Shown here: positions 1 to 64,000 of the stretch, in pieces
Layout: every line of letters begins with the position of its first letter
How positions within the stretch are numbered: the first letter of the stretch is position 1
DNA from: an uncultured Chloroflexia bacterium
Lineage (GTDB): Bacteria; Chloroflexota; Limnocylindria; Limnocylindrales; CSP1-4
Assembly: GCA_963766735.1 (NCBI GenBank)
Contig: CAVYBU010000008.1
Coordinates: 256,001 to 320,000, forward strand
Length of the DNA: 64,000 nucleotides
Direction of reading: 5' to 3'
Position numbers and translations under genes: made by a program
The notes under the pieces: generated by a model
Told to the model about the DNA's origin: nothing
Databases searched by the model: none
What the model saw: only the letters and a program-made list of their open reading frames with translations

Positions 1-369
1 CACCACTACGTCCAGCACGTGCTGCGCATGCCGGTCGATGAGTGGCCGGAGCCCATCACCAGGATGTTCACCAGGATCAACCAGTCGATCTACGTCTCGA
101 TGCAGGGGCCGAGCGAGCTCGGTCTGAGCGGCAAGCTCCTCGACTGGGACCGCACCGACGATCTCGCTCGCATCGAGGTGCCCACCCTCGTGATCGGCGC
201 CCGCCACGACACGATGGACCCCGCCTTCATGGAAGACATGGCACGCCGTTTCCCGAAGGGCCGGTACCTGTACTGCCCGAACGGGAGCCACTGTGCGATG
301 TACGACGACCAGGAGACCTACTTCACCGGGCTCGTCGACTTCCTCCTCGCCTCGAGCGTCGAGTCGTAG
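1..369 (+). CDS. proline iminopeptidase-family alpha/beta hydrolase (5'-truncated by window edge)
   Basis: C-terminal motifs MQGPSE, VPTLVIGARHD, NGSHCAMYDD typical of PIP/tricorn F1-like peptidases. Confidence 0.75.
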   Translation, partial: HHYVQHVLRMPVDEWPEPITRMFTRINQSIYVSMQGPSELGLSGKLLDWDRTDDLARIEVPTLVIGARHDTMDPAFMEDMARRFPKGRYLYCPNGSHCAMYDDQETYFTGLVDFLLASSVES

Positions 370-397
370 CCCCGGGGCGCCCGGGATCGCGTTCGAT

Positions 398-892
398 TCA
401 GGAGGTCGTCGGGGTATCGCTCGCGGTTGCTGCGACGGCTTCGAGGGCCTCCTCGGTCGCCTCGTGGGTCTCGACGGCACCGCCGAGCTCGGTGAGCCAG
501 GCCGAGATGGCATCCACCTCGTCCGGAATGACCAGGACCCCCACGGCCGCCTTGCCCCCCTGGAGCTCGCCGCCGATGCGCTCCCTGTCTTCGGCGCTGA
601 GCCTCAGGCCCTTGTGGTGGAAGTGCCCGAGGATGCTGCCTCCGGCCATTCCGACCAGCAGGGTCGGTGGTGCGACGACGGCCAGGAGGAGCCCGATGCC
701 AGCGCCTTTCCCGCCGCTGCGCGCCCCGAGCTTGTGCTCCTTGAGATGGCCTGCCTCATCGACAACGAGCACCCCGATCGCGCCGAGCCAGATCCCCTTC
801 GTTACCTCTGCCCAACTCTTGAGCGACGTGACGGCCGCGTCTGCCTCCGCCTCGTCGGCGAAGATTGCCAGCACCAGCTGCTTGTCAGCCAT
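398..892 (-). CDS. DUF1269-like small membrane-associated protein
   Basis: 164 aa, glycine-rich hydrophobic hairpin GKGAGIGLLLAVVAPP...GGSILG; SD AGGAGG upstream. Confidence 0.6.
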   Translation of the reverse strand: MADKQLVLAIFADEAEADAAVTSLKSWAEVTKGIWLGAIGVLVVDEAGHLKEHKLGARSGGKGAGIGLLLAVVAPPTLLVGMAGGSILGHFHHKGLRLSAEDRERIGGELQGGKAAVGVLVIPDEVDAISAWLTELGGAVETHEATEEALEAVAATASDTPTTS

Positions 893-1005
893 TCCGGGGT
901 CCTCCTATCGGGTTCCCGCAAGGGTACTGCCCGACGCGCGCCGCCATGGCCGGCATCCAGGCTCCGCTCGACCTCGGTGATCTCGTCCAGAGTGAGCCTC
1001 GTCGG

Positions 1006-2049
1006 CTACGGGCGCTGGTCCGTGCTCGGCCGCTCCCACAGGTTCACGCCGCCCTCGACGGCGAAGCGGTCGATGGCGGATAGCTCCTCGGGCGAGAAAT
1101 CCATGTTCGAAAGGGCGGCCACGTTCTCCCGGAGCTGCGCCACCGAGCTCGCTCCGACCAGCGTGCTCGTCACCCGCGGATCGCGCAGCACCCACGCGTA
1201 GGCCATCTGGGCCAGCGACTGGCCCCGGCCCGTCGCGATCTCGTTCAACGCTCTCACCCGATCGAGGTTCTCAGGGCTCAACACCTCGCGCGGGAACGAG
1301 TCGCCGCCGGGCCGGTTCAGCCTGGAGTCGGCCGGGATGCCGTCGAGGTACTTGTCGGTCAGCAGGCCCTGGGCGAGCGCCGTGAACGCGATCATCCCGC
1401 TGCCCACGTCCTCGAGGGCATCGAGCAGCTCCGCCTCGGGCCACCGGTTGAAGAGGTTGTACGAGGGCTGGTGGATCAGCAGCGGCACGCCCTCGGCCCG
1501 GAGGAGGCCGGCCATCTCGCGGGTCTTGCCCGCGGAGTAGGACGAGATCCCGACGTACAGCGCCTTGCCCTGCCGGACGGCCGTCGCGAGGGCGCCCGCC
1601 GTTTCCTCCAGGGGCGTGTCCGCATCGAACCGGTGCGAGTAGAAGATGTCGAAGTAGTCCACCCCGACGCGGCGGAGACTCTGGTCAAGGCTCGCCAGCA
1701 CGTACTTGCGCGAGCCCCCGCCCTGCCCGTACGGGCCCGGCCACATGTCCCAGCCGGCCTTGCTGGAGATCAGCAGCTCGTCCCGGTGCGCGGCGAGGTC
1801 CTCGCGCAGGATCCGCCCGAAGTTGATCTCCGAGGACCCATATGGCGGACCGTAGTTGTTGGCGAGGTCGAAGTGCGTGATCCCGAGATCGAACGCCGCG
1901 TGGACGATGGCTCGCTGCGTGGCCATCTGGGTCGTATCGCCGAAGTTGTGCCACAGCCCCAGGGACATGACCGGCAAGCGCAGGCCGCTCCGCCCGCAGG
2001 TGCGATAGACCATCGCGTCGTAGCGGGCCGCGTCGGGTTCGTAGGTCAT
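1006..2049 (-). CDS. mgrA: aldo/keto reductase, L-glyceraldehyde 3-phosphate reductase (YghZ/MgrA-like)
   Basis: SLGLWHNFGD, FDLANNYGPPYGS, KAGWDMWPGPYG, LIHQPSY motifs. Confidence 0.9.
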   Translation of the reverse strand: MTYEPDAARYDAMVYRTCGRSGLRLPVMSLGLWHNFGDTTQMATQRAIVHAAFDLGITHFDLANNYGPPYGSSEINFGRILREDLAAHRDELLISSKAGWDMWPGPYGQGGGSRKYVLASLDQSLRRVGVDYFDIFYSHRFDADTPLEETAGALATAVRQGKALYVGISSYSAGKTREMAGLLRAEGVPLLIHQPSYNLFNRWPEAELLDALEDVGSGMIAFTALAQGLLTDKYLDGIPADSRLNRPGGDSFPREVLSPENLDRVRALNEIATGRGQSLAQMAYAWVLRDPRVTSTLVGASSVAQLRENVAALSNMDFSPEELSAIDRFAVEGGVNLWERPSTDQRP

Positions 2050-2095
2050 GAGATGTTCCTCCGGTTGCGCGCCCCGCGCCGCGACCCCCCGCCCG

Positions 2096-4690
2096 CTAGC
2101 CGCGGACGACGATGTTGACGAGCTTGCCGCCGCCCGCGTGGATGATGCGAAGTGGCTCCCTGCCGTCCAGGGCAGCCTGGACCTTGTCCCGCGAGAGGAT
2201 CACCTGCTCCAGCTCGATGTCGCTGATGCCGGCCGGGACGGTGACCTTGTCGCGCATCTTGCCGTTGATCTGGATCGGGATCTCGCGGGTGGCCTCCACC
2301 ACGGCGGTCTCGTCCACCTCCGGCCACCGCTGCACGTGGATGGACTCCCACGCCTCGCCGCGTGCCGCGGCCAGCCGCGACCACGTCTCCTCGGTGATGT
2401 GCGGTGCGGCCGGAGCCAGCATGAGCAGGAGCAGGCGCACGGCCTCGTCCCACTCGGGCAGCCCCGCGACGGACGTGCCGCGATACCGGAACAGCAGGTT
2501 CGAGAGCTCCATGAGCTTCGCGATCATCGTGTTCCAGCGGAACCCGTCGTAGTCCTCGGTCACGTCGCGCAGCGTCCGGTGGGCCGCGGCCCGCATCCGG
2601 TCGCGGGCGTCGGACTCGGACTCGCCGGGCGGCAGGGCGCCGCCGGTCTGGTCGCCGGCGTCGCGGCCGTGCGGATCCAGCGCGATGGTCCAGACGCGAT
2701 TGAGGAACTTGTTGACGCCGCCGATCCCGGTCGGGCTCCACGGGCCGCCCTGGTCCCAGGGACCCATGAACATCAGGAACAGGCGGACGGTGTCCGCGCC
2801 GTAGCGGACCACCAGCTCGTCCGGGTCCTGCACGTTGCCGCGGCTCTTGCTCATCCGCTCGCCGTCCGCGCCCAGGATCTGGCCCTGGTTGAACAGCTTG
2901 CGGAACGGCTCGGCTTCGTGGACCAGGCCCAGGTCACGCATCGCCTTGGTGAAGAACCGGCTGTAGAGCAGGTGCATCACCGCGTGCTCGGCGCCGCCCG
3001 TGTACTGGTCGACGGGGGTCCACTCGCGCACCTTGTCCACGTCTACGGGGGCATCCGTGGCATCCGGCGAGAGGTAGCGGAACCAGTACCAGGACGAGTC
3101 CATGAACGTGTCCATCGTGTCCGTCTCGCGGCGGGCGGGTTTGCCACACTGCGGGCAGTCCGCGGCCAGGAACGCCTCGTCCCGGGTCAGCGGGTTGTCG
3201 CCGCTGCCCCGGTAGTCGACGCTGTCGGGCAGCAGCACCGGCAGCTGGTCCGCCGGTACGCCCACCGGGCCGCAGTCCTCGCAGTGGATGACCGGGATCG
3301 GCGTGCCCCAGTAGCGCTGGCGGCTGATCAGCCAGTCCCGCAGCCGGTACGTGACCGCCTGGCTGCCCCGACCGTCCTTCTCGAGCCGGTTGACGATGTC
3401 GTGCCACGCGTCGGCGGCCCGGTCCCCGGTGTATTCCCCGGAGTTGACCATCACCTCGTCGATGGTGTGCTCGGTGAAGGCGCTCGTCAGCTCCTCGTCC
3501 GGATCGGCGCCCTTCGGCATCACGACCTTGACGATCGGCAGGCCGAACTTCCGGGCGAAGGCGAAGTCCCGCTCGTCGTGGGCGGGGACAGCCATGATCG
3601 CCCCCGTGCCGTACGAAGCCAGCACGTAGTCCGCGATGAAGATCGGGATCCGCTCCCCGTTGACGGGGTTGATGGCGTCCGAACCGAGGGCGACGCCGGT
3701 CTTCTCGCGGTCGGCCGACAGGCGGTCGATCTCCGTCTTGGTCGCGGCGGCGGCCACGTAGCCGTCCACCTCGGCCTTGCGATCCGGCGCGGTCAGCGCG
3801 GCGACCAGCGGATGCTCCGGGGCCAGGACCATGAACGTGGCGCCGAACAGCGTGTCCGGGCGCGTGGTGAAGACGCGCAGCTCCTCGCCACCGCCGTGGT
3901 GGGCGGAGGGGGCCGTCTCGAACACGATCTCCGCGCCGGATGACCGCCCGATCCAGTTCGTCTGCATGATCCGGACCGGATCCGGCCAGTCGAGACCGGT
4001 GAAGTCCAGCAGGTCGTCGGCGTAGTCCGTGGTGCGCAGGTACCACTGCGGCAGCTCGCGCTTCTCCACCTTCTCACCGCAGCGCCAGCACCGGCGCTCT
4101 GTGCCCTCGACCTGCTCCCGGGCCAGCGTCCCGTCGTTGGGGCACCAGTCCACCGGCGAGACCGAGCGATAGGCCAGGCCCCGCTCCAGGAACTGCGTGA
4201 ACATCCACTGGTTCCAGCGGTAGTAGCCGGGATCGCAGGTCACGACCTCGTTGTCCCACGCGAACGTGGCGCCCATCGTGCGGAACTGGACCCGCATCTT
4301 CTCGATGTTCGCCATCGTCCACTCACGCGGGTGGAAGCCGCCCTTGATCGCGGCGTTCTCGGCCGGCAGCCCGAAGGCGTCGAAGCCGATTGGCAGGAAC
4401 ACGTTGTAGCCGTGCATGCGCCGGTAGCGAGCGATCGCGTCCGTGGGCGTGACGATGTACCAGTGGCCGATGTGCAGCGCCCCCGAGGGGTACGGGTACA
4501 TCGTCAGCAGGTAGTAGCGCGGCTTGCTGCGATCGTCCAGGTCGGTGTCGTACAGACGGAGCTCGGCCCACGTCGCCTGCCACCTGGGTTCGACGGTCGT
4601 GTGGTCGTAGCGCTCGATGCGTCCCCGCTCGTCGCGGGCGACGCTGTCGGCGCCTGTGGTCGCGCTGTCGCCTGTGGTCGTCACGGTCAC
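2096..4690 (-). CDS. leuS: leucine--tRNA ligase
   Basis: [13 protein letters not shown] (HIGH), RMSKS (KMSKS), editing domain FTTRPDT and [15 protein letters not shown]. Confidence 0.97.
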
Positions 4691-4710
4691 GGACCCTTCG
4701 GATGAAACAA

Positions 4711-4738
4711 GACCCCCCGCCGGTCCCGGCGAGGGGTC
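4711..4738 (-). terminator. hairpin between tRNA-Ala and leuS
   Basis: GACCCCTCGCCGGGACCGGCGGGGGGTC stem-loop followed by TTGTTT on minus strand. Confidence 0.5.
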
Positions 4739-4762
4739 AGATGATCGGCGTTACCGGGGTGT

Positions 4763-4838
4763 TGGTGGAGCTACGGGGGTTCGAACCCCGGACCTTCTGA
4801 ATGCCATTCAGACGCTCTCCCAGCTGAGCTATAGCCCC
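4763..4838 (-). tRNA. tRNA-Ala (GGC)
   Basis: GGGGCTATAGCTCAGCTGGGAGAGCG...TCTGA-ATGGCAT-TCAGA...GTTCGAACCC...CTCCACCA; 76 nt, encoded CCA. Confidence 0.97.
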
Positions 4839-4912
4839 ACGGTTTCGTGCTCGATCAGAGCTGCTTGCTGAGCGATGGGGAGTTTAGCATCTTCAACCGG
4901 CCGAGCCGACAG

Positions 4913-4941
4913 CAGACGCTCTCCCAACTGAGCCATTACCC
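4913..4941 (-). repeat. degenerate copy of tRNA 5' half (acceptor 5' strand plus D-arm)
   Basis: GGGTAATGGCTCAGTTGGGAGAGCGTCTG matches the adjacent tRNA-Ala 5' end at 25 of 29 positions; no T-arm follows. Confidence 0.7.
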
Positions 4942-4956
4942 GTTGCCGGCTCGAGC

Positions 4957-6462
4957 TCACGGCGCCAGTCGAGGTCCGGCGCCTTCGATCTCGGCCCGGT
5001 TGCGTCTCAGCCACTCGGCCGTCCGTGGCGCCCAGCGTCCGTCCGCGTCCAGCAGCACCGCCAGGCGGCGAAGGTCCGACACCGTGTCGACGTCCGGCCA
5101 CGACTCGACGCCGGCAACCTGCCAGCCGGCCGACGCGAGGCCCTTCTCGGCGGCATCGAACGCGGTCGTGCCGCCGGTCGCACTCTCGGTGAAGGCACGT
5201 CGCAGCCTGTCAGCCAGGTTTCGCCGAAACCGGCGTCGGATCGGCGCCGGGGTTGCCCGGGGTACCTGCCTCCAACGGGCACCGACGAGGTGGTAGCCGC
5301 CGTCGTCGGCCGCGCCCAGCACCGCGCCCCGCGGGCTGCGGGCGAGCACGGCCAGGGCCGCCTCGATGCGGGCGGGCGGCAGCCCCGGAGCGTCGCCTGC
5401 GACGGCGATTGCGCGATCGGCTCCGCGGTCGAACGCCGCCAGGAAGACGTCGGCGAGAGCCGTCCCGAGCCCCGGCCCGGTCTGCACGATCGGAGTCCAG
5501 GCTGGACCGATGATCCGGACGACCGCGTCGACATCGGCGACCGACGGGAGCATGGCAACTGGAGTCAGATGCGCGGCTCGCGACGCATCGAGCGCGCCGT
5601 CGGCGGCATCGGACATGCAGGCGGTCCAGAAGGCCGTCGTTGCCTCGTCGCCGATATCCGCGGCCAGGCGCGTCTTGGCCCGACCCGGCCCGGGAGCCTT
5701 GACCATGAGGGCGAGGAGCGGGCGCGCCGCCGTCTCCGACCAGGCACGGCCGACCATGGCCCGGCCGGCCGCCACGGACGCCCGCAATGAGCCCGACACC
5801 TTGCTCGTGCCGCCCTGCCGTCGTCGGAACCGGACCGGCACCTCCCGGAACCGGATCGTCGGCTCTGCGATGACCCGTGCGACCAGCTGGGTCGTCCAAC
5901 CGTAGCCTGCATCGCTGAGATCGAGTCGGGCGAGCGTGGGAGCGCTCAGCGCCTTGAACGGCGGCAGGTCGCGGACGGTCCGTCCTGCCCGGATCGACAT
6001 GATGACGGCCACCAGGTCGTTGCCGAGCCGGGCGTGCCACGGCATGGCGCCGGTCTCGATCAGGCGACCTGGTCGTCGGCCGAACGCCACGTCCGCCCTG
6101 GACAGCGCCGAGATCAGGACCGCCAGGTCCCGGGGATCGCACGATCCGTCGCCGTCCAGGAATGCGACCACGTCATGGGCGTGGCCGGACGCAGCGGGAT
6201 CCAGCGCGCGTCCGGCGCCCGTCAGGCAGGCGCGCCCGTAGCCGCGTCGCGGCTCCTCGATGAGGAGGCCACCGGCCTCCACCGCGACGCGCCGTGTCCC
6301 ATCGCGCGATCCGCCGTCGACCACGTAGACGCAGCACGCCCCCGAGTCCCGCAGGCCGCGGACGATGGCTCCGATCGCGGTCTGCTCGTCGATGACCGGG
6401 ATGACGGCGGCGACCGTCGGAGCGCCGCCGGTGCGAGTGCCGCCGCCTCGTTCCACGCTCAT
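4957..6462 (-). CDS. GT2 glycosyltransferase fused to DUF2064 (TIGR04282/CofC-like transferase) domain
   Basis: N-term VIPVIDE, VVDGGSRDGT, GYGRAC, FLDGDGS; C-term KAPGPGRAKTRL, GAADDGGYHLVG, WPDVDT; ATG overlaps upstream stop (ATGA). Confidence 0.85.
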   Translation of the reverse strand: MSVERGGGTRTGGAPTVAAVIPVIDEQTAIGAIVRGLRDSGACCVYVVDGGSRDGTRRVAVEAGGLLIEEPRRGYGRACLTGAGRALDPAASGHAHDVVAFLDGDGSCDPRDLAVLISALSRADVAFGRRPGRLIETGAMPWHARLGNDLVAVIMSIRAGRTVRDLPPFKALSAPTLARLDLSDAGYGWTTQLVARVIAEPTIRFREVPVRFRRRQGGTSKVSGSLRASVAAGRAMVGRAWSETAARPLLALMVKAPGPGRAKTRLAADIGDEATTAFWTACMSDAADGALDASRAAHLTPVAMLPSVADVDAVVRIIGPAWTPIVQTGPGLGTALADVFLAAFDRGADRAIAVAGDAPGLPPARIEAALAVLARSPRGAVLGAADDGGYHLVGARWRQVPRATPAPIRRRFRRNLADRLRRAFTESATGGTTAFDAAEKGLASAGWQVAGVESWPDVDTVSDLRRLAVLLDADGRWAPRTAEWLRRNRAEIEGAGPRLAP

Positions 6463-8003
6463 GGCGTTGCCCCGTCCGGCTCCGGGCCCCAGACGATGAA
6501 CTCGCCGTCGTCGACCAGCACCGCTCGTTCGCCGGCCATGAGCGTGGCGAGCATCTGGTCGTGGCGACTCCGGGTCCGCGGTGTCGGCGACCATGGCAGG
6601 CGATCCATGACCACGTACGAATCCGCCGGAGGGATCGAGCTGGCGATCAGCCGCCGGACGTCGGGTCGCGCGGCGAGTGGGGCGACCAGTCCCTCGTCGG
6701 CAGCGACGATCGCATCGGCGGGAACGACGACGGCCACCAGCTTCAGCCGATCCAGCCTTGCCGGCCGGGCGGCGAACGCAGGGTCGCTCGGGTCGAACGG
6801 CGGGATCGAGCCCTGGACCCATGCTCCGACCGCCGCCGGGACGATCAGCAGGACCGCCAGCACTGGAGCGAGCCGCCGGAGCATGGACTCGCCGGCGCCA
6901 CGGCCCGGTGCCCGCTGCCGTCGCCTTCGTCGCAGCCGTCGCTCGACGATCGCCAGCACCCTCCGCCCGCCAAACCCGGCGGCAACGACCAGCGGCACCA
7001 CGAGGATCAGCGCGTACTGGAGTCGGAGGTCCGCCTGGAAGCGGTTGTCAGACAGGAGCGCGGCGGCCATCGGTGGCAGGACGAGGAGCAACCAGCGCGG
7101 ACGGACCAGGGGCAGGCCGAGCAGGGCAACGATCATTCCGGCCGCGGCCAGCCATGGTGTCGCCCGGGCGACGTGGGCAACGACCGCCGAGGTCTGCTCG
7201 AACGGTGCCCACAGGACGGCGAGCCCGCCGCCGAGCCAGGCGTAGTAGCCGTCGGTGTCGAGCCGGGCGCCGTCGCGGATGGCCGGCATCACCACGCCGA
7301 AGGCCGCGATCGTCCACGCGGCCGCCACGAGGACGAGGAACCGGCCCTGGCGGCGTGCCGAGCCGCGACCCCGGACTGCTACGGCCAGTCCGACGACGGC
7401 GACCGCGTAGCCGACGTCCTCGCGGGTCGCGAGCGCCAGCAGCGCCAGTGCCCACATCGCGCGATGGCGCTTCGTCAGGCCGGCCCAGCCGGCCAGGAGT
7501 GCCAGGCCGATCCCGGCGGTCTCGGGATGGAAGTCGGAGCGGATGACGTCCTGCATCGTGCCCCACACCGGGATCCCGATCGACAGCACCGCGGCGAGGG
7601 CCGGGCCGAACCGGCTCGGCCTGAGCAGCGCGCGGAGGAACAGGAACGCGGTCGGGATGAGCGCCGCGACGGACACGGCGTGGAGCAGGTTGAGGACGCG
7701 CACGTCCGGCCCGACGAGGCCTTCGATCACGGCCGGGACCAGGAGGATCGGCGAGAAGTGGAGACCGAGGAACGATCCCTCGTGGAAGCTCGAGATCCAC
7801 AGGCCGCGGTCCGCCACGTTCCAGATGATCTGCTGGAAGAACGCGAGGTCATACGGAGGGGCCGACAAGCCGTCGACCCGGTTGAGGAGGAGGGTCGCCA
7901 CCCACACCGCCGCCAGGATCGTCGCCAGCCCCACGAGGTGGGTGGGCGCGACGAGCGTCGTCGCCGCACGCCGCCCTCGAGCGCCAGGATCGTCGCTCGC
8001 CAT
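6459..8003 (-). CDS. DUF2079-family multi-pass membrane protein (GT-C-like putative glycosyltransferase); start uncertain (8003 or 8042)
   Basis: YDLAFFQQIIWN, FLGLHFSPIL, DFHPE, ATRED motifs; about 10 hydrophobic segments. Confidence 0.75.
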   Translation of the reverse strand: MASDDPGARGRRAATTLVAPTHLVGLATILAAVWVATLLLNRVDGLSAPPYDLAFFQQIIWNVADRGLWISSFHEGSFLGLHFSPILLVPAVIEGLVGPDVRVLNLLHAVSVAALIPTAFLFLRALLRPSRFGPALAAVLSIGIPVWGTMQDVIRSDFHPETAGIGLALLAGWAGLTKRHRAMWALALLALATREDVGYAVAVVGLAVAVRGRGSARRQGRFLVLVAAAWTIAAFGVVMPAIRDGARLDTDGYYAWLGGGLAVLWAPFEQTSAVVAHVARATPWLAAAGMIVALLGLPLVRPRWLLLVLPPMAAALLSDNRFQADLRLQYALILVVPLVVAAGFGGRRVLAIVERRLRRRRRQRAPGRGAGESMLRRLAPVLAVLLIVPAAVGAWVQGSIPPFDPSDPAFAARPARLDRLKLVAVVVPADAIVAADEGLVAPLAARPDVRRLIASSIPPADSYVVMDRLPWSPTPRTRSRHDQMLATLMAGERAVLVDDGEFIVWGPEPDGATP

Positions 8004-8050
8004 CGTCGCCGCGCTCGCCCTGCGGCCGAGCCCGAGGTTCATCCGGCTTC

Positions 8051-9091
8051 CTACCGGACCGTTGACGTATCGGCGTGTCGCTCGGACCTTGTCAGGAGCG
8101 GCTTCCCCGACGCGCGATAGCGGTCGGCGATCCCTCGCGCCGCGGTCCCGATGGCGTCGACAGCCGACAGCCGCGGCGCCCACCCGAGCGCCCGTAGCGC
8201 CGAGGTCTCGAACTCGACGTAGGCCGTGTCACCCGGCCAGCCGCCGCCGCCCGCCCCGGGGCCTGCGAAGGCCAGCTCGACCGAATCGGGCCCCAGTCCC
8301 AGGGCCGCGATGACGACCTCGGCCACGCGACGAACCGTCACCGTTCCCTCGGTCCCGACGTTCAGGATCGTCATCGGGGCAGCCGGCGCTGCCCCGACTC
8401 CGCGACGGATCCCGGCGACAAGGTCGTCGACCGCGATGTACGGCTTCGCCTGCGTGCCGTCGCCCAGGATCTCGAGTCGGGTCGGGTCGCGCAGCAGCTT
8501 GACCACGAAGTCGTGGACCACGCCGTGGTTCGAGCGCGGGCCAACCGTGTTGCCGAAGCGGAACGCATGGGCTCGCCAGGCGTACAGGCTCGCGAAACCG
8601 GAGATCAGCGCCTCGCCGGCCAGCTTCGCGGCCGCATAGTGCGATTCCGGCAGCAGCGGGCCATCACCTTCACCGGTCGGGATCCGGGCGGGGCGGCCGT
8701 AGACGACCCCGGACGAGGCGAACCAGATCTCGTCGATGCCGACCGCGCGCATCGATTCGCAGACGCGCTCCGTGCCGACGATTCCACTTTCGAAGTCGCG
8801 CTCCGGGTGCGCGAAGCCCCCGGCGATGTCCGTCCCGGACGCAAGATGCACGACGCGACGGTGGCCGGACATGGCGGCTCGGAGCGTGTCCCGGTCCGTG
8901 ATGTCGCCGCGGACGAAGCTGAGGCGCGGGTCACCGTCGAACCGGGTCGCCCAGTCCGGCTCGGCGGTCGAGAGGTTGTCGAAGACGGTGACCGGCGCTC
9001 CGTCACGCAGCAGCGATGCGACCACCTCGCCGCCGATGAACCCCGCCCCGCCGGTGACGAAGGTTCGCACCGGTTCCAGGCGATCCGTCAT
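8051..9091 (-). CDS. NAD-dependent NDP-sugar epimerase/dehydratase
   Basis: VTGGAGFIG, YAAAK catalytic motif, FRFGNTVGP, LGDGTQAKPY; ATG overlaps DoxX stop. Confidence 0.9.
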   Translation of the reverse strand: MTDRLEPVRTFVTGGAGFIGGEVVASLLRDGAPVTVFDNLSTAEPDWATRFDGDPRLSFVRGDITDRDTLRAAMSGHRRVVHLASGTDIAGGFAHPERDFESGIVGTERVCESMRAVGIDEIWFASSGVVYGRPARIPTGEGDGPLLPESHYAAAKLAGEALISGFASLYAWRAHAFRFGNTVGPRSNHGVVHDFVVKLLRDPTRLEILGDGTQAKPYIAVDDLVAGIRRGVGAAPAAPMTILNVGTEGTVTVRRVAEVVIAALGLGPDSVELAFAGPGAGGGGWPGDTAYVEFETSALRALGWAPRLSAVDAIGTAARGIADRYRASGKPLLTRSERHADTSTVR

Positions 9092-9648
9092 CCGGGCCAT
9101 CGGCGACGAGTGCGCGCCATCCGAGCGTCAAGACCGTGCCAGCGACCGGCGCGGAAGGCCGCCAGGCACAGGAGCGGAATCCACTCGACCGAGTACTCGT
9201 AGATCCACTTGTCGTTCCACAGCGTCGCGAACTGGAGATGGAGCGCCATGCCCGCCGCGACCACCGCTGCGATCGGCGTGAGCAGGCCCAGGATCAGCAG
9301 GACCCCGACGACCGTCTCGAGCAGCCCGATCGAGAAGCCGAAGAACCCGAAGTTGGGCAGGACGACACCCTCGACAAAGGAGCGGTACGGCTCGATCGGA
9401 TGCTGCTGGGTGATCACCTCGTACTTGATGATCGACTCGGCACTGCGACCGCCCTCGGCGTTGATCACGAACCCCAGCGGCGTGTCAGGCCACAGGTTCG
9501 GCACCGCCGGAAGGATCTTGGCGAGGCCGTTGTGGAGATAGACCAAGCCGAAGAAGATCCGCAGCGTGGCCATTGCGCGGCCGAACCACTGGCCGTTGGC
9601 GATCGCCGCGATCGCCTCGGATTGCGCTGTGCGTGCGGTGGGTTCCAC
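9088..9648 (-). CDS. DoxX/TQO small subunit family membrane protein
   Basis: LRIFFGLVYLHNGLAK and ETVVGVLLILGLLT motifs; GTG start with GGGAGG SD. Confidence 0.75.
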   Translation of the reverse strand: MEPTARTAQSEAIAAIANGQWFGRAMATLRIFFGLVYLHNGLAKILPAVPNLWPDTPLGFVINAEGGRSAESIIKYEVITQQHPIEPYRSFVEGVVLPNFGFFGFSIGLLETVVGVLLILGLLTPIAAVVAAGMALHLQFATLWNDKWIYEYSVEWIPLLCLAAFRAGRWHGLDARMARTRRRWPG

Positions 9649-9778
9649 GTCTGCCCTCCCAGGAGCCGGTGAGCGTGCTGGCGCCGCCGTTCGGGCCGCC
9701 AGACGGTGCGTCACGTGATCGTGTGAAGCCGACACTAGCGATGGGTCGTGACGCTCGCGTGACGAAGTCCCGGCCCGC

Positions 9779-10912
9779 TCAACCGCAGACGAACTGGTCG
9801 AGCCGGGCCGGCCCGGCGGCAAGTATCTCATCCAGGCGCTCGCGGACCGCGACCAGGGCTTCGGCCATCGAAGCGTCCGGCGGCAGGTCGAGCCGCATGT
9901 CGGCATCGTTGGACAGCGGGTGCCAGAACCAGCCCTGCGCGTCGCAGGTCAGCTCGGGTGCGACGTCCTGGGGCCGGATCGGCTCGCCCTCCGAGGCGGC
10001 TCCGCGCAGCGCGACGGGGCGAAAGATCCGGTCGTCGGGCCGGATGCCGAGCTCGTCCGCCAGGCGGTGGAGCTGCGGGATCTCGTCGAGCGCCTCCTCG
10101 GGCAGGGACGCGGCGAGTCGAACACGCGCTCCGGCATCGAGCAGGGTCCGGATCCCGCGCATGGCACCCGCATGGGCGCCGCGCCCGCGGTGTGCGTCAT
10201 GGCGCTCCGGCGTCGCCGAATCGAGGCTCACCTGGAAGGCGATCGGCCGGCCGGCCTCGATCAGCGGCCGGATCCGCTCCCAGCGCGGCCCGCGGAGCAG
10301 CATCGCGTTCGTGAGCAGGGTCAGCGGCAGGCGATCGGTCACATAGACGATGAGATCGGCGATGTCGGGCCGGAGCGTGGGCTCGCCGCCGGTCACGAAC
10401 ACCGCGTCCATGCCGGCAGCGACGGCCTCGTCCACGAGACCGCGGATCCGCACGTCCGACAGCCGTCTGGGATCTGTCTTCGGGCCGGCAACCACGCAGC
10501 AGTAGTCGCAGGCGAGGTTGCAGTCGTAGTTGGTGTAGAGCCACAGGCGGGTGGGCATGAACGAGTCGCCCGATCGCGAGCCCGGGGTCGGCCGGGACTC
10601 GCGTTGGCCGTCCGCCGGCCAGTCTGTCCGCGCTTGACCCTTGCGCAGGTAGTGAAACGTCCAGCCGGGCCGATCTGGGTCGGGGACCACCGTCAGCAGC
10701 GCGTGACGACTGACGGCCTCGAAGGTCCGGAGCTGCTCGGTGAGCCGATCGCTCGGACTGGCGATCCGCACGATCTGGCCGTCGCGGATGTCGAGCAGCG
10801 CCCGATGGAGAGGCAACAGGAGCCCGGACTCCAGGTCGGCCGTTGGGTCCTCGACCACGGCATGGACCGGGAGCTCTCGGCCGCCACCGTAGTTGGCCGG
10901 CTCGGCGGTCAC
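9779..10912 (-). CDS. radical SAM protein with N-terminal TusA/SirA-like domain (resembles M. tuberculosis Rv1681/MoeX family)
   Basis: LWLYTNYDCNLACDYCC (CxxxCxxC), TGGEP, QVSLDS, GWFWHP, C-terminal FVCG; GTG overlaps methyltransferase stop. Confidence 0.85.
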   Translation of the reverse strand: MTAEPANYGGGRELPVHAVVEDPTADLESGLLLPLHRALLDIRDGQIVRIASPSDRLTEQLRTFEAVSRHALLTVVPDPDRPGWTFHYLRKGQARTDWPADGQRESRPTPGSRSGDSFMPTRLWLYTNYDCNLACDYCCVVAGPKTDPRRLSDVRIRGLVDEAVAAGMDAVFVTGGEPTLRPDIADLIVYVTDRLPLTLLTNAMLLRGPRWERIRPLIEAGRPIAFQVSLDSATPERHDAHRGRGAHAGAMRGIRTLLDAGARVRLAASLPEEALDEIPQLHRLADELGIRPDDRIFRPVALRGAASEGEPIRPQDVAPELTCDAQGWFWHPLSNDADMRLDLPPDASMAEALVAVRERLDEILAAGPARLDQFVCG

Positions 10913-11550
10913 GGTTGCTGACTGCCGACGCGGCGGAATGTCGAGTACTGGAACTGCTGGGGGAAACCCGTCGGCGTGTGATGGAGATAGCGACGGCTGT
11001 CCACCAGCCGGAAACCATCGCCGAGCTCCAGTGCAAGGGTCTCGGGTTCATAGCGCTGGACCAGCATGCCGCTGCAACGCTCGGGACCGTCGTCGGCGAA
11101 CGTGGCGACGATGGCCGTGCCCGCGTCGGGGACGGTCCGCCGGGCCAGGTCGGCGTAGCGCCGCCTGGCGGCTGGCTCGAGCAGGAAGTGGAACGCCGCA
11201 CGATCGTGCCAGATGTCGAAGGTTCCGACGTCACCGAGGTCGGATGCGTCGCCGACAATCCATTCGATCCGCTCGGCGCGGTCGCCAAGCCGGTGGCGGG
11301 CCAGCGTCAGGGCCGCGTCGGAGATGTCGAGGACGGCGATCCGCTCGAGGTCGAGGTCGAGCAGGTGATCCACGAGCCACGACGCGCCGCCGCCGACATC
11401 GATGATGCTGCGCCCCCCGCGCTCGATGGCGGCCGCCACGAGCTCACGCGAGTTGAACGGATCCGGCTCGTACCAGCCGACACCGGTCATCTCGCGCGTG
11501 GCGTAGATCCAGTCCCATGGGTTGGCCGAGGCTGGGGCATCCGAGGACAC
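10909..11550 (-). CDS. class I SAM-dependent methyltransferase
   Basis: IIDVGGGAS motif I, VLDIS, WHDRAAFHFL, GPERCSG; GTG start with GAGGGAG SD. Confidence 0.85.
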   Translation of the reverse strand: MSSDAPASANPWDWIYATREMTGVGWYEPDPFNSRELVAAAIERGGRSIIDVGGGASWLVDHLLDLDLERIAVLDISDAALTLARHRLGDRAERIEWIVGDASDLGDVGTFDIWHDRAAFHFLLEPAARRRYADLARRTVPDAGTAIVATFADDGPERCSGMLVQRYEPETLALELGDGFRLVDSRRYLHHTPTGFPQQFQYSTFRRVGSQQP

Positions 11551-11721
11551 TGGGCACTCCCTCTTCTGAGCCGGCTCGATGCTGAGGGTAAGGATATTGG
11601 ATGACGGCTCGATGACGACCGGGCGACCCTGCCTGACGGACCCTGGCCCCTGCCTGCGATGCTCGACCGGCGTACGGGGATGACCCGGTCCCAGCGCGGC
11701 TCGGCCCGCTACGATCGTGCC

Positions 11722-11775
11722 ATGCCGTTTGACCCCTTCGTCCGACCGCGCCGGTTCCTGCGACGGGGCGCGTGA
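11722..11775 (+). CDS. putative leaderless leader peptide MPFDPFVRPRRFLRRGA
   Basis: TACGAT -10 box 6 nt before ATG; stop overlaps the GTG of the next gene (GTGA). Confidence 0.4.
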   Translation: MPFDPFVRPRRFLRRGA

Positions 11776-12584
11776 TCCTGCGCCGGGGCATCGCGCCCTC
11801 CGCCGCGACAGCCGCGGTCGAGACCGACGCCGTCGCACGTCTGCCCGGTGGCACGCTCCCGTACACGCTGCGCCGCTCGCCGCGGGCCACGCGGCTGCGG
11901 GTGACGATCCACCCCGAGCGCGGCGTCGTGGTCACCGTGCCCGCGGCCGCCCGCCGTGGCTGGAGCCGCCCGGAGGTCGTGGTCGAGACGTTCCTCGCCG
12001 AGCGTGAGCCATGGGTCCGCCGCCACCTCGGCCGCCAGGCGGCATCCCGCGCCCGGCTGGAGGATCGCCCCGCGCTGGACGACGGCCGAGTGATCCCGTA
12101 CCTCGGCGCCCCGCACCGAATCCGGGTCACCGAGGCACCGCCCCGAACCCGTTCCTCGCGTGTCTCGAGGATCGGCGGCGACGAGGGCGACGAGCTGCTG
12201 GTGGAGCGGGTGGCCCGGGACAGGCGCCCCACGGAGGCGATCCTCGAGGCGTGGTTCCGGCAGCGCGCCCGGGCGGCGCTGCTGGCGGCCATCGATCGCC
12301 ACGCGCTCCCGCTCGGCGTGTCCCCCTCGTCCGTCACCATCCGCGACACGACCAGCCGATGGGGGAGCTGCTCCCGGCGTGGCTCCCTCTCCTTCGGCTG
12401 GCGGCTGGTCCTGGCGCCGCCCGGAGCGCTGGACGCCGTCGCCGCCCACGAGCTCTGCCACCTGCGGGTGTTCGGGCACGCACCACACTTCTGGGCGCTG
12501 CTGGAGACGCGCGTCCCGGACTACGCGATCTGGCGCCGGTGGCTCCGCCGGCACGGACCGGAGCTCCACGCCGCGCTGGACTGA
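11772..12584 (+). CDS. YgjP/DUF45 (SprT/M48-like) zinc metallohydrolase
   Basis: SRWGSCS and HELCHL (HExxH) ...GHAPHFW motifs. Confidence 0.85.
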   Translation: MILRRGIAPSAATAAVETDAVARLPGGTLPYTLRRSPRATRLRVTIHPERGVVVTVPAAARRGWSRPEVVVETFLAEREPWVRRHLGRQAASRARLEDRPALDDGRVIPYLGAPHRIRVTEAPPRTRSSRVSRIGGDEGDELLVERVARDRRPTEAILEAWFRQRARAALLAAIDRHALPLGVSPSSVTIRDTTSRWGSCSRRGSLSFGWRLVLAPPGALDAVAAHELCHLRVFGHAPHFWALLETRVPDYAIWRRWLRRHGPELHAALD

Positions 12585-12691
12585 CGCCGCGAGTCCCTCC
12601 CGCGTCCACGGGGCAACAATCGGGCCGGTTCGAGCGTCACAAGACTGCCCGGATGAACCCGGGCTTCCGCGCATCCGATCCTCGAGGTCCC

Positions 12692-13351
12692 ATGTTCCCG
12701 CGCCTCGCGCCCGTCGCCGTCTCGCTCGCCCTCCTCGTCGTCGCCGCGTGCGGCGCATCGGCCGCCCCGACACGGCCGTCCATCGCGGCCGTCCCGACGG
12801 CCGTGCCCACGGTTGGGCCCCTGCCCGCCATCGATCCCGACCCACAGCCCGTCATCACGGCCTCGCCGGACGCCGGCAACGTGGGGGGCGATCGCCTCGG
12901 CCCGGAGCTGACGATCGAGATGGTCGACGAGGACACGATCGGCGCGACCATCAGCGACCCTGCTGCGAAGGCCTGGCGCCTGGTGGTGGCGGGCATCGGC
13001 GAACGAGCAGGTGACCGGTGGGAGATCCTCGTCGAGACCGGCGACACCGGACCCGACATCCTCGCCACCGAGATCAGGGACGGTCGGATCGTGGACGAGA
13101 TGGACCTGTCCGGGTTCGCGGACGGGACCGCGGCCGCCGGCGGCTGCCACGGCACGCTGCCGGTCTGCCTCGCCTCGGACGGGTTCCGCCTGCCGCAGGA
13201 CGGCGACGGCACGTTCGCGGTGCGGCTGGCGCTGCCGGAGTCCGGGACTCCGCTGACGATCACCGGCGGGACCGCGACCTGGCCCGGCGAGCCGTTCATC
13301 CTGGGTCCGTGGACCGACACGGAGCCCTTCCCCTGGAACGCTGCCGGCTGA
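12692..13351 (+). CDS. hypothetical lipoprotein
   Basis: signal peptide with lipobox VAAC, Pro/Thr linker, Cys pair GCHGTLPVC. Confidence 0.6.
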   Translation: MFPRLAPVAVSLALLVVAACGASAAPTRPSIAAVPTAVPTVGPLPAIDPDPQPVITASPDAGNVGGDRLGPELTIEMVDEDTIGATISDPAAKAWRLVVAGIGERAGDRWEILVETGDTGPDILATEIRDGRIVDEMDLSGFADGTAAAGGCHGTLPVCLASDGFRLPQDGDGTFAVRLALPESGTPLTITGGTATWPGEPFILGPWTDTEPFPWNAAG

Positions 13352-13393
13352 CAACGGGCGCGCGGCCACGCCGCAACGAGAACAGGGGGGTGC

Positions 13394-13478
13394 TGGTGGG
13401 CCGGGGCAGAATCGAACTGCCACAGCCGAAGGCGAGGGTTTTACAGACCCTTGGGCTCACCACCTGCCCAACCGACCC
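13394..13478 (-). tRNA. tRNA-Tyr (GTA)
   Basis: AGGGT-CTGTAAA-ACCCT anticodon arm, long variable arm, GTTCGATT, CCA end; 85 nt. Confidence 0.95.
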
Positions 13479-13482
13479 ACGA

Positions 13483-13558
<76 letters not shown>

Positions 13559-13651
13559 AGGGAGCCGCACCCGACACGTCGGGTCGACCGGCCCGGAAGT
13601 GTAGCACGCGACATCGTCCCGGCCGCCCCGCTCGACCGATAGACTCGGCCG

Positions 13652-14548
13652 ATGCCCGCAGGTCTGATGGCCGGTCTGTTCACGTCCCTGGCCTGGGGCG
13701 TGGTGGACATCACTGCGGCACTGTCCGGCCACCGGGTTGGGAGCCTCCGGACGCTGGCGGCGACGCAGGTGATCAGCGTCGTGGTGCTGCTGGGGTTTAT
13801 CGCGCTCGATCCGGCGCGCCTCGGGTCGGACCCGATCACAGGGATGACGGCCGGCATGCCGATCGGGGTCCTCGCGGGCGTCGCGTACCTCGGCTACTTC
13901 ACGGCACTGAAGCTGGGTCCGCTTGCCGTCGTGAGCCCGATCATCATCGCGTACGGCGGCCTGACGGTGATCCTGGCCGTGCTGTTCCGGGGTGAGACCC
14001 TGCTGCCGCTCCAGGCGGCGGGCGCCGTGCTGGCGACGGCCGGGGTGATCCTGACCGGCGTGGCGTTCAGCCGCCGCTCGCTCCGCAGCGCACGGCTCGT
14101 GGGCCCCGGGGTGCTGATCGCGTTCGTCACGATCGGCCTGTTCGCGCTGGTGACAGTCTTCATGAGCGACCCGATCCGGGAACACGGCTGGCTGCCCGTG
14201 GCGGTCGGCTCGCGGCTCGCGAATGCGTCCTTCGTCCTGGTCCTGCTGGCGATCGGCTTGCGGGGATCGACGGCCCTGCGGCCGCTGATGCTTCCGGGCA
14301 ACCCGTGGAACCGCGCGGTGGTGCTGCTGGTGCTGGCCACGGGACTGTTCGACGTGGCCGGGTACATCGCCTTCGCGATCGGCCTGGAGGTCGCCCCGGT
14401 CTGGCTGATCGGCCTGGCAAGCTCGTTCGGTCCGGTGCTGGCAATCGGGTACGCGGTCTGGCGCATGGGTGAGCGCCTCCGGCCGACGCAGTGGGCAGGG
14501 CTGGCGCTGCTGGGCGTCGGGGTGGTGGTGCTGGCGGTCTCGGGCTAG
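13652..14548 (+). CDS. EamA/DMT family transporter
   Basis: about 10 TM segments, two EamA repeats (GPLAVVSPI, GERL). Confidence 0.85.
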   Translation: MPAGLMAGLFTSLAWGVVDITAALSGHRVGSLRTLAATQVISVVVLLGFIALDPARLGSDPITGMTAGMPIGVLAGVAYLGYFTALKLGPLAVVSPIIIAYGGLTVILAVLFRGETLLPLQAAGAVLATAGVILTGVAFSRRSLRSARLVGPGVLIAFVTIGLFALVTVFMSDPIREHGWLPVAVGSRLANASFVLVLLAIGLRGSTALRPLMLPGNPWNRAVVLLVLATGLFDVAGYIAFAIGLEVAPVWLIGLASSFGPVLAIGYAVWRMGERLRPTQWAGLALLGVGVVVLAVSG

Positions 14549-14586
14549 GGGTCGTTCGGGCGCCGGACAGGGTGGATCCTGACCCC

Positions 14587-14614
14587 TTGACGACTAGAAC
14601 ATTCGTTCTATTAT
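14587..14614 (+). promoter_or_regulatory. sigma70 promoter overlapped by LexA (SOS) box
   Basis: TTGACG-16-TATTAT with palindrome TAGAAC-ATTC-GTTCTA (14595-14610). Confidence 0.85.
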
Positions 14615-14624
14615 TGGACGTCCG

Positions 14625-15896
14625 ATGGCTCGCACATCCGACGTCTCCGAGGCTCTCGCCGCGCTCCAGGCACGCTGGGGTGCGGCCGCTCCACGCCGCG
14701 GCAGCGAGCTCGTGGGGATGATCGAAGGAGCGCTTGCCCGCGCGCCGCTGCCGCTCGAGGAGCCGGTGGGTGAAGAGGCCTCAGCCCGCGCCCCTGCCCC
14801 TGCGTCCGCGCCGTTCACCCCGGCCACGCGAACCCGGCCCGGTGTGCCCGCCGCGGACCTGGACGGGCGCATCGTCTCCACCGGGTTCGCCGCACTGGAC
14901 GCGGTCCTTGGCACGGGGGGGCTGCCGCGCTCCGCCACGGTCGTGCTTCGCGGGGGCGTGTCCTCGGGCAAGACCACGGTGGCGCTGCGGGCGGTCGCAG
15001 AGGCTCAGGCGGGCGGGGCGATCGTCGCGTGGCTGGACCTCGCACGGGCGTTCGACCCCGTGGAGGCCGTCGCCCGCGGGATCAACCCGGAGTGGCTCGT
15101 GGTGCTGACGCCGGCGGATATCGAGGAGGCCCTCGCGCTGGCCGGCTCGTTGCTCGCAGCCCGGACCGTGGACCTGCTGGTGCTGGACCTGCCGGATGGG
15201 CGAGACCCCGCGGTCGCCGGGAAGCGAGTGGGGGACCGGCTGGGCCGGCTCGCGGCGCTGGCCAGGCGCGCAGGGACGCTGGTCGTGGTGCTGGAGCCGG
15301 TGGCGCTGGGCCGCACGCTGGCGGCGGCCGTGGAGGAGGCGAGCGGCCTGCGGCTGGAGTTGCGGCGATCGGGCTGGATCCGCCTGGGGCGGGACGTGGT
15401 GGGGCAGCGCAGCGAGGCCACCGTCGCGCGCAACCGCTACGGGCCGCCCGGCCGTCGCGCCGACCTCGAGATCCTGTACGCGGAGGGCGGCCCAAGGGAC
15501 GCCTGCCTGCGCCGGCCCGGGCTCCTGGATGGGCTCATCGCGCCGGCCGCACCACCGGGGCTTGCCGTCGCCTCACCGCTCTTCAGAGACCTGAAAGGCC
15601 CCCCTCCATCGGCTGATACCCATGCGCCTGCTGTACCTGCTCTGGCCTCACCTGCCCCTCCGCCTGGCGAGGGTCCGCCTGGAGACGCCCCCGGGGGGTC
15701 GCACCTCCCCGGGGGACGGCACCACCTCCGGCTCCTGGCCTCACGGCCCGATCATCCTCGGCGGACAGCCCTGGATGGACGGAACGGTCGTGGACGCGGA
15801 TCCGCTCGCACGGGCACTCGGCGTCCGGCGGGGGATCCCGCTCGGGACCGCCCACCGGCTGGCGCCCGAGGCAACCTTCCTCGACCTCGCGCCTGA
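14625..15896 (+). CDS. imuA: ImuA/RecA-like mutasome protein
   Basis: RecA-like STGFAALDAVLGTGGLP, Walker A GGVSSGKT, AWLD, DLLVLD; SOS box upstream; precedes imuB. Confidence 0.8.
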   Translation: MARTSDVSEALAALQARWGAAAPRRGSELVGMIEGALARAPLPLEEPVGEEASARAPAPASAPFTPATRTRPGVPAADLDGRIVSTGFAALDAVLGTGGLPRSATVVLRGGVSSGKTTVALRAVAEAQAGGAIVAWLDLARAFDPVEAVARGINPEWLVVLTPADIEEALALAGSLLAARTVDLLVLDLPDGRDPAVAGKRVGDRLGRLAALARRAGTLVVVLEPVALGRTLAAAVEEASGLRLELRRSGWIRLGRDVVGQRSEATVARNRYGPPGRRADLEILYAEGGPRDACLRRPGLLDGLIAPAAPPGLAVASPLFRDLKGPPPSADTHAPAVPALASPAPPPGEGPPGDAPGGSHLPGGRHHLRLLASRPDHPRRTALDGRNGRGRGSARTGTRRPAGDPARDRPPAGARGNLPRPRA

Positions 15897-16971
15897 CGCA
15901 GACCGGGACACCCTCGAAGCGGCCTGCGAGCGCCTTGCCACGTTCAGCCCGGGGATCGCCGCCTCGAGCGACGTCCGGGACCCGTCGTTCGGGCGGATCG
16001 CCGTCCACGCCGACGGGCTGATGCGCCTGTGGGGCGTGGAGGAGCGGCTGGTCGTCCGTGTGACCGAGGCCCTGGCTCCAATCCTCCCGGGACCACCCCG
16101 GGCGGGGATCGCCGGAACGGGCTTCGCCGCGGGCATCGCGGCCGCGCACACCCCCGAGGGAGCGCCACCGATGCTCGTTCCGCCCGGCGACGATGAGCGG
16201 TTCCTCGCCCCGTACCCCGCCCGCCTCCTCACGCGGGACGCGGACATCCGGGCCCGCCTCGCCCGGTTCGGGCTGCGGACGATCGGGTCGGTGGCGGAGC
16301 TGCCACGCTCGGCCGTCATCGCGCGGTTCGGGGACGAGGGCGCGAGGCTTCACGCACGGGCAAGGGGCGAGGAGACCGAACGCTTCCGCCCTCGGAGAGC
16401 CCCGGAGCGGATGGCGTTGGCCCTGCCACTGGACCCGCCGGCGGAGGGCCTCGAGGCGCTCCGTTTCGTTCTCCACCGGCTGGCGGCAGCGCTGGGCGAC
16501 CAGCTGGCTGCGCGAGGCCAGGCCGCGGGGCTCGCCCGCCTTGCCGTCACCTTCGATCTCGCGTTCGCCCGCCGCGGGACCCCGGCCGGGCTCCATCTCG
16601 AGCAGCGCTTCCCGGAGCCCACCGCGGACCCCGCGGCGATCGAGCGGCTGCTCTTCGCACGCCTGGAACAGGCTCCGCCATCGGCTGCCGTCGCGCGCCT
16701 GGAGCTGGAGCTGGGCCTGGTGGACACGGCGCGGGGTCAGCAGCTGCCGCTGTTCACGCCCCAGGCGGTCCATGACGCGCGTCTCGCCTGGCAGCTGGCC
16801 CGTCTGGCGATCGCGTTCGGGGCGGACCGGGTGCGCCGGGTGGAGCTGGCCGACACGGAGGCGCCATTGGCCGAGGCGCGCTGGCGCTGGCAGCCGGTGG
16901 CGGGCGCGGCGGTGACGGACGGGGACGGCCGGACGGGTGCGGCGATGCCGGCCGGGAGGGGGCGCCGATGA
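15622..16971 (+). CDS. imuB: ImuB, catalytically inactive Y-family polymerase
   Basis: ARALGVRRG, LARFGLRTIG, RFG motifs; catalytic acidic residues not evident; beta-clamp motif QLPLF. Confidence 0.85.
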   Translation: MRLLYLLWPHLPLRLARVRLETPPGGRTSPGDGTTSGSWPHGPIILGGQPWMDGTVVDADPLARALGVRRGIPLGTAHRLAPEATFLDLAPDADRDTLEAACERLATFSPGIAASSDVRDPSFGRIAVHADGLMRLWGVEERLVVRVTEALAPILPGPPRAGIAGTGFAAGIAAAHTPEGAPPMLVPPGDDERFLAPYPARLLTRDADIRARLARFGLRTIGSVAELPRSAVIARFGDEGARLHARARGEETERFRPRRAPERMALALPLDPPAEGLEALRFVLHRLAAALGDQLAARGQAAGLARLAVTFDLAFARRGTPAGLHLEQRFPEPTADPAAIERLLFARLEQAPPSAAVARLELELGLVDTARGQQLPLFTPQAVHDARLAWQLARLAIAFGADRVRRVELADTEAPLAEARWRWQPVAGAAVTDGDGRTGAAMPAGRGRR

Positions 16972-17216
16972 CGCGCCTGCTGCGGGAGCACCCCGCGATC
17001 GACGCGCAGCTGGACGCCGAGGGGCGCCTGGTTGCCATCGACTGGGGCGGCCGCCGGGAGCCCGTGGAGGTCTGCAACCGGTGGCGCGTGGAGGAATCGT
17101 GGTGGCGTGAGCCGATCGCCCGGGACTACTTCAAGGTGGTGGGGAGGAACTGGCTGGCCCTCGTGTACCGGGACCGCATTGCCGGCACGTGGCACCTGGA
17201 ACGGCTCTACGACTGA
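16968..17216 (+). CDS. small imuB-associated protein (DUF6504-like)
   Basis: NRWRVEESWW, RDYFKV, WHLERLYD; ATGA-coupled to imuB. Confidence 0.75.
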   Translation: MTRLLREHPAIDAQLDAEGRLVAIDWGGRREPVEVCNRWRVEESWWREPIARDYFKVVGRNWLALVYRDRIAGTWHLERLYD

Positions 17217-17267
17217 GCGAGCTCGAAGGGATGGCGGCGACCGAGCGGCATGCCTGGCCCCTGACCG

Positions 17268-17375
17268 TCAGCGGACGGCGGGGGACCCGAGGATGATCGA
17301 GACGACGAACAGCACGAGGAACACGCCGAGGACGAGGACGAGTGCGCCCAGGTCACGCGGTCGAGTCGTCTGCAC
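17268..17375 (-). CDS. 35-aa single-TM micropeptide MQTTRPRDLGALVLVLGVFLVLFVVSIILGSPAVR
   Basis: hand-translated; GTG start with GGGGGA SD; below ORF-track cutoff. Confidence 0.55.
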   Translation of the reverse strand: MQTTRPRDLGALVLVLGVFLVLFVVSIILGSPAVR

Positions 17376-17488
17376 CGATGGTCCCCCAATCCGTGACCGA
17401 GTTGCTCCACTCGGTCGCCGATACCAATGACGCCGCAGGCCCTCCGAATGTTGCAGCCGCCCCGAACCGGCGGAGACCGCGAACGGGA

Positions 17489-17587
17489 TCAGGCCGGCAG
17501 CGCGGCGATCACGAGCAGCAGGACGAACCCGATCAGGACCAGTGCCAGCACCCCCGCTCCCAGGAAGTCCCGCGTCGTCGGCTCCAT
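17489..17587 (-). CDS. 32-aa single-TM micropeptide MEPTTRDFLGAGVLALVLIGFVLLLVIAALPA
   Basis: ATG with AAGGAG SD; hydrophobic core; GC3-rich codons. Confidence 0.6.
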   Translation of the reverse strand: MEPTTRDFLGAGVLALVLIGFVLLLVIAALPA

Positions 17588-17613
17588 GCGCCTTGTTCTC
17601 CTTCGTTCCGAAA

Positions 17614-18192
17614 TCAGCCCCCGCCGCCGAAGCAGCCGGCCGCGAGGAGCACGGTGATCATCGTTGATTCGGACGCCGGACGGAAGGTCAGGCGGGCGCG
17701 GCACTCCGGCAGGTCGCCCTGCATGTCGAGCACCCGGGACCCGTCCTCCAGCGGCGAGGAGAGGTCGAGCGTGCTCATGCCGATTGCCTCGAGCGCGTTG
17801 CGATACCACGCCGCCACCTCATCCACGCCAGCGAGCGCGAGGTGGGCGCCCGAGACGGGTTCTGAAGGCGGCTCGCCGACCGCTGCGTCGGGGAAGACGG
17901 GGAAGTCGGCCGGGAGGACGTCCACGATCTCGCCCCAGTCGGTCTGGGTCGTGGGGATGGTGGTGATGGGCGGTTCCACGGGTCCGGAGCTGCCCGGGGT
18001 CCCGCCGCCGGGGACCGCCGTGGGTTCCGCCGCGGCCGTTGGCGCGGCGGTCGGCGCGTTCGTCGATCCGCTCGTGGGATCAGGACCAGTCGTGAACGAA
18101 GGCGACGATCCGCCGCAAGCGGAAGCTCCCAGGGCAATGACGAATACGAGGATCAGCGGACCGGGCCGGATGCCGTCAAGGGTGGGTCGCAT
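17614..18192 (-). CDS. hypothetical lipoprotein
   Basis: lipobox ASAC, Pro/Thr-rich linker; TACGAT -10 box 6 nt before ATG. Confidence 0.65.
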   Translation of the reverse strand: MRPTLDGIRPGPLILVFVIALGASACGGSSPSFTTGPDPTSGSTNAPTAAPTAAAEPTAVPGGGTPGSSGPVEPPITTIPTTQTDWGEIVDVLPADFPVFPDAAVGEPPSEPVSGAHLALAGVDEVAAWYRNALEAIGMSTLDLSSPLEDGSRVLDMQGDLPECRARLTFRPASESTMITVLLAAGCFGGGG

Positions 18193-18377
18193 GCCGCCAT
18201 CGTAACCGGCGTTCGCTTTCCGGCAGAAGAGGGCCCCCGCCGCCCGAGCGACGAGGGACCTCGGTCATCGGCCCCCGGGCTGCTCAGGTCCGGGTGGCAG
18301 GTCGGCGGTCGTCATCGCGACGGCCCGCCGCCGGTGTGGTTCCGCGGGCAGTCAGCCCACCGGAACGGAGAGCGGCC

Positions 18378-18524
18378 CTACGCCGCCGCCTGTGTGATCG
18401 CTGGGAGGAGCCCCAGGATCAGCCCCGCGGAGAGCGCCGCTGCCGCACCTCGCAGCAGCAGGTCGAGGGCGAGGCGCCGGTCCGGGTGGAGCATCCGCTT
18501 GGCGATCACGTGTCTGAGACGCAT
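18378..18524 (-). CDS. 48-aa membrane micropeptide MRLRHVIAKRMLHPDRRLALDLLLRGAAAALSAGLILGLLPAITQAAA
   Basis: hand-translated; GGAG just before ATG; basic N-terminus plus one TM. Confidence 0.5.
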   Translation of the reverse strand: MRLRHVIAKRMLHPDRRLALDLLLRGAAAALSAGLILGLLPAITQAAA

Positions 18525-18602
18525 GACTCCATGGATTGGTTACGCGCCGCCGCAGATTCCTCCAGCCAGGCGCCGACGGCGCTCGCCCTACAATTGCCGG
18601 CC

Positions 18603-19277
18603 GTGACCGCCATCGCCAGCTCCCTCGTCCTGCCCGGCGCCTTCCGCGCCGTTGTCTTTGACATGGACGGGCTCCTGCTCGATACGGAGCCTCTCTGGGC
18701 GCAGGCAGAGGCCGATCTGCTCGAGCGCCACGGCGATCGCCTCACTGCTGCGGACCGCGAGGCGACGCACGGCCGGGGTATCGCAGAGTCGGTGCAGATC
18801 TACGCGCAACGGCTGGGTGGCCTGGATCCCGCGCTGCTGGCGGAGGAGCTGGTGGCCCTCATGCGCGCTCAGTACGAAACCGGGCCCGGGATGCTTCCCG
18901 GAGCAGAGGCGTTGGTCCGGGCCCTGGAGGGCCGGGTGCGGCTGGGCGTGGCGTCGAGCACGGCCGGACCTCTCGTCCGCCTGGCCCTGGAGCGGACGGG
19001 CCTGCTCGACGCGTTCGAGGTCGTCACGTCCGGGGCGGACCTGGGGCGGTCGAAGCCGTTTCCGGACGCCTACCTCGAGGCATGCCGCCTGCTGGACGTC
19101 CCGCCGTCGGATGCGATCGCCTTCGAGGATTCTGCGGTTGGGGTCCGGGCGGCCGTTGCGGCGGGCATGGTCGCCGTCGGGGTTCCGGACCGACCAGGCG
19201 TGGAGCCCGCGTTGTGGGCGGCCGGGGCGCACCACGTGGTTGCGTCGCTGGCGGACGTGGTGGTGTCGCCCGTCTGA
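18603..19277 (+). CDS. HAD-superfamily phosphatase (beta-PGM/YniC-like)
   Basis: VFDMDGLLLDTE motif I, SKPFPD, FEDSAVG; TACAAT 8 nt before GTG. Confidence 0.9.
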   Translation: MTAIASSLVLPGAFRAVVFDMDGLLLDTEPLWAQAEADLLERHGDRLTAADREATHGRGIAESVQIYAQRLGGLDPALLAEELVALMRAQYETGPGMLPGAEALVRALEGRVRLGVASSTAGPLVRLALERTGLLDAFEVVTSGADLGRSKPFPDAYLEACRLLDVPPSDAIAFEDSAVGVRAAVAAGMVAVGVPDRPGVEPALWAAGAHHVVASLADVVVSPV

Positions 19278-19373
19278 GGCAGGGAGGCTGGATGCCGCCC
19301 AGCCGGTCTCCACTCGCCGATCGGCTTGCCACTTCGCTCATCGACAATGAGCCCGCTGGCGCCTCTTTCCGTC

Positions 19374-19402
19374 TGGTCAATATCGAACGGATGTTCTAGG
19401 AT
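19374..19402 (+). promoter_or_regulatory. second LexA box within dnaE2 promoter
   Basis: TCGAAC-GGAT-GTTCTA (19383-19398) between TGGTCA and TAGGAT (17-nt spacer). Confidence 0.8.
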
Positions 19403-19427
19403 TCCGGACCCGCCCCCGGAGATCCCC

Positions 19428-22400
19428 GTGCCCCTCCCCCCGTACGCAGAGCTTCACTGTCACAGCCACTTCTCGTTCCTGGACGGGGCGTCCGCCCCCG
19501 ACGACCTGGTCGCACGGGCCGTGGAGCTGGGGCTGACGGGGCTCGCGGTCACCGATCACCAGGGGCTGTACGGTGCGGTCCGGTTCGCGAGCGCCGCGGA
19601 GGCGGCCGGGCTGCACGCGGTGATCGGGATCGAGATCGAGCTGCTCGATGCGGCGGTGGCGGACCCGGACGGGATCGCGGTTCCGGGCCGCCGGGCGTGG
19701 CGCCCGGGCCGCCGGTCGCCGGTCCGCCCCGAGGCCCCGCGTGCCGTGGAGGGTCGCCCGGCGCGGCCCCGTCCGGATCGGGCCAGGCTGCCCGGCCATC
19801 GGCAGGTGGTCAAGGAGGATCACCGGGGGATCGGGGAGGCGGAGCGAGGGCCGCACCTGGTGCTGCTGGCCCGGAATGCGATCGGCTGGCGGAGCCTGTG
19901 CCGCCTGGTGTCGCGGGCGAACCTGGCGGGGACGAAGGCGGTGCCGGCGTTCACGCACGCGCTGCTGGAGACGCACGCGGAGGGGTTGGTTGCGCTGTCG
20001 GGTTGCCGGCACGGGGAGCTGGCGCGGCGCCTGCGGGCGGGCGATCGCGAGGGGGCTCGTGCGGCGGCGGAGCGGTACGCGCGGATGTTGGGGAGCTCGG
20101 ATGCCGTCGCGACAAGCGGGTTCGCCCTGGAGCTCTCGCACCACCTGCTCCCGGACGACGACTGGCTGGCCTCGGAGACGGCGCGCCTGGCCTGTGAGCT
20201 GGGGTTGCCCGTGGTGGTGGCCAACGACGTCCACTACGCGCTCCCGGAGGATCGCGAGCTCCAGGACGTGCTGGTGGCGATCCGGCACGGGCGGACGCTG
20301 TCGGAGCTGCGGGACCTGCGCCGGCCGGACGGCGAGTCGTACCTCAAGGGAGCGGCGGAGCTGCTGGCGATGCCGCCGGGGGATGACGCCGTGGTCACGG
20401 CCGATCCGGTGCTGGCGCGGGCGTGGCGGGAGGGGATCGCGGCGTCGGTGGAGCTTGCTGCGGCGTGCCGGGTAGAGCTCGCGTTCGAGCGCTACCGCTT
20501 CCCGGGGTTCGCGGTGCCGAAGGGCGAGACACCGTTCAGCCACCTCTCCGGCCTGTGCTGGGAGGGTGCCCGACGCCGGTACCACCCGTTCACGCCGGCC
20601 GTGATGCGGCAGCTGGCCCACGAGCTGGACGTCATCGAGAAGACGGGCCTCGCCGAGTTCTTCCTCATCTGCTGGGACCTGATGCAGTTCGCCAAGTTGC
20701 GCGGGATACCGGCGCAGGGCCGCGGGAGCGCGGCGGGCTCGATCGTGGCGTACGTCCTGGGGATCGCCCGGGTGGACCCGATTCGCCACGAGCTGCTGTT
20801 CGAGCGGTTCATCAACGAGGGCAGGACGGCGTACCCGGACGTGGACATCGACTTCAGCTCCGAGCGGCGGGAGGAGGTCATCCAGTACGTGTACGGGAAG
20901 TACGGGCCCGAGCACACGGGGATGGTCTGCAACCTCGTCACGTACCGGGCGCGATCGGCGGTACGCGAGGTGGGGAACGCGCTCGGGTTCCCACGCCCGC
21001 TGGTGGACCGGGTGGCGAAGGCGCTCGAGACGCACGACAGCGTGATGGTCCGGCGGGACCTGGAGGCGGAGGGCGGGTTCGCGCAGTTCTTCGCGCGACC
21101 GGGGGAGGGGTCCGGCGCCGTGCGGGCCGCCGCCCCGGTTCCGTCAGCCCCAGTTCGGGCCGCCGCCCCGGTTCCGTCAGCCACCAGCCCGGCTGGTGGT
21201 AGCGCCGCCAGGGACGTGGCGCCCTGTCAGTCACCAACCACGCTGGTGGTAGGCGGGGAAACGGACGGCGAGCGACGCCTGGACGGCACGGAACGTATCG
21301 CTCCGAGCGTGAGCGGGGTCGCGCGAACGACTGGACGCGTCACCAGTGCCGGCACGACCAGGACGACCACCAGCCACGTTGGTAGGTGGCAGGACTCCGT
21401 GATGGAACCTGGACCGGGCGTTCGCCTGGGTGCGGTGGAGGGTGCGGCGGCGGTTGCGACGACGGCCGCGACGACGGTGGCGGGCGCGGTGGCGGGCGTG
21501 GTGGCGGGCGTGGTGGAGGGTGCGACGACGGCCGCGGCGAGGATCCGCCCCGGCGAGGACGAGGGCGGCCCCGGCGACTCCCCGGTGAGCGAGCGCTGGA
21601 TCAGGGAGGGGCCGCCGGGCCGCGCCCTGGAGATTGCCGCCCGCCTGGATCCCGAGAGCGGCGTCCTCCAGTCCGAGGCCCGCCGCCACGATCCGGCCCC
21701 GACCGATGCCCGCCACGAGCCGCAACCACCCAGGGACCCCGGCCGCCACACGGGCTCCGTGGTGGCACTCTCGGACTGGGAACGCTGGCTGGAGCTGTGC
21801 GCCCGCGTCGACGGCTTCCCCCGCCACCTGTCCATCCACAGCGGCGGCATGCTGATCACGGCAGCCCCCCTCATCGACATTGCTCCCATCGAACGAGCGA
21901 CGATGAAGGATCGCGTCGTCGTCCAGTACGACAAGCGTGACGTCGAGACGATGAAGCTGATCAAGCTCGACCTGCTCGGCCTCGGGATGCTCGCGGCCAT
22001 CGACGAGACCGTGCAACTGATCGAGCACGACTGCGCCGTCTGCCTGGACCTGGACCGGATCCCAGAGGAGATCCCGGAGGTCTTCGCCATGCTCCAGGCC
22101 GCGGACACCGTGGGCGTGTTCCAGGTGGAGAGCCGGGCGCAGATGCAGACGCTGCCGAAATCGCGTCCGGCCAGCCTGGACGACCTGGTCGTGGAGGTGG
22201 CGATCATCCGCCCAGGCCCCATCCAGGGCAACGCCGTTCACCCGTACCTGCGCCGCAAGCAGGGCCTGGAGCCGGTGACGTACCTCCACCCCAGCCTGGA
22301 GCCGATCCTTCATGACAGCCTCGGCGTGATCCTGTACCAGGAGCAGGTGATGAAGATCGCGATCGATGTCGCGGGGTTCACGCCGGCGGGTTCTGACGGG

Positions 22401-23753
22401 TTCCGGCGGGCGATGGGGACGTACCGATCCGCCCGCGAGATGGAGCAGCTCCACGCGGAGTTCGTGGACGGCTGCATCCGCGTGCAGTCGATGCCGCGTG
22501 ACGACGCCGAGGAGCTGTTCCGCAAGTGCGCCGCCTTCGCCAGCTTCGGCTTCGCCAAGAGCCACGCCGCCGCCTTCGCCCGCACCGCCTATGAATTGAG
22601 CTTCCTCAAGCTGTTCTACCCGGCGCAGTTCCTGGTCGGGCTGATCAACGCCCAGCCGATGGGGTTCTACCCGGTGGAGGTGCTGGTCAACGACGCCAAG
22701 CGCCACGGGGTCGCGGTGCTGCCGGTGGACGTCAACCGGAGCTCGCACCGCACGACGACCGAGTGGGTGGGTCGGCCCGGCTGGGTGCTGGCGGGGGCTG
22801 CCGGGGACGATGGCACGCACGATGCCGATGCCGGCGAGCCGCTGCCGGAGGGCGCGGGGATCGAGGCGAGGCCGGGGCCGGTCCGCTCCAGCGCCTGTGT
22901 GATCCCTCGTGCGGCGGCGCGCGAGCGCTGGGCGGCTGAGACGATGACCGGCTGGGGCGTGCGGCTGGGGCTGCACCTGGTGAAGGGAATCGGCGAGGAG
23001 CAGCAGGCTCGGCTGGACGCGGAGCTCGCCCGGGGTCCGTACACGAGCCTGGCGGACGTGGTGGAGCGGACCGGCCTGGCCGAGGAGGTCGTGGAGCGGC
23101 TGATCCGGGCGGGGGCGCTGGATTCGCTGGGCCGGCCCCGGCGGGAGCTGCTCTGGCAGCTGCGCGAGGTGGCGGGGGCGGCGAAGGGGCGCGTGGACGG
23201 GCGATCCATGCGGGGGGCCGCGGAGTCGAAGCGGGCCGCCGGGCGGCCGATGGACCTGCGCCTGCCGGCGACCGAGGCCCCCGCGCTGCCGCCGATCACG
23301 GAGCCGGAGCGCCTGGGCGACGCCTACGCAGTGGTGGGCCTGGATGCGCGACGACAGGCGGTGGGCCTGTTCCGGGAGGCGCTGGATCGGCTTGGCGCGG
23401 TGACGAACGCGGCCTTGGCGGACCGCGGCCCGGGGCCGGTGCTGATCGGCGGGCTGGTGGTGACGCGCCAGCACCCGATGACCGCGCGGGGAACGGTATT
23501 CCTGGCGCTGGAGGATGAGACGGGGATGGTGAACGTCACCCTCTGGCCGGACACGTGGCAGCGGCTGCGGTCCGTGGTCCGCCGCCACGCGCTGATCCTG
23601 GTGGACGGCGACCTCCAGCGGGAGGGGAACGTGGTCAACGTCATCGCACGCGGGGTGGTGCCGCTGGTGGAGGCGGCAGGAGGCGCAGGTGGCCCCGAGT
23701 CACCATCGGGCGTCAGGCAGCTGGGCCAGGCCGGGATGCGGCGCCTCGGGTAG
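19428..23753 (+). CDS. dnaE2: error-prone DNA polymerase III alpha (DnaE2/ImuC) with large insertions
   Basis: PHP ELHCHSHFSFLDGAS, GRGSAAGS, PDVDID, GVFQVESRAQM, FGFAKSHA, NAQPMGFY, OB-fold ALEDETG; SOS box upstream. Confidence 0.93.
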   Translation: MPLPPYAELHCHSHFSFLDGASAPDDLVARAVELGLTGLAVTDHQGLYGAVRFASAAEAAGLHAVIGIEIELLDAAVADPDGIAVPGRRAWRPGRRSPVRPEAPRAVEGRPARPRPDRARLPGHRQVVKEDHRGIGEAERGPHLVLLARNAIGWRSLCRLVSRANLAGTKAVPAFTHALLETHAEGLVALSGCRHGELARRLRAGDREGARAAAERYARMLGSSDAVATSGFALELSHHLLPDDDWLASETARLACELGLPVVVANDVHYALPEDRELQDVLVAIRHGRTLSELRDLRRPDGESYLKGAAELLAMPPGDDAVVTADPVLARAWREGIAASVELAAACRVELAFERYRFPGFAVPKGETPFSHLSGLCWEGARRRYHPFTPAVMRQLAHELDVIEKTGLAEFFLICWDLMQFAKLRGIPAQGRGSAAGSIVAYVLGIARVDPIRHELLFERFINEGRTAYPDVDIDFSSERREEVIQYVYGKYGPEHTGMVCNLVTYRARSAVREVGNALGFPRPLVDRVAKALETHDSVMVRRDLEAEGGFAQFFARPGEGSGAVRAAAPVPSAPVRAAAPVPSATSPAGGSAARDVAPCQSPTTLVVGGETDGERRLDGTERIAPSVSGVARTTGRVTSAGTTRTTTSHVGRWQDSVMEPGPGVRLGAVEGAAAVATTAATTVAGAVAGVVAGVVEGATTAAARIRPGEDEGGPGDSPVSERWIREGPPGRALEIAARLDPESGVLQSEARRHDPAPTDARHEPQPPRDPGRHTGSVVALSDWERWLELCARVDGFPRHLSIHSGGMLITAAPLIDIAPIERATMKDRVVVQYDKRDVETMKLIKLDLLGLGMLAAIDETVQLIEHDCAVCLDLDRIPEEIPEVFAMLQAADTVGVFQVESRAQMQTLPKSRPASLDDLVVEVAIIRPGPIQGNAVHPYLRRKQGLEPVTYLHPSLEPILHDSLGVILYQEQVMKIAIDVAGFTPAGSDGFRRAMGTYRSAREMEQLHAEFVDGCIRVQSMPRDDAEELFRKCAAFASFGFAKSHAAAFARTAYELSFLKLFYPAQFLVGLINAQPMGFYPVEVLVNDAKRHGVAVLPVDVNRSSHRTTTEWVGRPGWVLAGAAGDDGTHDADAGEPLPEGAGIEARPGPVRSSACVIPRAAARERWAAETMTGWGVRLGLHLVKGIGEEQQARLDAELARGPYTSLADVVERTGLAEEVVERLIRAGALDSLGRPRRELLWQLREVAGAAKGRVDGRSMRGAAESKRAAGRPMDLRLPATEAPALPPITEPERLGDAYAVVGLDARRQAVGLFREALDRLGAVTNAALADRGPGPVLIGGLVVTRQHPMTARGTVFLALEDETGMVNVTLWPDTWQRLRSVVRRHALILVDGDLQREGNVVNVIARGVVPLVEAAGGAGGPESPSGVRQLGQAGMRRLG
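21123..21182 (+). repeat. 27-bp direct repeat, 33-bp period (RAAAPVPSA x2) inside dnaE2 insertion
   Basis: CGGGCCGCCGCCCCGGTTCCGTCAGCC at 21123 and 21156. Confidence 0.85.
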
Positions 23754-23839
23754 GGATCCTGGGCGTGCTCAGGGCCGCGCTCGGGCGCGTTCTTCCGCGT
23801 TCGGACGCGGTCAATCGCGCCGGCCGACGGCGCGGAGGA

Positions 23840-24583
23840 TCAGCGGCGCGCGGACGAGCTGGCGGTCTTCTGGCGCGGCTTCGCCTTGCCCTGCTGCTGG
23901 CGCGCCTTGTTGCGGTTCGGGTTGGCCAGGTCCAGGAACCGGCGGTACCAGGCGGCCGCCGAGGCGAACAGGGCGGCGCCCACCGGGGAGAGCATCGCGG
24001 CGGAGGCGATCGCCGTGCCGGCCGGCTCGCCTGCCGTGAGCAGCTTGCCCGACGGGCTCGACAGCACCACGGCGTAGCAGGCGGCAGCGATGATCCCGAA
24101 CACGAGCCCACCCAGCCAGCTCGCGCGCTTGGCCGTGAAGCCGATCAGGAACGCGCCGGCCATGGGCGGCGGCACGATGAGCATCGAGATGACGGTGTAC
24201 GAGATGCTCGAGACGGTGTCGAGGCTCTTGCCGGCCAGCGGCTCCGGATCGCTGAAGTTGATCGATGACGCGAACTCGTTGGTCGAGATGATGAACACCG
24301 CGGAAGCGGCGACGGTGATCGCGATGGCGGCCAGCACGCCCCAGTGCGTCAGGACCTTGGGGGCTGCCAGGAGGTCGCCACGCAGGTCGAGCGGGCGATA
24401 GGCAGCCTTGAACGACGCCACGATCCCGGGCCGCGCCTGCGTGGACGTCTGCGATGCGGCCCCCTTGCCCTTGGCCGGAGCAGTCTCGGCATCCGCAACG
24501 GCTGCGGGTTCGGCCAGCGCGGCCTGCTCGGCCCGGTGTCGGCGACGGGCAGCGGTGCGATCGGTGCGCTTGGCGCGAGCCAC
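23840..24583 (-). CDS. hypothetical membrane protein (about 4 TM, basic termini)
   Basis: GTG with AGGAGG SD; hydrophobic segments; Lys/Arg-rich ends. Confidence 0.7.
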   Translation of the reverse strand: MARAKRTDRTAARRRHRAEQAALAEPAAVADAETAPAKGKGAASQTSTQARPGIVASFKAAYRPLDLRGDLLAAPKVLTHWGVLAAIAITVAASAVFIISTNEFASSINFSDPEPLAGKSLDTVSSISYTVISMLIVPPPMAGAFLIGFTAKRASWLGGLVFGIIAAACYAVVLSSPSGKLLTAGEPAGTAIASAAMLSPVGAALFASAAAWYRRFLDLANPNRNKARQQQGKAKPRQKTASSSARR

Positions 24584-24744
24584 AAACTCCTCCTGTCGAG
24601 CGGTGCCGCAGCGCGTTGTCGGCAGATGCGGGCCGGTGCATCGTACCGGGTCCCAGCATCCCGGGCTAAGCGACGCGTAAGTGAGGCCCCGTAGGCTGCT
24701 GTCCCTGCTCACCCTGCCGATCACGCCCGCCGCGGAGGTCCTCG

Positions 24745-27700
24745 ATGGCGCGTGTCCGGTTCGCGGCGTCTGCCGCACTCACCCTGTTCATGGTGCTCGG
24801 GCTGAGCGCCCGTGGGCCGTCGCTTGCTGCAGCCTTGCCGGAGGCTGCTCCTGTGGCTGCCGCCAGCTGGCCCGCATCCTCCACGCTGGTCATCGCGGAG
24901 GTCGTGACCGGCGGCGTGTCGGCCTCTGACGAGTTCGTGGAGCTGTACAACGCGTCGACATCGTCCGTCGACCTGGTCGGGCTGGAGGTGGCGTACGTCA
25001 CGAGCTCCGGGGCCACGGCCACGCGGAAGGTGGCGTGGACGGGTTCGGTCACGGTGGAGGCCGGCCGGCACGTGTTGCTGGCAAACGCGCTCGGGGTGCA
25101 CGCCGGTACGGCGGACGCGACCTGGTCCGGCGGGCTCGCCGCGACTGGTGGAACGCTCGTGTTGCGGCCGATCGGGGGCGAGCCGCTCGACGCAGTCGGT
25201 TGGGGTGACGCGGCGAACGTGTTCGTCGAGGGGACGGCGGCAGCGGCGCCCGCAGCGGGCATGTCGATCGAGCGATTGCCCGGCGGCACGCTCGGCAACG
25301 GCACGGACACGAACCACAATGCGGCGGATCTCGTGGTGAACGCGGCGCCGGTCCGCCAGGGTCTCACGGCGGATCCGACCCCCGCACCGACACCGGTCCC
25401 GACCCCCACGCCGACACCGGTCCCGACCCCCACGCCGGTCCCGACGCCGGCCCCCACGCCGACCCCCGCACCGACGCCGGCCCCGACCCCCACGCCGACG
25501 CCGACCCCCACGCCGACCCCCGCACCGACGCCGGCCCCGACCCCCACGCCCACGCCGACCCCCACGCCGACCCCCGCACCGACGCCGGCCCCGACCCCCA
25601 CGCCCACGCCGACCCCCACGCCGACGCCGGATCCACTGTTGCCCATCGAGGCGCTTCGGGCCCTGCCCAACGGGACCATCGTGTCTACCGAGGGGGTGCT
25701 CACCACGGATCTCGGCGCCCTCGAGGGCGGGCTGACCGGGTTTGTTCAGGACGCGACGGCGGGGGTAGCGGTCCACCTGGACGTGCCGCTCGTGCCGACG
25801 CTCCCCGCCGGGACGGTCGTCAGGCTCCATGGGACCCTCGACGAGCGGTACGCGCTGCGCGTCCTGCGCGTTGCCGCGGCCGACGTGGTCGCGACGGGGT
25901 CCGGCTCGCTCCCGGAAGCGGTGCCCGCCACGACCGGCCAGGCGGCCGAGCCGCTGGAGGGTCGACGGATCGTGCTTGCCGGCGCGGTGACCGAGACGCC
26001 GACCGCGATGGCCGATGGGCTGGGGCTGATGCTCGACGACGGAAGCGGGCCGATCCGGGTGATCGTCGGTCCGGTGGCTCTGGGCACCGCCGCCCCTCGC
26101 ACAGGGGACCGGGTCACTGCCACCGGCCCGCTCGGTCAGCGCGACAGCAGCGGGACGGGGCTCACCGGGTACCGGCTCCAGGCGTCGCTGGCTGACGAGC
26201 TGACGGTGCTCCCGCCTCCGACGCCTTCGCCCAGCCCTTCGCCCACCCCGTCGCCGGATCCCACGCCCACACCGTCAGCCACCCCGTCGCCGTCGGCCGA
26301 ACCCTCCGCAACCGCCACCCCATCCGCGTCGCCGTCACCGAGCGTCGGCCCCACGCACTCACCGACGCCATCCCCGAACCCCACGGTCGTGACGGTCGCC
26401 GCGGCCCGCCTCGTCGCACCGGGAAGTACTGTCGTCACCCGCGGCGTGGTGGTCGCGGAGGCCGGGCGCCTTGGGACACCCCCGCTGTTCGCCATCGATG
26501 ACACGACGGGCGGCATCGTGATCCACCTTGCCGATGGCCAGGCGGTTCCGCCGCGCGGAACCCTGGTCGAGGTCCGGGGCGCCATCGCCGTGCCGTTCGG
26601 CCAGACGGAGATCCGTCCCACCCCCACCGGGCTGTCGATCCTCGGCACAGGCGTGCTGCCCGTCCCCATGGCCCTCGAAGCCGGGGCCGCGGGCGAGACC
26701 GTCGAGGGCAGGCTCGTGATCGTGACAGGCACGATCACCACCTCGGCATCCAGGGCCACCAGCGGCGACCTGTCGCTCACGATCACCGGGGAGGACGGGG
26801 CCACCCTCCGCGTCATGGCCGATCGCGCAGCCGGACTCGACGCGGCTGTCCTGCGCAAGGGCGCCATCGGAACCTTCACCGGCATCGTCGGTCAGCGGGC
26901 GTCCCGCAAGGGAGCGCTCGACGGCTACCGCGTCTGGCTCCGGGACCGCGCGGATGTTGTGCTGGTCCCCGCCGGCAGCGCATCCCCGGCCACATCCCCG
27001 CCCGCCGGCTCCTCTGCCGGCGCCTCGGCTGCCGCGCCCCTGGTCACGATCGCCGCTGCCCGCGTCCGCGAGGGGCGGGAGGTGACCGTCGAGGGAATCC
27101 TGACCGTGGACACCACGCTGCTCGATGCGAGCGCACGACGCACGATCGTGGAGGACTCGACGGGCGCGATCGAGGTGTATCTCTCGGGACCGGATGCGGC
27201 CGTCAAGGCGGGTCGTCGTGTCCGGGTCACAGGGACCGTCGGCCGGGCGTGGGGTGCGCCGCGCCTGCGCGCGGACGATGTTCGGGTGCTCGGCGAGCGG
27301 GCGCCCACCGCGCATTCGCTGGCCATCGCGCCCGGCGCTGCAACGGAGTGGCGCCTGGTCCGCGTGCGCGGCACGATCGTGGACGTCCACCGGTCCGGGG
27401 ACCGCTGGCAGGCGGAGCTGCAGATTGGCCGCACCCGGATCCTGGTGGCCGGGCTTCCGGGCAGCGGCATCGCGGTGGCCGCGGTCACCAAGGGACGAAC
27501 GGCGACCGTCACGGGCATCGTGAAGCGACCGTACCCGACGGCGACCGACCGACGGTATGCCGTCCTCCCCAGGCGGCCCTCGGACCTCGTGCTCGGTGCG
27601 GAGGCCGCCGCGTCACCCGGCTCTGCGGCGGTCGGCGTCACGGGGCAAGGGCGCGGCGGGAAGGCCGAGATCCCGCTCGCGGACGGGGCGCCGGCGCACG

Positions 27701-28290
27701 CCCCGGACGTGGACCTCGCAGATCTTGCGGCACACGCGGGCCGGGAGGTTCACGTGGGCGGGCTCGTGACCGCGGTCGAGGAAGCGGGTATCCGCCTGGA
27801 CGATGGGACGGCGAATGCCCGCATCGTGCTGGCGGCCGCGGCAGCGGATCTGCTCCCGGTCCTGCGTCCCGGCGACGCGGTCAACGCCACGGGAGTGGTC
27901 GAGATCGGCGACGCGGCCCGGAACGAGACCGTGGTGGTCGTCTCGGATCCGTCATCCGTCGCGCTTCTGGGCGATCTGGGCTCAGCCGACGATCCGGGCG
28001 CCGCCGCCGGCGACGCCGTCCTCGAGGCGGGGACGAGCCTCGCGACCCAGCCCGACGGTGCCGCCGCAGCGGACTCGGTCGTCTCGGACACTGAACGCAG
28101 CACGGTTCTCGGCGCGGCCTCGGCGGTCATGGTCACGCTGGGCATCACCGGGCTCATCGCCGGGGTGGCAGCACTCGTCCGCCGCCGCCGTTCGAAGCGC
28201 CTGCTCCGGTCCCGGATCGTCGCCCGGCTGGACGCCATCGTCGGCCCCGGCACCCACCCTGCCAGTCCTGTTCGGGACGCCCTGGCGTGA
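24745..28290 (+). CDS. cell-surface protein: signal peptide, lamin-tail domain, Pro/Thr linkers, multiple OB-fold-like repeats, C-terminal TM anchor
   Basis: LVIAEVVTG...DEFVELYN (LTD); repeated VEGVLT...VQDATAG / IDDTTGG / VEDSTGA / LDDGT modules; TM followed by RRRRSKR. Confidence 0.8.
25375..25630 (+). repeat. coding tandem repeat (PT/PA)n
   Basis: about 40 Pro-X dipeptides, with near-identical 60-bp higher-order units. Confidence 0.9.
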
Positions 28291-28331
28291 GCCCGGTGCG
28301 CCCCACACGGCTCCCTCGTGCGCAGGACGGC

Positions 28332-28361
28332 TTGACGCTCGTGGAATCAGGCGCCTATCCT
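28332..28361 (+). promoter_or_regulatory. sigma70-type promoter of udp
   Basis: TTGACG-18-TATCCT. Confidence 0.55.
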
Positions 28362-28380
28362 CGGGCGCAGCGCACGCCGG

Positions 28381-29256
28381 GTGAGCGTGAGGCATCGAGG
28401 GAGCGAGCTCTTGCAGAACGCGGATATCCGCGTCGCGACCCCCGCCGGCGAGCGGCAGTACCACATCGGACTCGGGCCGGGCGAGCTCGCCGACTACATC
28501 CTGCTTCCGGGCGACCAGGACCGGGTCGACAAGGTTGCCGCGCACTTCGACGAGGTCGAGATGCGCCACCGCAACCGGGAGTTCGCCTCGGCGACCGGCA
28601 CCTACAAGGGCCTCCGCGTCTCGTGCGTCTCAACGGGTATCGGCACCGACAACATTGAGATCGTGCTCGCCGAGATCCTCGCCCTGGTCCAGCGCCCGAC
28701 GTTCATCCGGATCGGCTCCTGCGGTGGCCTCCAGCCCAACATGGGCCTGGGTGACCTCGTGATCTCGACCGGGTCCGTCCGCATGGAGACCACGACCAAC
28801 TGGTTCGTCCACGACGGCTACCCGGCCGTTGCCGACTACGAGGCCGTGCTGTCGCTCGTCGAGGCGGCCGAGCGGGTGGGCCAGCCGTACCACCTCGGGA
28901 TCACGGCGACAGCGCCCGGCTTCTACGGTGCGCAGGGGCGCCCGATCCCCCACCTTCCCATCCGCTACCCTGACCTCGCGGAAGAGATGTCCCGCCAGGG
29001 CATCCTCAACTTCGAGATGGAGGCGTCGGCCGTCTTCGTGCTCGCGGGACTCGCTGGGTGTCGTTCCGGTGTCGTGTGCACCGTCTACTCCAGCCGCGTG
29101 ACCGGCGAGTTCGTGGAAGGGGACGTCAAGGATAGGGCGGAGGCCGCCGTGGTGGAGACGGGGCTCGAGAGCCTCCTGATCCTCGCGGCGCTCGACCGCC
29201 AGAAATCGATGGCCGGGGCGGCGCGCTGGCGCCCGTCGCTTTGGACCCCAGCATGA
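28381..29256 (+). CDS. udp: uridine phosphorylase family nucleoside phosphorylase (start may be TTG 28411)
   Basis: QYHIGL, LLPGDQDRV, STGIG, IRIGSCG, FYGAQGR, NFEME. Confidence 0.85.
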   Translation: MSVRHRGSELLQNADIRVATPAGERQYHIGLGPGELADYILLPGDQDRVDKVAAHFDEVEMRHRNREFASATGTYKGLRVSCVSTGIGTDNIEIVLAEILALVQRPTFIRIGSCGGLQPNMGLGDLVISTGSVRMETTTNWFVHDGYPAVADYEAVLSLVEAAERVGQPYHLGITATAPGFYGAQGRPIPHLPIRYPDLAEEMSRQGILNFEMEASAVFVLAGLAGCRSGVVCTVYSSRVTGEFVEGDVKDRAEAAVVETGLESLLILAALDRQKSMAGAARWRPSLWTPA

Positions 29257-29333
29257 GCGCCAGACCCTAGCGACCACGCGGACTCGAGAGGCGTGCTCTC
29301 GTGACGCGGATTGCGTGAGGAGGATCGAACCCC

Positions 29334-29474
29334 ATGGCAGAGGCCTACTGCGTCAAGGACAAGGTCAAGGTCGAGGTCCAGAACCCCGAGCAGATCACGA
29401 TGAAGAACGGCAAGCCCGCGCTCAAGGGCACCTGCCCGAAGTGCGGCGGCAAGGTCTTCCGGATCGGCGGCTGA
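29334..29474 (+). CDS. 46-aa DUF5679-like zinc-ribbon protein MAEAYCVKDK...GTCPKCGGKVFRIGG
   Basis: hand-translated; AGGAGG SD; YCVKD and CPKC motifs; missed by ORF track. Confidence 0.85.
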   Translation: MAEAYCVKDKVKVEVQNPEQITMKNGKPALKGTCPKCGGKVFRIGG

Positions 29475-29496
29475 CCTCGTAGCTTCAGAACCACAG

Positions 29497-29533
29497 ATTG
29501 AGCCCCCGAAGGCACGGCCTGAGGGGGCTCAAT
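29497..29533 (+). terminator. terminator-like hairpin
   Basis: ATTGAGCCCCC...GGGGGCTCAAT 11-bp inverted repeat. Confidence 0.65.
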
Positions 29534-29695
29534 GGTGCTCGGCATGGTCCCAATGGGCCCCCCGCATTCCGGGCCGGGGGGTCGCGGGAGCCGATAGATC
29601 CCTTTGCTACCATTCTCCCCGAGCACACGTTCCAGAACCACCCGAGGTCACGCCCTGCCCCTTCCCACGGCCATCGCCCACGACCCCGGCCCTGA

Positions 29696-30961
<1,266 letters not shown>

Positions 30962-30992
30962 CCCGGAGCCCTCGGGGCTCCCGGAGGAACCA

Positions 30993-33529
<2,537 letters not shown>

Positions 33530-33572
33530 TCCTGGACTGCGCGAACCGGGGAGATCGATTGGAGGGTGTCCC

Positions 33573-34175
33573 GTGAGCCGGTTCGTCGACCACGGTGCGG
33601 TCACCGCTGCCTGGGTTGGTCTCGGCATGGCGGTCACGATCGCGGTCAGCTTCCTGCTCGTCATCCCCATTGAGGCGGTCTACTGGTACCTCGCCCTGCC
33701 AGCGGGGCTCCTGATCGGCTACTACGCCAATGCCCGCTCGCTGCGGGCTGGCGGCCCCTGGAGCCGGATCCTGGCCAACGCGCTGTTCGCCGGGCTGGTG
33801 ACGGGGATCACCTACGCGGTCCTGCTGCTCGCGGTGAAGGCGCTGTTCTTCAACGTGGATGGTGGCTACCGGGACGCGTCCTCGGGCGGTCCCATCACCT
33901 GTACCACAGGCGCCGACTGCGTCTACCAGCGATACCTCGCCGCCGGCCAGGGCGAGGCGTTCGAGGCAGCCGGGATCACCGACGTGGCCACGTTCACGAC
34001 GTTCTACTGGGGGCAGCAGCTGAGCAACGCAGGGCTGACGCTCGTGCTGTCGGTCGGTGGGGCGCTGGGCGGCGGCGTGATGTACGGGCTGGCGAACCGC
34101 CGCAAGCCGGAGGAGGCGATGGCGCCCGCCGAGACGCCCGCAGGCATCGAGCCCGGGGGCGGCCCGCAGGCCTGA
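33573..34175 (+). CDS. hypothetical membrane protein (about 4 TM, loop with CTTGADC)
   Basis: GTG with GGAGGG SD; hydrophobic segments. Confidence 0.7.
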   Translation: MSRFVDHGAVTAAWVGLGMAVTIAVSFLLVIPIEAVYWYLALPAGLLIGYYANARSLRAGGPWSRILANALFAGLVTGITYAVLLLAVKALFFNVDGGYRDASSGGPITCTTGADCVYQRYLAAGQGEAFEAAGITDVATFTTFYWGQQLSNAGLTLVLSVGGALGGGVMYGLANRRKPEEAMAPAETPAGIEPGGGPQA

Positions 34176-34302
34176 CCGATGCTCCAGCGGGGCCGAGACC
34201 ACGCCGGGGAGCTGGCTGGGGAGCGGGCTGGGATGCGTGCCGGGGAGCGTGGCCGGGGAGCGGGCCGGGAGATGCCCGGAGGAAGCCCCTGGCCCTGTCC
34301 GA

Positions 34303-34481
34303 ATCACCAGCAGTGCTATCGGGCGCCGGTCGTCGCATCCCGCGGCTCGCCAGCGGCCGATAGGAGGCCGTCATCACGGACGGTGCTGAGGGAGCTGACA
34401 TGCGGGTCCCGTGCACCCGCGATCGACCGCGATCGACCGCGACTCGGTCGCTCCTTGTGACCTGATAACACCAGTGGTGAT
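34303..34481. ncRNA. candidate structured RNA or inverted-repeat-bounded element (about 180 nt)
   Basis: terminal imperfect 21-bp inverted repeat ATCACCAGCAGTGCTATCGGG ... CCTGATAACACCAGTGGTGAT plus internal hairpins. Confidence 0.35.
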
Positions 34482-34583
34482 CTAGCGCGGCTCAGGCCGC
34501 CCCCGGGTGCCCGTAGTACGGGATACGCATGGCCGACGCCCTCTGGCGGCCACTTCCGGAGCAGCCCTGCTCAGGGGATCGAA

Positions 34584-34610
34584 AACGCCCCGGTCGGTGA
34601 CCGGGGCGTT
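34584..34610 (-). terminator. rpsT intrinsic terminator
   Basis: AACGCCCCGGTC-3 nt-GACCGGGGCGTT with T-run on minus strand. Confidence 0.75.
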
Positions 34611-34634
34611 CGGCGTTGCGAGAGGGAGCGAGGA

Positions 34635-35375
34635 CTACTCGGGCTTCTCCGCCTTCTTCGTCTTCGGGGCGGCCTTCGCGGCCGGGGCCTTGGCGGTGGT
34701 CGCCTTGGCGGCCGGTCGTCTTGGCGGCCTTCGGCAGCCGGCGGCCTTCGCGGCCGGCGCCTTGGCGGCCGTGGCCTTCGCGGCGGCGGCCTTCCGGTGG
34801 TCGCCTTCGCGGTGGTCGCCTTCGCGGTGGCTTTCGGCGCAGCCTTGGTCGCGCGGGCCTTGGTGGCCTTCGCGGCGGGGGCCGCTGCCGGTGCCGCGAC
34901 CGGGGCGGTGCGCCTCGGAGCGCGTGCTCCGTGACAGGGCGGCGCGCGCCTTGCCGGCGGCGGTCTGGGCGCCCTTGGCCTTGACGGCCTTGCCGGCCGC
35001 GATGCGGGCCTTGGCGGCCTTGGCGGCGGCAGCCTTGCCGGTGGTCTTGGCGACGTGGCTCGCGCTCACGACGTTTGCGCCCACCATGGCGGCGTTGATC
35101 TTCTTGGCGAGGCGGGACTTGCGGCGGGCCGCTGCGTTCGCATGGATGGCGCCGGACTTCGCGGCGCGGTCCAGGGCCGAGATGGCCTCTGCCATCGTGG
35201 CGGCGACGTCGACGCCCTCGGGCTGGGCGGTGGCAACAATGACGGCCTTGGCAACGAGCGTCTTCGCCGCAGACCGACGGGGCTGCAGGATCGCGTGCCG
35301 GCGCTCAGCCTGGCGGACGCGCTTCAGCCCGGACGGATTGCGAGCGCCCTGCCATTTCCGGGGCGTTCTAGCCAA
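34635..35375 (-). CDS. rpsT: 30S ribosomal protein S20 with long Lys/Ala-rich C-terminal extension (apparent internal indels)
   Basis: KRVRQAERR, ALDRAAKSGAIHANAAARRKSRL; AAKA/PAAK repeats; TTG start. Confidence 0.9.
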   Translation of the reverse strand: MARTPRKWQGARNPSGLKRVRQAERRHAILQPRRSAAKTLVAKAVIVATAQPEGVDVAATMAEAISALDRAAKSGAIHANAAARRKSRLAKKINAAMVGANVVSASHVAKTTGKAAAAKAAKARIAAGKAVKAKGAQTAAGKARAALSRSTRSEAHRPGRGTGSGPRREGHQGPRDQGCAESHREGDHREGDHRKAAAAKATAAKAPAAKAAGCRRPPRRPAAKATTAKAPAAKAAPKTKKAEKPE

Positions 35376-35522
35376 GGTGGCGGATCTCCGTTTCCGTGTG
35401 CGTGCGGGGAATTCAAGACGCGCGCGAGCGTAGCCTGCCCGAGGCGCGACGGCGAATGGTAGCAGAGCCCGCTGCAACCGGCCAGCACGGGATCCGGCGG
35501 CCGTTCGCCGGACCGCGCCGGA

Positions 35523-37176
35523 TCAGCCCCCGCGCAGGCGCCGGGCGCGGTAGCGCTCGATCAATGCCGACGTGGAGCGGTCGTGATCGTTGGACACGTC
35601 CGTCGCGTCTGCCGTGAGCTCCGAGGCGATCCTGGTCGCGAGGACCTTGCCCAGTTCCACGCCCCACTGGTCGAACGAATCGATCCCCCAGATCGCCCCC
35701 TGAACGAACACCTTGTGCTCGTACAGCGCGACCAGGGCGCCCAGCGTGCGGGGCGTGAGGCGATCCGCCAGGATCACGGACGTGGGGCGGTTGCCCTCGA
35801 ACACGCGGGCCTCGACCTGGTGGGCCGGCACGCCATCCTCGATGACCTCGTCGCGCGTCTTGCCGAAGGCCATCGCCTCCGCCTGAGCGAACAGGTTCGC
35901 CATCAGCAGGTCGTGGTGGTCTCCGATCTCGGTGGTGGGGTTGACGAAGCCGATCAGGTCCGCCGGCACGATCCGCGTTCCCTGGTGCAGCAGCTGGTAG
36001 TAGGCGTGTTGGCCGTTGGTACCGGCCGTTCCCCATTCAATCGCGCCGGTGTCGTAGGCGACCCTCGTGCCGTCGGTACGCACGGTCTTGCCGTTGGACT
36101 CCATGTCCAGCTGCTGCAGGTAGGCCGGGAAGCGGCTGAGCTCCTGGCTGTAGGGCAGGACGGCGTGCGTCTCGAACCCGAAGAAGTTCCCGTACCACGT
36201 GCCCAGCAGGCCCAGCAGCACCGGCAGGTTCTCACCCAGCGGCGCCTCGCGGAAGTGCTGGTCCATCGCGCGGAAACCCGCCAGCAGCTCCTGGAAGTCG
36301 TCCGGGCCGATGGCGACCATGAGCGCCAGGCCAATGGCGGAATCCATGGAGTACCGGCCGCCCACCCAGTCCCAGAAGCCGAACATGTTGGCGGTGTCTA
36401 TGCCGAAGTCGCGGACCTTGCCGGCATTGGTGCTGACCGCCACGAAGTGTCGCGCCACTGCTGCCTCGTTGCCACCGAGGCCGGCCAGCAGCCAGTCACG
36501 TGCCGTCCGGGCATTGGTCAGCGTCTCGAGGGTCGTGAAGGTCTTGCTCGCGACGATGAACAGCGTCTCCGCGGGGTCGAGGTCGATGACCGCCTCCCGG
36601 ATGTCCGCGCCATCGACGTTCGAAACGAACCGGAAGCGCATGGACCGATCCGAGTAGTGGCGCAGGGCCTCGGTCGCCATGGCGGGCCCCAGGTCCGAGC
36701 CGCCGATCCCGATGTTGACGACGTTCCGGATCCGCCGGCCGGTGTGGCCCGTCCAGTCGCCGCCGCGAACGCGGAGCGCGAACGCGGCCATGCGGTCGAG
36801 GACCTCGTGGATGCCCGGGACGACGTTGTGGCCGTCCACCTCGATGCGGGACATCGACAGTGGCCCGGAGGGCCGTGTGCAGGACGGCGCGGTCTTCGGT
36901 CACGTTGATCCGCTCGCCGGCGAACATGGCGTTCCGGCGCGCCTCGACCCCGGCGGCGCGCGCGATCGCGACGAGGAGGGTCATCGTCTCGTCGGTGACC
37001 CGGTGCTTCGAGTAGTCGAGGTAGAGCCCCGCGCCCTCGGCAGTCAGGCGCTTGCCGCGTCCGGGATCTTCCGCGAAGAGGTCGCGCAGGTGACGGTCTC
37101 GCAGGGCGTCGTGGTGGGCAACGAGCGCCTGCCACTCGGGGGTCTGGTCGATGGGCGTAGCTGCGTCACGGGTCAT
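35523..37176 (-). pseudogene. pgi: glucose-6-phosphate isomerase, frameshifted near 36860 (or sequencing error)
   Basis: N-part [21 protein letters not shown] in one frame; [31 protein letters not shown] in another. Confidence 0.9.
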
Positions 37177-37294
37177 GGCTCCCGCAGCGTAGCGCTCTCG
37201 TGGGCCGAGCGTCGGGAGGACGAATGTGCGCACCCGTCGTGCCGGACAGCGGTGCCGGCCAACCGGATCTGTTCGGCTTGCGTGGATTGGCCCC

Positions 37295-37939
37295 TCACCC
37301 GTGCGGAAGAACCGCCCAGCCGGCGTCGGTCAATCCCTGCAGCTCGCCCAGCCCGATGTCGAACCACGCCCCATGGAGCACGAGGGATCCGGCCGCCTCG
37401 CGGGACCGGATCCACGGAAACGTCCGCAGGTTGACGATCGACTGCTCGATGGACCGGAGCTCCAGCGCGCGCCGGCTCCCGGCCGGGTCGGCGCGGTCTG
37501 CAGGTTCCAGCTCATCGGCGAGATCCCGCAGCCCGGCGACCCAGGTGCCGATGAAGTCGGACACGGCGAGCGGTGCCGCAGCATCGAGGGCGGCCGCCAC
37601 GCCCCCGCACCGTCCGTGCCCCATGACCACGATGGAGCGGACACCCAAGGCGAGCACCGCGAACTCGAGTGCGGCACTGGCGGCGTGATTGCGGGCGTCG
37701 GGTGCGTACACGGGCACCAGTGCGGCCACGTTGCGAACGACGAACAGCTCGCCTGGGCCGGCGTCGAACACGGCCTCGGGCCCGGACCGGGAGTCCGAGC
37801 AGGCCACGACCATCGTCCGCGGCCGCTGCCCGTCCTCCTCCAGTCGCCGATACCGCTCGCGCTCCACCCGATAGCGGGTATCGCGGAACCGGTGGTAGCC
37901 GGCGAGCAGGTCGGCGGGCAGGGCAGGGGAAAACGACAC
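37295..37939 (-). CDS. beta-class carbonic anhydrase
   Basis: [24 protein letters not shown] zinc-ligand motifs. Confidence 0.92.
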
Positions 37940-37952
37940 CGGGTGACCTCGA

Positions 37953-38639
37953 TCAGGCAGGCGGGGCGGCTGCAATCGTACCGGGCGTCCGAGGTGGGAC
38001 CGTGTACACGCACGACCCGACGACGGCGCGGTCCTCGAGCGTGGTCGTGGTCCGGACCTCGTAGCGGGCGAGCTCCGCGAACCCGGCATCGGCCGGCAGG
38101 TAGCGCCGGCCCGGGTCGCCGAGGAGGACGCGGGTCCCGCTCGCGGTCGCCGCGTGGATCCAGGGGAGGACGCGCTCCGCCAGCGGGCATTCATACCAGG
38201 TGTCGCCGGCCAGCAGCACGTCGACATCGGGCGGCGCCTCCTCGAGCAGGTCGCGGCGGATGAACGACAGGTGGACGCCGTTGGAGCGTGCGTTCAGGCC
38301 GACGGCTGCTTCCGCGAAGGGATCCGTGTCGGCGGCCGTCACGGATGCTGCGCCCAACCGGGCCGCCGTGATCGCCACCAGGCCGCTCCCGGTCGCGAAG
38401 TCCAGGACCCGCTTTCCGCGCACCTCGTCGGGGTTCTCCCGCATGTAGCGCGCGAGCGCGAGCCCTCCCGCCCACGCGAATGCCCAGTAGGGAATCGGGG
38501 CACCCTCGATGCCGAGCGCATCCTCAGTCGCATGCCATGTCGCGTCGAGGTCGGTGGCCATGTGCAGCCGGATGCCGTCGACGCCGGGCACGGCCTGGAG
38601 GCGCGTGCGCCGCGAGACGAGCGACCGCCGAAGGGACAT
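37953..38639 (-). CDS. class I SAM methyltransferase (METTL20/ETFB-KMT-like protein methylase)
   Basis: PYWAFAWAGGLALARY, VLDFATGSGLV, LLGDPGR. Confidence 0.85.
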   Translation of the reverse strand: MSLRRSLVSRRTRLQAVPGVDGIRLHMATDLDATWHATEDALGIEGAPIPYWAFAWAGGLALARYMRENPDEVRGKRVLDFATGSGLVAITAARLGAASVTAADTDPFAEAAVGLNARSNGVHLSFIRRDLLEEAPPDVDVLLAGDTWYECPLAERVLPWIHAATASGTRVLLGDPGRRYLPADAGFAELARYEVRTTTTLEDRAVVGSCVYTVPPRTPGTIAAAPPA

Positions 38640-38774
38640 GGGGAGGGGGCGTGAGATGCACGCCCGCGCCGCCGGTTGACGATGCCCCGCTGCCATGGGA
38701 GAGAGCATTGCACGCGCCAGCTCGGACGGTGCTGCTCGATGCCCGGCGCCCGTGACCGGCTACACTCCCGCGTC

Positions 38775-40586
<1,812 letters not shown>

Positions 40587-40619
40587 TGCGCCCCGCTCGC
40601 GCCCGCTGACGCGCGCCCC

Positions 40620-41420
40620 GTGCCGGATCTGCCCCTGCCCGGTCTGTCGGACATCTCGCAAGTCCCGGACCCGCTGCGCATCCTGATCGCCATCGGGCTG
40701 ACGGGCCTGCTGGTCATCCTGCGGTTCGACGCGGAGCGCTTCAATGCTGCCGAGTACGACGACGTGGACCGCTGGGGCCGCCCGCCGTCCCTGTTCCGCC
40801 GGCTCGCCTGGTACACGCTCGGCATCGGCATGATCCTGCTCGTGCTGTTCGTCCACCCGGCCCCACAGACTGACCTGTACCTCGGACTCGGGGAACGCCT
40901 CGGAGCCGTGATCCTCGGCCTTGCCTACGGTGCGATTGGCACCGCGATCGCGATCGGCATCGCCCTCTACCGCTACCACCGCGTTCGCTTCCCGCCAACG
41001 ATGTCGTATCCCGGGGCGGTGATCAACGCCATCGCGACGGCATTCGTGGACGAGGCCCTGTTCCGCGGCATGGTCTTCGGCTTCCTCGTGCTGGCCGGCA
41101 TCGATCCGAACCTCGCGAACGTGACCCAGGCCCTGCTCTATGCGCTGGCGACGCGCCTCGGGGCGCCGGGCCGGCCGTGGTACATGCTCGTCACGGCGCT
41201 CGTCATCGGACTCGTTGGTGGGTGGCTGACGGCCGTCACCGGCGGGATCGGTGCCGCGTTCCTGGGCCACGCGATCACGAGGGTCGCGATCTTCACGACC
41301 ACCGGGCACGCTGGATTGCCGAAGGCCAGGGGCACCGAGGCCGAGGAGGTCGCGAAGCGACGGGCGACACCCGCCGGCTGGCGGGTGCTCGACAGCCACG
41401 ACCAGTCCCGGAACCGCTGA
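40620..41420 (+). CDS. CPBP/Abi family intramembrane protease-like protein
   Basis: DEALFRG and FLGHAI motifs, multiple TM segments. Confidence 0.75.
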   Translation: MPDLPLPGLSDISQVPDPLRILIAIGLTGLLVILRFDAERFNAAEYDDVDRWGRPPSLFRRLAWYTLGIGMILLVLFVHPAPQTDLYLGLGERLGAVILGLAYGAIGTAIAIGIALYRYHRVRFPPTMSYPGAVINAIATAFVDEALFRGMVFGFLVLAGIDPNLANVTQALLYALATRLGAPGRPWYMLVTALVIGLVGGWLTAVTGGIGAAFLGHAITRVAIFTTTGHAGLPKARGTEAEEVAKRRATPAGWRVLDSHDQSRNR

Positions 41421-42730
41421 TCACGGGACCGACCGGGGGCGCCCAATCGCCTGAGCCCGAGCCCGAGCCCGAGCCCGCGGCCCTGCGGCCGACGCCCGTC
41501 CCGGCCGCGCCCGTCGCGCTCTACGCCCACGTCCCGTTCTGTGTCTCGCTCTGTCCCTACTGCGACTTCGTGGTCTACGCGGGTACCGCAGCGCGAGGGC
41601 CGGCGGCGCGCGTGGAGGCGTACGTGGCGGCCCTGCGGGCGGAGATCGGTCTGCGAGCCGACGCGGTGGAGGCCTCGTTCGGTTCGCCGGGTTCGCCCGG
41701 GCGGCCGCGGCTCGAGACCGTGTACGTGGGCGGCGGTACGCCCACCCTGCTGTCGACGGAGGTGCTGGCGTCGCTCCTGGGCCTGATCCGCCGTCGGTTC
41801 GGGATCGCGGAGGGCGCCGAGGTGACGATCGAGTCCAACCCGGGACCCGACGAGAGAGGCGATGCACAGGGCCTGGTGGCGGCGGGGTTCAACCGGCTCT
41901 CGCTGGGGGCACAGGCGATGGACGAGGCGTCGTTGCGGCGGCTCGGGCGACGACATCGTCCGGCCGACGTGGCCGCCGCCGTGGGTGAGGCACGGGCGGC
42001 GGGGTTCCGGTCTGTCTCGGTGGACCTGCTGTATGACGCACCCGGGCAGTCCCAGGAGGCATGGCTGGCGACCCTGGACGCGGCGCTCGCGCTGGCTCCC
42101 GACCATGTGTCGGCCTATTCCCTGACGCTCGACGATCCGGACGAGGAGGGGCTGACGGGGCCCCTCGGCGATCATCTGCCGACCCGGCCGGGAGCCCGCC
42201 GGTGGCGCGAGGCGGCGACGTCCGCGCAGTCCGAGGATCGCGCGGCCGAGCAGTACGCGCTGGCCGTCGAACGCCTGGCCGCTGCCGGCTACCGCGGCTA
42301 CGAGATCTCCAACTGGGGCCGGCCCGGGCACGAGAGCCGGCACAACCTCGCCTACTGGGGGCGCCGTCCGTATGAGGCGGTCGGTCCCGGGGCGCACGCG
42401 TTCGACGGGGTCACCCGACGCTGGAACGCGGCACGGCTGGACGGCTACCTCGCCGCGCTGGCGCCGGAGGCGAGCAGGACGCCCGTGTTGCCGCCGGGTG
42501 GTGCGGAAGTGATCTCGGCCGCCGACGCCGCCGCCGAGGCGGTGATCCTCGCCCTGCGCCTGGACACGGGGTTGCCGATTGCCGAGGCCGGTGCCGGACC
42601 ACTGGGGGAGCACCTGGCGTGGGCGCGGGGGGAGGGGCTGGTCGAGAACTTCAGCGTGGGGGGCGAGCGTGTTCGCCTGACCACCCGCGGCCGCCTCCTG
42701 TCGAACGAGCTGTTCAGCAGGCTCGTCTAG
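41417..42730 (+). CDS. hemW: radical SAM heme chaperone HemW (start uncertain)
   Basis: LYAHVPFCVSLCPYCDF, GGGTP, YEISNW, HNLAYW; lepA-hemW-hrcA synteny. Confidence 0.9.
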   Translation: MITGPTGGAQSPEPEPEPEPAALRPTPVPAAPVALYAHVPFCVSLCPYCDFVVYAGTAARGPAARVEAYVAALRAEIGLRADAVEASFGSPGSPGRPRLETVYVGGGTPTLLSTEVLASLLGLIRRRFGIAEGAEVTIESNPGPDERGDAQGLVAAGFNRLSLGAQAMDEASLRRLGRRHRPADVAAAVGEARAAGFRSVSVDLLYDAPGQSQEAWLATLDAALALAPDHVSAYSLTLDDPDEEGLTGPLGDHLPTRPGARRWREAATSAQSEDRAAEQYALAVERLAAAGYRGYEISNWGRPGHESRHNLAYWGRRPYEAVGPGAHAFDGVTRRWNAARLDGYLAALAPEASRTPVLPPGGAEVISAADAAAEAVILALRLDTGLPIAEAGAGPLGEHLAWARGEGLVENFSVGGERVRLTTRGRLLSNELFSRLV

Positions 42731-42802
42731 GGCGTCCGCGCGGGACGGCCCTGGGGCGGCCCGAGCGCGGTGTGGTGCGGAGCGACGCCCCACTCGGTGT
42801 CG

Positions 42803-42832
42803 TTGACACCCTTGCGCGGCGGGCGCTAGACT
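42803..42832 (+). promoter_or_regulatory. sigma70 promoter of hrcA operon
   Basis: TTGACA-18-TAGACT. Confidence 0.75.
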
Positions 42833-42845
42833 CTCGCCAACGCAG

Positions 42846-42872
42846 TTAGCACTCTCATGGTGTGAGTGCCAA
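42846..42872 (+). promoter_or_regulatory. CIRCE element
   Basis: TTAGCACTC-N9-GAGTGCCAA, one mismatch to consensus, directly upstream of hrcA. Confidence 0.95.
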
Positions 42873-42890
42873 CCTTGCAGGAGAGGCTAC

Positions 42891-43955
42891 ATGGCGCGTC
42901 GGGTTCGTCGCTCCAGCGGCCCCCTTGATCTTCGCTCCCAGGCGATCCTCCGGGCCGTCATCGAGGAATATGTCACCAGCGCGGCGCCCGTCGGCAGTCA
43001 GGCCCTCGTCGAGCGCTACCGCCTCGGCGTGTCCAGCGCCACGGTGCGCGCGGTTCTCGCGGAGCTCGAGGCGGCAGGCCTCCTGACGCACCCGCACACC
43101 TCGGCCGGCCGCATCCCGACCGAACAGGGCTACCGCTACTACGTGGAAGCCATCGTGGACACCGTGCCGCTGCCGCCCGTCGAGCAGCTGATGATCCGCC
43201 ACCAGTTCGGCCAGGTGGAATACGCGAGCGAGCACTGGTTCCGCCTCGCAGCCACGACCCTCGCCTCCGTGACGCGTGCGGCCGGCCTCGCCACCCCGGC
43301 CAAGCCGACCTCCGCGCACCTGCGCAGGCTGGACCTCGTCTCGATCAGCGGCCGGCTCGCAAGCCTGATCCTTGTCCTGCGCGAGGGCGCGCTCAAGCAG
43401 GTGCTCATCACGCTGGACGAGGCGACGGACCAGACGGACCTGACCGCCGTGGCGAACCGGCTGAACGCCTTGCTCGACAACCTGACCGCCCTCGAGGCGG
43501 AGCAGGCGCTCGCGGTCCTCGACCCCGCGGACCCGAGCCTGGACCTGCCCCGCCGCGTCGGCGAGCGCGTGGTCCGAGCGCTCCGGGAATTCGACGGCGC
43601 CGCCATCGAGGAGCTGTTCAGTGACGGCCTCCTCAACGTCATGGCCGCGCCGGAGTTCGCCCAGAGCGAGAAGCTGCGCCGTGTCTTCGCCGCCCTCGAG
43701 AACCGCGCCTATCTCGCGCAGCTGATCGACGGCGTCGCCAGCTCCGGGCGCGTCTGCGTCTTCATCGGCCACGAGAACCCGGCCGAGGACATGTCGGACG
43801 TGTCTCTCGTTCTCGCCCCGTACGGGCGGCCCGGCCGCGCGGTGGGCGTGGTCGGCGTGCTCGGCCCGACGCGCATGGCGTACCCGCAGGCGATCGGCAC
43901 CGTGCGCTTCGTCTCCGGGCTCATGAACGAGCTCATCGACCACCTCTACGCCTGA
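42891..43955 (+). CDS. hrcA: heat-inducible transcription repressor HrcA
   Basis: PVGS, SSATVR, PHTSAGRIPT, GVLGPTRM. Confidence 0.96.
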   Translation: MARRVRRSSGPLDLRSQAILRAVIEEYVTSAAPVGSQALVERYRLGVSSATVRAVLAELEAAGLLTHPHTSAGRIPTEQGYRYYVEAIVDTVPLPPVEQLMIRHQFGQVEYASEHWFRLAATTLASVTRAAGLATPAKPTSAHLRRLDLVSISGRLASLILVLREGALKQVLITLDEATDQTDLTAVANRLNALLDNLTALEAEQALAVLDPADPSLDLPRRVGERVVRALREFDGAAIEELFSDGLLNVMAAPEFAQSEKLRRVFAALENRAYLAQLIDGVASSGRVCVFIGHENPAEDMSDVSLVLAPYGRPGRAVGVVGVLGPTRMAYPQAIGTVRFVSGLMNELIDHLYA

Positions 43956-44005
43956 TCCGCGTCCGCGCGGACACCCCTGACCCAGACCACCAGAACCGGA
44001 GAACC

Positions 44006-44599
44006 ATGAGCCGCAAGACCCGCGCCGAAGAGCGAATCGAGGCGCTCGACACATCGCCCGAATCGCTCGCCGCCGCCCAGGTCGAGGCCGTCCGCATCGA
44101 GCGGGACGAGGCTGTAGCCAAGGTCGAGGCCGAGCGTGACGGGTACCTGGCCGCCCTCCAGCGAGAGCGCGCGGAGTTCACGAACTTCCGCCGTCGCACC
44201 ACTGACGAGCGCCAGCAGGAACGCGGCCTCGCGGGCGTGGACCTGATCACGAAGGTGCTGATCCTCGCGGATGACTTCGATCGGGCATTGGAAACCCGCC
44301 CGACCGAGCTCACGGACAACGCCTGGGTGGAGGGCATCGCAGCCATCGATCGCAAGCTTCGCCTGCTCCTCGAGAGCGAGGGCGTCGGTGCGGTCGAGGC
44401 GGCTCCCGGCACCCCCTTCGATCCCCGCGAGCACGAGGCCGTCGTCAGCGTCCCGGGCACCGGGCGCGCCGAGGGCGAGATCGTGGAGGAGGTCCGGCGT
44501 GGCTACCGCCTCCGCGACCGCCTGATTCGTCCGGCCCTGGTGGCGGTGGCGGCCGCCACGGAACCTGACGCCGGCCCGGATCCCGGCCTCGTGAACTGA
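44006..44599 (+). CDS. grpE: nucleotide exchange factor GrpE
   Basis: [32 protein letters not shown]. Confidence 0.95.
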
Positions 44600-44661
44600 T
44601 CCGACCGCCACCCGCCCCTATCCACTCGACCCCGATCCAGACACCAGGAGACAGAACCCAG

Positions 44662-46611
44662 ATGGGCAAGATCATCGGCATCGACCTCGGGACGACGAAC
44701 AGCGTCGTCGCTGTGATGGAGGGCGGCGAGCCCACCGTCATCCCCTCGTCCGAAGGCAACCGCACGGTGCCGTCGGTCGTCGGCTTCTCCAAGACCGGCG
44801 AGCGCGTTGTCGGCCAGCTGGCCAAGCGCCAGGCCGTCACCAACCCGACCAACACGGTCTACTCGATCAAGCGCTTCATGGGCCGCCGCTGGGACGACCC
44901 GGAGGTCCAGCGCTCCAAGGGCTTCGTGCCGTATACCGTGGAGAAGGACCCCAAGTCCGACGGCATCCGCGTGGTCGCCGGCGGCGGCCACTACACGCCG
45001 CCCGAGATCAGCGCAATGGTCCTCCAGAAGCTCAAGTCGGATGCCGAGGCCTACCTGGGCGAGAAGGTCACCGAGGCGGTCATCACCGTCCCCGCGTACT
45101 TCGACGACACCCAGCGCCAGGCGACCAAGGACGCGGGCCGGATCGCGGGCCTCGACGTCAAGCGGATCATCAACGAGCCCACGGCCTCGGCCCTGGCCTA
45201 CGGCCTGGACAAGAAGCACGACGAGAAGATCGCCGTCTACGACCTGGGCGGCGGGACCTTCGACATCTCGATCCTGGAGCTGGGCGAGGGCGTGTTCGAG
45301 GTCAAGGCCACCAACGGCGACACGCACCTGGGTGGGGACGACTTCGACCAGCGCGTGATCGACTGGCTGCTGGCCGAGTTCAAGAAGGACCAGGGGATCG
45401 ACCTGTCCAAGGACCAGCAGGCCCTCCAGCGCCTCAAGGAGGCCGCCGAGAAGGCGAAGATCGAGCTCTCCTCGACCTCGACCACCGAGATCAACCTGCC
45501 GTACGTCACCGCCGACGCCTCGGGGCCGAAGCACCTGGTCATGAACCTGTCCCGGGCGAAGCTCGAGGACCTGGTCCGCGACCTGATCGGGATGACGAAG
45601 GGGCCGGTCCTGGCGGCGATCAAGGACTCGGGGCTCAAGCCGGGTGAGATCGACGAGGTGATCCTCGTCGGCGGCATGACCCGCATGCCCGCGGTCCAGG
45701 AGATGGTCAAGGGCCTGTTCGGGAAGGAGCCCCACAAGGGCGTCAACCCTGACGAGGTGGTTGCGATCGGCGCCGCCATCCAGGCCGGCGTGCTGGGCGG
45801 CGAGGTGAAGGACGTCCTCCTCCTCGACGTGACGCCGCTGTCCCTGGGCATCGAGACGCTGGGCGGGGTCATGACCCGCCTCATCGACCGCAACACCACC
45901 ATCCCGACCTCGAAGTCGCAGGTGTTCTCGACCGCCTCGGACAACCAGAGCCAGGTCGAGATCCACGTCCTGCAGGGCGAGCGCGATTTCGCGAACGACA
46001 ACAAGACCCTCGGCCGGTTCATCCTGGACGGGATCCCGCCCGCCCCGCGAGGCATCCCGCAGGTCGAGGTCACGTTCGACATCGACGCGAACGGGATCCT
46101 CGACGTCCGGGCCAAGGACCGGGCGACGTCCAAGGAGCAGCAGGTCCGGATCACGGCCTCGTCGATGCTGTCCAAGGATGACGTGGACAAGATGGTCCGC
46201 GAGGCCGAGAGCCACGCAGACGAGGACAAGCAGCGGCGCGAGGAGGTTGAGCTCCGCAACCAGGCGGAGCAGCTGACCTACCAGGCCGAGCGGACGATCA
46301 AGGACCTGGGCGACAAGGTGTCGTCCGAGGATCGCGCGACCGTCGAGACGCAGGTCGAGGGGATGCGCGAGGCGCTCAAGGGTTCCGACACGGAGCTGAT
46401 CAAGGCCGGGATGACGACCCTGGTCGAGACGCTGTCACGGGTGTCGACGGCCGCATACCAGGCGGCCTCGGAGAGTGACGACGCTGCTGGCGGCGAGGGT
46501 GCCTCCGACGGCGAGTCCGGGTCCGCCGAGTCCGGCGAGGCGGGATCCGGCGAGGGCGCCGACGCAGAACCTGCCGACGAGACGGTCGAAGGGGAGTTCA
46601 AGGAGGTCTAG
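44662..46611 (+). CDS. dnaK: chaperone DnaK
   Basis: [35 protein letters not shown]. Confidence 0.98.
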
Positions 46612-46640
46612 CGCCTCACGCGGATCCTCGTTTCCGAGCA

Positions 46641-46665
46641 CGGCCCGCCGGCCTCCGGCGGGCCG
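46641..46665 (+). terminator. hairpin after dnaK
   Basis: CGGCCCGCCGG-CCT-CCGGCGGGCCG perfect stem. Confidence 0.65.
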
Positions 46666-46818
46666 CTCAATTCCAGCCGTCGCGTCCCGCCCAAGCCCCG
46701 CCGTCGTCAGGGTGCGCGAATCGCGAGACCGAACCGAACGGGATCGGTTGCGGGCAGGAAGGGGCCGCGGCTTGACCCCGGCTCATGCGCGCCCGGACCG
46801 GCGGCTAGACTCTGCGTC

Positions 46819-46875
46819 GTGATCTGCGCATGTGACGCCCTGCCAGGCAGGCCCTGCGAAGGCAACCCCGGGTGA
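46819..46875 (+). CDS. putative leaderless Cys-rich leader peptide MICACDALPGRPCEGNPG
   Basis: TAGACT (46806-46811) 7 nt before GTG; TGA overlaps ktrB GTG. Confidence 0.4.
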   Translation: MICACDALPGRPCEGNPG

Positions 46876-48296
46876 AACTCCAGGGGCGGCGGATCGGCGA
46901 CCAGCGCGTGCGCATCGAGCGGGTCAAGCCGCAGGAGTTCCACGTCGGGCGCGACCGGCGCGTGCGCCGACCTCCGCCTCCGGCCGCGGTCGTCCTGGTT
47001 GCGGGGTTCGCGATCCTCATCGCGGTGGGCTTCGTGATGCTCATGCTGCCCTTCGCAACCGCGGATGGCACGTCGACCCGGCCGGTTGACGCATTGTTCA
47101 TCGCCACGTCCGCCGTCTGCGTGACGGGGCTCGTGGTCGTGGATACGGGAACGCACTGGAGCCCGTTCGGGCAGGTCGTGATCATGCTGCTCGTCCAGGC
47201 CGGCGGGTTCGGATTCATGACCGGATCCACGCTCCTGTTGTTCCTGCTCGTGGGGCGCCGGACGGGACTCCGGGACCGGGTCCTGGCCCAGGAGTCCACC
47301 GGCGTCGCCGACCTTGGCTCCGTGACCGCCCTGATCGGGCGCCTCGCGGTGTTCACGGTGATCGCCGAGGGGCTCGGGGCCGTGGCCCTGTTCATCGCCT
47401 TCATGGCCCGGTTCGGCGACCCCGGGAAGGCCGCCTGGGAGGGCCTGTTCCTCGCAGTGTCGGCGTTCAACAACTCCGGTTTCGACCTCACGGGCGGCTT
47501 CCGGAGCCTGGCGCCGTTCGCCGACGACCCGTTCGTCCTGGCACCGATCGGGCTGCTGATCGTCTTCGGCGGCCTGGGCTACGCCATCGTCGGAGACGCC
47601 CTGGCGAAGCGCCGGTGGCGGCGGCTCGCCCTCGAGACGAAGCTCGTCCTGCTCACGACGTCGATCCTCCTGTTCGGCGGTGCCGCGGCGATCGCGGTCT
47701 TCGAGTGGACCAATCCCGCCACCCTGGGGCGGATGCCGGAGCCGCAGCGCCTGCTCAACGCGCTGTTCGAGTCGGCAACACTGCGGACGGCGGGGTTCAG
47801 CGCGCTGCCCACCGGCGAGCTGGCAGTGGCGACGCTGTTCGTCGTCATGGCGCTCATGTTCATCGGTGGGGCCTCGGGTTCCACGTCGGGCGGCATCAAG
47901 GTGAACACCTTCTCCATCCTGCTGTTCACGATCATCTCGACGGCACGCGGGCGTCCATCCGCCGAGGCGTTCGGGCGTCGCGTGCCGCACATCCTCATCT
48001 ACCGGGCCCTGTCGATCGCGCTGCTCTCGGTCGCCGCCGTGTTCGTGTTCGCGCTCGGGCTGGAACTCATGGCGGGCTTCTCCTTCGTCAGCGTCCTGTT
48101 CGAAGCCGTGTCGGCGGTCGGAACCGTCGGGGCCTCGACCGGCATCACCCCCAACCTCCCCGATGCCGCCCGCTTCTGGCTCATCCCGGCGATGTTCATC
48201 GGTCGCCTGGGGCCGCTCACCCTCGTCATCGCCCTGTCGGCGCGCGCACGGCCGGTTCGGTACCGACCGGCCGTCGAGACCATTCGCATCGGCTGA
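46872..48296 (+). CDS. ktrB: Ktr/Trk potassium uptake membrane subunit
   Basis: SAVCVTGL, SAFNNSGF, RTAGFS, FIGGASGSTSGGIK, SAVGTVG pore motifs. Confidence 0.92.
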   Translation: MKLQGRRIGDQRVRIERVKPQEFHVGRDRRVRRPPPPAAVVLVAGFAILIAVGFVMLMLPFATADGTSTRPVDALFIATSAVCVTGLVVVDTGTHWSPFGQVVIMLLVQAGGFGFMTGSTLLLFLLVGRRTGLRDRVLAQESTGVADLGSVTALIGRLAVFTVIAEGLGAVALFIAFMARFGDPGKAAWEGLFLAVSAFNNSGFDLTGGFRSLAPFADDPFVLAPIGLLIVFGGLGYAIVGDALAKRRWRRLALETKLVLLTTSILLFGGAAAIAVFEWTNPATLGRMPEPQRLLNALFESATLRTAGFSALPTGELAVATLFVVMALMFIGGASGSTSGGIKVNTFSILLFTIISTARGRPSAEAFGRRVPHILIYRALSIALLSVAAVFVFALGLELMAGFSFVSVLFEAVSAVGTVGASTGITPNLPDAARFWLIPAMFIGRLGPLTLVIALSARARPVRYRPAVETIRIG

Positions 48297-48312
48297 GGCC
48301 GGAAGGAGACGC

Positions 48313-48960
48313 ATGAAGCACTCGGTGCTGGTCCTCGGCCTTGGGCGTTTCGGCTCGGCGGCCGCGCGCGAGCTGATGCGCCTGGGGCACGAGGTGCTCG
48401 CCATCGATTCCAACGAGGCGGTCATCAACGACATCGCGCCGGAGGTGACCCACGCGCTGCAGCTGGACGCGGCCGACGAGCAGGCCCTCCGGGCGGTAGG
48501 AGCCGCCGACTTCGACCACGCAATCGTCGCGATCTCCAGCGGGATCGAGACCAGCATCTTCGCGACGATGGCGCTCAAGAAGCTGGGCGTGGGCAACGTG
48601 ATCGCAAAGGCGGCGAACCCGCTCCACGGGGCGATCCTGGAGATGGTGGGAGCGGACCGGGTGGTCTTCCCGGAGCGTGAGATGGGGTTGAGGGTCGCCC
48701 ACTCGTTCAGCGTGCACAACGTCATCGACTACCTCGATGTCGCCCCGCGGTTCGGGATCGTCAAGGTGCGGCCGCCGCAGTCGTTCATCGGCAGGACGAT
48801 CCGGGACCTGGACCTGACGAACCGCCTGCACCTGACGCCGATTGCCGTGCGACGCGGCGACGAGGTGACGGTGAACCCGCACCGGGATGACGTGCTCAAG
48901 GCGGGCGACGAGCTGATCCTCATCGGTCTCGACGATCGGCTGGACGCGCTCGGGGAATAG
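48313..48960 (+). CDS. ktrA: Ktr/Trk RCK regulatory subunit
   Basis: GLGRFG, GADRVVFPEREMG, C-terminal RCK_C. Confidence 0.92.
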   Translation: MKHSVLVLGLGRFGSAAARELMRLGHEVLAIDSNEAVINDIAPEVTHALQLDAADEQALRAVGAADFDHAIVAISSGIETSIFATMALKKLGVGNVIAKAANPLHGAILEMVGADRVVFPEREMGLRVAHSFSVHNVIDYLDVAPRFGIVKVRPPQSFIGRTIRDLDLTNRLHLTPIAVRRGDEVTVNPHRDDVLKAGDELILIGLDDRLDALGE

Positions 48961-48964
48961 CCCG

Positions 48965-49040
48965 CCGGGTCACACGAGCCAGCGAGTTCCCGTGGTGGCA
49001 CACGGCGACGAGCCCGGGTCACACGAGCCAGGGAGTCCCC
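48965..49040. repeat. 27-bp direct repeat pair
   Basis: CCGGGTCACACGAGCCAGCGAGTTCCC (48965) and CCGGGTCACACGAGCCAGGGAGTCCCC (49014). Confidence 0.8.
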
Positions 49041-49085
49041 TGACGATCCGCGCGACCGGTCGTCGCCGCTGCGGTAAGATCGGGG

Positions 49086-49829
49086 ATGCAACCGACCGAC
49101 CGGTCGGTCGGTCGTCAGCAGAGCGTACCGACGGCAGCACCGCCGTCCGAGCGAGGATCCACGCCCGTGCCCAAGCCCGATCCTGCCGAGCAGAGCCGGA
49201 GTCGCCGCGAGCGGATCCTGGACGCAGCGTTCACGGCCTTCGCCACGCGCGGCTACCGGGATACGGCTGTGGACGACATCGCGGGCGCGGCGGAGACGTC
49301 CAAGGGCGGCATCTACTTCCACTTCCCGACCAAGGACGCGATCTTCCGTGAGCTGATGCAGACCACCGCGGACAAGCTGGTGGGGCGGGTGGAGCGCGCG
49401 GTGGCCCTGGAGGCGGAGCCGGTGGCGCGCGCGGAGGCGGCGATCCGGACCGTGCTGTCGACGTTCGCCGGTCACCGCACGATGGCCCGGCTGCTGTTCC
49501 TGGACACGGTCGGCGCGGGCCGCGTCTTCCAGGCCGAGGCGAACGCGCTCCACGCCCGGTTCGCGGTGCTGATCCAGGGGTACCTGGACGACGCCGTGGC
49601 GGCCGGCGCCATCCCGCCGCTGGACACGCGGATCACGAGCATCGCGTGGTTCGGGGCGATCAACGAGGTGGTCGGCCGCTGGCTCCTGGCGGACCAGGCG
49701 GCCCAGCTCGAGGATGCCTACCCGGCCCTGCGGGCCGCCCTCCTGCGGAGCGCCGGCGTGCCGGCGGAACGGATCGGCGAGATCCCGCTCCCTGCGGAGG
49801 GCTGGGACTTCCCCGAGGCCGCACCGTGA
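49086..49829 (+). CDS. TetR/AcrR family regulator (start may be GTG 49167)
   Basis: RERILDAA...GY...DDIA...SKGGIYFHFPTKDAIF HTH; stop overlaps menF start. Confidence 0.9.
   Translation: MQPTDRSVGRQQSVPTAAPPSERGSTPVPKPDPAEQSRSRRERILDAAFTAFATRGYRDTAVDDIAGAAETSKGGIYFHFPTKDAIFRELMQTTADKLVGRVERAVALEAEPVARAEAAIRTVLSTFAGHRTMARLLFLDTVGAGRVFQAEANALHARFAVLIQGYLDDAVAAGAIPPLDTRITSIAWFGAINEVVGRWLLADQAAQLEDAYPALRAALLRSAGVPAERIGEIPLPAEGWDFPEAAP
49091..49112. promoter_or_regulatory. perfect 22-bp palindrome, probable TetR operator
   Basis: ACCGACCGACCGGTCGGTCGGT 10 nt downstream of -10 TAAGAT (49075-49080). Confidence 0.7.
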
Positions 49830-51292
49830 CCGCGGTTCACCCGACGCCCGGGCGGGTGGATGGCGCCGGACTGGGCGAGCGACTCCATCGCCTGTTCGGC
49901 GGGGCGGGTCCCGCGGCCGGTCTCACCTCGGCCACGGTCGCCGTGACGGGGATCGACCCGATCTCGCTCTATGCGGCCACCGTGGAAGCCGATCTTGAGG
50001 CCGTGCTCTGGCTGCGCCCGTCCGAGGGCACGGCGTTCGTGGGGATCGGACGCGCCTGGGCCACGGAGCCTGCGGGTGAGAGCCGCTTCCGTGCCGCCGA
50101 AGCCGCCTGGCGCGCCCTGGTGCGCGACGCCCGCATCGACCGCCAGGACGGTGACGGCCGCGGCGCGGGCCCTGTCCTCCTCGGTGCCATGGGCTTCACC
50201 GGCCGTGCCCCCGCGGCGGACGACGTGTGGTCCCCATTCGGCCCAAGCTCGCTCGTCCTGCCCGAGCTCCTTCTCTCGGTCACCCCCCGCGGCGCCACGC
50301 TCACCGGTTCCATTGTCGGAGGCGGCGTGGATGTTCCCGGGACCGGTGCTCCCGAACCCCGCGCCCTCGAACGTCTCTGGGACCAGCTCGCGGAGCGCGC
50401 CCGCAATCTCGCACCCAGCCCGAGCGGCATGGTCGCCCGGCCTGTCTTCGCCCCGCTGATCACGGCCGAGGAGCAGCCCCCGAAGGACGCCTTCCGCCGC
50501 CTGGTCGGCATGTTCTCGGGTGCGGTCGGCCGCGGCAGGATCGACAAGGTGGTCCTCGCCCGACGCGTCGGCCTCCGCTCCCCGGTGGAGCTCGATGTCC
50601 CGAACGCCCTCCGTCGCCTCGCCGCCAGCGCTCCCGAGAGCACCACCTATGCGTTCCGCCGCGAGGGGCGCACGTTCCTGGGTGCCACCCCCGAGCGCCT
50701 CGTCAGGACGGAAGGCCGCACGTTCCGGACCGCCGCCGTCGCCGGCACGATCGGCCGGGGGGCAGACGCAGCCGAGGACGACGCGCTGGGCCGTGCCCTC
50801 CTGGCCTCGGAGAAGGACCACGAGGAGCACGCGATCGTCGTGGCGGCGATCCGGGAGCTGCTCACGCCGGTCGCCGACACGCTGGAGGTTGCGCCAAGGC
50901 CCGGCCTCATGACCCTCCGCTTCGTCCAGCACCTCGTGACGGAGATCTCCGGCACCGTGCCCGACGCGCACGGCCTCCTGGCGCTGGGCGAGCGCCTCCA
51001 CCCGACGCCGGCCGTCGGGGGTGAGCCGCGGGACGTGGCGCTCGCGATGATCGACGAGCACGAGGGCTTCGATCGCGGCTGGTACGCGAGCCCGATCGGC
51101 TGGCTGGGTGCGGACGGCGATGGCGAGCTGTGCGTGGCCCTGCGCTGCGGGATCGTGGACCGGACGCGGGCGACGCTGTTCGCCGGGTGCGGCATCGTCG
51201 CGGATTCGGACCCCGACCTCGAGTGGGAAGAGTCGCGGATCAAGCTGCGCGCGGTGGTCTCCGCGCTGGGCATCCCGGGTGACGAGCGATGA
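49826..51292 (+). CDS. menF: isochorismate synthase
   Basis: KVVLAR, FLGATPERL, KDHEEH, LHPTPAVGG, AGCGIV. Confidence 0.92.
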   Translation: MTAVHPTPGRVDGAGLGERLHRLFGGAGPAAGLTSATVAVTGIDPISLYAATVEADLEAVLWLRPSEGTAFVGIGRAWATEPAGESRFRAAEAAWRALVRDARIDRQDGDGRGAGPVLLGAMGFTGRAPAADDVWSPFGPSSLVLPELLLSVTPRGATLTGSIVGGGVDVPGTGAPEPRALERLWDQLAERARNLAPSPSGMVARPVFAPLITAEEQPPKDAFRRLVGMFSGAVGRGRIDKVVLARRVGLRSPVELDVPNALRRLAASAPESTTYAFRREGRTFLGATPERLVRTEGRTFRTAAVAGTIGRGADAAEDDALGRALLASEKDHEEHAIVVAAIRELLTPVADTLEVAPRPGLMTLRFVQHLVTEISGTVPDAHGLLALGERLHPTPAVGGEPRDVALAMIDEHEGFDRGWYASPIGWLGADGDGELCVALRCGIVDRTRATLFAGCGIVADSDPDLEWEESRIKLRAVVSALGIPGDER

Positions 51293-53040
51293 GTGACGCG
51301 GCGGGTCTCCGGGCCTTCGTCGAGGCGCTGGTCGCGGCGGGAATCCGCGAGGCGGTTGTCTGCCCGGGGTCGCGGAGCACCCCGCTTGCCCTGGCCCTTC
51401 GTGCGTCGGCCGGGGTTCGCGTCCGGGTCCTCTACGACGAGCGTGCAGCCGGGTTCTTCGCCCTGGGGATGGCCCGGACGTCGCGGCGACCGGTCGTGCT
51501 GGTTGCGACCTCGGGGACGGCGGTCGTCGAGTTCGCGCCGGCCGTAGTCGAGGCACAGCTCTCACGGGTGCCTCTGGTCCTGCTGACGGCGGACCGGCCG
51601 GCAGAGTTGCGGGACCGCGGCGCCCCCCAGGCGATCGACCAGGCCAACCTCTACGGTCGGGCGGCGAAGTGGTTCACGGAGCTGCCGTTGCTCGATGGCG
51701 ATGCCGCCACGCTGGCGCACTGGCGATGGGTGGCGGGACGCGCGGCGGCCGTGGCGATGACGGGCCCGGCGGGACCCGTTCAGGTCAACGTGCCGTTCCG
51801 GGAGCCGCTCCTGCCCGACGGACCCCTTGGGACGCCGGCGGCCGATGCCGGGGCCGAGCCCTTCGTCGCGTCGATTGCCGGGCGCCGGATGCTGGACGAA
51901 GACGCGCTGGGCGCGCTGGCAGGACGGCTGGCCGGGGTGGAACGCGGGCTCATCATCGCCGGGCCGGACGACGATCCGGCGCTGCCGGCCGCCCTCGCCG
52001 CACTCGCCGCCGCCACCGGCTTCCCGATCCTGGCGGATCCCCTCTCCGGGCTTCGGACAGGGCGCCACGACCGGGGCGCGGTCATCGCGCGGGCGGACCA
52101 GCTGGTGCGGCCCGGACCGTGGATAGACACGCACGCACCAGACCTCGTCATCCGCACCGGCGCCATGCCCACATCGAAGCCGTTGGTGGAGCTGCTCGCG
52201 CGCGTCCGCCCGGAGGTTGTGGTGCTGGACGGCGATGGCGGCTGGCGCGAGGCGGCGCTGGTGCCGGCAACCTTCGTCCACGCCGACGCGGCGATGACGG
52301 CCCAGGCGCTGGCCGGGATGCTGGAACCCGCGAGCCGGACGTGGTCGGGCGGCTGGGTGCAGGCAGATCGGGCGGCCGGCGAGGCGATGGCAGGCTGGCT
52401 CGCGGCCCTCGACGAGCCCTTCGAAGGCTCACCCTGGCCGGTTCTGGCCGGAGCCCTCCCGGACGGTGCCGTCCTGTGGGCGGCCAGCTCCATGCCCGTC
52501 CGCGACATGGACGCCTGGCTCCCGTCCACGGACCGCGCCATCGCCGTGCGCGCGAACCGGGGCGCCAACGGCATCGACGGTGTCGTCTCCACGGCGCTGG
52601 GTTCGGCGGCGGTCGCCGGGGGCCCGGTTGCCCTGGTGTGCGGCGACATCGCTTTCCTTCACGACCTCAACGCCCTGGTCGCCGCTCGCCTCCACGGCCT
52701 GTCCGCCACGATCGTGCTGGTCAACAACGACGGCAGCGGGATCTTCTCGTTCCTGCCCCAGGCCCAGCCCGAGGCCGCGCTGCCCGGCACCGGCCTTCCC
52801 GAGCACTACGAGGAGCTGTTCGGGACGCCGCACGGCATCGACGTCGCGCCGATCGTGATCGCGCTGGGCGGGGAGCATCGCGTGATCCAGGGCGGGGACC
52901 TCGAGGAGGCCATCCGCGCCTCGGTCGCCCGGCCCGGCGTCCGCGTCCTCGAGCTCCGAACCGACCGGACACGGAACGTGGACCTGCACCGCGAGGTGGC
53001 GGCGGTCGTCGCGAAGGCGCTCGCGGAACTGGTGCCGTGA
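51289..53040 (+). CDS. menD: SEPHCHC synthase
   Basis: CPGSRSTPL, DERAAGFFALG, TADRP, NRGANGIDG, GDIAFLHD. Confidence 0.96.
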   Translation: MSDAAGLRAFVEALVAAGIREAVVCPGSRSTPLALALRASAGVRVRVLYDERAAGFFALGMARTSRRPVVLVATSGTAVVEFAPAVVEAQLSRVPLVLLTADRPAELRDRGAPQAIDQANLYGRAAKWFTELPLLDGDAATLAHWRWVAGRAAAVAMTGPAGPVQVNVPFREPLLPDGPLGTPAADAGAEPFVASIAGRRMLDEDALGALAGRLAGVERGLIIAGPDDDPALPAALAALAAATGFPILADPLSGLRTGRHDRGAVIARADQLVRPGPWIDTHAPDLVIRTGAMPTSKPLVELLARVRPEVVVLDGDGGWREAALVPATFVHADAAMTAQALAGMLEPASRTWSGGWVQADRAAGEAMAGWLAALDEPFEGSPWPVLAGALPDGAVLWAASSMPVRDMDAWLPSTDRAIAVRANRGANGIDGVVSTALGSAAVAGGPVALVCGDIAFLHDLNALVAARLHGLSATIVLVNNDGSGIFSFLPQAQPEAALPGTGLPEHYEELFGTPHGIDVAPIVIALGGEHRVIQGGDLEEAIRASVARPGVRVLELRTDRTRNVDLHREVAAVVAKALAELVP

Positions 53041-53855
53041 GCGGCCTCGTCATCGACGGCCTCCGCTGGGAGGTCCGGGCCCGCGGGACAGGTGCGCCCC
53101 TGCTCCTCCTGCACGGCTTCACCGGCCGCGGCACGGCCTGGGGCGCGCACGCGGCCGCCTTCGCCCGTTCCTTCCACGTGATCACCGTCGATCTCCCCGG
53201 CCATGGCCGCTCGGGCACGGGGGCGCCGGCCCGCATGACGATCGAGCGGACAGCGGACGACCTCGCCGCGATCCTCCGGCAGACGGGCACCGCCCCCGCA
53301 CACGTCCTCGGCTACTCGCTCGGCGCCAGGATCGCCCTCCGTCTCGCGGTCGCGCACCCGGATGCCGTCCGCCGCCTCGTGCTCGAGAGCCCTTCGGCGG
53401 GTCTGGCGACCGAGGATGAGCGTGCGACCCGCCGCGCGGCCGATGACGCCCTGGCGACGGGGATCGAGCGCGACGGCATCGCGACCTTCGTAGCCGCATG
53501 GGAGCGCCAGCCCGTCTTCGCCAGCCATGCCTCGCTTCCGCCCACGCGCGCCGCCCGGCTCCGCGCCATGCGCCTGTCCAACCGGCCCGACGGGCTTGCG
53601 GCCTCGCTCCGCGGCGCCGGCCAGGGCGTGATGGAGCCCCTGTTCGACCGCCTCGCCTCCGTTCGCGCGCAAGCCCTCGTCATCGCCGGCAACCTCGACG
53701 CTCGTGGCGAGCCGCGGGCGCGGCAGGTCGCCGACGGCATCCCGGGCGCACGGCTGGAGGTCATCGCCAACGCCGGCCACACTCCCCACGAAGAGCAACC
53801 GCGCGTCTTCCGTCGCCTCGCCCTCGACTTCCTGCAGGAGGTTCCCGCCGCATGA
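53037..53855 (+). CDS. menH: SHCHC synthase
   Basis: [34 protein letters not shown]; follows menD. Confidence 0.92.
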
Positions 53856-54691
53856 CAACGCCGACCGCGCCCGTTTCCTGGACTTCCATCGTCGAGTACA
53901 AGGACGTCCGGTACGAGCACTCGGGCACCGGCATCGCCAAGGTGACCATCAACCGCCCCGAAGTCCGCAATGCCTTCCGCCCGCAGACCGTGCGTGAGCT
54001 GATCGATGCCTTCGCGCGGATCCGCGACGACGCGTCCGTCGGCTGCGTCCTGCTCACCGGCGAAGGCGACATGGCCTTCTGCTCGGGTGGCGACCAGACG
54101 TACAAGAGCCACGGCGGGGGCTACCTGGACACCGACGGCGTCGCCCGCCTCAACGTCCTTGACCTCCAGCGTCAGATCCGGTCCCTGCCGATCCCGGTCA
54201 TCGCGCTGGTCAACGGCTATGCCATCGGCGGCGGCCACGTGCTCCACATCGTGTGCGACATGTCGATCGCGTCCGAGAACGCGATCTTCGGCCAGGTGGG
54301 CCCGAAGGTCGGCAGCTTCGACGCGGGCTTCGGAGTCGGGCTGCTGGCGCGGCTGGTGGGTGACAAGAAGGCGAAGGAGATCTGGTTCCTGTGCCGCCAG
54401 TACTCGGCGGCCGAGGCCCTGGAGATGCACCTCGTCAACCGGGTCGTGCCACTGGCGGACCTGGAGGCCGAGGGCGTGCAGTGGGCGAACGAGATCCTGG
54501 ACATGAGCCCCACCGCGATCCGGTTCCTCAAGTCGGCGTTCCTCGTCGCGACCGACGGCCTGGCGGGCCTCCAGGAGTTCGCGGGCAACGCCACCGGCCT
54601 CTACTACACGACGGACGAGGCGCACGAGGGGTCGACGGCGTTCCTGGAGAAGCGGCCGGCCGAATACCGCAAGTACCCGCGACGGCCCTGA
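53852..54691 (+). CDS. menB: 1,4-dihydroxy-2-naphthoyl-CoA synthase
   Basis: [29 protein letters not shown]. Confidence 0.97.
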
Positions 54692-55698
54692 TGGCGAACG
54701 CTCCGGCGGCGGGCTCGGCTCCCGGCCCCACGGCCACTGACGCCCCCGCGCGGCCGTCCACGTTCCGAATCTGGCTGCTCGCCGCCCGGCCGGCCACGCT
54801 CCCCGCGGCGCTCGCGGGCGTGGTCGTGGGCCTGGGCGCGGCGCTGGCCGTGGGTGCCCCGTTCCGCCTCGACACCGCGCTCGGGTGCATCGCGGTCGCG
54901 CTCCTGCTCCAGGTGGTCGCCAACTTTGCCAACGACCTGTCCGATTTCCGGCGCGGCGCCGACACGCCCGATCGCATGGGTCCCGTGCGCGTGGCGGCGG
55001 CCGGCCTGGTGACGGAGCGGCAGCTGGAGGCCGCGATCGCGATCACCATCGGGCTGGCCGGGATCGTCGGGCTGTGGCTGGCCGTGGTCGGTGGGCCGGT
55101 GCTCATCGCGCTCGGCGTGCTGGCGGTGGTCGCCGCGCTCGCCTACACGGGCGGGCCGTTCCCGTACGGCTACCGCGCGCTGGGCGAGGTCTTCGTCTTC
55201 ATCTTCTTCGGCCTGGTGGCGGTGACCGGAACGGCCTACCTCCAGGCGTTGCGGTTCGACGCGCTGTTCCTCGTCGTCGCCGTCCCGCCGGGGGCGTTGA
55301 TCACGGCGATCCTGGTCGTCAACAACCTGCGCGACATCCCCACCGACACGGCCGCCGGCAAGCGCACGCTCGCGGTGGTGCTGGGCAGGCGGGCGACGCA
55401 GGCGGAGTTCGGCTCGCTGCTGGGCATCTCCTACGCGGTGCCGGCGATCCTGGTCGCGGCCTGGCTCGCGGGCTGGTCGCCGACGGGAGGTGAGGCACCG
55501 CTGGTGCCGTTCGTGCTGCTGCCGATGCTCACCCTGCCGATGACCCGCCGCCTGCTGGCCGCGGTGCGCGGTTACGGCGAGGCACGCGAGCTCAACCTGG
55601 TCCTGAAGGGGACGGCGCGGCTGTCGCTGGTCTTCTCGTTGCTGTTCGCGCTGGGCCTGGCCCTCGCCGGGTCGTCGCTCGAGGGCCTGGCCGGGTGA
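54691..55698 (+). CDS. menA: DHNA polyprenyltransferase
   Basis: ARPATL, NFANDLSDF, YTGGP, NNLRDIPTD, GKRTLAV. Confidence 0.95.
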   Translation: MANAPAAGSAPGPTATDAPARPSTFRIWLLAARPATLPAALAGVVVGLGAALAVGAPFRLDTALGCIAVALLLQVVANFANDLSDFRRGADTPDRMGPVRVAAAGLVTERQLEAAIAITIGLAGIVGLWLAVVGGPVLIALGVLAVVAALAYTGGPFPYGYRALGEVFVFIFFGLVAVTGTAYLQALRFDALFLVVAVPPGALITAILVVNNLRDIPTDTAAGKRTLAVVLGRRATQAEFGSLLGISYAVPAILVAAWLAGWSPTGGEAPLVPFVLLPMLTLPMTRRLLAAVRGYGEARELNLVLKGTARLSLVFSLLFALGLALAGSSLEGLAG

Positions 55699-56814
55699 GC
55701 GCCGTCGTCTCGATGCGGGCAGACAAGGTGCGTATCCCGTTCCGTCGCCCGTTCCCCACCGCGCAGGGGATGTGGTTGGAGCGCGAGGCATGGATCATCC
55801 GGCTCGAGCACGTGGACGGCCGGCTCGGGCTGGGCGAGGCGGTGCTCGAGCCCGCGGACGGTGACACGGCGTCGGTCGTGCTCGACCACCTGGTGAACGA
55901 TGCCGTGGGGATGGCCCGGAACGGCCGCCTGCCGGCGGGACCGGAGCTCGAGATCCACGGCTCCCCGGGACGGGCGCTGCGGGCGGCGATCGATGCCGCC
56001 CTTCTGGACCTGGGGGGCGTGCCCGTCGAGGCCCTGGCCTCCGGCGGGATGGGTGTCGGTGTCAACGCGACGATCGCGTCGATCGGACCGGCGGAATCGG
56101 CCCAGGCCGCCCACCAGGCGATCCGGGCCGGCTTCACCACGCTCAAGCTCAAGGCCGGTGCGGAGCGCGAGACCGAGGTGCTGGTGGACCGGGTCCGCGC
56201 GGTCCGCTCGGCGGTGGGGCAGGACGTCCGGCTCCGGCTGGACGTGAACGGCGCCTGGGACCTGGAGACCGCAACCGAGCGCCTCCAGGCGATCGACCGG
56301 TTCGCCCTCGAATACGTCGAGCAGCCGCTCGCGGGCGACGACGCGGCGGACCTGGCCGAGCTCCGGCGGCGTGTTCGCACGCCCATCGCCGCGGACGAAT
56401 CGGTGACCTCGGTCCGGACCGCGCGCGAGCTGCTCGATGCCGCGGCCGTCGACGTGCTGGTCGTCAAGCCCGCGCGCGTCGGCGGGCCGGTGGCCGCGGC
56501 GGAGATCGCGGCCCTGGCCGCGGCGCGGGACGTGCCGGTGGTGGTGAGCACGCTGTTCGAGACGGGCGTCGGGATCGCCGCGGCGCTGGCCGTTGCCGCG
56601 GCGCTGCCTGCACGCCGCGGGGCAGGCCTGGAGCGGCCGCCGGATCACGGGCTGGCGACGGCCGGGGTCCTGGTAGCACGACCTGCTGGTCGAGGCGCTG
56701 CCCGTTGACGAGGGCCGGATGCGGGTGCCGGGCGGGCCTGGTGGGGCCCTGGGTATCACCATCGACGAGAGGGCACTGGCCCGGTTCCTGGTCGAGTCGG
56801 CCGGGGGCGGCTGA
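55695..56814 (+). CDS. menC: o-succinylbenzoate synthase, +1 frameshift near 56674
   Basis: KLK, RLDVNG, EQP, ADES, VVKP; C-terminal HDLL...GITID continues in another frame to the TGA overlapping menE ATG. Confidence 0.85.
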
Positions 56815-59177
56815 TGGGCGGCTGGTCGGCCGAGGGGCTGGTGCGGGCGCACGCCGCGGCCGTTGGCGATGCACCCGCGATCATCAAAGGGTCGGCGGTC
56901 TGCACCTGGGCGGACTTGGACCGACGATGCGAGGCGGTGGCGGCCGCAGTGCGCGGGGCGGGGGCGGCGAGTGGAGCCGTGGTCGCTGTGCTTGCCGAGC
57001 CATCGGCAGACGCGATCGCGGCGATCCTCGGCACGATGCGAGCGGGCGCGGTCGTGGCGCCAGTGCCCACGGGCCTGGCCTCACCGGAGCTGGCGGCGGC
57101 GCTCGACGTCCTGGCACCGGCCCTCGTGCTGCACGACGGGGGGCACCGCCTCGCGGTCGCGGGCACGGGCTTCCGCGGAGTCACTCTCGACACTGCCATC
57201 GCCGCTCCGCTCTCGCCCGTCTCGCCCGTCTCGGCGAACCCGGCGGTCGGCGTGGTGTTCGACCCCGAGGCAGCCGCCGTCATCGTCCTGACCTCGGGCA
57301 CGACCGGGCGGCCGAAGGGCGTCGTCCTGTCGGGCCGGGCGATGGCAGCGAGCGCGGAATCGTGGCTCGGGGCCCTGCCGCCAGCCACCGGCTGGCTGCT
57401 GGCGCTGGGCCTGGGGCATGTGGCAGGTCTCGGGATCCTGTGGCGGGCGATCGCCCGGCGAGTCCCTGTCCGGATCGTCGACCGCGCCGATCCGGCCGTC
57501 CTCCTTGCTGCGCTGGTCGCCGACCCGGCACCGAGTCACGTTTCGCTGGTCCCGGCCCAGCTCATCCGCCTGCTCGATGCCGCCGGCGATGTTCCGCCCC
57601 CGGCTTCGCTCCGCGCCGTGCTCCTCGGCGGGGGCCCCATCCCGCCTGCGCTTGTCGTCCGTGCGATCCGGTCCGGGTGGCCGGTCATGCCCACGTACGG
57701 CCTGTCCGAGACGGGTTCGGGGGCGACCGCCCTGTCGGCGACCGAGGCCCCGACCTCCCCAGAATCCGCTGGTCGGCCGCTGCCGGATGTCCGCATCGCC
57801 ATCGACCAGCCGGGCGCGGACGGGGTGGGGGAGATCATGGTGGAGACGGCGGCACGCTTCTCCGGCTACCTGGGCGAGCGCGGAGGTTCGGGCCCTGTCA
57901 GGGATCCCGTCCGCACCGGCGACCTGGGCCGCATCGACGGCGAAGGCCGACTGTTCGTCATCGACCGCCGCCTCGACCGCATCGTCCGCGGCGGCGAGAA
58001 CATCGCCCCGGCCGAGGTGGAGTCCGTCCTGGTCGCGCACCCGGCCATCAGCGATGCCGTCGTCGTCGGGCGCCCGGATGCGCTCTGGGGCCACGTCCCG
58101 GCAGCGGCGATCGTCCTCGCCGATGGCGCCGCGGACCCCGGTGACGAGGCACTTGCAGCCCACGCCCGCTCGTCCTTGGCCGGGTTCAAGGTCCCCGTGT
58201 CGTTCCTGCGCCTGGACGCCCTGCCGCGCACGTCCGGCGGCAAGCTCCGCCGGGAGGCCGTCCGTGCGCTCCTCGCGGGAGAGAGAACCGGGGTCCTTGC
58301 CCGTCCAGGCGGCGCCCGGATCGGCTGGCGGATAACGGGATCAGGGTCGCTCGCGCTGTTGCTCCTCCACGGGACGCTCTCGAACGCCCGGCAGCTGGAC
58401 CGGCTCGCCGCGACGCTCGCGCGGCGTGGGGATCTCACCGTCCACGCCCTCGACCGGCGTGGGAGCGGCTCCGGGCGTCTTGCCCCGGGCGCGCCGATCG
58501 TCGGACTGGATCTCGCCGTCCACCTGGCGGACATCGTCGCGTACCTCGACGTGCGGGATATCGAGCGAGCTGCGATCGTCGGCGTGAGCTTCGGAGGCGT
58601 CCTGGGCCTGGAGCTGGCGGCCCGGCACCCGGAGCGCGTCGCGGCGGTCGTTGCGTTCGAGCCGCCGTACGGGCCGCTGGCCGATGAGCGGACACGAGCC
58701 GCATTCGGCATGCTGGCCGGGGCAACCGCGGACGCGCATCGCACGGGCGGTGCTGCCGCGGCGGCCGAGACGTTCCTGCGGGCGGTCGCGGGCAACGCCG
58801 CATGGGAGCGCCTGCCGCCGCGGAGCCGCGCGTTCCTCGCCCGCGAGGGTGACGGCGCCGCCGCGGACGCCGCCCTGACCGGCACGCGGCCGGAGGAGCT
58901 TGCATCCATCACCGCCCCGGTGGCCATCCTCACAGGCGGCGCGAGCGAACCCATCTACGGCCCCATCGCGGATGCCCTCGCCGCGCGCATCCCCGGGGCT
59001 CACCGGGATACCCTCGATGGTCTCGGCCACGCCTCGCCCATCACGCAGCCGGCCCCCGTGGCGGCCGCGATCCGCCGGGCGCTCGGGCTGGCCGGCCTCG
59101 TGGTCGAACCGCCACCTGACCCCGACCCCGTCCTCGAGCCGGTCTCGTCGACCAGTGACCCGGAGCACGCCGCATGA
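56814..59177 (+). CDS. menE: o-succinylbenzoate--CoA ligase fused to C-terminal alpha/beta hydrolase
   Basis: TSGTTGRPKG, YGLSE, RTGDLG, GGENI, SGGKL; then LHGT, DRRGSG, GVSFGG, GLGHAS. Confidence 0.9.
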   Translation: MGGWSAEGLVRAHAAAVGDAPAIIKGSAVCTWADLDRRCEAVAAAVRGAGAASGAVVAVLAEPSADAIAAILGTMRAGAVVAPVPTGLASPELAAALDVLAPALVLHDGGHRLAVAGTGFRGVTLDTAIAAPLSPVSPVSANPAVGVVFDPEAAAVIVLTSGTTGRPKGVVLSGRAMAASAESWLGALPPATGWLLALGLGHVAGLGILWRAIARRVPVRIVDRADPAVLLAALVADPAPSHVSLVPAQLIRLLDAAGDVPPPASLRAVLLGGGPIPPALVVRAIRSGWPVMPTYGLSETGSGATALSATEAPTSPESAGRPLPDVRIAIDQPGADGVGEIMVETAARFSGYLGERGGSGPVRDPVRTGDLGRIDGEGRLFVIDRRLDRIVRGGENIAPAEVESVLVAHPAISDAVVVGRPDALWGHVPAAAIVLADGAADPGDEALAAHARSSLAGFKVPVSFLRLDALPRTSGGKLRREAVRALLAGERTGVLARPGGARIGWRITGSGSLALLLLHGTLSNARQLDRLAATLARRGDLTVHALDRRGSGSGRLAPGAPIVGLDLAVHLADIVAYLDVRDIERAAIVGVSFGGVLGLELAARHPERVAAVVAFEPPYGPLADERTRAAFGMLAGATADAHRTGGAAAAAETFLRAVAGNAAWERLPPRSRAFLAREGDGAAADAALTGTRPEELASITAPVAILTGGASEPIYGPIADALAARIPGAHRDTLDGLGHASPITQPAPVAAAIRRALGLAGLVVEPPPDPDPVLEPVSSTSDPEHAA

Positions 59178-59926
59178 CCCCCGTCCCGCCTCCCGACCAC
59201 ACCCCCTCCGGTGACTCCACCGGCGCCGGCAACGCCGCGGGCCAGCCCGAGGTCCAGGTCATGTTCGACCGGATCGCGCCCCGGTATGACCTCATGAACC
59301 TCCTCATATCCGCGTTCCAGGAGCCGCGCTGGCGTCGCAGGCTGGTGGCGCATGCCGCCCTTCGCCCCGGCGGCGCCGCGCTGGACGTCGCCTCGGGTAC
59401 CGGCAAGGTGGCCGCGGATCTCCACGCCCGGGTCCAGCCGGGCGGCCGTGTCCAGGGCGTGGACCTCTCGCCCGGGATGACCGCCGTCGCCCAGCGTCGG
59501 TACGCGGATCGGCCGGGGCTGACCTATATCGTCGGCGATGCCCTCGCCCTGCCGACAGCCGATGCCGACTTCGACGCCGCGACCATCGCCTTCGGCATGC
59601 GCAATCTCCCGGATTACAGGCAGGGCTTCGCCGAGATGGCGCGCTCCGTCCGGCCGGGTGGCAGGGTGCTCTGCCTCGAGATCGCGCGGCCGCGCAGCCG
59701 GCTCGCCCGGTTCATGCGCTGGTGGTTCGATCGCATCGTTCCAGTCATCGGCAGAGTCGCCGGGCAGGGTGGCGCGTACGGCTACCTGGTCAAGAGCGTG
59801 CAGGCCTACCCGTCGCCGGAACGGATCGCGGAGATCATGCGCGAGGCGGGCCTGGTCGACGTGACGTGGCAGGGCCTGACCGGCGGGATCGTGACGCTGC
59901 ACGAGGGAACCGTCCCGCCGCGCTGA
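59174..59926 (+). CDS. menG: demethylmenaquinone methyltransferase (UbiE/MenG)
   Basis: MFDRIAPRYDLMN, LDVASGTG, AFGMRN, PGGR. Confidence 0.93.
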   Translation: MTPVPPPDHTPSGDSTGAGNAAGQPEVQVMFDRIAPRYDLMNLLISAFQEPRWRRRLVAHAALRPGGAALDVASGTGKVAADLHARVQPGGRVQGVDLSPGMTAVAQRRYADRPGLTYIVGDALALPTADADFDAATIAFGMRNLPDYRQGFAEMARSVRPGGRVLCLEIARPRSRLARFMRWWFDRIVPVIGRVAGQGGAYGYLVKSVQAYPSPERIAEIMREAGLVDVTWQGLTGGIVTLHEGTVPPR

Positions 59927-60061
59927 GGTCGGCGTCCCGCAACCCGTGCGGAGGTCCGCCAACCGTACCGGACCCCACCGTACCTCCGCGCCATGGCGGC
60001 CGAGTATCGGACCAGCCAGCCTGACCCGTGACGCTCCCCATCACAACCAAGGAGTCACATC

Positions 60062-61423
60062 GTGCCGCGCATCACCAGCCGGGTGTTCACGGATCTGGCG
60101 GTCTGGATGACCGGTTTCGGTCTTGCGATCGGCCTCGTCTTTCCGCCGTTCTGCCTTCTCCTCGGCCTGCCGGCCGCGTCGGTGCTGACGCCGGCGTTCT
60201 TCGCGGCGACGCTGGCGGCCGGGCTCGCGGTCGGAGCCGTCAACTTCGCCCTCGCGCGCCTTGTCGTCGGACGCAGGTTCCGGCACCTGGCCGAGGCGAT
60301 GACAACCGTGGAATCGCAGCTGGCGTCCGCCGTGTACACGCAGGACTGGAGCGGCTGTGATCCGGAGCGATGCGCGCTCGCGGTCGATTCGGACGACGAG
60401 GCCGGCTCCTCCGCACGTGCCTTCAACAGCCTGATCCGGACCCTCGCCAAGAGCCACGCGGTGGAATCTGCGATGCACGACTTCAGCGGCGTCCTGTCGC
60501 GCGAATTCGAGCTCGAGGGCCTGGGATCCTCGGCGCTCGACGGTCTGCTCAGGCACACCGCATCCGAAGCGGGCGCGATGCTGGTCGTCCGGGAGGATGA
60601 GCTCGTCCCGCTCGCGAGCCACGGCATCCGCGCCCCCGAGAACCTGGCCGCCAACGACCACGTGCGGCGCGTCGTGCGGCTGGGCCAGATCGAGCGCTTG
60701 CGCGTCGAGGCGCAGGAGCTGGTCGTGGACTCCCTCCTGGTGGGCGTCGCCGCACGGGAGATCCTCGTCGTCCCGGTCGAGTTCAAGAGCGTCCCGCTCG
60801 GCGTGATCGTGCTTGCGACCACCGGCACGTTCGAGCGCGACGACATCGAGCTGCTCGACCACCTCAGGACCGACCTCGGTCTCGCGGTGAACAACGCCCT
60901 CGCGCATGACCGTCTGGAGCGCCTGGCCGCGATCGACCCGCTCACCGACGCGTACAACCGCCGGTTCGGGCTCGGCCGCCTGCGCGAGGAGTTCTCGCGA
61001 GCCGTTCGCGCCGAGGCTCCGCTCGGCATCCTGATGCTGGACATCGACCACTTCAAGGCCGTCAACGACACCTACGGCCACCTCGTCGGCGACCGTGTCC
61101 TGCGCGCGGTGGCAGGTGCCTGCCGGCGCGTCATCCGGGAAGGGGACGTGCTGGTCCGCTACGGCGGCGAGGAGTTCCTCGTGCTGCTGCCGGGCGCCGG
61201 CCGTGACGACGTCGTCCAGGCCGCCGAACGGATCCGCCGCGCCGTGTCCGAGACGACGGTCGAGGACGGAGCCAGCCGGATCACCGTCACCGTGAGCCTC
61301 GGCGCCACCACCTACGCGGATGCCAGCGAGACACCGGAGGCGCTGGTCGCGATCGCGGACCACGCGCTGTACGAGTCGAAGGACGGTGGCCGCAACCGGG
61401 TGACGGTGGGCGGCGCTCGGTGA
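60062..61423 (+). CDS. membrane-anchored GAF-GGDEF diguanylate cyclase
   Basis: 2 TM, GAF-like region, DPLT, DIDHFKAVNDTYGH, RYGGEEF with RxxD I-site (REGD). Confidence 0.92.
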   Translation: MPRITSRVFTDLAVWMTGFGLAIGLVFPPFCLLLGLPAASVLTPAFFAATLAAGLAVGAVNFALARLVVGRRFRHLAEAMTTVESQLASAVYTQDWSGCDPERCALAVDSDDEAGSSARAFNSLIRTLAKSHAVESAMHDFSGVLSREFELEGLGSSALDGLLRHTASEAGAMLVVREDELVPLASHGIRAPENLAANDHVRRVVRLGQIERLRVEAQELVVDSLLVGVAAREILVVPVEFKSVPLGVIVLATTGTFERDDIELLDHLRTDLGLAVNNALAHDRLERLAAIDPLTDAYNRRFGLGRLREEFSRAVRAEAPLGILMLDIDHFKAVNDTYGHLVGDRVLRAVAGACRRVIREGDVLVRYGGEEFLVLLPGAGRDDVVQAAERIRRAVSETTVEDGASRITVTVSLGATTYADASETPEALVAIADHALYESKDGGRNRVTVGGAR

Positions 61424-61541
61424 CCGGCCCGGCCGCGTTCCAGACGGGAGCGCCCCAGACGGTGCCGCCCCGGGCGGTCCCGCCGCAGTCAACGCCGCAG
61501 ACGGTCCCGCCAGGGTAGAGGCACCCGGTATCCTGCGGCGC

Positions 61542-62819
61542 GTGCGATCCCCGCTCGCGCCCGTCGTCGAGACCGTCGCTCCCGCGCGGCTTGGCCGGAG
61601 CTTCCGCTGGCTCCTTGCGGAGTCGGTCGTCACCAACGTCGGCGACGGCGTCGCGCTCGCCGCCGGGCCGCTGCTGGTCGCCTCGCAGACCCGAGACCCG
61701 CTGCTGGTCTCGATGGCGCTCATGGCTCAGGTCCTGCCGGCCCTCCTGTTCGGGGTGGTGGCCGGTGCCATCGCCGATCGCCACGATCGCCGGCGGATCG
61801 TGATGGCAGTGAACCTCGTCCGGGCGGGTGTGCTGACCGTTCTCGCCGCCACGATCGTGACCGGGGCCGTGAACATCGCCGCCGTGCTGGCGGCCCTGTT
61901 CGTCATGGGCACCGCGGAAACCTTCGCCGACGTGGGCAGCAGCAGCCTGCTTCCCCGCCTCGTGCGCCGCGAGGATCTCGGGATCGCCAATGCCCGGCTG
62001 CAGAGCGCCTTCCTGCTCACCAACCAGCTGCTCATGCCGCCGATCGGTGCGTTCCTGTTCGCCGTCGGCATGGCGCTGCCGTTCGCAACCAACGCGGTCT
62101 GCTTCGCGCTTGGCGCGCTGCTCGTGTCGCGGATCGTGCTGTCGCCGAGGGACGAATCCGAGCCGGTGCAGGCGCCTTCGGGCCTGCGGGCGGACATGGC
62201 GGCGGGCCTGCGCTGGCTGCTGGCACACCCGCCCATGCGGACCCTGGCCCTCACGATCTTCGCGTTCAACGTCACGTTTGGGGCGGCGTGGTCCGTGCTC
62301 GTCCTGTACGCGCAGGAGCGCCTGGGGATGAACGACGTGGGGTTCGGCCTGCTGACGACGGCGATGGCGGTCGGCGGGATCATCGGGACCGCGTCCTACG
62401 GGCGCCTTGAGCGCCGGTTCGCGCTGGGCGACATCATGCGGGTCGGCCTGCTGATCGAGACGGTGACGCACCTCGTGCTCGCGCTGACCACGTCGGCGGG
62501 GGTCGCGCTGGCCACCTTCGTCGTGTTCGGCGCGCATGCCTTCGTGTGGGGCACGACATCCACCGTGGTCCGTCAGCGCGCCGTGCCCGATCCGATGCTG
62601 GGGCGCGTGACCGGCGTCTACACGGTGGCGAGCTTTGCCGGGATCGTCGCGGGGACCCCGATCGGCGGGCTGCTCGCCCGCCAGTTCGGGATCACGGCGC
62701 CGTTCTGGTTCGGGTTCATCGGGTCGGTGCTGCTGGTCCTCGTCCTCTGGCGCCAGTTCCCGAAGATCGCCCACGCCGGGACGGCGGAAGCAGGCAGGGC
62801 ATCGACTGACACTGGCTGA
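61542..62819 (+). CDS. MFS transporter (DHA3/EntS-like)
   Basis: GAIADRHDRRR motif A, about 12 TM, VPDPMLGRV. Confidence 0.9.
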   Translation: MRSPLAPVVETVAPARLGRSFRWLLAESVVTNVGDGVALAAGPLLVASQTRDPLLVSMALMAQVLPALLFGVVAGAIADRHDRRRIVMAVNLVRAGVLTVLAATIVTGAVNIAAVLAALFVMGTAETFADVGSSSLLPRLVRREDLGIANARLQSAFLLTNQLLMPPIGAFLFAVGMALPFATNAVCFALGALLVSRIVLSPRDESEPVQAPSGLRADMAAGLRWLLAHPPMRTLALTIFAFNVTFGAAWSVLVLYAQERLGMNDVGFGLLTTAMAVGGIIGTASYGRLERRFALGDIMRVGLLIETVTHLVLALTTSAGVALATFVVFGAHAFVWGTTSTVVRQRAVPDPMLGRVTGVYTVASFAGIVAGTPIGGLLARQFGITAPFWFGFIGSVLLVLVLWRQFPKIAHAGTAEAGRASTDTG

Positions 62820-62927
62820 CGCCCGGCCCCCGTCGGCGGGTGCCGTGCCGGTCCCCGCGACCGGGACGCCGCCACGCCGGAGGCCTGACTGACCGGACCG
62901 GAACCGCTGCGGTACCATGCCCCGCCG

Positions 62928-63869
62928 ATGCCCGATCCGACGACCCCCGCGCCGCTCATCCAGGCCCGGGGCCTGACCAAGCGCTTCGGCACGCTCACCG
63001 CGGTCGATGCCGTCGATTTCGATGTCGCGCCCGCAGAGAGCTTCGGCTTCCTCGGCCCGAACGGCGCCGGCAAGACGAGCATCATGCGCATGGTCGCGTG
63101 CGTATCGCCGGTCACGGAAGGGACCCTGCGGATCCTCGACCTGGACCCCGCCACTGATGGCGCGCGGATCCGCGGCCGCCTGGGTGTCGTGCCCCAGCAG
63201 GACACGCTGGACACAGAGCTCTCGGTCCGCGACAACCTGGTGATCTACGGCCGCTACTTCGGTCTCAGCCGTGTGGAGGCGGGCCGGCGCGCCGGAGAGC
63301 TGCTCGACTTCGCGCAGCTCGGCGAGCGGGCGAACGACAAGGTGGAGCCGCTGTCGGGCGGCATGAAGCGGCGCCTGACGATCGCCCGCGCCCTGATCAA
63401 CGAGCCGTCGATCCTGCTGCTGGACGAGCCGACGACCGGTCTCGATCCGCAGGCCCGCCACCTCCTGTGGGAGCGGCTGTACCGGCTCAAGCAGCGTGGC
63501 GTGACGCTCGTCCTGACCACCCACTACATGGACGAGGCGGAGCAGCTCTGCGACCGCCTCGTGGTCATGGACAAGGCGAGGATCGTGGCCGAGGGCTCAC
63601 CGCGGAGCCTGATCGGGCAGTGGTCCACGCGGGAGGTCACGGAGATGCGTTTCCCGGTCGGGGTGCAGGAGACGCTTGAGGGCAAGCTGGACGGCCTGGG
63701 CGAGCGGATCGAGATGCTGCCGGACCGCGTCCTCGTCTACTCCGATGACGGCGAGGCGGTCGCGGTCGCCGCCCACCAGCGGGGTCTCGTGCCCGAGACG
63801 GTGCTCGTGCGGCGCAGCTCGCTGGAGGACGTGTTCCTGCGGCTCACCGGCCGCAGCCTGGTGGACTGA
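62928..63869 (+). CDS. ABC-2 exporter ATP-binding subunit (NodI/DrrA-like)
   Basis: GPNGAGKT, LSGGMKRR, LLLDEPT, TTHYM, SLEDVFL. Confidence 0.93.
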   Translation: MPDPTTPAPLIQARGLTKRFGTLTAVDAVDFDVAPAESFGFLGPNGAGKTSIMRMVACVSPVTEGTLRILDLDPATDGARIRGRLGVVPQQDTLDTELSVRDNLVIYGRYFGLSRVEAGRRAGELLDFAQLGERANDKVEPLSGGMKRRLTIARALINEPSILLLDEPTTGLDPQARHLLWERLYRLKQRGVTLVLTTHYMDEAEQLCDRLVVMDKARIVAEGSPRSLIGQWSTREVTEMRFPVGVQETLEGKLDGLGERIEMLPDRVLVYSDDGEAVAVAAHQRGLVPETVLVRRSSLEDVFLRLTGRSLVD

Positions 63870-64000
63870 TGGCCGTCGCGGAGGTCCCGGGGCGACCGCA
63901 GGCACCGGGCACCGGGGCGTCCATCCCCCGCCCGAGCCGCCTCGCCGGCCTGCGCGCCACGTATGAGCACCAGTGGCTGCTCTACGTGCGGACCTGGCGC
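63869..64000 (+). CDS. probable ABC-2 permease, N-terminus only
   Basis: ATG overlaps ATPase stop; YEHQWLLYVRTWR resembles ABC-2 permease starts. Confidence 0.6.
   Translation, partial: MAVAEVPGRPQAPGTGASIPRPSRLAGLRATYEHQWLLYVRTWR

Follow-up and report, generated by a model that had tools for sequence, protein, structure and literature searches.

Within the window, a stretch of 64,000 nucleotides from the genome of an uncultured Chloroflexia bacterium, the genes of the menaquinone pathway form a single operon with all genes on the + strand in the order tetR-menF-menD-menH-menB-menA-menC-menE::hydrolase-ubiE. The operon is headed by a gene for a TetR-family regulator (49086..49829; Pfam TetR_N, E 2e-15, and TetR_C_24), which lies directly before and overlaps the long menF ORF (isochorismate synthase, 49646..51292; Chorismate_bind at aa 280-533, E 4.1e-74), whose coordinates are ORF limits with a start that is probably later. 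These are followed by menD (SEPHCHC synthase, 51289..53040; TPP_enzyme_N and TPP_enzyme_C), by menH (SHCHC synthase, a separate alpha/beta hydrolase, 53037..53855), by menB (DHNA-CoA synthase, 53498..54691; ECH_1, E 9.2e-72) and menA (DHNA prenyltransferase, 54391..55698; UbiA, E 1.5e-28), both given as ORF limits with domains that begin at about aa 144 and aa 145, respectively, and by menC (OSB synthase, 55695..56814; MR_MLE_C, E 1.4e-45), which matched NCBIfam OSB synthase models with scores that were all under cut-off. A three-frame translation compared with the relative at locus L104, where menC is read in a single frame, revealed one apparent frameshift of 1 nt near 56670-56710; the stop codon that truly ends menC overlaps the ATG of menE (TGATG). 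At the distal end, the ATG of ubiE/menG (demethylmenaquinone methyltransferase, 59174..59926; Ubie_methyltran, E 1.1e-53; TIGR01934, 201 bits for a cut-off of 158.35) overlaps the hydrolase stop codon (ATGA), as read from the sequence. The initial annotation of this DNA had stated that a separate menH exists and that the operon lacks only the MenI step, and both statements hold: the menH product scored above the cut-off of TIGR03695 (menH_SHCHC; 220.9 versus 208.55 bits), and all the other men steps could be assigned by Pfam or NCBIfam to an operon gene (menF, menD, menH, menB, menA, menC, menE and ubiE/menG), leaving MenI as the sole step without one.

The ORF at 56814-59177 (+) encodes a protein of 787 amino acids with no internal stop codon, in which an OSB-CoA ligase (MenE) is followed by an alpha/beta hydrolase, so that the unbroken frame noticed earlier was borne out by translation. 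Pfam detected AMP-binding (aa 11-353), AMP-binding_C (aa 401-477) and Abhydrolase_1 (aa 514-618) in this fused protein. For the MenE part (aa 1-489; 56814..58280, +; E 9.9e-54 for AMP-binding and 9.6e-18 for AMP-binding_C), TIGR01923 (menE) was the top model of the 128 NCBIfam models that matched, with 297.7 bits over the full model length, a score that stays under the equivalog cut-off of 330.15 bits; the assignment to MenE therefore also relies on the position of the gene in the operon. The hydrolase domain (aa 490-787) occupies 58281..59177 (+): the end previously given for it fits, but the start at 58280 was one base off frame. In the AF2 model, the junction between the two parts is structured, with a helix (480-487) and then a strand (492-496) predicted at pLDDT 75-89. 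An NRPS-like A-T-TE module was considered and ruled out on the basis of this model, since the helix directly meets the strand and the approximately 35 residues from the end of AMP-binding_C (477) to the start of the hydrolase profile (514) would leave no space for a carrier domain.

The apparent frameshift in menC could suggest that an assembly or indel artefact has also fused two separate genes in this MAG, a concern that had been raised with the first description of the fusion. Among the best 80 species-representative loci, all from Chloroflexota MAGs, menE and the hydrolase are fused in one frame without a stop codon in 61, while the other 19 comprise 17 loci with the hydrolase in a different frame just downstream of menE, which might also be read in favor of an artefact, one locus with a same-frame stop and one that is cut by a contig end. 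The same uninterrupted frame spans MenE and the hydrolase in 25 of the 30 top loci from a class sample, a set that probably overlaps with the 80 species-representative loci, so that the two counts are not additive. The nearest relatives are fused as well (G425, 88% identity; L104, 87% identity). When the hydrolase part was compared with the database, all 120 matches listed carried both AMP-binding_C and Abhydrolase_1, at 63-87% identity, and 23 of the 49 scanned 50%-identity representatives fuse AMP-binding parts to the hydrolase, down to 43% identity. The joined frame in independent species-level assemblies and in the database proteins listed, the fused state of the closest relatives and the predicted structure of the junction all speak against an artefact, which is excluded for the family and to which we attach next to no probability. 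Altogether, the fusion is real and ancient, and its continuous frame recurs far more often than chance would allow. Our literature search found no published description of a fusion between MenE and an alpha/beta hydrolase.

The hydrolase domain was then characterized by profile and structure searches. Abhydrolase_1 (PF00561) matched its N-terminal half only, with 47.2 bits for a cut-off of 25.8, and NCBIfam NF051488 aligned with the whole domain (its aa 16-269) at E 1e-20. The AF2 model of the domain has a pLDDT of 93.8, and Foldseek returned at least 500 PDB alpha/beta hydrolases at E<=0.001, with TM scores of 0.58-0.72 among the matches listed. The domain displays the canonical organization of this fold, with a nucleophile elbow after strand 5 and a histidine after strand 8. 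Two motifs pointed out in the initial annotation were both recovered: the elbow GVSFGG (aa 590-595; 58581..58598, +), whose Ser592 is flanked in the AF2 model by strand 586-591 and helix 593-604, and GLGHAS (aa 736-741; 59019..59036, +), whose His739 is placed by the model in the loop following strand 730-734. A third motif, FEPPY (58656..58670, +), contains Glu616 immediately after the modelled strand 6 (609-615). Residues G590, S592, G594, E616, P617, P618 and H739 are invariant both in an alignment of 50 fused proteins (A3) and in an alignment that combines the window's domain and 15 stand-alone forms (A1). The usual acid site after strand 7 is occupied by Ser711, a residue shared by at least 97% of 112 fused homologues and nearly invariant in A3; its neighbor at position 712 is variable, and the region after strand 7 offers no conserved acid. 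The Ser-His catalytic core of the domain is intact, and Glu616 is the proposed acid of the triad.

No hotdog fold (Pfam 4HBT, PF03061, or 4HBT_2, PF13279) was found in aa 490-787, where Pfam and the AF2 model pointed only to alpha/beta hydrolases, and the Pfam Thioesterase family (PF00975, cut-off 26.4 bits) had no match in the fused protein at E<=0.001. Among the 49 scanned relatives, six matched PF00975 at E<=1e-5, five of them barely above cut-off (26.6-32.2 bits). Profile, fold and language-model searches with the domain returned only generic esterases, lactonases and hydrolases, with no pointer to a thioesterase: the top NCBIfam models are those for PcaD-type enol-lactonases (E 1e-20), and the enol-lactonase 2xua is among its Foldseek matches.

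MenH belongs to the same fold superfamily, and a weak match to TIGR03695 (30 bits) together with the location in the same operon could suggest that the domain is another SHCHC synthase resembling MenH or acts at another carbon-skeleton step. We consider this very unlikely and rejected the domain as a MenH, as its score is about 180 bits below the cut-off that the operon's own MenH exceeds, a separate menH is also found in 60 of the 80 loci, which are those whose flank reaches it, and the conserved Ser711 takes the site of the MenH-type Asp after strand 7.

Fused and stand-alone forms of the hydrolase exist side by side in the family, and both keep the same position. Wherever the flank reaches, the 80 loci display the order menD-menH-menB-menA-menC-menE-hydrolase-ubiE, and the hydrolase adjoins menE in 79 of them, the remaining one being at a contig end where the DNA does not reach upstream. 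At two loci (L008 and L009), the hydrolase remains with menE even though ubiE is not adjacent. In a phylum sample of 201 genomes, strong orthologues (>295 bits) were detected only in a men-bearing family (f1). Elsewhere in the phylum, lower-scoring alpha/beta hydrolases (L010-L034) share 25-35% identity with the domain and were not counted as orthologues; one of them (L029) lies beside a menF-like gene and another (L024) directly after a menE-like gene.

In a class sample of 401 genomes, the hydrolase (E<=1e-40) was found in 52 and MenD in 63 (orthologues at 50-89% identity). Within family f1, MenD was detected in 60 genomes, and follow-up placed the hydrolase next to menE in 55 of them. Three men-positive relatives (G302, G326 and G509), which keep menF-menD-menH-menB-menA-menC-menE, lack it genome-wide at E<=1e-15, indicating that the domain is dispensable or replaceable. 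The co-occurrence of hydrolase and men genes follows trivially from their fusion or adjacency, and it shows a tie to the men pathway and not to a particular step. Judged from the sequences compared here, the hydrolase family is a small one, found only beside or fused to menE and in Limnocylindria-type Chloroflexota.

The persistence of the men operon in relatives without the domain would suit a serine hydrolase that acts beside ring synthesis, for example on a lipid, an ester or a metabolite of quinone use, and that sits in the operon for co-expression only. Its structure and sequence neighbors, all of which are generic alpha/beta hydrolases, and its nearest solved relative (3r0v), which has no assigned function, are consistent with such a role. 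However, in the absence of a shared pathway it is difficult to see why 61 of 80 species-level loci should carry the fusion and why the split forms should keep the same site, and the strong orthologues of the phylum sample are restricted to the men-bearing family, making this reading rather unlikely.

A search of the genome for menI, also suggested initially, found no recognisable canonical menI, but it did reveal two generic hotdog thioesterases. PF03061 or PF13279 matched at five places in the genome, none of which is in the operon; four of these were read as ORFs, corresponding to a YbgC-type protein, a weak PaaI-type protein, a 3-aminobutyryl-CoA ammonia lyase and an acyl-ACP-thioesterase-like protein, and the fifth is on contig C24. 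The YbgC-type protein was found in 202 of the 401 class genomes, including 108 of the 153 genomes of family f3, where MenD is found in 0/153, and it is missing from genus g2 (0/11, with MenD in 11/11) and from genus g4 (0/14). The PaaI-like protein is present in 326 of the 401 genomes regardless of MenD and is missing from genus g140 (0/7, with MenD in 7/7). Neither follows MenD across the class genomes, and both were rejected as men-linked MenI candidates; neither matched any solved chain named as a DHNA-CoA thioesterase by its depositors. In genus g4, the comparison of two hydrolase-negative with three hydrolase-positive genomes found no hotdog protein exclusive to the hydrolase-negative ones: the two strongest types of PF03061 match occur in both groups, and weaker matches vary by genome. 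The ORFs read in one genome of each group encode a 140-aa hotdog protein that we take to be YciA-like from its motif, a type that was not found in the genome of the window by a search made without a positive control. Unlinked hotdog enzymes act as MenI in other bacteria, and by analogy the generic hotdog thioesterases of this genome could do so as well.

Another possibility is that the domain serves MenE itself. OSB-CoA is said to decay to a spirodilactone, and a salvage or proofreading hydrolase may hydrolyse acyl-CoAs or acyl-AMPs that the ligase has made in error or reopen the OSB spirodilactone to return OSB. This would account for the tie of the domain to MenE and not to MenB or MenA, seen in its fused or directly downstream position in 79 of 80 loci and in its association with menE where ubiE is not adjacent, and its loss from three men-positive genomes fits an accessory role. 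The enol-lactonases among its matches point in the same direction, but the MenH of the operon matches the same lactonase models better (E 8e-33), indicating that such matches are a general feature of this branch of the superfamily. Salvage or proofreading would moreover leave the MenI step without any men-linked gene, and no such enzyme is described in the literature searched. We hold it to be an unlikely explanation.

Considering that MenI is the sole gap in the operon, that the domain is not a MenH and that the hotdog proteins do not track the pathway, elimination and gene association make the domain the best candidate for the DHNA-CoA thioesterase of the pathway (MenI step), a reading that we put at about an even chance. 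The proposal that the domain fills the MenI hole thus stands in part: a real fusion, a Ser-His core, the distinction from MenH, the single gap in the operon and the lack of a men-linked hotdog protein argue for it, while the exclusively generic matches, the generic hotdog proteins of the genome and the three relatives without the domain argue against it. As a DHNA-CoA thioesterase, the domain would be a catalytically active serine hydrolase acting after MenE has produced OSB-CoA and MenB has cyclised it to DHNA-CoA. With activation by His739 and probably Glu616, Ser592 would attack the thioester of DHNA-CoA so that CoA leaves, and water would then free DHNA for use by MenA. With hydrolase and ligase on one chain, CoA may be regenerated beside its consumer. 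We infer both DHNA-CoA as the substrate and the recycling or channelling of CoA; unless it is selective, a thioesterase fused to the ligase may also waste OSB-CoA by futile hydrolysis. The broader proposition falls somewhat short of an even chance: that the DHNA-CoA thioesterase step has a third, structurally unrelated origin in a Ser-His-Glu hydrolase carried on the OSB-CoA ligase, with one polypeptide that both loads the pathway with CoA and, two steps further on, sets it free, in a local recycling around MenB.

DHNA-CoA thioesterase was the last step of the classical menaquinone pathway to be assigned, and many lineages still have no gene assigned to it. If the domain does catalyze this step, it would be a case of non-orthologous displacement that created a new bifunctional MenE and the first non-hotdog MenI, with a family that marks the 'missing' MenI in other men-positive lineages and that could serve as an annotation marker for the DHNA-CoA step in widespread soil and freshwater Chloroflexota. 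If it instead salvages or edits MenE products, it would add a new accessory activity to the pathway. In either case, its practical weight is limited because the family occurs in only one uncultured lineage, in which relatives manage without the domain.

The hotdog DHNA-CoA thioesterases, such as E. coli YdiI/MenI, Listeria MenI, S. aureus SaDHNA and Synechocystis Slr0204, have the same reaction (DHNA-CoA to DHNA and CoA) and the same place in the pathway as those proposed here for the domain. The enzyme of Widhalm 2009 is reportedly Slr0204. The menI assignment is credited to Widhalm 2009 and Chen 2013 (PMC4746308), and a hotdog fold is given for the Listeria and E. coli MenI (bioRxiv 10.1101/2020.12.21.423900) and for SaDHNA (PMC8918352). 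For Listeria MenI, a kcat/Km of about 1e5-1e6 M-1 s-1 is reported (bioRxiv 10.1101/2020.12.21.423900). According to these sources, all the enzymes shown to perform the DHNA-CoA step are hotdog proteins encoded apart from the other men genes (PMC4746308, PMC8918352, bioRxiv 10.1101/2020.12.21.423900). While hotdog MenI enzymes use an Asp or Glu as general base, the domain has an unrelated alpha/beta fold with a Ser-His-(Glu) core and a presumed acyl-enzyme intermediate. Unlike them, it is fused to MenE inside the operon, and its thioesterase activity is that of a candidate only.

The triad of MenH is Ser-Asp-His, with the Asp after strand 7. MenH (TIGR03695) and the domain share the alpha/beta hydrolase fold, the GxSxG elbow, the His loop and the location in a men operon, but the acid after strand 7 is replaced by Ser in the domain, which has a genuine MenH in the same operon. 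The nearest solved relative in sequence, 3r0v (Sphaerobacter thermophilus DSM 20745 according to its Foldseek row), aligns over the full length at E 2.5e-31 and shares the DRRG, G-x-S-x-G, EPPY and GGAS motifs with the domain, but it is a stand-alone protein of 262 aa that scores far under the MenE-linked orthologues.

Other men enzymes are also joined in one polypeptide, as in the plant PHYLLO protein. For gut bacteria, a fusion of a HAD-hydrolase with MenI (MenY-MenI) is predicted (PMC4746308). In both cases the joining is a pattern read as shared function, although the partners differ and neither protein combines MenE with an alpha/beta hydrolase. Finally, the N-terminal half of the domain matches E. 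coli YbfF-type esterases (3bf7 and 3bf8, E ~1e-18; NCBIfam NF007954, E 3.4e-10), with a similarity that is low and limited to half the length, and YbfF has no link to men genes. YbfF is reported to hydrolyse acyl-CoAs. If this is correct, this branch of the fold would be capable of CoA thioesterase activity.

Translation of the fused open reading frame (56814-59177, +) gave 787 amino acids with zero internal stops, which bears out the initial annotation in its reading of one continuous frame from the CoA ligase into the hydrolase. Pfam placed AMP-binding at residues 11-353, AMP-binding_C at 401-477 and Abhydrolase_1 at 514-618, and the top NCBIfam model for the N-terminal part was menE (TIGR01923), matched over its full length with 297.7 bits, under the cut-off of 330.15. 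The two hydrolase motifs that had been reported, GVSFGG and GLGHAS, lie at residues 590-595 and 736-741, while the proposed domain start at 58280 was out of frame by one base, the in-frame reading beginning at 58281. This ORF belongs to a compact menaquinone operon on the + strand of the window (G+C of about 74%), which is headed by a TetR-family regulator gene (49086-49829) overlapping the long menF ORF and includes menF (Chorismate_bind), menD (TPP enzyme), menH, menB (ECH_1), menA (UbiA), menC (MR_MLE), the fused gene and finally ubiE/menG (59174-59926), whose ATG overlaps the stop codon of the fused ORF as ATGA. As had been claimed, menH is a separate gene (53037-53855, +; TIGR03695, 220.9 bits versus a cut-off of 208.55).

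Several other features were observed around the operon. An apparent 1-nt frameshift affects menC at 56670-56814: frame 0 terminates at 56708, its last residues being '...DHGLATAGVLVARPAGRGAAR', and the conserved C-terminus 'HDLLVEALPVDEGRMRVPGG...ESAGGG' is read in another frame, with its stop within a TGATG that overlaps the menE start. The menC gene of a relative (locus L104, 87% identical) is in a single frame throughout, and the frameshift could be a genuine lesion or an indel of the assembly. Just 3' of the operon lies a GAF-GGDEF diguanylate cyclase gene (60062-61423, +; Pfam GGDEF, E 8.1e-45), and an ABC-transporter ATPase gene is found at 62928-63869. An ORF at 44503-46212 (-), antisense to dnaK (HSP70, 44662-46608, +), matches Pfam NAD-GH (PF10712, E 1.6e-157), presumably a spurious family, and looks like a shadow ORF rather than a gene.

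The fusion of MenE to the hydrolase is real and conserved. When a 5.8-billion-protein collection was searched with the hydrolase part (lengths of 432-1378 aa only, 8000 candidates scored), 284 matches were obtained at E<=1e-3; all of the 120 listed carried AMP-binding_C and Abhydrolase_1, 118 of them also the AMP-binding N-domain, with 63-87% identity over the hydrolase part, and those with a named source came from MAGs of Candidatus Limnocylindrales or Chloroflexota. HMMER, run exhaustively against 1.84 billion cluster representatives, matched 47 at E<=1e-30, and a Pfam scan of the best 49 representatives found AMP-binding parts joined to the hydrolase in 23 (identity down to 43%), hydrolase-only proteins in 18 (660 aa long in one case and 238-332 aa in the other 17) and, in one, a hydrolase running into a UbiE fragment. 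Among the best 30 loci from a 401-genome sample of the class, MenE and hydrolase shared one stop-free frame in 25 and were in different frames in five, with ubiE directly 3' in 28. Of 599 stretches matched in a pattern scan of species-representative genomes, 279 were relatives, and the top 80 of these, all from Chloroflexota MAGs, were analysed; this set probably overlaps with the best 30, so that the counts are not additive. The two parts were fused in 61 of these 80 loci, the hydrolase lay just 3' of menE in another frame in 17, and of the remaining two, one had a same-frame stop and one was ended by a contig edge. Wherever the flank extended far enough, the gene order was menD-H-B-A-C-E-hyd-ubiE (separate menH in 60 loci, ubiE downstream in 75). 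An AF2 model of the full-length protein (pLDDT 89.5, pTM 0.70) shows a structured junction, with a helix at 480-487 followed by a strand at 492-496 (pLDDT 75, 84 and 89 by 10-residue block), which leaves no space for a carrier domain between MenE and hydrolase.

The hydrolase domain alone was modelled with pLDDT 93.8 and pTM 0.89, and its predicted fold is canonical for an alpha/beta hydrolase, with domain residues 136-170 forming a long helical lid. A hotdog protein is rejected by this model and by the Pfam domains, and Pfam Thioesterase had no match in the domain at E<=0.001. Nor is it a second MenH, since it scores only 30 bits against the TIGR03695 cut-off of 208.55 and a true menH stands alongside here and in relatives. 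Foldseek against the PDB returned generic esterases, lactonases, haloperoxidases and epoxide hydrolases only (TM 0.58-0.72 and 16-26% identity among the matches listed), and the ESM Atlas generic alpha/beta hydrolase clusters only. R548, R549, D573, G590, S592, G594, E616, P618 and H739 were invariant in 50 fused proteins and also when the window's domain was aligned with 15 stand-alone relatives. The usual Asp place of this fold, after strand 7, is occupied by Ser711, which was kept in at least 97% of an alignment of 112 fused homologues (excluding eight listed matches below 680 aa and the window proteins P0002 and P0003), next to a variable residue 712. Since the invariant Glu616 comes directly after strand 6 (609-615), we infer that the acid has moved to that strand, giving a putative Ser592-His739-Glu616 triad. 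The domain is a serine hydrolase, and an intact one.

Its distribution was followed in the 401 genomes of the class, with presence set at E<=1e-40 for hydrolase and MenD and with the window's own genome counted in its family, f1. The hydrolase was found in 52 genomes (51/138 in f1, 1/153 in family f3, 0/92 in family f52) and MenD in 63 (60/138, 0/153 and 3/92), all 51 hydrolase-positive f1 genomes having MenD; in the single f3 match, menE, hydrolase and ubiE are side by side. Nine f1 genomes had MenD without a hydrolase at this threshold. In three of them (G344, G477 and G489) the hydrolase adjoins menE, split over two frames, in one (G287) it is fused to MenE via a longer linker, two assemblies (G487 and G565) are too fragmented to score, and three men-positive genomes (G302, G326 and G509) had no hydrolase genome-wide at E<=1e-15. 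Therefore, 55 of the 60 MenD-positive f1 genomes have the hydrolase, three do not and two are unscorable. The men operon stops at the menE stop codon in G302 and G326, and in G509 a gene for an MscS channel comes directly after menE. In a sample of 201 genomes of the phylum, matches above 295 bits came from five f1 genomes only; the next, at 160.5 bits, and weaker ones were generic hydrolases or MenH (25-35% identical), including one beside a menF-like gene (L029) and one after a menE-like gene (L024). Altogether, fusion, split-gene position and distribution link the hydrolase with MenE and with the classical men pathway.

Some of these loci deserve separate mention. G344, G477 and G489 are few-contig assemblies in which the menE-adjacent hydrolase lies in two overlapping frames (L066-L074), and many other class matches have a single in-frame TGA; such breaks may be assembly indels, read-through into the next gene or real decay. 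In G326 and G302, of genus g4, MR_MLE (MenC) and AMP-binding (MenE) share a single open frame, 882 and 872 aa long respectively (L068, 1495-4143, -; L069, 1492-4110, -), which may be a MenC-MenE fusion or merely an open frame in high-GC DNA. In L024 (G122:C44:6257-9982), from another Chloroflexota family, a MenH-like hydrolase (37% identical to the window's MenH, in the N-terminal part) comes immediately after a gene resembling menE (38% identity), a different pairing from the fusion studied here.

A canonical menI was sought in the own genome, an assembly of 35 contigs and 3.62 Mb with 93.85% completeness, where PF03061 and PF13279 matched at five places, none within the men operon. The ORFs read at four of them (all but the one on contig C24) encode a YbgC/4HBT_2-type hotdog protein of 168 aa with the motif 'GDTDAMGH' (L001, G000:C27:88630-89133), a weak PaaI-type one of 181 aa (TIGR00369, 33.9 bits versus 36.6), a 3-aminobutyryl-CoA ammonia lyase and an acyl-ACP-thioesterase-like protein. 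No recognisable men-linked menI was among the four; generic hotdog thioesterases are present. Against PDB sequences, the YbgC- and PaaI-type proteins matched generic thioesterases only, with no chain named by its depositors as a DHNA-CoA thioesterase. In the class sample, where these tallies, like the phylum sample, include genomes flagged unpublished on which no single statement depends, the YbgC type occurred in 202/401 genomes (f1 94/138, f3 108/153, f52 0/92) independently of the men pathway, being absent from the men-positive genera g2 (0/11, MenD 11/11), g4 (0/14) and g141 (0/2). The PaaI-like type occurred in 326/401 (117/138, 128/153 and 80/92) irrespective of MenD, and was absent from genus g140 (0/7, MenD 7/7). 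Neither is distributed like a dedicated MenI.

By elimination, the domain may then hydrolyse DHNA-CoA, the MenI step, a reading whose chances of being right or wrong we regard as about equal. The initial proposal that it fills this pathway hole gains from the domain not being MenH and from the lack of a men-linked hotdog protein, but is weakened by its loss in three men-positive relatives, of genera g4 and g138; in g4, no hotdog protein confined to the genomes without hydrolase was seen. Further points against the proposal are that co-occurrence with men genes, suggested as a check, is a trivial consequence of the fusion, that the own genome has generic hotdog thioesterases, that the nearest annotated relatives of the domain are lactonases and esterases, and that a thioesterase joined to a CoA ligase would need to spare OSB-CoA. 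An accessory role in salvage or editing, which we rank second and consider improbable, would fit the loss in some relatives equally well; that loss is also compatible with a thioesterase step backed up by promiscuous enzymes. In the full-text literature, searched with subscription journals largely outside, we found neither a paper on a MenE-alpha/beta-hydrolase fusion nor one on a non-hotdog DHNA-CoA thioesterase. The fusion is a candidate non-orthologous MenI that can be tested. Known MenI enzymes are described as hotdog proteins in passages of bioRxiv 10.1101/2020.12.21.423900, PMC8918352 and PMC4746308, and PMC8918352 names Asp16 and His23 of the DHNA-CoA thioesterase from S. aureus. The YbgC-type protein L001 seems to share its hotdog class with the S. 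aureus enzyme. Of solved sequences, the one nearest to the hydrolase domain is 3r0v (E 2.5e-31), a hydrolase without assigned function whose listed source is Sphaerobacter thermophilus; the domain and 3r0v have the DRRG, G-x-S-x-G, EPPY and GGAS motifs in common.
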